The notes under the pieces are model-generated. The model did not search any database, was not told the DNA's origin, and saw nothing but the letters and a program-made list of their open reading frames with translations. Below are positions 1 to 57,545 of a stretch of 57,545 nt of DNA, one piece after another (within the stretch, counting starts at the first letter, position 1; the number at the start of each line of letters is the position of its first letter). The position numbers and the translations under genes are program-made. This stretch comes from Tricharina praecox (taxonomy: Eukaryota): assembly GCF_024521635.1 (NCBI RefSeq), contig NW_026250450.1, positions 62,001 through 119,545 of the forward strand, given 5' to 3'.

Positions 1-189
1 CCCTACCTTTCCATGCCACTCCTCCGGTCCCGGCGATCGCATCATGGCTTGAGGGCGCGTTCATAGCTCGGGACTCGGTAGAAGCCCACGCTTGATCCTC
101 GACGCGAAATTTGCACCAGCCAAAAATCTTTCACTGCCGGCGGGCGTGACAGGCTGTGTGATAAGATCGATTGCCTCGATGGTGGCGAG

Positions 190-488
190 CAGGCCTGGGA
201 ATAGTCCGTCCGGACAGAAGACTATTGGGGCCCGGCGGCGCCGTCCCGTCCGGGGCGAGAATTTGGCTGGACGAGTCGGGTTCCGTCCCAGGTCCAAAAA
301 GCCCGGGGCCCGGAAATATTGAGTGCGGAAGCGGCTGGCTACTACGTGTAATATCCGGCCCCGAATGGGGCCCCAGTCGTCCTCCGGCTTGCCCGGAGCC
401 CTATAGCCCTTCATATTCTGGGCCCGACAAATTACGTCTTGTCCGGAGCTATGCCTCGGACGGACGGGACGGACGATTCCCAGGCCTG
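190..488. mobile_element. Non-autonomous hAT-family MITE (299 bp)
   Basis: 22-bp terminal inverted repeats CAGGCCTGGGAAT(A/C)GTCCGTCC (190-211 and 467-488, one mismatch). Perfect 8-bp target-site duplication GTGGCGAG (182-189 and 489-496). Subterminal GTCC/GGAC and GGGCCC repeats. An 8-bp TSD with CAGG- ends is typical of hAT elements. Confidence 0.9.
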
Positions 489-954
489 GTGGCGAGTGCC
501 CAGCTTGCGAGTGCCTAGAGGTGAGAGTCTTGCGAGAAGGAGGGGGGGGGGGGTTTATCTCTCACAGGATCGAAGTAGGAGAATCCACGCGCACCCACGG
601 ATCAGTGGCAGTGTGGACTTCCAACGGGAAAGATTTGAGCGACCAAAGGATTCATCATTCATTCGTGAATGTAAATTTGAACGAGTGGTGCCGGTGGAAT
701 GGCCACTGCGAAATGGATCATGGATCATCGACGTTCCTTCGTGTCACTTTAGTAGGCGAGAGAGGACGAGAACCGGCTGGCCAATTCATTGCATTTTATC
801 TAACGTCATTTCATCCAAGTGCATCCCAACACTGCCAAATCCTCCGTTCCACCACCCGTTCCACCTACTCGCACTGCACCAGTATCAGCCTCGCCTTCAC
901 CACCGCCTCCAGCTCATTCCAGCGAACCCAATTGTGGCCACCTACCTTTTCCCT

Positions 955-1140
955 TCAAACCAAAGGAAAGAACCTAGCATAATGCCAGTAGAGGCTCCAG
1001 ATGAAGTACAGCGCGGACAGGAGCATGATGGCGACCTGGAGGGCCGTGCCCGGGTTTTCCTGGACGTAGCATATCGCCTCCGGCAGCGTCGGCAGGAACA
1101 AGAACATGTAGATCAGCACGTACATGTGGATGTTCCACAT
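955..1140 (-). CDS. Small hydrophobic protein (~61 aa, two predicted TM segments), unknown function
   Basis: ATG at 1140 follows an A/C-rich leader (ACCACGATG). Protein MWNIHMYVLIYMFLFLPTLPEA...LQVAIMLLSALYFIWSLYWHYARFFPLV. No homology recognised. Confidence 0.4.
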   Translation of the reverse strand: MWNIHMYVLIYMFLFLPTLPEAICYVQENPGTALQVAIMLLSALYFIWSLYWHYARFFPLV

Positions 1141-2969
1141 CGTGGTTTTGGTCGTGGTGTTGTTGGGGGTGGAGGGGGTGGTGGTGGAGGTGGGGTTGGG
1201 GTCGGGTGCGAGTGGATAGGGTGGGGTGGGTGGAGAGGAAGTGGGTGAGGGTGTGGGAAGAGGAGGGGAAGGTGGAGGGAGAGGTAGTGAGGTGGAAAGA
1301 GGAGCGCGTCCACCCCACCTCGATAGCAACACTCGCAGGCGCAGCGAAAAGGAAATCGACCGCTTCGACAACCACGCTCTGAAAATTTTCGAAATTCACC
1401 AGGAGGGAACGCTTTACCATCGATATCCGCACATATTACCACGGAACATCCCCAGAAGCCAACTTGAACCAAGAGAATGAGGAGGAAGAGGAGGAAGAGG
1501 AGGAAGAGGAGGAGACTCGAGAGTTCACGTCACGGTCCCCGGCCCTAATCGGTACCGATTAAACTGAAGACGGCGGCTTCCTCTAAGAGTCTACGAGCCT
1601 CCGGCATGGCCACAGTGACCAGTGAGCACACGCAAAGTACGCAGGATATCGGAGATTTGGAGGTAGGGGTTGTGACGACGTCGTAGGACATGGGATCACT
1701 CGTCCCCGACTTTTCAGCCGTGGAATCCAGTTCCGACCCAGTCCCCCGTCGCTTGCCTACCCAGAGGCTGAAGCACGGCATCGAGTGCTAGTAGAGGTCA
1801 CGGTATGAGCTGAAGTAGGAGTCCCCTGCCGGCATATTCGGATACCTTGTGGGAGCCAGACGGGTTCCAGCCATGGCCCCCAGCGCCTGCCCTCGATTCT
1901 TCCCGCCGTGCGTCGGCACTGCCGCACCGACGAACGCCTCCAGTGGACGAAGTATTGCTATAAGACCAGACCCAGGAGCACCTCTTCGAATGGTACCGCG
2001 AATGGAAGAGCTGGCAGAAGATTCGTCGGCACTGGGCAGAGGTGCGGAAGGAGAAATGTTTGGGATCCGAAACCCCTTCACAGACGAGCGATGCAGCCAG
2101 GACATACTGGTTTCCTCGCCACTACTGATGTGCACCTTGTGGAGGCGGATCCCGAGGTTGCTGAGGCCGCAGAGTAAGTTGCAGCATGCTCCAGGTATCC
2201 GAGTGGGAACTAAGGGAACGGCCAGATAGATAGGTGGAGAGGAGACCAGACGAGGAGGAGAAGGTGCCAAGAATATGAAGAGGAGGGTGCCGAGGTCGAG
2301 GAGGAGCCGGAGTCCCTCCCGCTATTCCTCACCAGAGCCTGGATGAAGAGGCAGGGGGAGAGACGGAGTGCGGTGCGGACGATTCCTCTTCCTGGCATCA
2401 TCTCTTGGGTGAGCTCTACATGTTCTCTCGGGAGTCGCGAAAGGCCAGAGCGAAGAGCGGAGGGCGGGGGAAGCTACACCGGACCATTTGACGAAAATTG
2501 AGTTGAACAGTGGGCATCGAAAGGGTGTGAATACTGTCATAGTCTACCTAGGTCGCATAAAATCAATGATTGGATACGAGAAGAATAAAGCCCAGGCAAT
2601 GCAATAGTCGCAGAGTAGCTCTCGAAGCGCAGTAAGCAATATGACTGTTTACTCATGTCTCGAGTCTTGGCGTATCCGGCCGCTGCTGTTGGGACAGCGA
2701 AGTGGTTTCGCACTGCCAGTGGATAGTAGTCTTCCACCCTCTTGGTCAGTATTCCCAACTCTTGCTCAGTCGCTGGTAGACCCAGCCCCTCAGGTTCCCA
2801 CGGATCCCGACGAGAATTTTGAAAGTAACGGAAGCCTCGGTAGGCAGGCAGGTAGGCCTAGAATTCCTCCTGCTGCCGTCCCCAATTTAATCCTCCCCCG
2901 GGGTTTATCATGCCGCTCTTCTCCCCCTTCTTTTCCCACCACAAACCCGACCACAACAAACAAACAACC

Positions 2970-4001
2970 ATGCCTCCAGCTGCAAACATCTGCCCATTCT
3001 ATCTCTTCCACCATATATTCGGCCAGCAGTCGACCGCCAGGAACACGTGCGCGTACTGCGACACCGGGTCGGCGCCCGGAGGCTTGGGGATACAATTCCT
3101 TCCCGAAGGCCTCCTCGGCCCCGAGAATTTGCGCCCACCGGTGAGGCTCGAGCTCGCGGAAATACAGGCCGCGCTATTGGAGATGGAAGCTGCGGGATTT
3201 CATACACCGGAAGTGCTACAGACAATCAACAAACCTCTTCCGGAGCTGGAGAAGTTGGAGATTGAAGCTGCGGAATGTCAGCCGCGAGAACCGTTGCAGC
3301 TAGAGCCACTCGATACACTTCATCCGGAGCAGCAGGAGGTGGAGGAACAGGCCGCGATTTTGGAGATGGAAGCTGCGGAATGTCATCCACCAGCACTGCA
3401 GCAGCCAGAGACAATTGACGCACTCAATCCGGAGCAGCAGCAGTTGGAGATGAAGGCTGCGGAACGTCGTCCACCAGCTCTGCTGCAGAAAATGGACCAA
3501 ATCAAGCCGGAGCAGGAGGTTAAGGAGGAACAAGCCGCGATGTTGGAGATGGGAGCAGGGGAATGTCATCCACCAGCACTGCCAGAAACAATTGACAAAC
3601 TCCATCCACAGAAGGAGGAGGAACCGGCAATATCGGAGATGGCCGCTGGGGAATGTCATCCACAAACACTGCTGCAGCCGGAGCCTATCGACACACTCTA
3701 TCCGGTGCAGCTAGAGGAGGAGGTACCGGCGATATTGATAGCGGATGGCTGTGGCGACGGAGAGGTAGGGACGCATGGGTTACGCAGGGATGAAGATAGC
3801 GAAGACGAGGAGTGGGTCCATGAGGATGTTTCTTGCGAGGAGGGATTCGAAATCGTCGACGGTGAGGGCAGTGGAGCGGAGGATTCTGATGATGGATGGG
3901 ATCACTTCGAGGCGGTTGGTGATGCAGTGACCATTGAGATGGCGGGGGGGGGCGGTTTTCGTGGAGCGCGGATGCGAGGCGTGATGATTACGGGAGTGTG
4001 A
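2970..4001 (+). CDS. Acidic tandem-repeat protein (~343 aa), unknown function
   Basis: Good start context (CAACCATG). About six ~33-35 aa repeats of AAILEMEAAECHPPALxQPETIDxLxPEQ, followed by a D/E-rich tail. Confidence 0.6.
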   Translation: MPPAANICPFYLFHHIFGQQSTARNTCAYCDTGSAPGGLGIQFLPEGLLGPENLRPPVRLELAEIQAALLEMEAAGFHTPEVLQTINKPLPELEKLEIEAAECQPREPLQLEPLDTLHPEQQEVEEQAAILEMEAAECHPPALQQPETIDALNPEQQQLEMKAAERRPPALLQKMDQIKPEQEVKEEQAAMLEMGAGECHPPALPETIDKLHPQKEEEPAISEMAAGECHPQTLLQPEPIDTLYPVQLEEEVPAILIADGCGDGEVGTHGLRRDEDSEDEEWVHEDVSCEEGFEIVDGEGSGAEDSDDGWDHFEAVGDAVTIEMAGGGGFRGARMRGVMITGV

Positions 4002-4619
4002 TGGAATGAAATGAACCTGTTTGAACTTTGAGACGAATTTCCAGCACGAGTGATGGCATGTGTGTTTCTTCCCGTATGGCTCCGCCATGTAAATTTCCTA
4101 GATCCCTCGACTGGGTGTCAACATTACTGTACTTTTATCTGCCCCACGTATTTCAAATGTAGCCATGTAGGCCCGCAGCATTGGCTGGGCCCGCACAAAT
4201 AGGTGAGAATTTATTGTCGTTTTGTCACGGCTTGAAGAAGAGACAGCGTGGCCGCCCACCGGCCTCTTTGCACATGCTCGGATGTGCAGGGCATACCGAC
4301 ACTGACATATTCTCTGGCCGAGAAAATACAGGTTTGAGATGCCTGGGCGGGGTGGGGTGCTGGAACGTTCTGGGCGCTGACCCTGTTTTCGTGGGGTGGC
4401 AGTCGACGACGACATCATCGAGAGAAAAAACCGTCACAATAATCGACCACTCATCAATCGTGCAAGTCCATTTCCTTCAATTTGGCTGCACCCAGCTCAA
4501 TCACCTTCCCAGCTCTCTTCCACCTACAACCCACGCTCTTTCACAACTACCACAACCCACGCTCTTTCACTACCCCCTTCAATTCCCCACAATTCACACT
4601 CATTTTCCGCATACGTACT

Positions 4620-5238
4620 ATGGAGAACCCCAATGAGCCCCACAAGCCGCATCGTGCTGCTCCGTCCAGCAAGAAGCAGCAGTCGCCAGCCAGTGATCAG
4701 CAGGCCCATGCGGCGGACGACACCACGGCGAGCGATCCTGCTCACCATCTGGCTCCCGCTTCCCCTGACCCCTTCACCGCCGCCCCCGCCCCCGCCCAGA
4801 CTCGCATCACCACTCCCACCCCCCCACCCCCTCAGGATCTCCACTGCTATGAGGTCCTTTCGCTGGCCGTTCACCGCGACACCGGTACCTGTCTCCCCCT
4901 TTTCTCCTTCCCGCCCTACTAACATTAGCCCAGACGCCGCCACTACCTCCAGCCTCCCGCAGAGCGAGTGCCCCGGTGGTAACGAGCTCATTTTCAAGTT
5001 AGACCTCATGCGCTGCGTCGTCGCCGCGCCGGGAATGTGGTACACGTGCCACCACTTCGCCTGGATGGTGCACGTCCGCGTGGATGAGCTCATCGAGAAC
5101 AGCAGGAGAAACCTGGCCGAGCACTACGGGCGCGTGCCTCGGCGCACCTGGCCGCCGGGTGGTGAGGCCGATGAGGACATGGGCGCTACGGAGCTCAGGC
5201 ACCAGCTAATGGAAGAGTATTGGGATGATCAGGCGTAG
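4620..5238 (+). CDS. Two-exon hypothetical protein (~189 aa); exons 4620-4884 and 4934-5238
   Basis: Intron GTACCT...TACTAAC...CAG (4885-4933) joins two overlapping ORFs in phase; spliced length 570 nt. Codon usage is C/G-ending. Confidence 0.6.
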
Positions 5239-5385
5239 GTTTGCGTGGTACTGTTCTGTGTCTGAAGTCTCATGGGTGTTGGCTGGCAGCTGGGATGGGT
5301 TTCTGTCGTTTCTGTCTCCGAGTCTACTAGCAGGAAGTTCGGTAATCATATGAGTCGGATTTCAGACATGGTATTGTTTTCTCTG

Positions 5386-5660
5386 GGTATAAGCTGTCCA
5401 GTGTCGATCCAGCACCGGAAGTTATTCACGCAAACAAGATGCGATACTACCAGTAGATGACCACAAACGTGCCTCAACCGGACCGGTGATAACCCTTGAG
5501 CAGCAGTAGCAGCTTCGTGCGTAGAAAATCATTCATCAATGCTTCGCTATAATGACCTCTGAGGTCCTCTGTAAAGTTTCAACCCTTATCCCCTGCCGAT
5601 AAGAGTACCACTGGGGCTCATTTGAGAATGGATACTAATTGCCGGGCACGGCCCACGCAG
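5386..5660. repeat. Dispersed degenerate repeat (copy 1); homologous to ~12953-13285 and partly to ~6492-6612
   Basis: Shared blocks such as AAGCTGTCCAGTGTCGATC, AGTAGATGACC, ATCCCCTGCCG..AAGAGTACCACTGG and GGATACTAATTGCC. Confidence 0.75.
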
Positions 5661-6444
5661 CAGACCGTGACTAGGTGAAAAGAGCACGGCGGTTGCAATC
5701 ATAGAGTAGCATCACGGTTCTTCGTTTTGCTGTCCCGCTCATGCGCTGCTCCACGTATCCTCCTCCGTACTAAACATGATTCTGCATTCCAACATCATAG
5801 ATGTCTTTGTCGTCTTCACATGTTTTCTTGCTTTCGCGAGGAGAGTGGTACGTTCAAAGTTGTTCGTCAGCGTCTACTCATGAGCCGTAGATAGCGCTCA
5901 TGCGGCTGTCAAACCCAGCTACACAATTACAGTTATCTTAGATTATGATGAATCCTGAACGCGTACGTAGATTGGGTGAGAGTATCATGCCTCGAATCCG
6001 ACTAGATACAAAAGAAGCGTAGGAGGCCAGTCACTCCGTCTTCATGACTGGCAAAGTAACTTAGCAACGAACGACTCGATATTACAATTTACAACAATGT
6101 CCTTACGTGCTAACTCGAGTGATATCCCATGCCCTCAATGAATCCGGTAATGCACGCGGGATGAGAGTTTCCGTATTCATTGCTCACGGTTCTACTATCA
6201 TAATCTTCGCCCTCTGTCTGTCCATCTTCCGAGCGTACAATCACCCCGCCCTCCCACTCCTTGCACATCGTCGTCCACTCATACGTGGAGCTCATACAAC
6301 TGTCAAACCGCGCCACACGGTTGTCTGTTGGATGTTGATCTATCATGAATGAGTGTACCTATTTTATGAGACAGTCTTAAGTCTTGACCCGAGGAGAGAT
6401 AAAAGAGGTGCACTATTCCAGTGCCCACCCTCGTCATGCCTGAC

Positions 6445-6495
6445 TCAGGAAAGTCACGAGTAATGACCTCAGGAACGTCACGAGTAATGACCTCT
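6445..6495. repeat. 24-bp tandem duplication (CTCAGGAAxGTCACGAGTAATGAC x2)
   Basis: Directly visible in the sequence. Confidence 0.8.
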
Positions 6496-7094
6496 GAAGA
6501 GTACCATCCGGGCTCGGCTCAGGATGGATACTAATTGCCAGCCACGCCCCATGCAGCACCCTCCGCGGGGATATGTCTTGCTATGAACGTGATGCCCTCT
6601 CAATCAGGAAAAAACCCTACCGGTGGGTGCGATCAGTCGGTCCTACTGCCTGAACTGAACAGAGTGCGACATACTCCTCGAAAAGGCACCATGAGATATG
6701 ACCACAGCTGTCAATATGTAACAGCAGCTGTCTAGGTGTGATTGCAGCCCGCCATTTGCTACACACAACGTAAGACTCTGACTGAGTAGACGCAGCGGTG
6801 GCTAAAATGATGGCTGCAGTACTCATCAGTCTTGTTAGAACAATCTACATCAATTCTGCCTTCTAAAATCAACTCATCCGTCCAGTCGAACACCTCATCT
6901 CCTCCCACCACATACCGTGATCGCGTACAATTTGAACATCATTTCGTCGAATGTCTTCTTCTTTCTCGGTAGTTTGAATTGTCTGTGGTATTATGTCTCC
7001 TCCTTGCTTTCACGTTCCCATTCTCTCCAGACTCTAGTATTATCGCCCCTCCTTGCTTTCGTGTTCCCACATGTGAAATGAACCTAACTTGCCG

Positions 7095-10000
7095 TTAGTC
7101 TTTGTAAAGTCCCCTGATATCATGCACGCTCCGTAGAATCTTACCTCTCGTACTTTCCCCAACATCTTCTATCCGCACGGTCACCGAGCCTCCCACCGCC
7201 CAAGAATAATCTGAACCCAAATCTATGGACATCATTTTAAAAACAAGTCTGAATCCAACTATAGCAGGCGTGCCGATGAACCTTATTTTAAACAACGATG
7301 CCATGCGCACTCCGCAGATGGTGCCGGACGGAGCCGCTGTTCCTGTTGAAGCAGCTGCGCTTGTCGAGTCAGTGCTTGTCCAGCTGCAGCTCTCCTGCAA
7401 ACAATCTATCTGCTTGCCATCTTTCCCAAGATGGCGGTAGGAGCGATTGACGAGATCACAGCACCCGAGTGCCGCTCGGCCCCAAGTGATTTTCCAGGGG
7501 TCGTGGCGGGGGGGCATCGCACGCGAGCGAGGCCGAGTTCGACAATTGGATCAGCTCCCTCAGATCTTTTAGTGACCTAATAGACGTGAGTCTGTCGCAA
7601 CTATATCTGGTGTTGTCATACGTGCATTCAATGCACTTGGCCCGTGAGTGGCATGTGTAGTATTCTGTAATGAACCCTCGTTCGACATCGGCATTCTTGC
7701 TAGTCATGAATGCCCTCACAGGCGGAAAGTCTTCGCCGTTCGGAGGCCATTGAAGTCTCTTCAGTCGGGTGATTTGCAACAGCATCTTAATCGGGTCGAC
7801 GTTCGTCACAATGTCACACACCAGTCCTTTACGGGAGTAAGTGATGCCGGACACAAACGTATCCTGGACGCAACAAAGGGTGCCCGCCACCCCTCTCCCC
7901 CCTTCCCCCCCTCCCCTCCACCCCCACCCGCAGGTGGAGTGGTGGTATTCATCCCCGCGGAACATTGCGGCTTGCCACAGCTGTGGCGGGCGCAGGATCT
8001 CAATCCTCACGCCCAATGGGGCCTGCTCGTGGCGGTTCCCCTTGTGACCATCTGGGAGCGAGCCCTAGGTCCTCGTCCTCCCGGCAAAGTGGGCGCAGAA
8101 TCTCAATCCTCACGCCCAAAGGGGCCCACTCGTGGCGGTTCCCCTTGTGACCAACAGGGCGCGAGCACTGCGTCCTCGTTCTGCCGGCAAAGCGGCCGCA
8201 GCCATGTTTAGCACTATCGCGCTGTTAGTTGCGAGGCAGAGGAGGTGGGAGAGTGTGACATACGAACACTTGCCATGCGGTGGCGGGCGCAGGATCTCAA
8301 TCCTACAACCCAGAGAGGCCCGCTCGAGACGGTTCCCCAAGCCACCGACAGGGCCTACTTGCTAATCTTGATGTCGTCGCTTGCGCCGGTGGTGACAGGC
8401 TGAGAGGGAAGTCGTCCTCCCGAATACAGCCGCCCTCGTGGTCCTTTGTTCAAGTTTGTCAGTTATATGCGTGTACTCGGGGGGGAAAGGGGTGGTGCGA
8501 TACCCTGTTTGCAAGTGTGTTTCACTAGAGGGGGAACCAGACATGGTGAATGAAGTAAGATGTTGGTTGCGTTGTGGTCTGATGGTATCGATGCGTGATG
8601 TCGATGAGTAAAATACCCAAGGAGAACGTAACTGCTACTGTTTTCGTTTGGTCGCGGATGTTAGAATGGTCAGCGGATGTTGGGAGCCACGCCCGTGTAA
8701 GGTACTCATTATGGCTCGGAATACCGGCAATGTATTTCAGCTGAACAGTCACGAGGTTCGGCCGGAACCTGTAACATGGGTGGTTGCCACTCGCCGCCGG
8801 ATTCCCACTGCCGACTGGAGCCATTTCCTGCAATGGGTGGGACCGAGTGACGGGCATGATGGTTGTCGTGGTTTCGAACGCTTGCCACGGCTGTGGTGGG
8901 CGCAGGATCTCAATCCTCACGCCCAAAGGGGCCCGCTCGTGGCGGTTCCCCTTGTGACCATCAGGGAGCGAGCCTTGGGTCCTCGTCCTCCCGGCAAAGT
9001 GGGCGCAGAATCTCAATCCTCACGCCCAAAGGGGCCCGCTCGTGGCGGTTCCCCTTGTGACCAACAGGGCGCGAGCCCTGGGTCCTTCTACTCCCCGCAA
9101 AGCGGTCGCAGCCAGGTTGAGTACTATCGTGTTGTTAGTTGTGAGGCAGGAGGTGGGAGAGTGTGACATACGAACACTTGCCATGCGGTGGCGGGCGCAG
9201 GATCTCAATCCTGCCACCCAGAGGGGCCCGCTCGTGGCGGTTCCCCAAGCCACCGACAGGGCCCACTTGCTAATCTGGATATCGTCGCTGGCACCGGTGA
9301 TGACAGGGCTGAGAGGGAAATCGTCCTCCCGAATAAAGCCGCCCTCATGGTCCTTCATTCAAGTTAGTCAGTTATATGCGTGTACCCGGGGGGAAGGGGT
9401 TGTGCGGTACCCTGTTGGCGAGATTATTAATCCAGTAAAATGGTCGGCGGATGGTGAGGAGCCACACAAACGTGAGGTACTCATTCGGGCTCGAGATTCC
9501 GGTGAACTCTTCTAGATTGAGGGTGACGAGGTGTAGCTGCAACGTGACGGAAACCACCATGCCGGAAGGATGCGATACCCCCTGCGGAACATATGGGTAC
9601 GTGCGACTCTTTCCCGGATTTCGCTTTCCACTGGATTGTTGACCTTTGATCCTGCGTGGAATCCATACCGGGCCAGGATCTCAGGGCCGGCGTCGTTACC
9701 GACCCAAGCGCGGATGGTATTGAGAGGGAGTCCATTGATCTTCAATGAGTTGATTTCGAAATCGATGCGGATTGTGGCAATGTGGTAATGGATCGCTAGG
9801 ATCTGTTCTTCGAGCTTTGCTATCCTTCGAGCGGCCCACTTGCTAATATTATTGTCATCACTGGCTCCGGTGGTCACAGGGCTGAGTGGGAAATCGTTCT
9901 CCAGAATGAAGCCACCCTCATGGTCCTTCATCTTAATCCTGATGCCCTAGGGGCCCGCTCGTGGCGGTTTTCCTGGTTCTTACATACCCAGCGACGTTCA

Positions 10001-10552
10001 ACCTTGACCGTGACTGGGTCCCCATGCTGCCAGATGATAGAGGTTAGCTTCTGCAGGCCTGCGGTCTGCGCAGGTGCCGGTTCCGCAACTGCTATGTTTG
10101 GATCCAGCGTGGTCCGGACCCTGTGGTACACCATCTTGCTTAGGATGTGGTCGGGGGACGCAATCACAACTCCAGCCGTAAGTTTGCGTGCTCCCACCTG
10201 TCTGGGATCGAGTTTTATTTTAGTAATCCGCCCTGTCCCACGACCAAGACGCGGGAAAGGAATTTTGCCGGCTCCTCTATGCTTGACCGGAGGGTAAAGT
10301 CGATGACCGACAAGGAAATGGTGGTGACAGTGCCCTTGACGATCTTGACGAGTTTGATGACGTAAGTCTCTGTGATTCTCGGGAGCTTGATGATGATGGC
10401 CAGGAGCTCTTCGGTGATCTTGCCGACCTTACAGTCCCAACCGTCGTCGGACCTACGGGGCGATTAGCGAAAAGAAGAGCTACAAGTGACTCAGAGTCGG
10501 AAAAAACTTGCATGCGTTCGATTGAGCTGTTCATTGTTGCGGACGAAGACAA
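7095..10552 (-). pseudogene. Decayed, internally duplicated multi-exon gene(s) of an unrecognised family
   Basis: Paralogous peptide blocks (DHEGGFIxExDFPLSPVxTGASDD; LVTxxLxxxxGIxSxNEYLTxxWL) differ mostly at synonymous sites. Intron-like GTATGT...ACTAAC...AG segments are present. Frameshifts and stops lie between blocks. Confidence 0.5.
7988..9971 (-). repeat. Cluster 1 of a ~54-nt double-hairpin/peptide module (copies at 7988, 8091, 8285, 8898, 9001, 9193, partial at 9930) inside a ~910-bp higher-order tandem duplication
   Basis: The + strand consensus is GGGCGCAGGATCTCAATCCTCACGCCCAAAGGGGCCCGCTCGTGGCGGTTCCCC. The block ~7970-8510 recurs at ~8880-9420. Confidence 0.9.
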
Positions 10553-11040
10553 AGCCCGATCCGATACCTTCGCGAGAAGAAGAAGAAAAAGAAGAAGAGA
10601 CGAGAATCAGAGGTGGATGAGGATTGCGGGTTCTGAGTGTTGGCTGATGGGGCCGCGTTGCGAGATGTAGGTTGGTTGCAAGATGTGACGTATAGAAGGG
10701 TAGGATACGAGTAGGGCTGGGTGTGGTTAGCGTTTTCCAGCGACGGGAGACTGAAGGTGCGTGGTTTTTGGCAAGCTGAGTATTGGCTGACTCACAACTC
10801 ACTAGTTTTAATGATTGGTGGGTGAAAGTGTCTTTTGAAAATGTGACGAGAACCATCCCCACAAGTGCTGAGTGTAGGAGCGAAGCCGATGTAATACGAG
10901 TTGTTGAAGGGAGCAGCAGGCCACCGACGACTGCTCACAGAGAGGGGGCCAGTGTTCTCCATCATCCGATCCGAATCATTGTGGCTGTTGTGATAACTCA
11001 CTCGTTCAAGCTTAGTCGCCTACGCGGACATGACAATTCA

Positions 11041-11228
11041 GGCCATGCCCTAACAGCCTAACAGGCCACCATTTGGCGTGGACAAAAAACCGATCGACGG
11101 CAGAGTGCTGGTGGTGCCGGTACAAGACTCAGACCCGAGAACCCCTGTTCAAGAGTTGCGCGCAGTAGATGGAGCAACAGAAGTTCCTTTGGACGGAGGT
11201 GCGAAAGAAGACTAGCCGAGGGAAGGAT
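11041..11228 (+). mobile_element. Non-LTR retrotransposon (Tad1-like LINE) ORF2 fragment, CCHC zinc-knuckle region
   Basis: After removing an 8-bp duplication (CCTAACAG) it reads GHALTGHHLAWTKNRSTAECWWCRYKTQTREPLFKSCAQ*MEQQKFLWTEVRKKTSRGKD. This matches the GH..TG..L...CWWC...QTREHLF..C..W pattern of fungal LINE C-termini. Confidence 0.8.
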
Positions 11229-11342
11229 GCTCGTCCCATTCGTCCTGCTATGCAAAGAATCTCCTTGCCCTCCTTGTCCTTCTCGTCCTTCACGTCCGGC
11301 TGCGGAAACAGCCTCCTCGTCCCACCGCGACTTGTCCTCCTG

Positions 11343-11420
11343 GTCCTACTCCTGCCAATCGTCCTACTCGTCCTACTCGTCCTACTCGCCCTACTCGTCC
11401 TACTCGTCCTACTCGTCCTG
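11343..11420. repeat. 9-bp tandem repeat (GTCCTACTC)n, followed by degenerate CTGGATTCGCTGC repeats to ~11655
   Basis: Directly visible in the sequence. Confidence 0.85.
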
Positions 11421-12429
11421 CGCGCCTTGTCGTCCTGCTGTGGAAAAAGTCCTCTGTACTGGATTGCTAGATTCGCTGCCGTGGCCTCTCTATAAGATTC
11501 GCTGCCATGAGCTCTGTGCTGGAATGCTGGATTCGCTGCCATGGCAACCCTCTCTAGGCCTCAGTACTGGATTCGCTGCAATGGCTCTGTACGATTCGCT
11601 GCCGGGGCCTCTGTACTATCCGCTGCCAGGGAGTTACTACTGGATTCGCTGCTAGAGCTTCACCACTGAATTAGCCTTGGAGATGCGCCTATAGCTGCCC
11701 TGGACTGCATTCGCTTAAGACTTGAGCAGTATGCGGAAGATGATTTCACGCGTGGCGATTCTGGGTCCGCTGGAGTCATGTTGCTGGAGTCATGTTCTGT
11801 CTCCCTACTGCTACTGGCCCGCCGAATACCATCTCGTTACCACTGCTACCCGTCTTGCCAGAAATGCTGCTGATATTGGTGCCTCCCTAAATACAGCCTC
11901 GCCCCTAGATACTGTCTCATCCCTCGATACCGCCTCCGCCCTCGACACCGCCACCTTCCTCAATATTGCCTCTTTCCTCGATGACGCCTCCTCTCTAAAT
12001 ACTGCTACTCGCCGATCGTCTGTTGCTACTGCTTCTCGCTTCTGACTGCACCGCGGACACCATATCGTTCCCCTGTATCATGCCGGCCGAGAAGAGGAGC
12101 ATGTGCTCGTGCGCGCTCGGAGGCGTGGAGTGGGAAGGACGAAAGGGCAGAGGGTGGGGAAAGGTGAGGACTGGGAGGAGGAGGATGATGGGGAGGAGGA
12201 GGAGGATGGGTTTATTCGCACAAAATATGATGCATGTACACACCTAGTTTATGCGGGGTATATAGTACAGCTGGAATAGAATAAATATTCTTAAATACGC
12301 AGGAAATATTGTCTCGCACAGACACTGTGCACAGTCGGAATCCCTGGATGGTTGACTACTCCAATGAGAGGCAACGCAGACACATAGGTTTTTGTTAAAT
12401 ATAGTAGTATAAAATCTTGATTATCGTCT

Positions 12430-12690
12430 GTGTTCTGCAGCGGCAGAAGGTCCTCTATATACATGTGCTATGTAGATGGCCTCCCGGCTCGTCCTGTCGG
12501 CGAGCTGCTCGTAGACACCATCACGCTCAGGGCACCAAACGTGGACGCCTAAGGTCCAAACGCCCAAGATCCGGTCGCTAGTCGTCTGGCACAGGTATGA
12601 CTCGGACAAGCACTGGCGCCACCTCCGGCGAGAATTCCTCCGGCGTCTGGACTCCCACGGAGCGATCAGACGTCTACATCTGACAGTTTT
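12430..12690. repeat. Dispersed repeat, inverted homolog of ~51685-52165 (empty-site version lacking the solo LTR)
   Basis: CTCTATATACATGTGCTAT(G/A)TAGATG and its flanks match the reverse complement of ~52117-52160. Both encode IYIAHVYRG.SA.AE. Confidence 0.8.
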
Positions 12691-12711
12691 CGGTGTCTCC
12701 AATCATACACG

Positions 12712-12817
12712 AAATAGACTGGGCGTTGATCGTTCATATCTGGAGATGACTGGGCATTTTTCGCTCATATCTGGAAACCACTGGGCATTGGTCGTTCATA
12801 CTAGAAATGACTAGGCT
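12712..12817. repeat. ~31-bp degenerate tandem repeat, about 3.5 copies (ACTGGGCATTGxTCGTTCATATCTGGAAATG)
   Basis: Directly visible in the sequence. Confidence 0.75.
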
Positions 12818-12952
12818 TTCACTCTATACAATGGCTCGAGGACGTTCCCAGCGCTACTAGAGTCAGGACCGTCTACACGCACCCAACGGATAATTCTTTT
12901 TCCTGATGCGTCCATGTGTGATCGCAGCAGTCCGAAACTGAGCTTCGCGGCA

Positions 12953-13285
12953 GTAAGCTGTCCAGTGTCGATCAGGCAGGAGGATCTTTCGACGGAAACT
13001 GGATGCGATATTGCAAGTAGATGACCCCAACGTGACTCGATCAGACCAGGGATATCCATTGAGGAGCGGAAGCAGCTTCACGCGTAGAGAGGGAGTAGTT
13101 GATACTTGGCTATGGTGACCACGGAGGTTCTCTGTAGAAAAATTCAACCCCCATCCCCTGCCGTCAAGAGTACCACTGGACCTCGGATCAGGATTGATCC
13201 CGGTTGAAGGGCACGCCACGCGCACCACGCTCCACACTGTTATGTCTTGCTATGAACTTGATGCCCTACTCTATTTCAGAAAAAT
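12953..13285. repeat. Dispersed degenerate repeat (copy of 5386-5660 and 6492-6612)
   Basis: Same shared blocks as copy 1, plus TATGTCTTGCTATGAAC(T/G)TGATGCCCT shared with ~6572-6600. Confidence 0.75.
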
Positions 13286-13372
13286 CTTGTCTATAATGTT
13301 TAGTGAGCTGCAGTAGATGGATCGGACTCTCTACATCGTCTATGTACAGAGCCGCGCCTGTGCCGACGGTAA

Positions 13373-13451
13373 AGAGAGAGATCTTCAGTTTATTTCGCAT
13401 GCAGCCTATCTAGAGTATTCTGAACAGTTCCACTAGTTTCCTGCCCACTCT
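13373..13451 (-). mobile_element. 5'-truncated LINE 3' end (UTR)
   Basis: About 80 bp homologous to 46371-46447, which lies downstream of a LINE ORF2 C-terminus. The minus strand ends AATAAACTGAAGATCTCTCTCT. Confidence 0.65.
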
Positions 13452-13989
13452 CCTGGGCCGAAGGTCGAGCGATGCTGCAAGCATTGGCGTGTTTGTTCTC
13501 GTTGCACGCTTGCCCTCTCTCTCACACTCTCAAAATCACCTTACCCCGCGCTATCACAAGGACAATTCAACGAAAATTTTCTCCGCCAGAATTCAAAAGG
13601 CGCTAGCGTAATTTCACAGCTGTTTGTGTGCTAAGGTTGTCGGCTAAATCTCCCTCCGCTCGAAGTATAAGTAGCACCTCCCTTCCCCCTCTTCTCCCAT
13701 TTTCTTCTCTTCTCACATCTATTTTCCTTCTTTACAACCATCAACATTACAATCTTCCAACTATCTCTAATCCATCACAACTTTCTGACTATCGGCTTTC
13801 ACTTTTCTCTTCAGATAACGACGACAATACGACGTTCGATTTTCGCTTCAGCCTTCGACAATACGACAAGACGGGAATCCGAACACCTATTCCTTAACAT
13901 CTCGATTGCGCCATAAGCAATTCCAGATCGACTGTTCGTCACCCTCTCCCGCTTGTCTCATCCACATCAAATAACATCCTTCACTCACA

Positions 13990-16560
13990 GATTGGAAGAT
14001 TTTCTTCCTCGCCGGCAGACATTCCGTGATTGCAAGAAGCTCAAGGCACCATGGGGACCCCGGCCCCCTGGCGTTGCAATGTGAAGGGGGAGCGCAAGAA
14101 CCTCAAGCCACCATGGGAGCCCGGGCCCGTGGGGGTAGCATTTTGAAGGAGGATCGGAAAAAGCTCAAGGCGCCATTGGGGCCCCGGCCCCCTGGGTTGC
14201 AAGGCGAAGGAGGCTCTCAAAAACGTATCAGCAAAGGCTAAGCCTACGCTCTCCTTCTGGAGGCTCGTCACCCTACACTCCCGCTACTATCATCCATACT
14301 AACTAACATTCTTGACGCATAGGGGAAGAAGTCCTCGACCGAGAAGAAAAGATTGCGCGGCTTCGTCGGCCCAGCTGGAACAGGACGTTGACAGTGAAGA
14401 CGACGAATTTTGACTTCGTCTAATGTGCAAAATGATCAACTTGGTACTACTCGGCGACTGAAGATCCACAAATACCACTAGTGGGTGGACTCGACATCCA
14501 CAACTACGACTAGTGGGTGGTTGCTGGTGTCGCTGTCGAGAACAAGCACCGACGGGCCTGCATCGACGAGGTCAAGAAGCTGAAGGCTGGTAAGTTTGCC
14601 CTCGGACCACCTCATACCTCACGAACAAACAACCCTAACACGCTCACAGAATGGGAAGAGTAGGGACGAGTTCTTCAGAAGGAGCGGCTCACTTTTCCCG
14701 GCATTGCCGGAAGACCAGTTTCGACTGGTACCACCAGCGATGGTGGGTAAGGGGAGGAGGTGGAGGGGGAAGAGGATGAGGTGGAGGTGGAGGAGGTCTG
14801 GGGGTGGTGGTGGATGGGAAAGAGGAAGAGGTGGAGGTGGAGGAGGTCGACGGGGCCGAGCCCGCTGGACGAGGCCGGCCAAGGACGTTGATTCGCTGGG
14901 CTGAGATGAAATTGTAAGTCAACTCTTGGTACTATGTTTGCTGCATGAGCTGATGATCTCAGCCAAATCCGCGAGTTTCACTTGCTCTTTGAGAAGCACT
15001 CGAAGCTACTAGTCAAGTACGCGCGCACAATAAACGATCCGGATAGCGACTGGACGGATCTAACGAACAAGAACTTTATCAACATGATGGTCAACGTCCT
15101 ACGTTACGACGAGAATACCTCGGCTGAGAAGAAAATGGGGATTAATCCTACCATTTTGCATGAGTCTGCCCGTGCATTGACCACGCTGCCGGCCGATAGC
15201 CGAGAAATCTGGGCTATCAATAGGGCCCTGATCGAGGTGTGGCACGATGGCAGGCCCCTCAGGCGCGCCGACAGCTCGGTGCCGCCGAAGAAAGCTCCGG
15301 CGAATCAAATGAGAGGGAAAGCTCTCCTTCAGCAAAAACCAGGAAGCGATTGCCCTGCAGGTTTTGAAGGAGAGGGAAAGCTCTCCTTTCAACAAAAACC
15401 AGGAAGCGATTGCCCTGCAGGTTTTGAAGGAGAGGGAAAGCTCTCCTTTCAACAAAAACCAGGAAGCGATTGACCTGCAGATTTTGAAGGAGAGGAGAAC
15501 CTCTCCTCCAAAGGGGAACTGATATTCTCCCTCATCTCCACGGGGAGCGATTCCCGTGCAGTGCTAAGGAGGGCAAAATATGCCGTATCCTACCGGTATC
15601 CTCCCAGCCGCACAACATCCGCAGTGATGCTGGCGAGAACTACGAAGACGTTCAAGATGAATGACAAAGAGGCCATCCGCGAGCTGGTGTGGTACGCCGT
15701 CAGTGAGCCATGCGCTATCCGCGAGCTGACAGATTGGATCAAATCCAAGGGCGACTCAGGCATATACCAGCAAGCGATCAGATCCACCCGTCTACTCTTG
15801 GCCCCGGCCTTCCAGCGTCCACGATTAACGCCAACCTTGCGACGGGGTTCCTCATCATCGACGGGTTTTCTGCCCGCCTGCGAACGAGTCCATCAATCCT
15901 CACCAGATTCCAGCGGGCCCGCAAGCTTCAAGCCGGGCAAGGCACCACGGTGTGCCGCAACAGCCCCCGAGCATGCACTTTCCTGGGGCCGCTCACGAAA
16001 GTCGCGAAGCGCAGGAGAGGGTTTCCTCTCCTTCGTGGGCGAACTAATGTTCTCCCTCACCTGCATGGGGAGCGATTCACCTACAGGTTTTGAAGGAGAG
16101 GGAAACCTCTCCTTCAATGGCAACCGCCGTCTCCACTCATCCGTTACCAACCAAAGCAGCCCATTCGACAGAAATCACGAAGAAACCTAACCGACATGCC
16201 CGCAATCCGAAATAAAAAGCGCTGTCGCCGATCCCAGGCTCGTCGCAAGGCCTGTGCGCAAAATCCGCGTTCCTGCGGCCGCCATAGAAAAGGCGCCTGC
16301 TAAGCGAAGGAGAGGCTTTCCTCTCCTGCGCGGGAGAACTGATCCGTCACGGGAATAAGTTCCCCTGCCGGTGACGAAGGAGAGGAAGCCCTCTCCTTCA
16401 GGGGAGAACTGATGTTCTCCCTCACCTGCACGGGAACACGTTCCCGTGCAAGTGTCGAGGTTGTTCGAGCAGCGGAGGACCAGCCGGTCCATGATCGGGT
16501 CTCCACCAACATGGTGCGGGTCGGGATCCTGTCAGCCACAGTAAGTGTCTCTGCTATCTC
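13990..16560 (+). pseudogene. Degenerate multi-exon hypothetical gene with internal repeats
   Basis: Canonical introns (e.g. GTAAGT...CCTAAC...CAG 14590-14649; GTAAGT...GCTGAT...CAG 14914-14962). Coding-like segments at 14982-15310 and 15620-15830. I could not build a continuous frame. Confidence 0.4.
15312..16450. repeat. 60-bp tandem repeat x3 (15312-15490) plus related ~70-bp units at ~15490, ~16014, ~16310 and ~16380
   Basis: Near-perfect copies of AGAGGGAAAGCTCTCCTTTCAACAAAAACCAGGAAGCGATTGCCCTGCAGGTTTTGAAGG. Later units share CTCTCCT..GG(A/C)GAACT(G/A)AT.TTCTCCCTCA. Confidence 0.85.
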
Positions 16561-16954
16561 CTGTTGATTTGATCGGATCGTACTTGAAGGGTAGATGCTG
16601 ATACTCCGGTCACCAGCCAGCAGTGATTTCCCGGTGTTTCCGGGTGATCATTAAAATCCACACACAGCCGCATCAATCGCGAAATCGAACGAAACAAAAA
16701 CTTTACCGACTTCAGTACAAGCGAGAACGAAAATGATACCCTAAAATATGAATATCACCGACTTCACTTCACACAGACGCAAAATCGATATGCTTACGAT
16801 CGCCGGCTACGATCGAAATACAAACACCATCATCAAACCGATGCGCTTACGATATCAATTCTCCTGCCAACATGGGAACGAAGATTACCGCGGAAAGAAA
16901 AGAGAGATGATTGTGCCGAGAACTATGGCATTATAGATAGACGTTTGCTGTTAT

Positions 16955-17020
16955 AACTACTGTACTTATTCGCTAAAATTACTGTACCTTTTTGCTAAAA
17001 CTACTGTACAATTTGCTATC
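16955..17020. repeat. ~21-22-bp tandem repeat x3 (AACTACTGTACxTTTTGCTAA)
   Basis: Directly visible in the sequence. Confidence 0.7.
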
Positions 17021-18041
17021 GCTATTGCTCTTTCCGTGACCCTTTTCGTGATTATGTAACAGTGCCGTGACCCGTGTTGTCCTCACAAACCCCCCTCTCC
17101 GCACCCGGAGGCTACCGGCGGTTCATCCTTTGCACCGGCTGACAGTTCACCCAGCTTTCCCGGCAACTCCTCCCGTACACAGTACAGTGTACTTACCTAC
17201 ATCAATTGCGAATCTGCGACTTGAAACCCTATGTTCCCCAACCGAACAAACAACAGAATTCGGAGTCGGACACCTGTGCAGTAGATGGAGAGAAGCATGG
17301 AAGATCGGACGCGGCCTTGGTTCGTCACTCGCATTGTCGAACTTTTGGGCTTGAAAGTTGAAACGTGATATCGCAGTATTCCTGCTATCTTTGGTGTAAC
17401 TGGTGTGACAGGGTATTTTGAAGTTCGAAGGCATAACCGAAGTCTTTGAATTGTGCGAATTGGAGGATATCTCTACCCTGGGGCTGGACGGCGAGAACGA
17501 CGCGTCAATAGCGCCATGCGGTCACGTCGCTGGTAGCTGCAGTTGCAACGGCAAATGTAGTGTCAATATGGCGGCGTGTTCACTATTTACATGGTGAGAC
17601 TCGAGAGCGGGCGGCTGCGGAAGCATTTGAGGAGTGAATTTGAATCGGAATCGAACGGTGTCGGATGGAGCTCGAACTTGGCGAGAAAGGTATTAAGTTA
17701 TTAACACATGCGAAGAATGGACAGGTTCGGAGGTAGAGATGATGATTCTATGCAGTATAAATACCCATCTGTTTTTGAAGAATTCGCTATCCGGAAAAGA
17801 GGTAACTATAGGTACTCTATCTGAGCTCGAAGTGCTACATCCCTCCCTCCCTCCCATACTCCCATCTTTCACCTTTTTTTTCCCAGCTCCGACCGGAGCT
17901 TGTACTTATCTAACATTCATCACAAATTGTCACTCCCCATCCACCCTTCCCAGCCGCTCATGTCGGAGTAATATATCCCCGCAGCCACCCAGTAATCCAT
18001 ATCCGGCCAACCCATGTACTCGGTACTCGGGTATAAGGGTA

Positions 18042-18170
18042 AGTGCTGCCTCACCAGATTTTCCCCCACACAACTTAGTCACCATCACTCACTCATTTCA
18101 TTAGATCTGACTTAGTGCTCTCCTAATATAGACTAGTGTTTATAATTAGTAATGGTGGTGAGGCACCACT
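18042..18170. mobile_element. Tc1/mariner (pogo/Fot1-type) MITE, 129 bp
   Basis: 15-bp TIRs AGTG(C/G)TGCCTCACCA (18042-18056 and 18156-18170, one mismatch), flanked on both sides by TA. The interior is AT/TA-rich. Confidence 0.7.
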
Positions 18171-21100
18171 TATTGGCAGCTCCTGGTATCAGTACCGGCC
18201 GAAAGACACCAACTCCACCTCTAAGGGCCAAAATGAGCTCCGCACTACGCACTCTAAGAGTCAAGACTAGATAGGTGGGCAGTCTAGCTAGGGCATATTC
18301 TTCTCCATCGATCGTATCGTATCGTGTTGTATCTATGGTTCACGTTCTCGGGGGGTGAGCGCGTCTGGGGGGGTAGAGTGTATCGGTATCTTTGTTCGGT
18401 ATTTACGGTATTTACGGTAGCAGTGCTACTTCGGTCTGCTTTTTTTGTTGTTAGTCGTTACTCGTTATCTGTTGCGCATGATAGCGACGTCGAAACCGTT
18501 ACAACCCGCGTTACAAGTAGGCCGCGGGCAGTTAATTCGGGGTCAGCAAGGAATACTCCGCACCAAAGAGAACACCGCGAAGAGAGGACAGAGCCTGCCA
18601 GTGATCAAACTTCCACCTTGGCACCTTGGCACCTTAGCGGGTTCTCGGAGGAGCAGAGGCCTCGCACGTGGTCGATGCATGCATGCATTATGCGCATGCG
18701 TATGCGTATGTACCCACCGGCAGGAGAATGTATTCACATAACATCCCCACGTTTTGATCCGAGCTGGTGGAGGGGAATCGGTGGAGTAAGGTTCGATCGT
18801 TTGAATGGAGGGGATTAGGTTGTGTGATTGGGAGTTGTGATTGAGAGGGGGGCCCCGACGAATGAGAACGTACGCACGCGGTTCAGAAGCTGAAGACGAG
18901 TGGAAAAGCGGGTATGCAGGCCCCAGGCTCCTCGTCCCGTCCATGCTGTTGCTGCGTGGTGCGGATACTCTTACATTATTAAGTTCTTACATTCAGCGAT
19001 TGCGGCTTATTACAGCTTGCGCAGTTACTGTTCGAGGGTTCGTTCTCGGGGTGAAGGAAGCCTGAAGGCTGCATAAGTATGTAGCTTGTATTTGAGGTAT
19101 AAATATCGACGAATAGGCGGTGACTCTACTACCACTGTCTACCACTGTTTACTACTAAATACTCGTGGCTGACATCTTAGTATAGAAATCCCGACAAACT
19201 GGCAAAGGTTGAGCATTACGCCTTGGAGCCCTCACTCCGGTACTCAAGTACGGTAGCCTCGTGGTCTCTAGTTGGAAGCCAGTGGCTGTGCGATGTACAT
19301 CCAATACATAATGATCATCCGCCTCTGCCCCCGAGAATCCGAGATGAGACCGAAATAGAACACCATTGGCCGCAGACTCGCAGACTCGCAGCCTGGCCTC
19401 TCAGCTGCAGCCCTAATGCCGTCTGCATGAGTCATATCAACTCTAAAGCCTACTACATACCGTATCTACCAACTTCACGGCCGAATCGGTGACACTAGGG
19501 GTCCCAGACTCCCAGAAGAATCAGAAGAACCGCAACTGCCGGTAGCTGTAAGTAAGCCTGATCAGCCCACTCTACTCGTCGATCACAGGTAACTGTAATT
19601 AGAGTAGGCTGGTAGGCTGGTAGCTGTGGATCGCCTACCACCGTGAACAACTCTAGTGTGATCGACTCGACTTGACTTGGCTCGGCGGAGACAAACGGGC
19701 TACCTACTTAGGTACTTGCTCCGGAAGAGGGTTCTTTCTCTACCGAGTGGTGTGATGGAGTGGGGAAGATCGAGAAGAAGGCTCCGACTGTGATCTATTG
19801 GGAATAGCTGTATCACGTATGATGGCCGAAGTGATTAGGTCCGAATCTCCGACCTGTTGCTGCTGTTCGGTGGGAAAAAGCCGGACTGCTCCGACGAACG
19901 GTTGGATGCCCGAACTGGACATAAGATATCGAAGAAACGTGCTTCTGTGGAGCGGAAACGTGAAATGCATACCTAGTTTGGACGAACAGGCCCCGGGCCC
20001 GGACCGGGTGAGAACGTGGCACGCCTAATCGTGGAACGGCCGCACGAGAGATATGTTCCATGGGGGTGAGGAGGGGGGAGTGGGGACAATTTAGAGACGG
20101 TTGGTCCTATTGCAGGATGTATGCCTGTCAAGAATCAATCCGGCTATGCTCTCGATCGAGCGCCATCCGTCTTTCATGATTCGACCGGTCTTCCGCGGTA
20201 CCTTCTGGAGGAATACCTGTAACTAGTACCGACCAACTACTCCAGATACGACAATCGCGCAGGATAGATACTCCATTAGACCTGTCATGACATAGCCCGT
20301 ACTCACATAGCAGCATATTTCTTTTTCCGCCGCCGTTGGCATTCCCAAGCACTAGGCAGAGTAGCAAGGGCCCGGGACGATTGGCTCGTGCGAGTGATGG
20401 TTGTGTGATGCTCCTGCCATTCACGCTTTGATAGACTATCATGTCGGACGAGAGATGTCGTCGATTAAGACTACTAGTACTAGCAAGTAAGCGCAGCACG
20501 CGCAGAGCCAATGCATGTCGGAATATAATCGGCGAGTCAGACAGACTGGGTCTCGGAGACTAGAGCGATGGAAATACTTCTAGCTCTTAGATAAGCTCCG
20601 AGTGCAGTGGCGCAGTTCGTTTTTAGGTTTTTTCTTTTTATTTTTTTCTGATTAGTATCAGTTGTTCCTGGACGGAACAGTAGATGTGCTTACTTAATTC
20701 AGTGATACAGAAAGTGCTGTCAGATTAGACGAGGACTCGAGCGAAAGGTCTCACGACAAGCCTCCGTCGCGAGACTCCCGGTCGCGCGGGAATCCGATAT
20801 TCTTCAGGGGCCAATCCGACCGTGCGAAAAAATAATCAAGGTATCACTGTGGCATGGAAATGTGCTCCGAATGCTGGAGAGCCCGGCGTAGTCAGAGTCT
20901 TCTGCTCTGCGTGAGGCGCAGGCGATGGCCAATCCCGTTCTGTGGCGCTTGTGTCGACTGGCAATGGTGGAAGCTTCGCCCAATAGCTCCAGCCAATCAT
21001 AACAACTCCCTGTTTATATCTGACGATAGCCATGGTGAAGAGTTGCTCCCGTCGCGCCCCCGAAAAACAGGCACCGAATGTCGCGGGGGTGGTGATCGCC

Positions 21101-21863
21101 AATCTTTAGCTGCAGCGGATCTGCGTAGGACTAAGCTACTCCCACCCTGCATGATCCGTGACGCACCAACCGGCGGGATTACCTGGAAGCCTCTCAACTT
21201 CCTCACCACCCCACACACAATCACATTTACAAGCTACAATCCTGTCGACGGACGGAAATGCGCCTCTTACCTCACCCACGCGAGCCCGTCGCAAGCCACC
21301 TCCTTCCGCCGCTGCCTGTCAGGACACACACACACACGCACAAACAGACTCAGCCAATCCGCGGCCCTGCTACGGGCGGTCCGAATATCTGCCGTATGGC
21401 TCTCTCGTCCGAAACCATGGCTCACTCGTCCATCATCCATCGTCCATCATCCAGCCATCATCATCGCCCCGCCGCAAGCACGATGCCGCGCTGCCGGATC
21501 CCTAATCATGCCTGCTCCTGGATGCAATACGGCTCTTGCCCCGGCCTCCGGGCGAAGCCAATTCCAGATACGACCTGCGCCGATGATGCGGAGAGGGAGG
21601 AGGGCTGACAGGAGGATATGGCCTCGCGCGAGCTGCTAGTGTTGGACTCTGGAGCGGCCGGATACGCTATCACGTCCGTACATATAAATCCCGTCCCGTT
21701 TCCGACTCCATCACTTCCTTCCAACACAACATCATCAACAGCCACATCCACCTCCCCACCCCACTCATCTCATCCATCATCATATAATACCCCGTCCACT
21801 ACCCTTTCTTTCTCGACTTAATCTCTATTGTGTTTTCTCAGGCCACCTTCAACATCCTTCACA

Positions 21864-24287
21864 ATGCCCGCCTCTCCGACTCAGATGCCCGCCAACAGCT
21901 ACAGGCGGACTTACAGCAAGATCCCAAACATGCTGTATGCGTCTCATTCCATCGAACAGTGCACAACAGCCGCTGACTTTGTGACAACAGTAATCCCACT
22001 ACCATCACTCCCGCCGCATCACCGGGCCGATCTCCACCCCTCGAGGAGTCCCACAAGTTTGCCCCGTCTTACAGGTATGTGTAGCCATCACATCGCCGTA
22101 CTCCACGTGCTAACAGCCATCCAGACTCACCCCGACACCGGAAGACAAGCTGTCGAGCGTCTACAACCTCCTGCACAGCAATCACACCACCGACCCATCG
22201 GTCACCATAAACCTGACCGGCCACGACCTGACCATCAGCCAGCTGCAGACCATCATGAAGGCAGGGACACAGGTGCACATAGACACCATCGCCAAGCGGC
22301 AAGTCCAGGCTTCAGTCGAGGCTCTCCAGGCCCATCTGAAGGCCGACCACTGCATCTACGGTGTCAACACCGGCTTTGGTGCTTCGGCGGATTCGAGAAC
22401 CAACCGCCCGGATACCCTGCAGGCGGCTTTGCTGCAGATGCAGCACATTGGAATCATGCCATGTGAGTTCATCCCGGATCCCTTTTTTTGCTTGGCTTGA
22501 TGACTGACGATTCGACAGCGATGAACTCGGGAAACAAGAATGTGATGCCCGAAGCTTGGGTGCGTGGCGCCATGGCCATCCGAATCAACTCCCTCCTTCG
22601 TGGCCACTCGGCTGTTCGATGGGAGGTGTTGGAGCGCCTCGTGGGCATGCTCAACAATAATGCCATCCCTTGTGTACCACTTCGAGGCAGCATCTCGGCC
22701 AGCGGTGACTTGAGCCCTCTCAGCTACATTGCCGGTGCCGTCACCGGACACCCCGGCATCTTCTGCTTCATCGGCGAGGACAGACAGACAGTCACATCCC
22801 GCGAAGCCCTGGCATCATGTGGTCTCCAGCCCGTCGAGTTCAAGGCGAAGGAGGTCCTCGGCCTGATCAACGGCACTTCGGTCTCCTGCTCGGTAGCGAC
22901 ACAGGTTGTCTCTGAGGCCTCTATGCTCGCACAGTTCTCCCAGGCACTCACCGCCATGGCCGTCGAAGTCGCCGTCGGCAGTGCCGAGCCCTTCGATCCC
23001 TGGGTCGCCGGCGTCACCCGTCCTCACCCCGGACAGAAGGAGGTAGCCGGCAACATCTGGTTCCTCCTCGGCGACTCATCGCTCGCCCGCGACCGCCACG
23101 CCGCTCCCGAAGGCGACGAGGACCACGAGCACGTCGGCCTGCGCCAGGACCGCTACCCCCTGCGCACATCGCCGCAGTGGATCGGCCCTCAGATCGAGGA
23201 TCTCGACCTGGCCATCTCGCAGCTCGGCGTCGAGTGCAACTCGACCACCGACAACCCTCTCATCGACACCACCTCCTCCTCCGGCCAGTACGCGCGCATC
23301 ATGCACGCCGGCAACTTCCAGGCGATGCACGTCACCGCCGCGATGGAGAAGACGCGCGGCGCCCTGCAGAACATCGGCAAGCTCATGTTCCAGCAGCTGA
23401 CGGAGATGGTGAACTACTGCACCGCGCCGCTGCCGCCCAACCTCGCCTCCGACTGCGACACCTCGCTCTCCTACACCATGAAGGCGGTCGACATAGCCGC
23501 TGCCGCCTACTGCTCCGAGCTCGGCGTCCTCGCCGCCGGTAACGTCGGCTCCCACGTCCAGTGCGCTGAGGACCGCAACCAGGCCGTCAATAGTCTCGCG
23601 CTCATTTCCGCCCGCCAGGCCGACGAGATGAACGACGTGCTCATGATGTTGATGGCCAACTACGTCTACGTGCTCTGCCAAGCCGTCGACCTGCGCGTCA
23701 TGCTCCTGACCTTCACGGAAGCCCTCGAGACCCTCGTCAAGACCGAGACCGCCTCCTACTTCAAGGGCATGATCGGCAAGAAGGAGCTGCGCAAGCTCGG
23801 TGTCAAAGTCTTCGACCACGTCAAGAAGCGCTTCGACGAGACGATGCGCGAGGACTCCCGCGCTCGCTTCAACGACATCTTCTACACCGCCACGTCCGTC
23901 GTGATGGAGGCGCTGTCGGAGAACAATCCGCGCCCGTCTAGCGACCCGACCGCCGTCTTCTCTAGCATCTCCCTGTGGCGCCAGAATCTTACGCATAAAG
24001 CCCTTGCGCTGTATAAAGAGCATAGAGAGGAGTTTGTCGCCAAGGATATGCCGGCCGCGCAGAGTTTGGGACGCACCAGGATCCTGTATGAGTTTGTGAG
24101 GAAAGATCTGAATGTACCGATGCATCGCGGACAGGACGATCTGCCGCTAAAGCATGGTGAGCAACATGAGCGCGAGGCCCAGGTGTTGACTACGGGTGCC
24201 ATGATCACCAGGATCTATGAGGCACTCAGGGATGGCAGGATGGCGGGGGTCGTGATGGATATGTTTGAGGGGATTGAAGGGCAGTAG
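21864..24287 (+). CDS. PAL: Phenylalanine/aromatic amino-acid ammonia-lyase (MIO-dependent, PAL/TAL/HAL family), ~753 aa; exons 21864-21934, 21991-22074, 22125-22462, 22519-24287
   Basis: Catalytic-Tyr loop IYGVNTGFGASA, MIO-forming GSISASGDLSPLSY, and motifs GLINGT, RQDRYPLRTSPQW, TTDNPLID, GNFQ and NQAVNSLALISAR. Three GT-AG introns with CTRAC branch sites join in frame (2262 nt). Strong C/G third-position bias. Confidence 0.95.
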
Positions 24288-25554
24288 ACGGCTGTCGTTG
24301 GGCAGGCTTGGGCGCGGGCTGGGGCGCGGGCTGGGGTATGGGCTGAGGCTGGGTATGGGTAGGGGTATGGGCGCGAGAGTACGACTGATAGAGGTGGATT
24401 GTTTGGTGTTTTTCTGGGTTTTTGGTTACGGTTTGTTTTGTTTTTGTTTATCTACAGCGAAGATGGGATGGGATATGGAGGGACATGAAATCGGGAACTC
24501 GACAAGGGATCGGAATGTCCAGCATGCTCGCCTTCGGGCTCGAGATCGGACGGGAACGGGAACGGGACGGGAACGGGAACGGGAACCGGAAGGGGAATGG
24601 ACAGGGGTGGGGATTTTCGCTGAAGGCTTTCCTTTGTACGGGATTTCTTTTGTATGGGGATTCTTTTGTTGGATTGGGTTGGGTCTTTCATGTGCTTTCT
24701 TTTGTTTGATTGGCTTCATTTGTCTCTTTTGTTTACAGCGGGCATTTTAGTTTTTGTTTGGTTTTTTGTTTGTTTCTGGCTTTTGTTATGGTTTTCTGAG
24801 TTTTCGCGATGTAATTTCTGCTTTTAATTTTAGTTTTCTGTTCGCGATTTCAATCGTCTTGTCTTATTTTGTCTTTGTCTTGTCTTGGTTTTTAGTTTGG
24901 TTTTGGATTTATTCGGGCGAGACGATAATGAAAAATATATTCTCGAAATATTACTTTTTCGTTTTCTGTCTCGACCGCTGTGAACTCACTGTGAGATCGA
25001 GATCACTATGATGGCTTCTGTAATGTAGCACTAAAGAGAAAAGCAAAAGCGAGCGGAGGGGAGAGGGAGGAGAAAAGAAGGGGGGGAGGGGCGGCGGGGG
25101 GAACTGTCTCTCGGCCTTAAAGCCCACAGGCTACAGGCTACAGGCTACAGGCTACAGGTTCTCCGTGTCCAGATCCCACGTGGTAATGGTGACGTCTATT
25201 AATGGATTGTGGATGAGATTCGTCTGATACCATCATCACCTTCCAGGTTCAGATTTCCCTGTGGCGGGGCAGAGGGATCAGCGTGGCGGGAGTGTCAGGC
25301 TGCTAGCGGCGGAGCGGGTGCCGGGTTAGATTTCTCGGGCGAGAGATCGCGCGTGGAAAGGAGGGGGGCGAGTGATGAGGTGTGATGGCACGTGACCTGG
25401 CAGTAGTTTGTTATCCCAGGCAGGAACGGAAGGGGACAGAGAGGGACGGGAGGGGAAGGTGAACGGAGCGCGGTCTGACACTCATGCTGTGTGCGATGAG
25501 TCTATGATGTAAAGTTAAGCAAGTTGGGGCGGTGGGTGCCTGGAAACGGTAGAC

Positions 25555-26410
25555 TGGTGGCAGGTGGTGGGTAGATTCTACGATTGAGCGATGATCTCGA
25601 TACAGGGAAACTGAACTTTGAACTTTGAGGGAATACATGTTGATAGCACGCGTAGGAATGCGCAGGATATCGGCGCCGGTGGTAAACACAGCTAGGTATG
25701 TATGTAGCTGTGATATCACCCTTCCGTATCGTCACTCGTGTCGTATCGTGGCGACGGGAGCGTGCTGACGGGAGCGTGCGAGCGTGCGACCGTACGACCG
25801 TGCGACCGCTGCAAGCTACCTATGTGCCGCCGACGCTGGAAGCCGAGATTGCGGCCGGAGCTGGAGCTGGAGGCTGAAGCAGGTTGAACTTGAGGGTGAC
25901 ACGGGAGATGGGACATGGGACATGGGACATGGGACATGGGACATGGGTGCGCACTCGTTTGAGTATTCCCATACAGGTGGATATATGTGCGCGACTGGCT
26001 CGAAGGGACTGGTGTCACGAAGGGGCTGCTGTTGCATCCTGAGCGACTCCACCTCATTAGGACGATGGACTGCACAGGTGCGTACGCCGGCGTTGTGCGG
26101 TTGGCAGTTGGAGCCTGGTCTAGGTATTTGGAATATAGAATCTCGCTCGCTGAGGATCCCGACTGGCCGCGGTTGAGACATTGCTGGATTCTCGTCCAGG
26201 CTTCACTAGCAGCATCTACGCTGTATAGATTAGGTACTGATTGCAGGGGAGAGCTGGCTTTATTCCTGACTATGGGAGTAAACACATCGTTAGCATTGTC
26301 CTCACCTGTGGGCTTTGCGAGGACTGTCATCCGGTTACCACCACCCGCTCGCTGCCCCGCTCGTAGCCCTCCTACCCGCTCTGTATATGTCTTCACGATT
26401 TGCTATAGCT
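25555..26410. repeat. Diverged ~0.8-kb direct duplication, copy 1 (copy 2 at ~28685-29447)
   Basis: Collinear blocks GGAAACTG.ACTTTGAAC, CCGTATCGTCACTCGTG, GCTGAAGCAGGTTG, GGGTGCGCACTCGTT, TGCGTACGCCGG and GACTATGGGAGTAAACACAT. Confidence 0.85.
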
Positions 26411-28684
26411 AGAGAATATATCTAGCACTGTTTCCATCATTGTCCCAAACCATCGGATCACAATTGTATCGCCTATCGCCAATCGGAAGTGGCAGTGGAT
26501 CATAAGGGCTCACTCGCCTCGCCATGACCCGACGATGAATTTTGCTCGAAATCGAGACTGGAACCTGGGAACCTGGTAGAGCAAAGAACGTAGCTAAAAG
26601 ATACCGGTTATCTTGAATAGAGCATTGATTCCTGTCTCGATCGCCATGGGAACGTGTCGGTAGCTGGACGGGCGTGTGTTGCGTTGAAGGACGAAGCTGC
26701 ACTTCCTAATCATCGAAACGCCTCCCGTTTACCGATCTCGTATGATTCACACTCTATTGCAATAAGCGGCCGTTAGACCCCTGCATTCTGGGAGTCTGAG
26801 ACCTGCCCTCCTTGTATCAGAAAGCATAGAATTATATCTGACTTCGTCCTTCATCGCCACATTGCGTCTATCTCCGAGAGTACTCAGCCACTCGAATCGG
26901 CGGATTAATAAGCAGCGCGGACGGGAGGAAGGACCAAAGTAGCGAGTAGAGTTGGCATGGCCTCAAAGGGTGATAAGGCGATCCACGTGTAGGGCGTATT
27001 CAACGTGTCCTGGTGATCGACGATCGGGGCCCGGGATAGAGTGCTTGTCTAGTAGACAGCAGTAATGAGCTGGATCGTGTGGTCGATTCGGCCGTGAAAT
27101 GTACACCCAACACGGAACGTGGACCAACAGGTGACGGCGATTTGGCTTGGTCTCGTCTTGACTCTTGCTGTGGATGCCGATTACTTGGCATAGCCATCCG
27201 AGGCTGGGGTAGAAGTCCGAGATGAAGTACCGCGCGTAGTATGCCATATGGTAGCTTTGAGGTTGGATTGATGTCAGTCACTTTTCTTCCGGATGTGTGA
27301 TTTGTTCGAAGGCCGGGCTCATGGAATAAGCCAGAGTCTCTGGAATTGCATTTTCGGGGGGCCCGACCGCCGGGGGAAGAGTTCAAGTGCAGAAAGCGCA
27401 GAGCCACGCCCATTCACTAGGTATGTAGCACCAGTAGAACCTGCATCTGAGATTCCGAATAGTATTCCAACCAATCGGCTGTAGTAACATCAGTAATACC
27501 AGTAACACCAGTAATACCCGTCATCCCGTAGCTCAGGTCAGCTCAGCAATTCGCCATCCGCCATTCGCCAGAGAGTCTTCAAGAACTGTCTTCCGGATCG
27601 AGAAGCACCACGCCAGAACCGAAGCCGGCTGCCCGTTTCCTCATCGTGCATACACCAAACACGAGTCTATGAACGGCTTCCGACAACTGCGATCCTTCCA
27701 TCCGTCCCTTCGAGCTCTCTGATTCGAGGAGGCGCTTCTCGGAATCGTACCTGCGGCCTGCCTCTCGTGCGCGAGGATCGAGTCCTGGAGGCTGAAGTAT
27801 GCTTTACCAGCGATTCCGCAGAAGTTCTCGTCGCTTGTACTTCATCCGTACCGCACATTTGGTGGCACACTCTGGCCTTGTGAGATCTGTATCCGACAGA
27901 AGCTGTCGCCGGTCGGCGCGGGTTCTCGGCCGGTATGCGACGGCTGCCTACTCTAGAGACCAGCCCGATGAAGTGTGGCAGCCCGGCGCCGAAAAACGTG
28001 CGTCGATCCAGGTGTAACCGAGTGGTGATAAATAGTGAGATGGGAGCTTGGGAATGTAATTGTTGGCGTACCGAAAGCGGAGTAGATGGAGAGCGTCTGG
28101 TCGCCGGAAACCGAACGTTTCCTACGCATGCGCACGTGTCAGCCGCCCTCCGCATTACGTTCTCGGGTTCAATACCGGCTAGATCTGCCTCGATGCTGAT
28201 GATTCGGCACAGGGGTCGGTAGTGATTGCTGCCGCTGAGGGCTACTGAAGTTCATACGTCCGTATCGTTGTGAAGTGCGACGCTGTATCCGTTAGTTTGC
28301 TCTGTCGCTAGGGAGTAGGGCTTCGGATTTGCTTTGGATGTCGCGATGTTGAGAGTTCGGTATGGCTGCAGGAGCGGAGTGGGTATGCTGCGCAGAAACC
28401 GACATTGCACTGTCGACGATCGTGCTTCCGGAGGGGTATCTGGTGAAAGAATCATTTGTGTAAAATCAGCCACCAAGTTCTAGAACGAGTGACGCAACAG
28501 CATCTACTACGCTATGGATTTTACAACCACCCTCGACGATAATTTTCCTCTGGTAAATCCCCAATTCACTCCCTGGACGTTTAGGGACATTGTAGAAAGA
28601 GTCTGAGAAATACGGGCGTCATGGAAAATCACTCTACTTTTGGGCTGATCAAATAGAAAAAAAAAGAAAAAACCGTCCTGGAGG

Positions 28685-29447
28685 CTGGTGGCGGGCTCTG
28701 GGCTTGCGCGATGATTTGGATGCACGGAAACTGGACTTTGAACATTGAACTTTGAACCTTGCACTAGGAAGTAATGAAGTAACGCGCAGGAATTCTCAGT
28801 AATGCTGATGGTGGTTGGTGGAAAAGAGTTACGGTAGCTATGATATCACGATTCACGCGCCCGTATCGTCACTCGTGGCGTATCGTGTCAACGGGACCTG
28901 CCTACCTATGTGCTGCTGATGGTGGGAGCCGAAATTGTGGCCGGAGCTGAAGCAGGTTGGACTTGGGGGTAACACGGGACACAGGACACGGGTGCGCACT
29001 CGTTGTGTATTTCCTTATAGCGTGATATGTGTGCGCGACTGGCTATGGCGCGAGTAGTTGCTTGACGTTGCAGTGCTGCTGGGCATGAGATGGATGACCG
29101 ACCTGATCTCACGGTGGCGCTGTAGCTGTAAACTGCGTACGCCGGTGTTGGACCGTTGGCAGTTGAAACCTGGTCTAGGGGAATATGAAACATCAGATCT
29201 CACTCGACTGGGTCTTTACTAGGAAGGGTTGAGTTACTCATTTCTCGTCAAGACTTCCCCAGTTGTCTTCATGTTGTAGAATACCACATTTCTGAGAAGA
29301 GATGGCTGTATTTCCGACTATGGGAGTAAACACATAGGATTGTCCTCTCGTAGTATGGGCTAGTGTTCGAAGACTATTAGTGGTTATCGCCACCCACTCA
29401 CTACCCCCATGTCCGCTATGTGTTCTTCTCCATTGGCAGCTATAGCC
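28685..29447. repeat. Diverged direct duplication, copy 2 of 25555-26410
   Basis: Same collinear blocks as copy 1. Confidence 0.85.
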
Positions 29448-32082
29448 GGCTTAGCACCACGGCAGCAGACATGAAATGTAGATCATGGGCCGTGACTCGC
29501 TCCTCGGCATCCAAGCTTCTCTTCTGTCCGCTCGTCCCCGGAAGATCATGCGTGAAAGAAGCTGACCAGAGCAAACCCCCCCACCACACGGCGACGCCTG
29601 AGCAATCTGAGCATAGGGAAGTTCAGTTCGGCTCGGCACCACCTAAACCACTAGCATCTGCCGTGTCCGCAGCGTCTCCTCCTCGCAACACTGAGACCGA
29701 CAAGGGATGGAAAAATTTCGAGAGGAGAAGGAAAGGGAAAGCGGAAAACAGAGGGACAGGATACGGAAGAGAGGGAAGCGTCTCGGCGCGGGATGATAAA
29801 GCTCAGTTGTGCCCCACCTTTCGTCTATAGAGCAATACTAAGCGGGATCCTTGGGGAGATTTGTTGGAGGTCTCTACTTTCACACGAGTGGGACCAAATC
29901 ATTCTTTCTATGAGTTCATGCACCGAAAGATAGAATGGAAGTAGCGAGGTGGATATTTTCTCGTACAGTGCCCCAAAGATGACAATACCGAAATAAACCC
30001 ATGTTAGCAGTTCCCTAGCGACAGGGACCACATCGTTACTCTCCATCAACTGATGATCACCCTTGGCAGTAACTTTCCTCACTACCTCCGCTGCCAGCGT
30101 AAAAATCTTCATCTCGTACAGAAGCCGCTGCACTGCAGGTCCATCACGAATTGATGCATCGCTCCCATCGCGACCATGGCGATGTTTCTCGCGCCACCTA
30201 GCTCGGCTTCGGAAAACGACGGGAGGGTGTGTGGCAGGATGTAGGAAAGAACTTGTCGTAGGAAAGCTAGATGTACGTCAAGTTTGAAGATGAGACGGTC
30301 AAATAGACACTCCCGGCGGTGCTGGAGGATTTCGCCGGTGGGGATGAGAAGTGTGGTGCGAGCGCCGAGATGATCAAGCGGAATGGTGGCGATGTGAATG
30401 CTTTCGTAGGTAGAGGGTATCACAATTGGAGAGCTGTTGAGTTGGCGTACGATGTGATACAGACAAAGCACAAGGTGGGTAGGCAGTACTAAGCGTGAAG
30501 GCGCCGAGGAATCGCGGTGAGCTCAGTCAGTGTCGTGGCGTAAGTACAGTGAGGTGAGTCGAGACCGATCGATACATCGCTGAAGGCTGTGGTGCGGAAA
30601 TACAGGAAGACTTTCGTCAAATTGTTCGTTTCGTCGATTGACTACGAGTCGACGTGACGCGGATATATGCGGCGGGGACTCATCTGTGAAATGCTGTCTT
30701 CAGGTTGTAGTGATAGGGAGGCGATGATGCTTCTGTCAGAGCAATTTTCTCCTACCACTAGAACCATGGTCCCACACCGACATTTCTTCAAAGATATCCA
30801 TTCCGGTGCTTAGCGCACCGCACTTAAAGTCTCCCAATCGGGTGGTCCTTCATCCATTAGGCCACAATCGCACTCATTTCCGCAGGGCGATCGTCCCCGT
30901 GAAAGCGGTCACTGTTCTCTCTCGCGAAGTGGTGGATTTGCGCGACGGTAAAACCGTTCGGGTCCTGGTATGCTTCTTTGTCGGAGTTGTTGACTGCATT
31001 GATGCCGTCACTTGGCTGATCGCCATCCTCACTCTCAGAGGCGGCTTCGGGGTTTTCGGGGCGTTGTGGAGCGGTCGTCGTTTTCGGAACGCAATGGGGA
31101 AGGTGAGTGATCTTCGCGGATGGAAGATTCCTCCGATGGTGAATCTTCGTTGTCAACGGAACGCGCTGGGAAAGCTGGAGCATATGCTCCAACAAAGCAC
31201 CGTAAAGATCCGTCTACAAGGGAGCTAACGACGCATACAAGATGTATTCCTTATTCGGTGGCTGATCCGTTTCCACATCCGTTGTCGCCGAGGCGACGCA
31301 GTCGTTCACTGCGCAGACGCTGCCCCTCAGGACTTCAACGCACGCTGCATGCGCCGCTACTGTCAGTATCCCGTTTGATGACGTACAGGACGAGAGGGGT
31401 CATACCTAAGTAGACGTGATGGTAATTATCTCACTAGCGTGTCCGGGCACTGCTCCAGACGGGCTCGGACGTGTCGGGCCCCGTTGCGGATTGAAACAAC
31501 CATCACTACTGGGTGTGGCGAAAGATGGGTTGGGGTCGAGTTTGTTGTAAAAGGTACGGAGAAGGAAGGAAGTGGTGATGGAGTGTGTGAGGCTTGTTGG
31601 AGGAAGGAGGAAGGGATGGTGGAGTGGGCGGGGGTTGTTGTGGGAGGTTTTGTGACTGCGAGGCATTACCAACTGCGAAAATCCCAACCGTCGTAACCCT
31701 ACCGTCCGCACACACCGAGAACACGTGACACCACCAGTGCAGAGATCCGAGTGCTTGGTGTGATTCCACGGATGCACTATTGGTTCACTTACTGCCTCTG
31801 ATACTACAGGTTTGGAGATCAGTCATGAACGTCTTGTACAGTCTGACATCTCCATAGCTTAAGCCCTCCCATCTGGTACGCTATTCCATTTTCTTCAGCT
31901 TTCTACGGAACCTTAATTTCGGGTGCTATATCAGAGGCATGTCCGTCTACCAGTGACATCGTCACTGCAGGTGTAGCCTTGGCAGCAGTTTCTTCTCAAC
32001 ACGTTGATGCGGCATCGGTCACATCGAGTCTAGCTACCAATCCATCCCCTCTCGCCCTTCACAAAACCCACACCACACACCT

Positions 32083-32425
32083 TTACCACACTGCGAGGAC
32101 TACCGCCGTTGCTACCCCAACAACGATCGCAATGCCGGCTGCCTGCCGGCCGACTCCGTTGCACCATGATCTTTGTCGGTAGGTCGAACGTCGGCGGGTA
32201 AAACGTAGGAAGTGCTGGAATGTCAACCGTTGGCATCTTCAACGTGGGTAAGGTGATATCGGGTGTGTCGATGGTGATGGGTGCGCCTAGGTCAATAGCC
32301 AAAGGGTGATCAAGGATGTGGCCGCCACCGTGGACGTGAGTGGGCGGGACACTGTCTGGGTTGGCAAGCGCCGAGACTGATGCTGCAACAGCGGAGATGA
32401 CTAGTAGGGCGGTGTACTGCATCAT
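32083..32425 (-). pseudogene. Small secreted/GPI-type Pro/Thr-rich protein, frameshifted paralog of 54424-54822
   Basis: Signal peptide MMQYTALLVISAVAASVSALA. The hydrophobic tail NGVGRQAAGIAIVVGVATAVVLAVW* is 1 nt out of frame relative to the intact paralog. Confidence 0.7.
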
Positions 32426-33343
32426 TCGGTTTATCGCGAGATCGCAGGGTGCCATGGGATGAGGTGAGGGTGTGGACTGGGGAGTGCGGTGAACGGAGAT
32501 ATAGTCTTTGGTGGTATGTGCATCTTGAATCTTCCGGCGAAAGGAGGGGTAATCTGAGACTTGGCCACGGGCATCTTGACGGTGAAGGAAAATGATCCGT
32601 GTGCTTGTTACCATACAATGCACATGTGGAATCCTGATTTGAACTGAACCGATGATCGGTGGTGGCAGATACGAGTATTTTGATAGTTATTGAAAGAGGT
32701 CTTGAAGTTGATACATGCAGTGGGAGACTGGATACAGGACTGGCCGTTGCAACACGGATGGAAGGATAGATTATGAAAGGTTGAAGGAGATGCGGTGATG
32801 TTGCCTCTGTATGATCCCGTGCGGTTCTCATCGGCCAGCCACATAGTGTAACCCCAAGATTTCAGAAAGTGGCAGTCGACGTTAATCGACTGCTCTAGTC
32901 CGTGGTAGCAAGATGTTGGACGGACTGACTACCCAAGCCGCTTCATATTGATGACTTTTGGTTCACTAAAGATCGTTTTTCAGATGATATCACTTGTGGA
33001 ATACATCCGGTCAGGAGGTAGAGAGCTGGCGGGGTCATCTTTAGCTCCCTGCGCTAGATGATATACACGAGGGGATATGGGGTTGCACGATTCAGGTTAA
33101 CTACACCTTAGGCACCGGCCGCCGGTGGCCCTCCGAGTCTCCGCGCGCACATCTTCCGGCTTCTCCTATCCCGCACTCTATTTTCTACAGCTTTCTACTC
33201 GCGTACAGTTTGTATTGTAACACGCATCCTGCTCTTCAATCAGGCTTCTCCACTGACGATGCATAAGTTCCTGCCGTCCTTCCTACTCCTCTCGTCGCCA
33301 CACCACCACCTACCTATCTTTCTCCGAGCAAACCACAACCACG

Positions 33344-33574
33344 ATGATCGTAGTGACGATAACCATCTACTACTACGAGTGCGCTGTGTGCGGGCGGAAG
33401 ACGTGGGAAGCGAACCTGGCGAACGGATACTGCGAGTGCGGACACCCGGCGGAAATCTGCGATGGATGTGCACGGCTGCGATCCGACGCTTTGTTAACCG
33501 GGCTGAGGCCGGTGGTGATCGAGATAGCAGTGGTGACTGATGTGGAGCCGGAGGGGTGGCATGCAGTAGGCTAA
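33344..33574 (+). CDS. Small Cys-rich putative zinc-binding protein (76 aa)
   Basis: Motif CAVC-x12-CECGH-x4-CDGC, with an A/C-rich leader before the ATG. Confidence 0.55.
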   Translation: MIVVTITIYYYECAVCGRKTWEANLANGYCECGHPAEICDGCARLRSDALLTGLRPVVIEIAVVTDVEPEGWHAVG

Positions 33575-34163
33575 GGTGCGCGTTCTACTGCTCGGGAGGG
33601 GTCGGAGGCAGGGGAAGCATGGCGGTGCGAATCGATTCACTTTCTCTTTCCTCAGGATATTCTTCTCCAGTTTCATGCATGCGGTCCTTGGACGTTTTAC
33701 GAAACGAAAAAACTACCATGCCTAAAAAGTGGCTATTCGACCAAGTCGCCGCAGCCGAAAGCTGGGTGAATGCAGGGAGTCAAGTCTCGTAGAATATTCC
33801 CTCGTGGCGCCGCACGCTGTTTTTATAGACGACGGTAAACCCACGTCGGAGACATCTTCACACTTTTGAAGAATTAAGCCAAAAGCCCCCTACCTGCACC
33901 CACCTGAAATCACTCGTCTCTTAATCGCTGTTGCGACTGATATTTAGTGATCGCAATCGATATTCTGCGAGTAGCAACGGGGCATAAGCTCATGGATAGC
34001 ATCCTGTAGGTACTGAGCAGACTGGAAGCACAGCGAAATGGTAAGAGCAGCACAGAACAGGTATCACATTCATTCGGGCAGCGAGAACCTAGGCCAATTA
34101 CATGTTAAATTCAAATCGTCTAAGTATTCGCGTAAAGGTGCTTGTTGAAAGCTCCCTCTCAGC

Positions 34164-35630
34164 CTATTCCGCCACATTCTTCTTCTCCTTGTCATCCTCC
34201 TCATCTTTCTTGACAATCTTCACCTTACAGCCATGGCCTCCGTAGATGTGGCCGTTCGTCTCCACACAAGCACCGAGGTAGTGTCCGCAGCCAGCCGGGC
34301 ACATAACCAACCAGCGATCCAACTGGATCTCGGGGATCTTGCACTGGGACAGCACGCTGCATTCACAGCAGCTAACGGCGTAGTTTTCCGGAAGCATCGG
34401 GTCGGGGGAGATCGCATGCGCGGCGACGGTATCGGGAGGCGTGGCAACCCTATTGGTAGGCGGCAGTGGGCGGGGACCACTCGGCCCAGATGTAATGGTG
34501 GGAGGTAAGGAACCAGGTGAGCGAGCGGGGCGCCTGGTGCGGAGGCCGCGAACATCTATTTCGCCGGGGGTAGTCTGGCCGGGAGGGAGGAGGTTCGGGC
34601 GCGGGTTACCGTTGCGGCGGGTGCGAACGTTGCTGTGATCGGAGTGCTGGTAGCCGCCGGAGTACGTCGTGATCGAGGAGTTGGCCGAGGATCCAGTTGA
34701 ATGCATAGAAGCGGGGCCGCCACGGGAGGTTTCGAGGAACGCGGGGCTGGGGGGGAAGGTCTTGGAGGAGGGGGTGGAATGCTGGGTCCTGGAGGAGGGG
34801 CTGGAAGGGTGGGCCCTGGAGGTGATGGCTAAGGGCATGACCTCGTCCATGGAATCGCCGTGCTTGGTAGAAACACCAGTGTATCTGCCCTGGATGCTGG
34901 AGCTGTTCGAGATACCTCTGCTTTGGGTAGTCCTTTGAATATCGTTTGAATGTCCGCTGCCGCCAGACACAGTGAAGCTATTCGAGACACCGCCGCCCTG
35001 GATAACCCTCTGATTCGCGTTTGACTGTCCGTTGTCGCCGCTGGATATGCTGCTGTTCGCGGATCTGTTGCCGACAGAGTTGTATCCAGTGCCGCTGCCG
35101 CCACCGTTCGGTGTCCTGTTTCCGACCGAATTGAACCCGCCGCCGCCGTGGCCGCCGCTCGGCAGCCTGCTTCCGACCGAATTCGACCCGATGCCACCGC
35201 CGCTCGCTGTCCTGTTGGCGGCCGGATTGTACATGGTGCCGCCGCCGCCCACTGTCCTGTTAGCGGCCGGATTATACGCGTTGCCACCGCCACTCGCTGT
35301 CCTGTTGCCGACCTGGTTGAACCCGCTGCCGCTGCCGCCACTGATCGCCGCTCTGCTGCCGACCGAGATGAACGGGGTACCGCTATCGGGTTGATATCCG
35401 CCAAAGCAGTTGCCGCTAGGTCTTTGGGCGACCATGGACGGTTTCGGCGTGTGGATCTGTGGAGCCTGATGGCGCTGGTATCGCTGGAGGTGACCAGGCG
35501 AAGAATGAGCCGAAGGGCGCGGAGAAAGAGGGGGAGGAGTAGGAGAAGAAGAAAGAGCTGGAGGAGATTCGTCGGGTGGAGGAGGTGGCGGGAGGTCCGA
35601 GGACGTGCGCTTTCTTCTGTAGAAAGGCAT
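34164..35630 (-). CDS. Low-complexity protein (~488 aa): Pro-rich N-terminus, G/N/S pseudo-repeats, Cys-rich C-terminal module
   Basis: Long uninterrupted ORF with start context ACCACGATG. Repeats GGGxG(F/Y)NxV(G/A)NRTxS. C-terminus CCEC...CPAGCGH..GAC...GC. Confidence 0.75.
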   Translation of the reverse strand: MPFYRRKRTSSDLPPPPPPDESPPALSSSPTPPPLSPRPSAHSSPGHLQRYQRHQAPQIHTPKPSMVAQRPSGNCFGGYQPDSGTPFISVGSRAAISGGSGSGFNQVGNRTASGGGNAYNPAANRTVGGGGTMYNPAANRTASGGGIGSNSVGSRLPSGGHGGGGFNSVGNRTPNGGGSGTGYNSVGNRSANSSISSGDNGQSNANQRVIQGGGVSNSFTVSGGSGHSNDIQRTTQSRGISNSSSIQGRYTGVSTKHGDSMDEVMPLAITSRAHPSSPSSRTQHSTPSSKTFPPSPAFLETSRGGPASMHSTGSSANSSITTYSGGYQHSDHSNVRTRRNGNPRPNLLPPGQTTPGEIDVRGLRTRRPARSPGSLPPTITSGPSGPRPLPPTNRVATPPDTVAAHAISPDPMLPENYAVSCCECSVLSQCKIPEIQLDRWLVMCPAGCGHYLGACVETNGHIYGGHGCKVKIVKKDEEDDKEKKNVAE

Positions 35631-37410
35631 CGTGGTTGCAAGTAAAGATTGTCTCGCGGAGGGGAGACGGTGTTGTTGGTAGGCAGTTTGGTGTCGTGAC
35701 GAAGTCGGGATGGGTAAGTGGATCACCAGCAGTCATTCCATGGCGTGCAAACAGCGAATACATGAAAATGACTAACAATGATTGCGAGGCGTGCCATAGC
35801 CTTCATATGATTTAAATGCGGCATGAGGAACAAGAAATAACTGTGATTAGTAACTTATCAGATAACGAAGATAATAGAAGAAACGTTACAACTTCTCGAA
35901 CTAAGTTTTTAGAGATTCTGCATGAACTTTACTCTCGAGTGAGTATCGACACTCGTTTGCGCAAAGGTTGACGCCAGAGCGGACGGAGGGAATCAATATG
36001 CTAGAATACATTCCGAGCATCCACTGTTCCATGTCAGGAGTATGGAACGCTTTAACACTCCCCTATAAGTCTTCTGTTGGAGATCCACCGATTTCTGCAC
36101 AGGCTCGCGGCCACCGGTACAAGATCTCAAACAACCAGACCAAAGAATCTCTTAGCCGGAGGGAAATTTGCAGCTAAGGACTCCGGCCATATTCCTTCAA
36201 ATCTTTCGCATCATTGAGTAGAGATTCATTTCATTTGACTACAGTCCAGTCTCATTGTCTCATGCCTGCCTCCGCTGTCTCCATCCACCTCCAACTTTTT
36301 TTCTCCACCTTCGCATCACTTCGGCTGCAGAACCGGCATCTCACCGTTGCGATCCAAGCTACGAGCTCTAGCGGGAGTCACGGACATGTGGACGGGATGG
36401 ACATTGCCGCTGATCTCGATCGGTTAACGTCTGTATCCGAATCGCTCAACCGACACACACAGAGTACTCACGTCATCGGATCCATGTGGTTCGATCCGTC
36501 AACATGTGTCGGGTTGAAAGGGGCCGATATGACCAGTTCCATCGGCTCTTCCTTCTCTTTGTTCTGCGGAGCGTGAGTAAGTGTAAGACAGCACGGTGGG
36601 AGGAACGGGCTGGGTTACCATGCAAAACCACTGAAAGCCGCAAAGAAGAGTGCAGGCCTTGCAGGGACAGTCGGTTCTCGACAACATTAGATATGGTTGC
36701 TTCGATGAAAGTTCTGGTGGGTGTCGGTTGCCGTCGTTTCGGGTGGCCGTTCACTGCGGTTGTTTGGAGTTCAGTGACTGGAGGTAGTGAGATTTTTATC
36801 CTGTACTGAGAAGGAAATGGTGGATTTTTGGAAGGCGGCTCTTCGAGTTGTGATGTGGGCTAGTCAGCAAGATGATACCTCTGTTTGCTCCCACGCGCTT
36901 GCGATGCGGTCGTAGAAGTGTGGGTGAGGGCTAATGTGTGATTGGTATGAACACATCCAATCGTTGTATTAATCAGGGCATATTAGGGTGATTGATTTTT
37001 TCTACTTACTAAGGTCTAAAATCCGATAATTTTGCCGGAATTACTGTTTTGGTAGGTGACCGTATGGTCAACTGGTGGATAAGAGCGGCCAACGAATCAT
37101 GGCACTCTGGACTTTTGCCGTTATTTTTCTCTCTCATTCGTCTTGAACGTTAATGTGCCCGATTCGGGTTACCGGGTTTCGGCTTGCCGATGAGCGAGGT
37201 TCCCACACCGGGAAGAGCGTTGCCTGAAAAGGGCTCGACCGACGTTTGAGCAGGAGAGGCTCCGCCCGCAGCCTTTCTACGACTCTCACATCATTTACAA
37301 CTGTCCCTGCTCACTCTTTCTCCCGCACTGCAATTGCTGCCCACGAGCGCCGCGAACTCTCGACACACCCCCACCACAATCAGACTCCGTTGCCCATTCC
37401 TTCTCTCAAG

Positions 37411-38247
37411 ATGGTTCGCATCAATCATCTCTTCGGCATCCCTAACGGCTCTGCCGGCTCTGACACTGCGACCGAGAGCGGTAAGTATCCCAAGTGATCA
37501 ACCTACAGACTCTCCGCATCTCGCTATCAGCGACCGCTCTGTGTGACAATGCTAAGTCACGCTGCATATTAGACGTCGGCGATGCGGTAGTAGAGCCCTC
37601 GGTGCCCATCGACGAAGAGGCCGAGAAGACGAACACCGTCATTGCTGAAGAGGCAGAGAAGACGGACATAGCCATCGCCGAGAAGGCTAAGCAGATTCCC
37701 ATCGCCTTCGCCGAAAAGGCTGACACGACCGACATCGCCATCGCCAAACAGGCGGAGAGGATTCACATCTCCATCGCGGACGAGCCGATGAGGTCCAAAC
37801 ACCCACTCGACGCCGGTAGCGGTGAGGGATCCACCATGCGGGTGGAAAAGGTGAAGTCCTACCAGCCAATCGACGCCAATCTGAGGAAGGAATCAGCAAT
37901 GCGTGGAGAGCCGACAATGTCCATCCAGCTAATCCACTACGGTCGAAACGAGGAGTCAGCTATCCACCCGAAGGAGAACCTGGGACAGCCCTCGGTAGGC
38001 GATCCGCGCGGCGGTAGGTGTGCAGGTGGAGGTAGTGGTTGCTGACGAAGAGCAGTCTTCATCTACCCAGGATACTTCCCCGGCCCCGCAGGAGGAGTAC
38101 AGCCTTGCTGTAGAGCTCAACGCGAAGCATATTTCAGACGCTCGCAAACGCATGGAGCATACGAACAACCAGCTTAAGCGGTCTCTCGCGGAACTTAAGA
38201 AGCAGAGAGACGAGCTGAAGGCTCTGAATGCGAAGCTTGACTCGTGA
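37411..38247 (+). CDS. Three-exon hypothetical protein (~227 aa) with 11-aa repeats and a C-terminal coiled coil; exons 37411-37480, 37573-37994, 38056-38247
   Basis: Introns GTAAGT...GCTAAG...TAG and GTAGGC...GCTGAC...CAG join three ORFs in phase. Five IAEEAEKTDIA-like 11-mers. A further 3' exon is possible (GTGAGT overlaps the stop codon). Confidence 0.6.
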
Positions 38248-39208
38248 GTGACTGGGTGGAAGGGGCGAACGGTAGCGGTGAATACTCGACACCCCACTCA
38301 TTCCCATATACTTGTTTTCTTTCTTGAGCACTGTATGTAGTAGGTGCTTGGCCCTGTGTAAGGGGCCTAACAATGGTCGGATGTGTGTCTTTGTCGGCTT
38401 TTACTAAGAAAATTTGTCAGTTTACCTGCTGTGCTCTGGTAGTTAGCTTTTTTTCCATTCCCGACCAGGGTAGTTGTACTCGGGCGGACATCCCTAGTCA
38501 TTGGTTGATCGATTTCCTGGAAGTGCGGAGATAGATGGATACATAGCGAATTGAAATACATGAGAGCTATCCTAAGTTCATGAGCTTCAATAAAGGTGCC
38601 CAATTGCAGAGATAGATGGATGTACTATCGATTTCGTGAGCCTTTCCCGGGCAGGGATTCCTCTCTATATACAGTGGATCCTTCACTACGTGACGCGCTC
38701 TATCCATGTTCACTCCGACGTACGGAATCCAGTGCTGCCTGATAGAAATTAGGCATATCCGCGGAGGCTATTTCGGAACGGACATTTGCTACGAGTGACG
38801 GGTCACGTGATTCGCGTCACATTATCACTCGCTCCCGCGACGGTCCCGCACAAGTTCTAACTGCATACATTGTATGTAGTTATTGGCTTGTTCCATTTTA
38901 GGTAGATACCAGAAGGTAACACACTGAAGCAACTCTGGATAACGATGATGTGGTATTTTCGCTGAAGCAGCTGGAGGTGCAAGAGAAAAAGACAAAGACA
39001 CAAAAGAACCCCCTTCCGCACCGAAACTTGAAAACACCCACCAGTCCTCGCGGCTGGTGAACTAAATACCAAACGCGTTCCCACAGTCCTAACTCAGAGA
39101 AATGCTACATCAGTACATCGTTTTGCGAAGAAAGCATAGAATGGGAGTGGAGATTCGACATACGTGCATAGCCTACATCGGCCAGTATCCGTACACGCGA
39201 CGGGTAAC

Positions 39209-41309
39209 TTAAACTGGAGCGCCCTTGTCTAGAAGGAATCTCGGCATTCGCTTATTTTTCATCTTCATTGTGAGTCGCAGCGGTGACACCGAAGATGTGT
39301 CCTTGGCGTCGATGTTGGCGACGGATTCGAGAAGGTAGCTCACGATCTGGGGATGGCAGTTCGATACAGCGTGGTACAGCGGAGACCGGCCTTTCGTATC
39401 CTCGGCATTCACATTGGCACCGGCTGTCAGTAGGTGACGTATGATATACGGACGACCTTATCGTGCAGCGGAGTGCAGCGGAGTGCGACTTTCCTCTTCC
39501 ATGGCATCGATATTGCCACCAGAATCAATCCGGTGGCTGGTGATCTCCAGATATCCCCCCGATACAGCGTCGTGTAGCGGAGACGAGCCTTTCGTATACT
39601 CAGCGTTCACGTTCGCACCGGCTGTCACCAGGTGACGTACGATCTCCATATGGCCGTTCGATGCAGCCCCATACATGGGAGAGCGATTTTCCTTGTCCAC
39701 GGCATCGATGTTTGCGCCGCAGTTAATCAAGTAATGCACAATGGTGAGCTTGCCAGTCCATGCAGCATAGTGCAAAGGAGACAAACCTTTCTTGTCTTTG
39801 GCATCGTTGTTGGCACCGGATTCAACTAGGTGGCTGACGATCTCCAGTTGGCCGTATATTGCAGCGGAGTGCGACATACCCCGCCTATGGCATGCTCGAT
39901 GTTGGCGCAGCAGTTGATCAAGTGACGGATGATCTCGAGATGGCCGTTCGATGCAGCCCCATGCAGCGGAGAGCGACTTTCCTTATTCACGGCATTGATG
40001 TTAGCGCCGCACTTAATCAAGTGACATACAATATCCAGATGGCCCGCCGATGAGGCTATGCGCAGCGCTAACTATGCCCGGTCATCTTGGGCCTCTTTTG
40101 TTTTCGCACTGATGAATGCCTTGACAGTAACAGTGTCCCCTTCCACGGCGGCCTGATGTAACAAAAACAGCTTATCGTCACTGGACAATGCGCGATGTCG
40201 GAGGGCCGAGCGGATAATCATAGTGCGCTCGCGGAGCATGGGTAGTGGTGTTGTGAATGCCCGGGCTCTGCGGAATTTCGATCTAGGCTTCCCCGGCTGT
40301 CCCTACAAGGTGTACAGGTGCTCATTGGCGAGTTCGATGGCGTATACGGGAAGACAGATGACCGATAAGTTCGAGATTTTATCCAGACCGACCCCGCTCA
40401 GTTGTGACCAGCCCGAGGTTGGAGTGTCAGTGGTGTTGAAAGATGCAGTTGAATCATTGCCGGTCACCCTTTTATAAACCCGCGTCTTCGCTAGGATCGG
40501 CTCGAATGCCAACATGAATGAAGAAAGCGACCTTTGTGATGAATGTGTAAAAATGGACGATCCGTCACTGCCGCCGACATCCGAGACGCGAATGGTCGCT
40601 CTCATGGAAGGTAAGAAGCTGCTGCCCTCCACGGCATCCCTGGCTGAGCTGGCCACTGCGCTGCGTGCACGCAAACTCGTCGACGTGGATGATGGGTATT
40701 TTGTGACGGTTGTGGACCGGAAGGACACCATACGCGCAGCAAGTTCGGGGTCCGATTGCAAAACCGCCAGAAGGGCTTGCAATTCCTCCCTATTCGATTT
40801 CGGCCGATACGTGTTTCGCTGTTACTCTGATCGCGGTATGCCTATATCTGCATGATTCCAGATTCCTTACAGCGCAGCCCAGACCCACACGGTGAACTAA
40901 CAGTGAGAGCAATACGATCAAGGATGACTTGTGGTATTGAAGGTTGGGCACGATCCTAGTAAGGTCACCCTCCTTTGACGCCCATCTTGCTCGATCCCAC
41001 AGAGTGAATCGCGGTTCTTCGCTTGTGGAGCAGCCATCCAAAACGCCGTCAAGCTCGGAGAAGGTGCAGACACAGCTGGTAAGGATAGTGACGAGGTCGT
41101 CGACGATAACGTTCGATCTGTGATGTGCGTCGTAACCGTGAAAGTTGCCGACGAACGTATGGAGCTGGCGAAGAATGATACGAGTGGACTGCACTTCGGC
41201 TAGCAGGTCGTGTGCGATCGGGGAGCGTCGGCAAATTTGGGGAGGTGTTCGATGACCTTGAGGCCAACCTGTATAAGTCCTACAACTGACGCGGCAACCG
41301 AGAGACCAT
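39209..41309 (-). pseudogene. Disrupted fungal HeLo-like N-terminal domain + ankyrin-repeat protein
   Basis: The N-terminus (LSVAASVVGLIQVGLKV...DAP...LWDRARWASKEGDL...LQYHKSSL) resembles fungal STAND/HeLo-like N-terminal domains. Linker motif FEPILAKTRVYKR...GWSQLSG...ISNLSVICLPV. About 8 ankyrin repeats (SPLHxAAxxGHLEIVxxLxxxGANxxA). The ATG is out of frame, with several frameshifts and in-frame TAG/TAA stops. Confidence 0.85.
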
Positions 41310-42642
41310 AGATTTTCGGGCCGGAGTTTGTCGCAATAGGATGGAGTGTGATGTTGCAGAGCGGGGTTGAGGCTCTGCAGTCTCCGTCGCCGCGTATGCA
41401 GCTCAAGTGTGAGGCTGAGATGTGTGCGGACGTGGTCGTCGCTCATTCGGGTAGCACTTTCTGCACTGCAGCACCGCCCCTCCTTCCCTTCTACAAATTC
41501 CCGTGCCCCTCCTGCACGCCGCATGCCAGTGGCGAGTGTGCGGTGCGATAGAGTGTTCGTGATAAAATCATCGAAAATCTCCTGTTAAATAAGCAACAGG
41601 TATCGCAACTCGAAACGGGAATGCGGATAAGGAGGATGTTGGAAAAGTTATTATTCTACGGTATTCAACCTAGTGAACGGAAACGCTAAGAAGGAGGATT
41701 GTAGAGAAGTTATCGCTCCGCTGCTAAAGACATTTCGCACCACCCGATCGATCAAGCGAGCCTTCTTACTTATCTTATATTATGTTATCGAATTATCTGA
41801 TCTCACCCATCATCTCTAGAGTATCCTATGTACGTTGTGCTCCTCTCACTCGGCAATATTTTACCCGTACATAGACCAACATGCCGCAGTCCAGACTTGC
41901 TGACATCACAATGCAATTGATGGAGTGAATTATGTCAGCAGCCAATCTCGTTCAATAGGGTCGATACTGAAATATTTACAAAGCACTCATGTGAAACTAC
42001 AAGTCATCGTCGCCTCTATTTGTCACCCTCTTTCTGTATCTTAACATCCGTCCAACTCCCTCTCCGGATTACTCGGTGAATACTACCGCCGCTACGGAAC
42101 GCATTTGTTGTCTTGCTTGTAGTAGACCGAGCTATTTTCTGGCTGCATTCTGATTGGTCACCTGACCGGAGACGGCAGCGCCGAGCGGCCAGCCACGAAA
42201 GCTGGTAACTCAGCGGCGACACGTGGACAGTCTTGTGACTCATCCACTGTCCATGAATAAGTACTTAAAAGCTCGGCGGAGGCATCTGTAGCTTCCGCTA
42301 TTACTGGTGTAGTTGTTCAATGATGTAGATAGAAGATCCAATTACATTGTGAATATTATGAACGGGAGAGGTCCAAGTTCGGACTCTCGATCGTGCCAAC
42401 GGGCGGTATTCGGGTAACCGACTTCCGACCCACAGGAAGCATGACAGCGGACCGAACTGACACTTCCCCACGTTCTTGATGCATCTATATTTCCTGCGGT
42501 ATTTCCACGTCTGAATACGCTATCCCGCTGCAACAATTATTCGCTCCGTTTCGGCATCAGGTTTCCGTACCGGCATTAGAGATCTCGATCTTGGCAAAGC
42601 TCGTCAGGGTTTTGGAGTATCTAGCGACGCAACCCACCGTTT

Positions 42643-42860
42643 TGTAACACAGCGCTGGTCTCCCCGCCCCACACCGCAACAGAGAGCCCACCGAAAGAAA
42701 AATAGAGAGAAAAAGAAAAAGAAAAAGAGGGAGAATTGAAAGAGCAAAAAAGAGTGCGGAACAGTGCGAAAAAGCGTGCGAAAATTGCGATAGGATGGTT
42801 AGGCGACGGAGAGGAGACGAGTTTGGTAGGGTGGAGATGGGTTAGGGTTTAGATGTCACA
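42643..42860. mobile_element. Possible solo LTR (218 bp)
   Basis: TGTAACA...TGTCACA inverted termini and a strand-biased interior. The flanks (CGTTT and GAAAC) do not form a TSD. Confidence 0.35.
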
Positions 42861-42994
42861 GAAACTAAGCCGCATACGATGAAACGGTGGCATCTCCACC
42901 ATCAACCCTATATTTTTGTTTGCGCAGCATCACCATCACCACTACCATCACCACCCATAACGCCAGTACTGCCACCACCACTAAGTTTCTCCCT

Positions 42995-43110
42995 TCGGAG
43001 GAATAGACCCGAGATAATAATTAAGATATGTTGGTGCCCTGCTCACAAGGGTGTCCCTGGCAACGAAAAAGCAGACGAATGGGCGAAGCTGGCAACAGAG
43101 GAGCCAGCAG
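42995..43110 (+). mobile_element. LINE-type RNase H fragment
   Basis: RRNRPEIIIKICWCPAHKGVPGNEKADEWAKLATEEP matches the W.P.H.G..GNE.AD..AK C-terminal RNase H motif of fungal non-LTR retrotransposons. Confidence 0.85.
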
Positions 43111-45463
43111 CCCATAATCCGGAAGCGGACGAGTTCTATGAGCGAAGAGCCAGTTGACAGGGCGAGCGTTGTCTCTTCCTAAAGATCGGGCTGGATCCTC
43201 CGGGGATGAGTCTGTGGATTCTTGCTATAAACACGGTGGTAGGCCTCTTTATACACCTTTCTTTAACCTTCAGTGTCGTCCGACGGCCGCTCGTCCGGCC
43301 GCGCTACTCGACGGACCCATCACCAAGCGCTTATTTGACAGTTTCCTCCTATGATACCTTTTTCGAAGACGATGTCAGAATATGCTGATGTCTTCATGCT
43401 AGACTTAGAACCCTATGTTCCGAGCTCGGTACAGCGATAGATGCGGATAGGAAATTTGACAAATGCCAGCGCACTGCCGACTTTCTGACGATTGCCGATC
43501 CGTGATACGCCGTGGCGTTGGAGGGGGCAAATGCGTACGCAGATTTCCATCCTCACCGGCGATCTCTGTGGATCCACTTTTATCAGCCGAACTCCGTTTA
43601 TATTGGCCGTGCGAGTGGAATGGAGATCCTATGGTTACTTATTTAATAGCGCGTAAGATGACGAATAGGCAGAGGCAGTCTCTGGTGGTATGTTTCGGAC
43701 TTACCGACGGGTATTGTCCGATCTCCATGGGTATCCATTAGTCGACCTGCCGCTACACCCGCCTGACGCGAAAGGCCTGTCCGATCTGGCAGGTGTTACG
43801 CCACACGCCTCGCGCGATCATTGGCGAGTGGGGCGGGAGTTGGGACACGCGCTACCTATACACCTGACGGGGCACCTTGCAGCGCGGCCGGACTATTCTC
43901 CACGCGCTCAGCTGCGTTTCCCTCGCGATTCCCGGTGAAGCTGCGCCATGCATAGTCGCTGCCACCAAATGCGCGCGAGCATCTCCCGCTCCCACTGCAT
44001 GCCCCACGAACCCATCACGCCGGCAGCGATCCTGCCCGCCATCGACCGGGCTTCCCGAGACTTCCAATTGCATCAGCCGCGACATCCACACGAAACATTT
44101 CCACCTCACGCTTGTGGATGTCGCGGTCGCGCCCCCCTGCTAGATAATCGACGAATATCGGTAACCCTACCGAATACTACCCCTCGTGGGGACGGGGTGG
44201 GCCAACCCCTGCCCTGCCGCGCGGGGGTTCCGCTGCTGGGGTATCCGGGTAGATATTCTACCAGCTTCCAATCCCAGATACTGCACTCTATATATCTCGC
44301 AATTCTTGGGGTAGAAGGCGCCTATGAATAGATTCCATAAAACAAATCGCTAGGCTCCTCCTTGGTAGTGGGACTGTGGGACGGTGGGACTGATGGACGT
44401 CGCCTAGACGTGCCCCACCTCGGGAGGGGTATTTGTTCCGGCAGAAACGCATCGTATGATCTATCTCTGGCGAATTACTACTGGGAATTAGGGCATTACA
44501 AACATACTTTTTTGATTGTAGTGTAGGAATGTAAGCGTATGCCGAGATAGAGATAGAGAGAAAACGGATTTATCGTTGCATACGGAATTATTAGACGAGG
44601 TACGGCAAGAACTCAGCCTGTTTTGGTTTTCTTCATTCATTCATCGCCTAAGACTTATGCAGATTATGGCAATCAGCATCCTCTGATCGTGTGTCACACT
44701 GGTACTCATTGCGCACGAACGAGTGATCTTCGAAGATGCGCATGGATAGAGTGGACTATTGCGGCACTACGTCATATTCTCGGGCATCGTAATGTATTGA
44801 GGGGAAACGGTAGCGTGAGTTACGATCTGTGATGCATAGCCGCGGCACACCTTTATTTCCATCATATTTGGTGAGCGGCTGCCCAATGCAGATCTACCGA
44901 CACTCACCTCAGTCCTGTCCGCTTGATGCTTCTGGACGACGATTTGAACCTCGTCCATATTCACGTAGATCTATCTTCATTGGTATCACGGCCCTCAAAC
45001 GTCGCACTATCTCCAATGATTGAACCCCACCAAGCCGGGTCAGCCGGCTCGCCTGTCCCTGATCACCGCTACCAACTATATCGGGAGATTGCTGGCTGCA
45101 AACATTCTCGATTCGAACTATCGTCGGTTCTATTGATACTACCGGTTCTGGTGACGGAACGTGAATAGCTTTGCCATTTACATGTCGCACAGCAAGTCGG
45201 ACGTGGGCGGCCGTCCGTCCGTTGCCGGGGGACCGATGTTTGTTTACTGGCACTAGCTTCTGATGTTTGTGGGATGATTCAACTTGTACACACAGCTCCA
45301 AACGGATGCATTCAAATACACTCGCTACCCTACTCCCATCCTCCTCTTCTGCTGTTGCTCATCGTCTTCTCTACTCTTCTCTTCACCTCACCACCTTATC
45401 CCACCCCACCTTCACTCTCCAAAACCACCCCACTGTCGCTCTCACACAACCACCATCTCCAAG

Positions 45464-46164
45464 ATGCATCTCCCCGTCCTCGCCTATATCGGCCACGCGC
45501 TGCTCAACTACACGCTCACAAACCCGGGCGGATCGATCACTCCGCGCGGCACCGGCTACTACGACATCTTCGGTGCGGGCGTGCTGACCTTTCACCCCGC
45601 CAGCGTCCTCACGCTCCCGGCCCCGAATCCTGCCTACATCCCGGAGACCGGTCCTCTCAACATCTCGCTGCCCGCCTACAAGGTCGACATCCTCAGCGGC
45701 AACGACTACTTCAAGCTGCGTTCGGGAAACATGTTTGAGCTCGACACCACCGCGGCCGGAAAGGCGGTGAACAGCGGCGCGCTGGTGCACTTCCGCGCTG
45801 GAGGCTTCATTCGCATCAATGCCTACCTCGGACAGATCCTACAGGGCAAGGGCGATAGAGACATGAAGTAAGTGCAGTGTTCCATCCCTACCCTACCACG
45901 CATTCGATCATCACCAATCAACAGCATTACTAACGCTCGAGAAATAGGTTCGGCGAAACCGACTTCTGGGAGCCCATCACGATCGACACCTCGGATCCCG
46001 AGTTGGCGTGGTTGAACTTCCGGATGATCATCAGCCAGGGCCGGATCCTGGTGGACAAGGCGACTGGAAAGGCATATGGTTTTGAGCTGCGTCTCTTCTC
46101 CCCGGTGTCGCCGACGGAGATCAAGAAGAGGTATGCTAGGGAGGACGTAGGGTTGATACAGTAG
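45464..46164 (+). CDS. DUF3237-like beta-barrel protein (~206 aa); exons 45464-45867 and 45948-46164
   Basis: Intron GTAAGT...TACTAAC...TAG joins in phase (621 nt). Motifs TPRG, GNDY, ELD and IDTSDPELAWLN..IISQG resemble DUF3237 (family call from memory of the motif). Strong codon bias. Confidence 0.65.
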
Positions 46165-46370
46165 GCACGGAGGTTCTTGGGTTGGCCTACGCATAGTTCG
46201 GACGGATAGGAATGAATTAGTGGGCTCTGAGGAAATGAAATAAATAAAATTTGCATCTGTAAACTTGAGAGCTCTGTGACTGTGTTGTTACCTCGTACAC
46301 TTACGAGGTTGAGGATACGCTCCGGACAGGAGCATCGAGAGATCATGAACTTTCCGGGGGTAAGAGCAAC

Positions 46371-46800
46371 AGAGAGATCTTCAGTGTATTTCGCATGCAG
46401 CCTATCTAGACTATGGTGAACCGTCGCACTCCTTTCCTGCCCACTCTGACCAACAGTGGCTGAGCCGGCCAGCACGACTCCAGCTGCCTACCATACAAAT
46501 GAAATATGAAATCGCACCCGGAATATGTAACCACATATCGTCTTTTCTTACTTCCTTGCATCGGCCGCAGACACAGCGCCCTACTGGGAACTCCTGTTCT
46601 ACCTCCGATGCGAGGTTTTCCTCCTGTTCCGCCTCCTCCTCCAGGCGTGGCGGAGCTTTCCTCCCCACACCCGGCGTTCCTAAGACATCCAGCATCGCAT
46701 CGCTGCACTGCTCATCGGCGAACAACTCCGCTATTGACCGTCTATCTTTCCTTTCCCCTGTCTTCTTCCCAGCCTTCGCCCAAATCGCTTTTTGAAACGT
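46371..46800 (-). mobile_element. LINE 3' end (ORF2 C-terminus plus 3' UTR)
   Basis: FQKAIWAKAGKKTGERKDRRSIAELFADEQCSDAMLDVLGTPGVGR overlaps and extends the QQKFLWTEVRKKTSRGKD of the 11041 fragment. The UTR is shared with 13373-13451. Confidence 0.75.
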
Positions 46801-48124
46801 GCCGGGGGTCCTTTACCGATCTACGCTCACCACAGTGGCACGCACTTGGCTGAAGACCTGAAGTCGCGGAAGATTCTCAACCAGGTGAAGATACAGGTGA
46901 GTTGCTCGTGTGGAAAAGAAATCGTCAAATATGAACGAACAAAATCACCACATCCCTTAAGTAACCTCAATCAACCAGTCGGGACTGCGATCCAAGTTTC
47001 CGATGACTCCATCGCTGAAACAATTGACGGGAGACCCACCGATCCGATATTTCCTCTCGGGACAAGTCACAGTCACTATCGGGCATCACATGTGCAGGCA
47101 CTCTACTCTACTCCAGCATCTGCCGAGTGAACCGTAGAGTCTAGACGAAGAAGTCTCTTCATAGCATGAAACCCCAGCCTATATGTAGATCCCGACAAGC
47201 GGGCACCCCTTCCCCGGGCACCCCTTCCCCCTTCCTCCCTTCCCCCCTTCCCCCCTTCCCACCCCTCTACTTTCTGACTGGCGAGGTACCAGGTACCAGT
47301 ACATCCATTTTAGGCAGTAGGAACTTCTCGCGCTTGTAGGGGTCGTCGTTCCGCACACTAGTAGGGGGAGGGCGGAGGCGGTTAACTATCGGCAAATAGG
47401 TAGGGCGTCGCTAGGGTACTCTAGTCGCGATGGAGGCGGAAATTCGAGGGGTGTGGGACAATGGAGGAAGCGCGCGACGTCGCGTGGAGTTCATGAGGAA
47501 GCATTCGCCGGCGGCAGCGCGACGATTCCGGCGGCAGGACGGCGGCACGGGAGATCGCGCGCGACGGGAAGTGGTCGGAGCGAACGCGAGAGATTAGTCG
47601 GGTATGTCAGTGGAGAACAGTCGTAATCGAGTAGAGACTGATAGCTGAAGAATCTGCTCGGCTAATCATTGTATTGCGGCGCAGTATTCGGTCGGCCGAC
47701 ATTTGGCCACGTCGAGTACGAAGACCGACGCCACCGATAACACTGTCACTATCAATAATCAGCGTCATATAGACCCTTCCGCCGGTAGAACTTCTCAGCC
47801 TCGCGATATGTCAGTAACCTCCGGGCGGAAAGATAATACTCCGTAATCACCGTTGCTGCACGCGGATAAACCATGGCGATCGCTCAAATCCCATAGCCAT
47901 ACACAGGCAAACTCCATTACATTCCGTTCCCAAAGCATATCGGAGCTGACCGCAGATGTCGAATCTCACCATCGTCTCTAGGCCCGAGTCCCCAGGCATA
48001 CCCTCATAACCACGGATCCCCGCGAAATATCCAACACCCGCCTCTACAACCCCTACCCCGGCGACAGAACTCTCTCCACCAGCGTATCAGCGACCAAACA
48101 TTCCAACAGTCGGAACAGGCGCAC

Positions 48125-48385
48125 TCACCGACCCCAGCACGTGTATCGCACTTCATCACCCCTATGACGCCGCCGCGGTAGGCTGCGGATCAGGCTGCAC
48201 ATTCCCGGTGCGACATCGCCATTGCGTTCTGGGTTTCGTAGGAGATCGTGACGGAGGAAGCAGATCGGTGGGGGTTCGGGTGGATTAGTGGATGCTGTTG
48301 TATTCGGAGATGCTGCGGCCGCCTGGGTTAGCAATGGTAGCAAGGACAGAAGCAAGAGTAGGTTGAAGAGTGTGTTCGTGTTCAT
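48125..48385 (-). CDS. Small secreted protein (>=86 aa, possibly spliced further)
   Basis: Signal peptide MNTNTLFNLLLLLSLLPLLTQA and three Cys. A GTGAGT donor overlaps the apparent stop codon. Confidence 0.5.
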   Translation of the reverse strand: MNTNTLFNLLLLLSLLPLLTQAAAASPNTTASTNPPEPPPICFLRHDLLRNPERNGDVAPGMCSLIRSLPRRRHRGDEVRYTCWGR

Positions 48386-48782
48386 TGTTTCTGTAGAAGC
48401 GAAACTAGATAGAGTCTAGTACGTAGTAGGCATCGAGATGATCGTCGGGCGTAGTTTTGGGCGTTCATATAGCCCGGGCAGGTGGCGGTATTGAATGCGC
48501 AGTAGACGGATGGATAGAACGGAAATTCGGGGTACGCATGGGACGGAAATAATTGAAGCCCGAGATTGAATTATCCTAAATGCTGAAGAGATGATCGAAC
48601 TAGAAATCGCCAACTGCAAAACGCGGAGGTTTGTACGAGTAATAGCAAACACGTGTACGGGTCAGCAGAAGCACTCTGCCAATCGTCCATATCCGTAATG
48701 AAAATAATCGAGTAAACAAAATAATCGAGCAAATCAATTGCACAGCCGCACCCCGCCCCCTATGCGGCCAGCACGCACTGCA

Positions 48783-49069
48783 TCACAAGTCCCGCATGTG
48801 CAAAGCCGCTGCCCCAGCTACCGCCACTGCGACCGCCAGACGTCCCGGATGAAGTACATTCCCGGCACTCGAATCTATGCCGATCATCAGTGTCGGTGCG
48901 TGCACTCAGGATTTGAGGACTTACTGCCGTGTGCCACCCCGTTCTTGATCTGTGAGCGCCCCAGCCCACCGCGACTGCCGCCGCCTTTACCACCACCGCC
49001 CCTGGCCTCTGGGTCGGCGAGGGCTGCGACAGTGAAGAGGAGGAAAACTAGATGTATCGTGTACTTCAT
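48783..49069 (-). CDS. Tiny Gly-rich secreted/GPI-type protein (78 aa); exons 49069-48925 and 48874-48783
   Basis: Signal peptide MKYTIHLVFLLFTVAALA. A 50-nt intron GTAAGT...ACTGAT...TAG brings the tail NSSAGNVLHPGRLAVAVAVAGAAALHMRDL* into frame. Confidence 0.7.
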
Positions 49070-49599
49070 TGTAGCAGATTTGTAACTGTTATGCGAAAGT
49101 TGCAGCTGCTGATGTGAGTTTGTAAATCGTTCTGATATCAGATTTTTGAATATTGTTAAAGCTGAAGTTTGCTCGGAAAGTTGGAGGAATCCATATCAGT
49201 TCTGTCCTTGAGATATACCAGGGTTCTTGCTGCTCATCTTGACGGGGGGAGGCTGCATAACTTGAATATTTCGCGCGGCTCTCACAATTCAAACGGAGTG
49301 AAATTCTATGGTTGGTAGCCACCGCAGCAACTGTGCTCAATCACGGGTTTGCGCGTACGTGCCCTATAAGTGGGTAGGGCTATGCCCGACGTGACTGCGC
49401 TCCAACTATTTAAACAGCTCCCCCCCCCCCACACACACACACACACAAACTTCAACTTGTCCATCTCATCTTTTTTCGTTTTTTTCATCTCTTCAACATT
49501 CCGCTCATCACACTACCATCACTAATCACTACCACCACAATAATTCCTCGTTCCAACTATTTCTATTCTATACTCCACCTACAACAGCAATCATTTTCT

Positions 49600-51150
49600 C
49601 GTGAGGACCCAACAGCGGCCCCCCATAGGCGTGAGGATTTAGATCCTGCGCCCGCCATAGCTGTGGTATGCCGCAATACGCGGCTAATCCGTAAGTTACA
49701 CATCCCCCTCACTCTTCTGACTAGAAATTAACAGCGTGATAGCGGTCAATAGGGCTGCGGCCCCTTTGCCGGGTGACTCGCCACTCAAGACTCACTCTTC
49801 GCCGACGCGGAGCAAGAAACGGAGTTGCCATAACCACTGTTGGCCACCGACAACTGGACCATAGGTTCGGCACCCTCAATCTTCTTCCTCTTCTTCTTGG
49901 TTACTGCCGAGCGCACAAACACTCCTGTTTGTCATGCGGGCAGCAGCCGTGCTTGTTCGGGTGCTTTTCTATGGCAAGATTGCGTACTTTTCAGGAACAA
50001 TGGATAAGACAACCACCTGGCGCTGGAATCATTAAATCACACGCCCTCCCCCCTCATCTGACTAGAAACTAACAGCGCGATAGCTATGAACTGGGCTGCG
50101 GCCCCTTCTCCGGGAGATCAAGTATTGCGGCAAGCTTTGCTCGGGCCATGTTGGTGGCTTGGGGAACCGCCACGAGCGGGCCCCTTTGGGCGGAAGGATT
50201 CAGATCCTCCGCACGCCACCGCATGCCCAGTATTCGTATGACACACTCTCTCAGCCCCTCCGTGGGCACACGGTTAGACCTTCGCCTGAGGACCCACCGA
50301 GCTCCGGTCCATCTCAGGATCTGTTTGCCACATGGGGAACCGCCACGAGCGGGCCCCATGGGGCGTGAGGATCGAGATCCTCCGCCCGCTACAGCTGTGG
50401 CAAGCATCCGTAAGCAACAAACACACCCTCCACATGTGCCTCGCAACTAACTGCGCGATAGTGGTGATGGGCCAGCGGTGGAAATCCGGCCAAGAGTGGG
50501 GGCCACCCGTGTTACTGGTTCCGGCCAAACCTCATGACTGTTCAGCTGGAATACATCACCGGTATTCCGAGACCCAATGATTACCTGACACTGGCGTGGC
50601 TCACCGACATGCGCGGACCATTCTTTTGGATAAACACACTTGCAAACAGGGTACCGCACAGCCCCTTCCCCTCGTGTACATGCATATAACTGACTAACGT
50701 GAATGAAGGAGCCAGTTCGGAACTGTCGGCTTGAACTTCGAAGCTGCTGTATCTCCACAGTACGATTGGCAGCGAACTGCCTACATGAGTGCTCTTGCCG
50801 GTGGCTTGGGAACCGCCACGAGCGGGCCCCTCTGGGTTGCAGGATTGCGATCCTGTGCCTGCTACTGCCGTCGGAAAGAAGGCATTTTAAAATTGAAAGC
50901 CGTAGAAGTTGTTCCATCAGCTGGACTCGATGATCGGGGAAATTATTGGCATCGGTTCCTAGATAGGGAATACCGTGGAGTCGCTGGATCCTGACACCGA
51001 TAAGGATCCTGATGCGGATAGGATGGCCCCCTCCAGTCCCCGCACCACTACTGCCGACGCCGAGCGCATCCTTCTTCTAGAGCAACTCGCTCAGGTCGAG
51101 GCCAAACGTGTCGGTGGCTTGGGGAATCGCCACGAGCGGGCAACTTTGGG
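49600..51150 (+). repeat. Cluster 2 of the ~54-nt module (degenerate at ~49600; 50161, 50334, 50808; partial at 51121), inverted relative to cluster 1
   Basis: GGGGAACCGCCACGAGCGGGCCCCxxxGGG..AGGAT....ATCCT..GCCC copies, plus shared flanking modules (e.g. GGTTCCGGCC.AACCTC.TGACTGTTCAGCTG.AATACAT and CACACTTGCAAACAGGGTA). Confidence 0.85.
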
Positions 51151-51758
51151 TAAAGGGGGGACAAGTTGGAGGACGTACCGTTTCCGAACATTCCTTGTCC
51201 AAAAGGGAGAGGACGGCTGGTTAGTCGCAGTCATTTTTGTAGCTGCAGTAGTTAGATTACCACGATTTGCTCGAATAATTTAAGTTCATGTTTTCTATCT
51301 TCTTGTGTTCAATATAGCTACCGAATATCATATTTGCGGGTGGCGGCCGACGGCACATGCCGACGCGAGAGTGTGTCAAACGTTTGTGGCTGATCAAATG
51401 AATGTGTAGATGATAAGATGGTATTATCAATGATTATGTTATACGCCTCGTATCGGGCTGCGAATCTTCTTTTCATACAGTTGATGCTCCAGTAGGGGAA
51501 GCCCCCTATCCGTTTATACAGGCGTCACGGGTCCGCGGCACTCTGTGGCTACCATCTCACTCCAACCATGTCACCGAAGCTTCGGGTCTTCCTCTCTGTA
51601 CGTCTATTCTGACTGGAAAGAGGGAGTGAAGGTCGACAGTATAGTTTAATTTTGCGTTCACCGTGATGTTGCTCCAACGTATACATCTGTCATATGTAGA
51701 CATCCGATCGATCCCAGAGAGTCCTGGCGGTGGAGGAGCTCTCGCCGGAGGTAGCGCC

Positions 51759-51950
51759 TGTCATAATATCACGAACCCTCGTGTACCTAATCATGCGAGA
51801 TCACTCTGACTTTCGTTATCCGCTCTCACAGAGGTGGCGAGCGGCGGCGAGCGGCCACCATCCAAAGCACCCCCGCACATTCCTGCATGTATGTTTTTCT
51901 TCCCGGCACGATACACTGTACACTACTTCAGAATACCACTTTTGTTGAGA
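51759..51950. mobile_element. Solo LTR (192 bp) with 5-bp TSD
   Basis: Starts TGTCA and ends TGAGA (one change from TGACA). Flanked by GCGCC at 51754-51758 and 51951-51955. The paralogous segment at ~12615 has a single copy of the site and no insert. Confidence 0.8.
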
Positions 51951-52584
51951 GCGCCAGAGCCCAGGCGTCCGAGTCATATCTGGTGCCGGACGCCTAGCGA
52001 CCGGATATGAGGTGTCCGGATTTTACGCGTCCGGACCTTAGGCGTTAGAGTCATGATTGGTGCCCTAGGTGGGATAGGTCTACGTGCAGCCCGCCAACAG
52101 GGCAAGCCTGGAGGTCATCTATATAGCACATGTATATAGAGGAACTTCTGCCGTTGCAGAAGACACTCCGATGGATGTCTGGGAGGTTGCGAAGAACGAA
52201 CTCGCGAATGGATAGTTAAGACGAGAGTAGACTAGAAGCTCGCAGTGGAATATTACAGATCGACAGCAATGGACGGGAGTAAAATGCTAGACTCCAACCC
52301 GGTGGACGGTTACAACGCAAATGCACACAGTCACAGATTTGCACTCGACGGCATGGCGGGATTCCCGACTTTCGAGCGAAGTTGGCGCCACTATCCTCAT
52401 GCATAGCAGGCCGGGGCCTGTGACCTAAAGCATTATCACGTTTCCAGATCAGATCCCATCGTACTAATGAATGTTTCAAGACGAGGAGATATCCGACTAG
52501 AAAGTAAACCCCGTTGAATTTGGTCCCATCCCCAGTATCGCCGGCTATCGGTACACAGCGTAGGCAGAGAGCGGCTGCCGTCGA

Positions 52585-52872
52585 TTACAACAGTCCATAT
52601 CCGAGAACAACCGCTGCCACAAGCACCGCAGCGGGCAAGACACCCCTCGCATCGACCGCCGCCGCTGAACTAGCGCCGCCTACACTAAAAATAAGCATAT
52701 TTCACTAATACACACCCAAATCGCCGGAAGGCTTACCGCCGCCGCTGTCGACGCCACTTTTTGGCTTCTTTGGAGCGTGGAAGCCTTTCCCACCTTTTGG
52801 CTCAGGGGCTGGATCGGAGAGAACCGTGATCGCGAAGAAGAAAAAGAATACCAGGAGTAGTGGTAGTTTCAT
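52585..52872 (-). CDS. Tiny Gly/Lys-rich secreted/GPI-type protein (76 aa); exons 52872-52737 and 52679-52585
   Basis: Not in the ORF track. MKLPLLLVFFFFFAITVLSDPAPEPKGGKGFHAPKKPKSGVDSGG, then a 57-nt intron GTAAGC...TAG, then GGASSAAAVDARGVLPAAVLVAAVVLGYGLL*. Confidence 0.7.
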
Positions 52873-54144
52873 GACTGTTGTAGTCGTGTGCCGAAAGCGA
52901 TACCGTATTATCCCGGATAACCGTTCGCTGGGTAAAATGGATTTAGGGCAATGAAGCCCGCACTAGCGTTAATCGGTTAGCGCCGACGCCGCAACAAACA
53001 TCAGTCGATTAGGTTAGTGCGGCTGATACTCCTGAAGCATCGTGGGAACGGCATATGTAGAGCATTGCAGTACACTCTACAAAGATCAAGTTCATAGAAA
53101 TCACGGAAACCATTATGGAGAACAAAAATGTCACCTTTCCTACGAAAATAGCACACGCCGACAGAGTCATATCAGAATTTGCAGCTTTTGTTCTTACGTC
53201 TACGGCTGGATATGCTCCCGACAACGACAGTGATGAGGACAACAATATCCAACTGATCGCTCGTCGAAGATGTCTACAGGGGACAGTGGGCGCGCTCTTG
53301 ACTGACTCGGTTGACGCGTCCTCAACAGCAGACTTGGTGGGCGCGTTCTTGACTGGCTCGGCGGGCGCACTCTCCGCAGATTGAGTGGTGCAGGTTCGGT
53401 GGGCGTGCCCATGGAAGGTTCAGCGGACCGGCAGGCTCAGCAGTCACTTTCTCAACGGGCATGGGAAAAGATGCGCGTTGCAGTTGAACCAGTAGCTGGT
53501 AGCCAGGAGAAGCAAGCGACTGGAAGAAGTAGGTAGACAGCATGTGGTTGTAGAGCTGTTTGCTAATATTAGCGATATTGAAGATGACGATGTTAGGGAA
53601 GTCTGTTGGAAAGAATCGGTTTGAAGTTGGATACTCTGTGTGTGTAGAAACATCACGGGTATTTTGCGCTAGTAAGTTGGACACTGACTAAGCGCCAAGC
53701 GCCACAAAACCAACGTGCAACGGCGGAAACCAGTTAGAAAGCGCGCCAAGCCTGCGTGTAACAGCGCTAATAGCTCAAACCCACCGGACGGTTATCCGAG
53801 ATAATACAGGAGATGGTATGAGGGAGTTGAACTGTTGCAGCGGTTGTCGTGCTTGCGAAGGTTATGTAGATACTTCTGGCTTTGAAGGAAGAGCGCAGAG
53901 GATGGTTCGTCTTGAAAGTAGGTTTGCTCGTATCCATGGAAACCATCCTGAATGAAGCCTGCACGTGGACGATGGAGTCTAATTCAATGTTTGCTCACTT
54001 AGACTCGCGAGCTGTCAGCAGACAAAGAATAATTTCGGTTCTTTGAGATACGTCGTCCGTCTGCTGCTAGATAACGTCAAACGAGGCTCATCACACGCAT
54101 ACATGGGTCTGAGTGCCATACGGTTATGCTCTTCACCAGCCAAT

Positions 54145-54216
54145 GCTTGTGTAGTGTAGTGGTTAGCACGTCGGATTTTGATTCCGGAGTCCTCAGTTCA
54201 AACCTGGGCACGAGCT
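54145..54216 (+). tRNA. tRNA-Gln (anticodon TTG), intronless
   Basis: Cloverleaf with acceptor GCTTGTG/CACGAGC, D arm GTGT/GCAC, anticodon arm TCGGA-TTTTGAT-TCCGG and T arm CTCAG-TTCAAAC-CTGGG. A T-run (Pol III terminator) follows. Confidence 0.93.
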
Positions 54217-54423
54217 TTCATTTTTTACAGCTTTGCTCATAGGCCACGGCTGGTATCTCGTTGACGGGACATGAAGGAACTTGCATGAACGCTCACACGG
54301 GTTTGGAATAAGCGAGGTGACACATGATGACGCGAATTCCCCTCTCTCCTAGAACGCACGCGAATCGAGTCTGACTACCGAACCATCCCTCTCCAGCTCA
54401 ACACAAAACCTTTCCGTATCCCC

Positions 54424-54822
54424 CTACCACACTGCTAGGACTACCGCCGCCGCCGCTCCAACAACCATCGCGATGCTGGCTGTCTGCCTTCCAAGCCCGT
54501 TGTGCCAGTGAACTGTTGGTAGGTCGAACGTCGGTACGTCGAACGTCGGTACGTCGAACGTCGGTACGTCGAACGTCGGTACGTCGAACGTCGGCGGGTA
54601 AACTGTCGGAAGTGCAGCAATGTCAATCGTTGGAATCTGGAAAGTGGGTGAGGTGAGGTTGGGTAAGTCCATGGTGATGGGTGCGCCTAGGTCGATAGCC
54701 AAACCGTCATCAAGCAGCTGGTCACCGCCGTGGACGTGAGTGGGCGGGGCAATGTCTGGGTTCGCAAGCGCCGAAATTGATGCTGCAACAGCGGGGATGA
54801 CGAGGAGGGTAGTGTCCTGCAT
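54424..54822 (-). CDS. Small secreted/GPI-type Pro/Thr-rich protein (132 aa) with PTFDV tandem repeats
   Basis: Signal peptide MQDTTLLVIPAVAASISALA. 15-bp tandem repeat x5 (PTFDV/L). C-terminal NGLGRQTASIAMVVGAAAAVVLAVW is a GPI-like signal. Confidence 0.75.
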   Translation of the reverse strand: MQDTTLLVIPAVAASISALANPDIAPPTHVHGGDQLLDDGLAIDLGAPITMDLPNLTSPTFQIPTIDIAALPTVYPPTFDVPTFDVPTFDVPTFDVPTFDLPTVHWHNGLGRQTASIAMVVGAAAAVVLAVW

Positions 54823-57545
54823 TATTCGTGTTATTGCGAGATCGCAGGGTGCCATGAGATGAGGTGAGGGTGTGGACCTGGGAGTGCGGTGAACGGAGAT
54901 ATAGTCTTTGGTGGTATGTGCATCTTGAATCTTCCGACGAAAGGAGGAGAAACCTGAGACTTTGCCACGGGCATCTTGACGGTGAAGGAAGAAGATCCGT
55001 GTGCTCGCTACTGTAGACAAATGAAACCATGATTCAAACTGAACCAACCGGATCACACCTTCCAGTGGCCACAGTCGCTTTGGCGTCATGTAGCAAAGTT
55101 TCAAACGAGCTGATTTGTATGTAACATGTATGGATAACGGCCGATGATCTCACTACGTAGCGTCAGAAAGCGCGCAGACTAGCAGCAATTCAATTGTGTT
55201 TCTTCATCGTTGATCCAATTTCAGTTGGCTAGGTACATACCTCATCGCAGTACATAAACCTCTCCATCCGGCTGCAGTCTGACTCTGGATGCAGCATGGC
55301 ACCGACAGCCGACTAGATGCAACACTGAGTGATAGCCCCGACACCTCCGTGTCGTCCCCGCCAGAAAAGTGGATCCCGATATTCAACCGAATGGTATTCG
55401 TGCGTGCTGCAGTGACCGATATCCGTGATGACGAAGCCGATAGACGATGGACCTCCGCCGAAAGAACGGAGGATAAATCGAGGGTAGCTGCGAAGGCCGC
55501 AAAAATTCCATTTGCCGTGCACTATCTTGGTCCGAGATCACAGTTGACACGAACGGCGAGGACCTGTTAATTATGGCCTAGGCGGCTTCCCTTCCCTACA
55601 GGTCTGCTCCTTTGTATCCGACTATGCTAGATTCCGGCGAATGGCTCTCCCGCACTATCACTAGGCCAACAGGTCAGCAATGTATCCACAACAGCAGGAG
55701 CAACCGGTGCACCGACATCGGGAGACATATACCATTCCTCTCATGTGTCACTCTGAAGGTTCCTGAAGAACTGCGATACTGGCATGGGCTGTTCGTTTGT
55801 TTCCGTCGGTTGCAATCCCAGATTTCAAGCCAGGTCAATTCCGCATCGGCGCGAAAACTCTCGATCTCTGAGATGGCACAGACGCCGCCGGCCGGTATAG
55901 CAGCGAGATCATCGATATCAACGATCATGAGATGTAACTCTAGTACTACTGATCGCCAAGGTTGAAGCAGTCGAAGATTCACCGTGATTGAATGGTTGTA
56001 ATCACGTTGCAAGCGGTCTCGCCATACCCATTGTCACTCCTCCTCTAGGGCTATGCGAGGGCAGACTGTATGAGCAGCACGTGGATGAGGTACGTGCATG
56101 TGTGCGGGAATATCAGCACATGTTTAGGTGACGGTCACGTGCGCATGTGGGCTCGGGTTGCGTTCGCCCTGCAGTGACATCGTTTATTGTTATGAGGTCG
56201 ACGTAGTTGAGGTCAACGCTAGCCACTCGCGCGGGCGACGGCGAAAATCTTTCAACCCTTGCGGCTCTAAAACACATATAAAAGACCCTCCCCCCGCTAC
56301 TTCTTCTCTCCTTCTCCTCACAACAATCACAACTTCTTCCTCGACAAAATCTGTCGCGACATAAACACTTCACCATTCGTGCAACCCCATCACGATCTCG
56401 CTGTCAAACCAGAACGCTCGGGATTGTCAACCCCTTTTTACTTCCTTCTCTCCCACTTCCTTTTCCCCCTTCGTTTGGCCTCTTCCAGGCGACCACACCA
56501 CCAGACAATTACACAACCAGACGGTCACCAGGCAATTGGAAACCATGATCGCCGTCTCCCTTGTACTGTGGGAAACAAGTTTCCCCACTACAACTGGGCC
56601 TCGGCCCAGGTACTGGTAGACCGGCAACAAGCCTCGGTCCCGTGCTTGGTGGACGTGTACTGAGTGACGCAGAAATACTACACGCGGCGGAGAAATATTA
56701 CACGCGGCGGAGAAGCCGCGGTCCTCGGACACCGAGGAAACACAAGAAGTATAACTTGCTTTACCGCAAGTTATACGGGGTGGTTTTCTTCCTTTCACGC
56801 GAAAGCGGAAAGGTCTTTCTTCCTGGCCATGTGTGAGTTACTTCGCATGGCCAAATCCAAATGTTGTTGCTCTGGCCGCTGCGCGAGGGAATGATATTGG
56901 ATTAATTGACGCAGTCGAGATCTCCGGGTGCGAGCGGGATACAGCGCGAAATTGACTTCACGAATTCGCTGTTACTAGTTGGTTCTACCTCCAAAACCGC
57001 AGGTCTGGTTCGCGTTCACTGCGAGAATGAACAAAGGTAGTCGCTAGGGGGGCGCCAACACACAAGTTCTCCTGTGTCGGTACCGGGAGAGGAGCCTTAC
57101 GCGCACGATCACCGCACACATAGATGAATTAGCCGTCTAAATAAGCTGGTTATTGATACCTCCACCGCCCACGGCGGCCGGAAAGCGAGATATAACTATG
57201 GTGTTTAGCGTGTATATACCGGTACCGTGTAGTTATCACAGCTACAGTCAATAGATAGTTCTATAGTATAAAAAGCGGCGGCCGCCGGCGGGGAAAGATC
57301 CCGCTCTACAGCCAATCGGCCAGTAGCCGGCGTCGACACCTCCTATATCACTCACATCCCCGTCGCCGCCGATGTCAAGAAAAGTGGTATCCTGAATTAG
57401 GGTACAGTGTATCAGACACCACAGGTGAAAATGTAATTGTATAGAGGCGCGGGGGTGCCTCGGATGCAGGCCGCTCGCCACCTCAGTGAGAACGGATAAC
57501 GGAAGTCTCTCAACATAGAGAGTAATCTCGCATGATGCGGTACAA

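Follow-up and report, generated by a model that had tools for sequence, protein, structure and literature searches.

Rickettsia palindromic elements and the 'byp' or GC-cluster insertions of yeast mitochondria are GC-rich hairpin repeats within open reading frames (ORFs), where the frame is often preserved. These elements belong to bacteria or mitochondria, are clear insertions and are found across many unrelated genes. The stem-loops that localise the ASH1 mRNA of yeast are structured cis-elements in a coding exon and carry a double constraint. Introner-like elements of fungi are described as multi-copy sequences tied to spliceosomal introns with a stable predicted secondary structure (PMC3609843).

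Here we describe a 54-base module that is repeated in a 57,545-nucleotide stretch of DNA (the window) from the cup fungus Tricharina praecox. It is a real exonic hairpin module of unproven function in an array of duplicated cassettes, and it is undescribed: literature searches listed no account of such a module. As in same-gene intron duplication, represented by fungal mini-exon and short-intron cassettes, an exon piece and a spliceosomal-type intron of ~50 nt have been copied together at one locus, and the copies decay at different rates. In contrast to that system, the best-kept part here is a three-hairpin exonic module and not the intron, and an inverted second cluster lies 40 kb away. The array shares with introner-like elements a multi-copy sequence that is tied to spliceosomal introns and has a stable predicted fold, but the structured module lies outside the intron, 21-37 nt upstream of the donor, the associated introns (48-52 nt) are not longer than regular introns, and the copies known within the window belong to one gene family only. 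Like Rickettsia palindromic elements and yeast GC clusters, the modules are GC-rich, hairpin-forming repeats inside ORFs; unlike them, they have no simple insertion site with restored flanks and are confined to one family. The ASH1 stem-loops are comparable as in-ORF structures whose variation appears limited to changes that both pairing and protein tolerate, whereas here a single cassette holds as many as three copies of the module. Finally, miniature inverted-repeat elements (MITEs) resemble the module in length (below 100 nt) and in strong folding, and some module copies bear a terminal inverted repeat; 8 of the 12, however, lack this repeat, and neither a target-site duplication nor an unrelated insertion site was found in the window.

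Module copies and host gene

The window contains 12 copies of the module, seven on the minus strand at 7988-9973 (cluster 1) and five on the plus strand at 49.6-51.2 kb (cluster 2). A pattern search and a covariance model thus confirm the count of seven plus about five given in the initial annotation of this DNA. The pattern of hairpin A (24 nt, up to 3 mismatches) finds 11 matches, compared with 0 in 100 shuffles, and the twelfth copy, at 49598-49653, keeps hairpin B together with a remnant of A. The covariance model, built from 10 copies, recovers its own members at 56-108 bits and the two copies left out of it at 25.7 bits (51109-51212) and 18.4 bits (9876-9984). Three of the 12 modules (m7, m8 and m12) are partial. 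All 12 are oriented with the sense strand of the exons of a single gene family and lie within fragments of that family, with none in an unrelated context across the 57.5 kb.

7988-8041, minus strand: module m1, type 2; hairpins A and B, then a small hairpin C at 7971-7987; 103.3 bits
8091-8144, minus strand: module m2, type 3; 94.9 bits
8285-8338, minus strand: module m3, type 1; outer stem CGGTGGC/GCCACCG; 92 bits
8898-8951, minus strand: module m4, type 2; in frame with the ORF of exon a, whose MPVTRSH start is ~35 nt downstream; 108.3 bits
9001-9054, minus strand: module m5, type 3; found by pattern, fold and covariance model
9193-9246, minus strand: module m6, type 1; Y junction with outer stem at 9186-9256; -44.4 kcal/mol, z -4.2
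9930-9973, minus strand: module m7, partial; hairpin A and half of B (its 5' side), running into full exon b at its start; 18.4 bits
49598-49653, plus strand: module m8, partial; A remnant, full B (loop UUAG) and hairpin C; 56.2 bits
50161-50214, plus strand: module m9, type 1; outer stem; z -3.3
50334-50387, plus strand: module m10, type 2; z -4.9
50807-50860, plus strand: module m11, type 1; 1-nt deletion, outer stem damaged; 76.1 bits
51121-51150, plus strand: module m12; hairpin A only, in frame with an upstream exon-b-like ORF; 25.7 bits

Searches with the 20-22-nt core of hairpin A gave no match in prokaryote genomes or viral contigs. The sole match, in the high-GC metagenome contig L001, is taken as chance because the likeness is limited to a 20-mer.

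Cluster 1 lies inside the NCBI gene model BZA05DRAFT_449503 (P0001), a hypothetical protein on the minus strand. The gene is an orphan with only two detectable relatives, P0002 and P0008, and pieces of its family within the window are confined to the two module clusters. The ORF at 9512-9946 (minus strand) is 100% identical to P0001, and all 500 residues of the protein can be placed on 10 exons separated by 9 GT-AG introns between 10134 and 8003. The model needs 39-nt micro-exons as well as introns that run through modules, with intron starts at GTGGGC or GTGAGG within them, and it is only by way of these module-cutting introns that its frame is restored.

8003-10134, minus strand: gene model BZA05DRAFT_449503 (P0001); 10 exons, 9 GT-AG introns, 3 of which cut through modules
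9644-9946, minus strand: full exon b (KDHEGG...ARYGF); 60% identity to P0002, 40% to the T. praecox paralogue P0008
9411-9581, minus strand: exon a, full copy (..NEYLTFVWL..FYWINNLANR)
9267-9352, minus strand: truncated exon b' (DHEGG..ISK), breaking off into module m6
8617-8857, minus strand: exon a copy with start MPVTRSH; 3' end decayed
50463-50650, plus strand: exon a copy of cluster 2, without ATG; TGA at the splice junction

The P0001 family matches no Pfam family at or above its cut-off. The best ESM Atlas match, to DUF6589 clusters (score 0.83), is below a meaningful level, with a pLDDT of 0.36 for the protein's own model, and was rejected. A transposase domain was found neither in the 10 ORFs at the two clusters nor in the 20 longest ORFs elsewhere in the window, three of which belong to ordinary, other families. 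Descent of the module from exon b was also considered and set aside as speculation resting on marginal local alignments: the TGAGATCCTG-GCCC match is equalled in 3 of 300 shuffles and that of the module 5' flank to the DHEGG start in 7 of 300, and the other modules do not rise above shuffles. Contigs of uncertain kind from four soil runs cover the locus in part and show three joints, two of which go back while one, in a 151-nt contig, skips from 8304 to 9027. None of these contigs is joined across a mini-intron, and they are silent on expression and splicing.

Cassette structure and mini-introns

The duplicated exon-intron cassette contains a segment of 85-92 nt, and within this segment the module evolves most slowly. 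In order, the cassette has exon a followed by a 58-nt intron and truncated exon b; next come a type-1 module carrying the outer stem, the 48-nt mini-intron and a linker, then a type-3 module, another linker and a type-2 module with a third, small hairpin, after which exon a recurs. It has been multiplied by two tandem duplications, of 103 nt and 909 bp, and by an older segmental duplication, inverted and 40 kb distant, and blastn aligns the two clusters in colinear blocks of 71-76% identity. A duplicated exon, one of the options raised in the initial annotation, is therefore borne out in that the copies lie within tandem and segmental exon-intron cassette duplicates of an annotated orphan gene.

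7970-8515, minus strand: unit 1 of the duplicate with 909-bp period
8880-9422, minus strand: unit 2 of the same duplicate; 91% identical to 7970-8515
8896-9111, minus strand: 103-nt tandem duplication (linker and module, 2.1 copies), with a twin at 7986-8201

The intron-like segments that had been noticed after several modules are six homologous copies of a mini-intron, of which four retain donor, branch site and acceptor and two are decayed. The intact copies have the donors GTATGT (twice), GTAAGC and GTAAGT, a branch site ACTAAC or ATTAAC, and GATAG. Modules end 21-37 nt upstream of the mini-intron donor, and they share no donor on their upstream side.

9124-9171, minus strand: mini-intron after m6, 48 nt, GTATGT..ACTAAC..GATAG; intron 5 of the NCBI model
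8214-8263, minus strand: mini-intron copy after m3; intron 9 of the NCBI model
50410-50461, plus strand: mini-intron copy after m10, GTAAGC..ACTAAC..GATAG
49691-49742, plus strand: mini-intron copy after m8, GTAAGT..ATTAAC..GATAG
50031-50083, plus strand: decayed mini-intron copy; donor lost, ACTAAC and GATAG kept
50236-50290, plus strand: decayed mini-intron copy after m9; GTATGA, without branch site or acceptor, end approximate

Frameshifts, stop codons and the 103-nt period show that decay has reached much of the array, and splice signals have been lost as well. Most rearrangement junctions of the array fall at modules, and the duplication boundaries lie at module edges. These junctions suggest that the module may have served as the 'duplication or recombination seed' that had been proposed for it. 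At the DNA level, the inverted repeats nested within it would promote slippage as well as unequal exchange, which would explain why most array junctions are found at modules.

Conservation of the module

Between the clusters, the module is identical at 147 of 162 positions (90.7%), compared with 328 of 467 (70.2%) in five pooled flank segments (p=4e-8), in agreement with the earlier impression that it is better conserved than its surroundings. The same direction is seen between the 909-bp duplicates (154/162 in the module, 298/335 in the flanks, p=0.03). The exception among the flanks is the 3' part of intron 2, which is as conserved as the module (42/46). The 100-300 nt adjoining the modules have diverged to 55-81% identity, while core identity is about the same, about 90%, between all module pairs. 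In the tree of modules, copies group by type across clusters, with a support of 99/98 for the type-1 clade and 4 changes of the cluster label in each case. Conversion within clusters is thus not the cause of the module's uniformity, and the type grouping, together with 91% module against 70% flank identity, points to constraint rather than homogenisation as the probable source of its slow divergence.

Repeat-induced point mutation (RIP) was considered for the C-to-T changes and rejected because transitions do not dominate: 71 transitions (38 C/T and 33 A/G) stand against 95 transversions outside modules. The C/T to A/G ratio is 7:1 in stems and 38:33 in flanks, a difference that is not significant (p=0.13).

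Fold and base pairing

Minimum-energy structures reproduce hairpins A and B as initially described, and in the folds of 9182-9257 (minus strand) and 50149-50224 (plus strand) the Y junction is closed by the outer stem. This stem, CGGTGGC/GCCACCG, had been attributed to several copies; it is intact only in m3, m6 and m9 and damaged in m11. The loop of hairpin B varies in the way already listed, with UGAG in m1-m6 and UCAG, CGAG, UGCG or UUAG elsewhere. Fold z-scores range from -2.1 to -4.9 on the sense strand and from -0.5 to -3.8 on the antisense strand, and are -2.8 and -1.9 with the third hairpin included. Among 5,748 80-nt windows in a GC-corrected scan, module windows rank 11th, 22nd, 28th and 36th.

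All statistics of this analysis rest on 9-12 paralogous copies and on tests chosen after looking at the data; on this basis, stem variants keep pairing in 7 of 11 cases against 17% expected (p=0.0006), or against 21.5% when the expectation is weighted by the transition share of the flanks (p=0.003). Pairing is kept through G-U. Variant states are concentrated at the 18 unpaired sites of the 54-nt core (12/23 against 33% expected, p=0.048). No compensatory double change was found in hairpin A or B among the copies. Pair changes on both sides are restricted to the outer stem, in alignment A1, or to hairpin C, where they amount to one event common to m2 and m5. A1 has 2 such pairs against a shuffle mean of 3.0, and its paired fraction of 80.9% equals the shuffle mean of 80.9% (equalled in 303 of 500 shuffles). 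In alignment A2, which includes hairpin C, both of the 2 pairs are in that hairpin, and the covariation score is equalled in 38 of 500 shuffles; paired cells with hairpin C reach 91.3% versus 89.5% in shuffles (equalled in 14 of 500). The 3' flank of m2 and m5, itself unrelated, likewise folds into a hairpin in the place of hairpin C. Strand preference is weak, with 10 G-U versus 4 A-C variant states (p=0.18) and 210 versus 200 of 230 paired cells on the sense and antisense strands. The proposal of a structured RNA or single-stranded DNA element, and the check for covariation that went with it, therefore come out in part: true covariation is absent from A and B, while stem variants retain pairing via G-U, and a constraint on RNA structure is suggestive only.

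A second, unrelated triple-hairpin family is present in the window at 15.3-16.5 kb (z -9.2). It lies within an otherwise open reading frame of ~410 codons, with a tandem repeat of 60 nt that is in frame.

Reading frame

In the GNRHERAPLG frame, 7 of 12 variants at unpaired sites are synonymous, against 26% expected (p=0.017), and 10 of 23 over the 54-nt core (p=0.06). Across the 70-column element, this frame, with 13 synonymous to 23 non-synonymous variants, is not distinct from the other frames (9:27 to 11:20), and three of the six frames of the consensus module are open. The earlier statement that many changes are synonymous is matched by an excess at unpaired sites only.

From a reading of ORF tables, six of nine junctions carry the module frame on into an adjacent ORF (p=0.04): m7 with the upstream 166-aa ORF and also with exon b, m4 with exon a, m1 with a 202-aa ORF, m12 with the ORF upstream of it, and m6 across the intron into m5. 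No single frame stays open through successive repeats of the array. It is broken by the 103-nt period, by a +1 shift between exon b' and m6 or m3, by the 173-nt spacing of m9 and m10, by a TAG in m8, by a frameshift in m7 and by a TGA after the m10 intron. Among database proteins of 101-2000 aa, the module peptide occurs only in P0001 and is absent from P0002 and P0008. The option of a repeated peptide is in a similar position, favoured by the synonymous excess at unpaired sites and opposed by the broken frame and the restriction of the peptide to P0001; coding constraint in the GNRHERAPLG frame is likewise no more than suggestive.

Known RNA families and editing

In gathering mode, Rfam finds only a tRNA in the whole window, at 54145-54216, which ARAGORN also reports, as tRNA-Gln. 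In E-value mode, the region 7900-10100 gives two ClpQY_promoter matches of 14.2 bits (gathering score 42, E=5.9). The view that the module is no recognised ribozyme or riboswitch holds up, with no Rfam family at gathering threshold and nothing that supports either. A tRNA or tRNA-derived SINE head was rejected, as ARAGORN finds only the tRNA-Gln at 54145, and so was a 5S-like or tRNA-like Y junction, which neither ARAGORN nor Rfam recognises. Although the stem that closes the Y junction is 7 bp long, the junction bears only two arms. Fungal A-to-I editing is reported to favour hairpin loops in which position -1 is U, and to recode UAG (PMC11156358). UAG occurs in loop B of m8 only, and in the other loops G or C precedes the A.

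Discussion

The reading that we favour, and to which we give an even chance of being correct, is that the slowest-evolving part of a duplicated exon-intron cassette in an orphan gene would be a transcribed, selected exonic hairpin element. The module would be transcribed as exon sequence and maintained by selection on that transcript, with the pairing of A and B preserved by G-U-tolerant changes, and the frame ..GNRHERAPLGxRIEILRP would once have been translated, as it perhaps still is in some copies. Its position, 21-37 nt upstream of a donor or ~35 nt upstream of the exon a ATG, makes a cis-acting exonic structure that affects splice-site use or translation of its own mRNA the most likely role.

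Two other explanations keep part of this evidence, and both appear unlikely to us. The hairpins and Y junction could be a purely structural RNA or single-stranded DNA motif, with the frame a by-product of GC-rich, stop-poor sequence and the gene model an ab initio artefact. Fold z-scores down to -4.9, pairing kept in most stem variants, variation gathered in loops and linkers, the hairpin re-formed by the unrelated flank of m2 and m5, the three open consensus frames, the micro-exons and module-cutting introns of the NCBI model and the unrelated triple-hairpin family in the same window would all suit such a motif. However, it would be one without covariation, strand preference or an Rfam match. 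The synonymous excess at unpaired sites also speaks against it, as does the near invariance of loop A and the bulges, for which structure alone gives no reason. Alternatively, the palindromes could be neutral, kept uniform by short gene-conversion tracts or recent copying and acting only as fragile, slippage-prone DNA. The visible decay of the array, the duplication boundaries and several junctions at module edges, and the roughly equal core identity across all pairs are in line with this. Conversion tracts of 54 nt would nevertheless be unusual beside so diverged a neighbourhood, the modules group by type and not by location, and neither pair-keeping nor the synonymous bias is expected under neutrality.

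A small non-autonomous mobile element, MITE-like or introner-like and travelling with or beside the mini-intron, would make the clusters a product of insertions and local duplication. It would account for the 7-bp terminal inverted repeat in 3-4 copies, for a core identity that does not scale with flank divergence, for modules at differing junctions and for the further arrangements in soil-run contigs, and the multi-copy introns with stable predicted structures described as introner-like elements offer a precedent (PMC3609843). We nevertheless consider it very improbable, since every copy lies in the fragments of one gene family in a single relative orientation, with none in an unrelated context in the window and no transposase domain in the ORFs searched. 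The module also lies outside the canonical intron and has no common upstream donor, and a consistent target-site duplication is absent: the only candidate, a GCAAGT repeat around m6 and m3, is found in copies of each other and represents one event.

The exonic hairpin element that we favour could also belong to something larger. T. praecox may possess a class of short multi-hairpin modules in reading frames, under a double constraint of RNA pairing and codons and spreading with mini-introns as cassettes, which would make them the nuclear equivalent, in a eukaryote, of in-frame palindromic elements. The presence of both biases in the module, and of a second triple-hairpin family, would agree with a class spread across the genome rather than with an isolated case, yet we regard such a class as quite improbable. 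Should the double constraint not be real, what is left is an ordinary duplication array in decay within a repeat-rich contig, and the BZA05DRAFT_449503 model is to be regarded as doubtful. If the constraint is real, the array would be a compact natural case of exonic RNA structure and reading frame co-evolving beside a duplicating mini-intron, and it would bear on how cassettes multiply in fungi and on the help that hairpins may give in this process.

Copies of the module and their predicted fold

The initial annotation's description of the array matches the sequence of the region, and its seven plus about five copies of the 54-nt hairpin module come to 12 in total by pattern search and covariance model. 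A 24-nt hairpin-A pattern gave 11 matches at three or fewer mismatches and 0 in 100 shuffles, forming cluster 1 (m1-m7) and, together with m8, cluster 2 (m8-m12):

8018-9973, minus strand: hairpin-A matches (n = 7)
50161-51144, plus strand: hairpin-A matches (n = 4)
49598-49653, plus strand: twelfth module copy (m8), with hairpin B kept and a remnant of A

The covariance model, built from ten copies, recovered those ten at 56-108 bits, along with two copies outside its training set (25.7 and 18.4 bits). Of the 12 copies, m7 (A and half of B), m8 (A reduced to a remnant) and m12 (A only) are partial.

Minimum-energy folding reproduced the proposed architecture, with hairpins A and B separated by a 3-nt linker in all copies folded, and a closing stem giving a Y junction also predicted in 9182-9257(-) and 50149-50224(+). 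In type-2 copies (m1, m4, m10), a third small hairpin, GCCAC-NNNN-GTGGC, replaces the outer stem. Fold z-scores were -4.2, -2.1, -3.3 and -4.9 on the sense strand (that of the gene-family exons described below) and -3.8, -0.5, -2.7 and -3.3 on the antisense strand. Among 5,748 80-nt windows scanned with GC correction, those at modules ranked 11th, 22nd, 28th and 36th for stability. The predicted fold is unusual for the window without being unique there.

An orphan gene with a duplicated exon-intron cassette

The ORF at 9512-9946(-) is 100% identical to P0001, the NCBI hypothetical protein BZA05DRAFT_449503 (500 aa) of Tricharina praecox, which belongs to the Pyronemataceae (Pezizomycetes). The full length of P0001 is accounted for by ten exons at 10134-8003(-), separated by nine GT-AG introns in a predicted NCBI model that includes two micro-exons of 39 nt. 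Modules and predicted introns are entangled: intron 1 holds hairpin A of m7; another intron runs from a GTGGGC donor after exon b' to a CAG acceptor within hairpin B of m6, its equivalent at m3 in the second unit using GTAGGC and TAG; and a further one runs from a GTGAGG donor within hairpin B of m5 to AAG immediately before m4. Much of the array is decayed, and the 500-aa product is therefore doubtful.

Pfam searches gave no family for 10 ORFs from the two clusters, and none above cut-off for P0001 or the only two relatives found: P0002 (696 aa, labelled Lyophyllum atratum; 60% identity over exon b) and P0008 (517 aa, a T. praecox paralog on a different contig; 40% identity over 58 aa). These relatives share the order exon a (..NEYLT..WINxLAN) then exon b (DHEGG..ISK.AARRI..GLPLNT..VGNDAG..YGF), and the module peptide is absent from both; among proteins of 101-2000 aa it is carried by P0001 only (one of 11 candidates).

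The gene family in the window has a single close relative, P0002, which is filed under a basidiomycete. Exon b at 9644-9946(-) is 60% identical to P0002 versus only 40% to the T. praecox paralog P0008, and P0003, a further T. praecox protein, shares 77% identity with the C-terminal part of P0002 (aa 471-696). This placement looks like either inter-phylum gene transfer or a Pezizales-derived contig in the Lyophyllum atratum assembly; both species feature in studies of fire-following fungi.

Searches of the window by tblastn and blastn located gene-family pieces in the two clusters only. In sense order, exon a is followed by a 58-nt intron, exon b truncated at ISKWA, a type-1 module (m3, m6, m9, m11), a 48-nt mini-intron, a linker, a type-3 module (m2, m5), a linker, a type-2 module and a second exon a. 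The module lies 21-37 nt before the mini-intron donor or ~35 nt upstream of the ATG in exon a. In cluster 1, a fuller copy (10134-9411) is accompanied by a duplication with a 909-bp period, whose two units (9422-8880 and 8515-7970) are 91% identical and each contain a 103-nt tandem duplication; cluster 2, inverted and 40 kb off, is colinear with it at 71-76% identity. The genes between the clusters are ordinary-looking (aromatic amino acid lyase, ankyrin repeats, DUF3237). The intron-like segments reported after modules proved to be six homologous mini-intron copies; two are decayed, and the remaining four have donor, branch site and acceptor.

A 202-codon stop-free frame at 7456-8064(-) begins in m1 in the peptide frame proposed initially, extends ~180 codons into unique sequence past the end of the NCBI model, has no Pfam family and overlaps a 187-codon opposite-strand frame (7648-8211). 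Immediately downstream of cluster 1, a C-rich low-complexity tract (plus strand, 7880-7940) has very high summed soil-run contig depth, up to 1130 in X4, which presumably stems from unrelated organisms.

Conservation of the module relative to its flanks

The module is better conserved than its flanks, as the initial annotation held. Across the two clusters, identity is 88.9-92.6% in the 54-nt core and 55.4-80.6% in flank segments, with the exception of one short intron 2 stretch (91.3%). Pooled identity was 147/162 for the module versus 328/467 for five flank segments (p = 4e-8), a sixth row, which compares exon a with the fuller copy (68.1%), being excluded because it re-uses the same cluster-2 bases. 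Young duplicates gave 154/162 versus 298/335 (p = 0.03). In a tree of ten full-length rows, modules group by type across clusters (type-1 clade support 99/98; four changes required for each cluster label), and within-cluster homogenisation therefore does not explain the conservation, which probably reflects purifying constraint or conversion acting very locally.

Pairing and coding signals

The tests that follow draw on a handful of paralogs and were picked after data inspection. Covariation was absent. In alignment A1 (12 rows, 25 pairs), the share of paired cells is the same as the shuffle mean (80.9%), and both-sided changes affect 2 pairs versus 3.0 in shuffles. In alignment A2 (10 rows covering all three hairpins, A, B and C), pairing holds in 91.3% of cells versus 89.5% in shuffles, with 14/500 shuffles reaching the observed value, and the covariation score was matched in 38/500; its both-sided changes are confined to hairpin C, where they trace to m2 and m5, mutual copies.

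Across the core in nine A2 rows (m8, which has no hairpin A, was dropped; m7 and m12 are not in A2), we counted 23 distinct variant states, 12 of them at unpaired sites (expected 33%, p = 0.048). Pairing is retained in 7 of the 11 paired-site variants (expected 17%, p = 0.0006; 21.5% with flank transition-share weighting, p = 0.003), all seven being C-to-T changes that make G-U on the sense strand. In the peptide frame proposed initially, 10/23 core states are synonymous (expected 27%, p = 0.06, scoring three states in incomplete end codons as not synonymous), as are 7/12 unpaired-site variants (expected 26%, p = 0.017). On a reading of the ORF tables, 6 of 9 junctions join the module frame in phase to the neighbouring ORF (p = 0.04), and the other three are out of frame. 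Both the structural and the coding reading are weakened by the fact that only three of the seven pair-keeping changes are synonymous, by a synonymous to non-synonymous count of 13:23 for the proposed frame over the 70-column element (9 rows; m7, m8 and m12 dropped), which does not stand out from the 9:27 to 11:20 of the other frames, by G-U versus A-C states at 10 to 4 (p = 0.18) and by similar pairing on the sense (210/230 cells) and antisense (200/230) strands. Structural and coding constraint on the module are each suggestive, and neither is shown.

Other repeats and hairpins in the window

A second hairpin family, unrelated to the module, forms consecutive hairpins at 15310-16452(+): first GGAGAGG-N4/5-CCTCTCC (8 sites versus 0.1 expected), then GGGGAGAAC-TGAT-GTTCTCCC and GCACGGGAAC-AC-GTTCCCGTGC. 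Its copy at 16375-16452 is predicted to form three perfect hairpins (-50.9 kcal/mol, z -9.2) and ranks first in the stability scan of the window; the module covariance model matched it on structure alone (20.7 bits). The hairpins of this family lie inside ORFs 14949-15473 and 15474-16190, split by a single TGA; among them is an in-frame 60-nt tandem repeat that encodes GFEGEGKLSFQQKPGSDCPA. Nearby, a 62-nt tandem repeat (3.2 copies, 14028-14223) containing the palindrome GGGGCCCCGGCCCC is another hairpin-forming repeat. The three-copy dispersed repeat D11/D18 (5573-5662, 6469-6598, 13138-13267; 63-75% identity), which contains a GATACTAAT-like, branch-site-looking sequence, is further evidence of a contig rich in small segmental duplications. 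A 300-nt duplicate, D5 (32175-32474 and 54575-54874, 22.4 kb apart, 85% identity), is adjoined by five copies of a 15-nt tandem repeat, GGTACGTCGAACGTC (54511-54609), near a tRNA gene:

54145-54216: tRNA-Gln

Several 80-nt windows at 56560-56860, adjoining a 20-nt tandem repeat (56671-56714), are also among the most stable (ranks 7, 12, 23, 25 and 26 in the GC-corrected scan).

Discussion

The reading best supported by these results is that an orphan gene's exon-intron cassette has been duplicated. A purely structural element, to which the excess of pair-keeping changes would belong, is unlikely. Neutral palindromes are about equally improbable. Less probable still is a mobile MITE-like or introner-like element: the module lies outside the intron, failing the defining feature of introner-like elements, and fails those of MITEs, having neither a consistent target-site duplication nor unrelated insertion sites in the window. 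No transposase occurs among the Pfam families of the 20 longest ORFs (3/20 had a family).

Comparison with Rfam, proposed in the initial annotation, gave no family matching the module, and no tRNA-like gene was called. Outside the modules there is no RIP signature (71 transitions versus 95 transversions; C/T 38, A/G 33). A 20-22-nt core of hairpin A had no match in prokaryote genomes or in viral contigs, and its one match in metagenome contigs is taken as chance.

The nearest known kind to such a cassette is the duplication of mini-exon and intron cassettes within fungal genes. In-frame palindromic elements are known in Rickettsia and yeast mitochondria; the array is like them in tolerating hairpin repeats in reading frames, and membership is not claimed. 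As DNA, the module's nested inverted repeats may promote the slippage and unequal exchange that built the array, a role suggested by the 103-nt duplication, which terminates at the 3' edge of hairpin B, and by four junctions falling at modules (exon b'/m6, m7/exon b, upstream ORF/m12 and m1/unique sequence). What is new relative to fungal mini-exon and intron cassette duplication is the hairpin module: an exonic three-hairpin element that would be the most constrained part of the duplicated cassette and may act in cis on its own transcript, with splice-site choice or translation as the obvious candidates.
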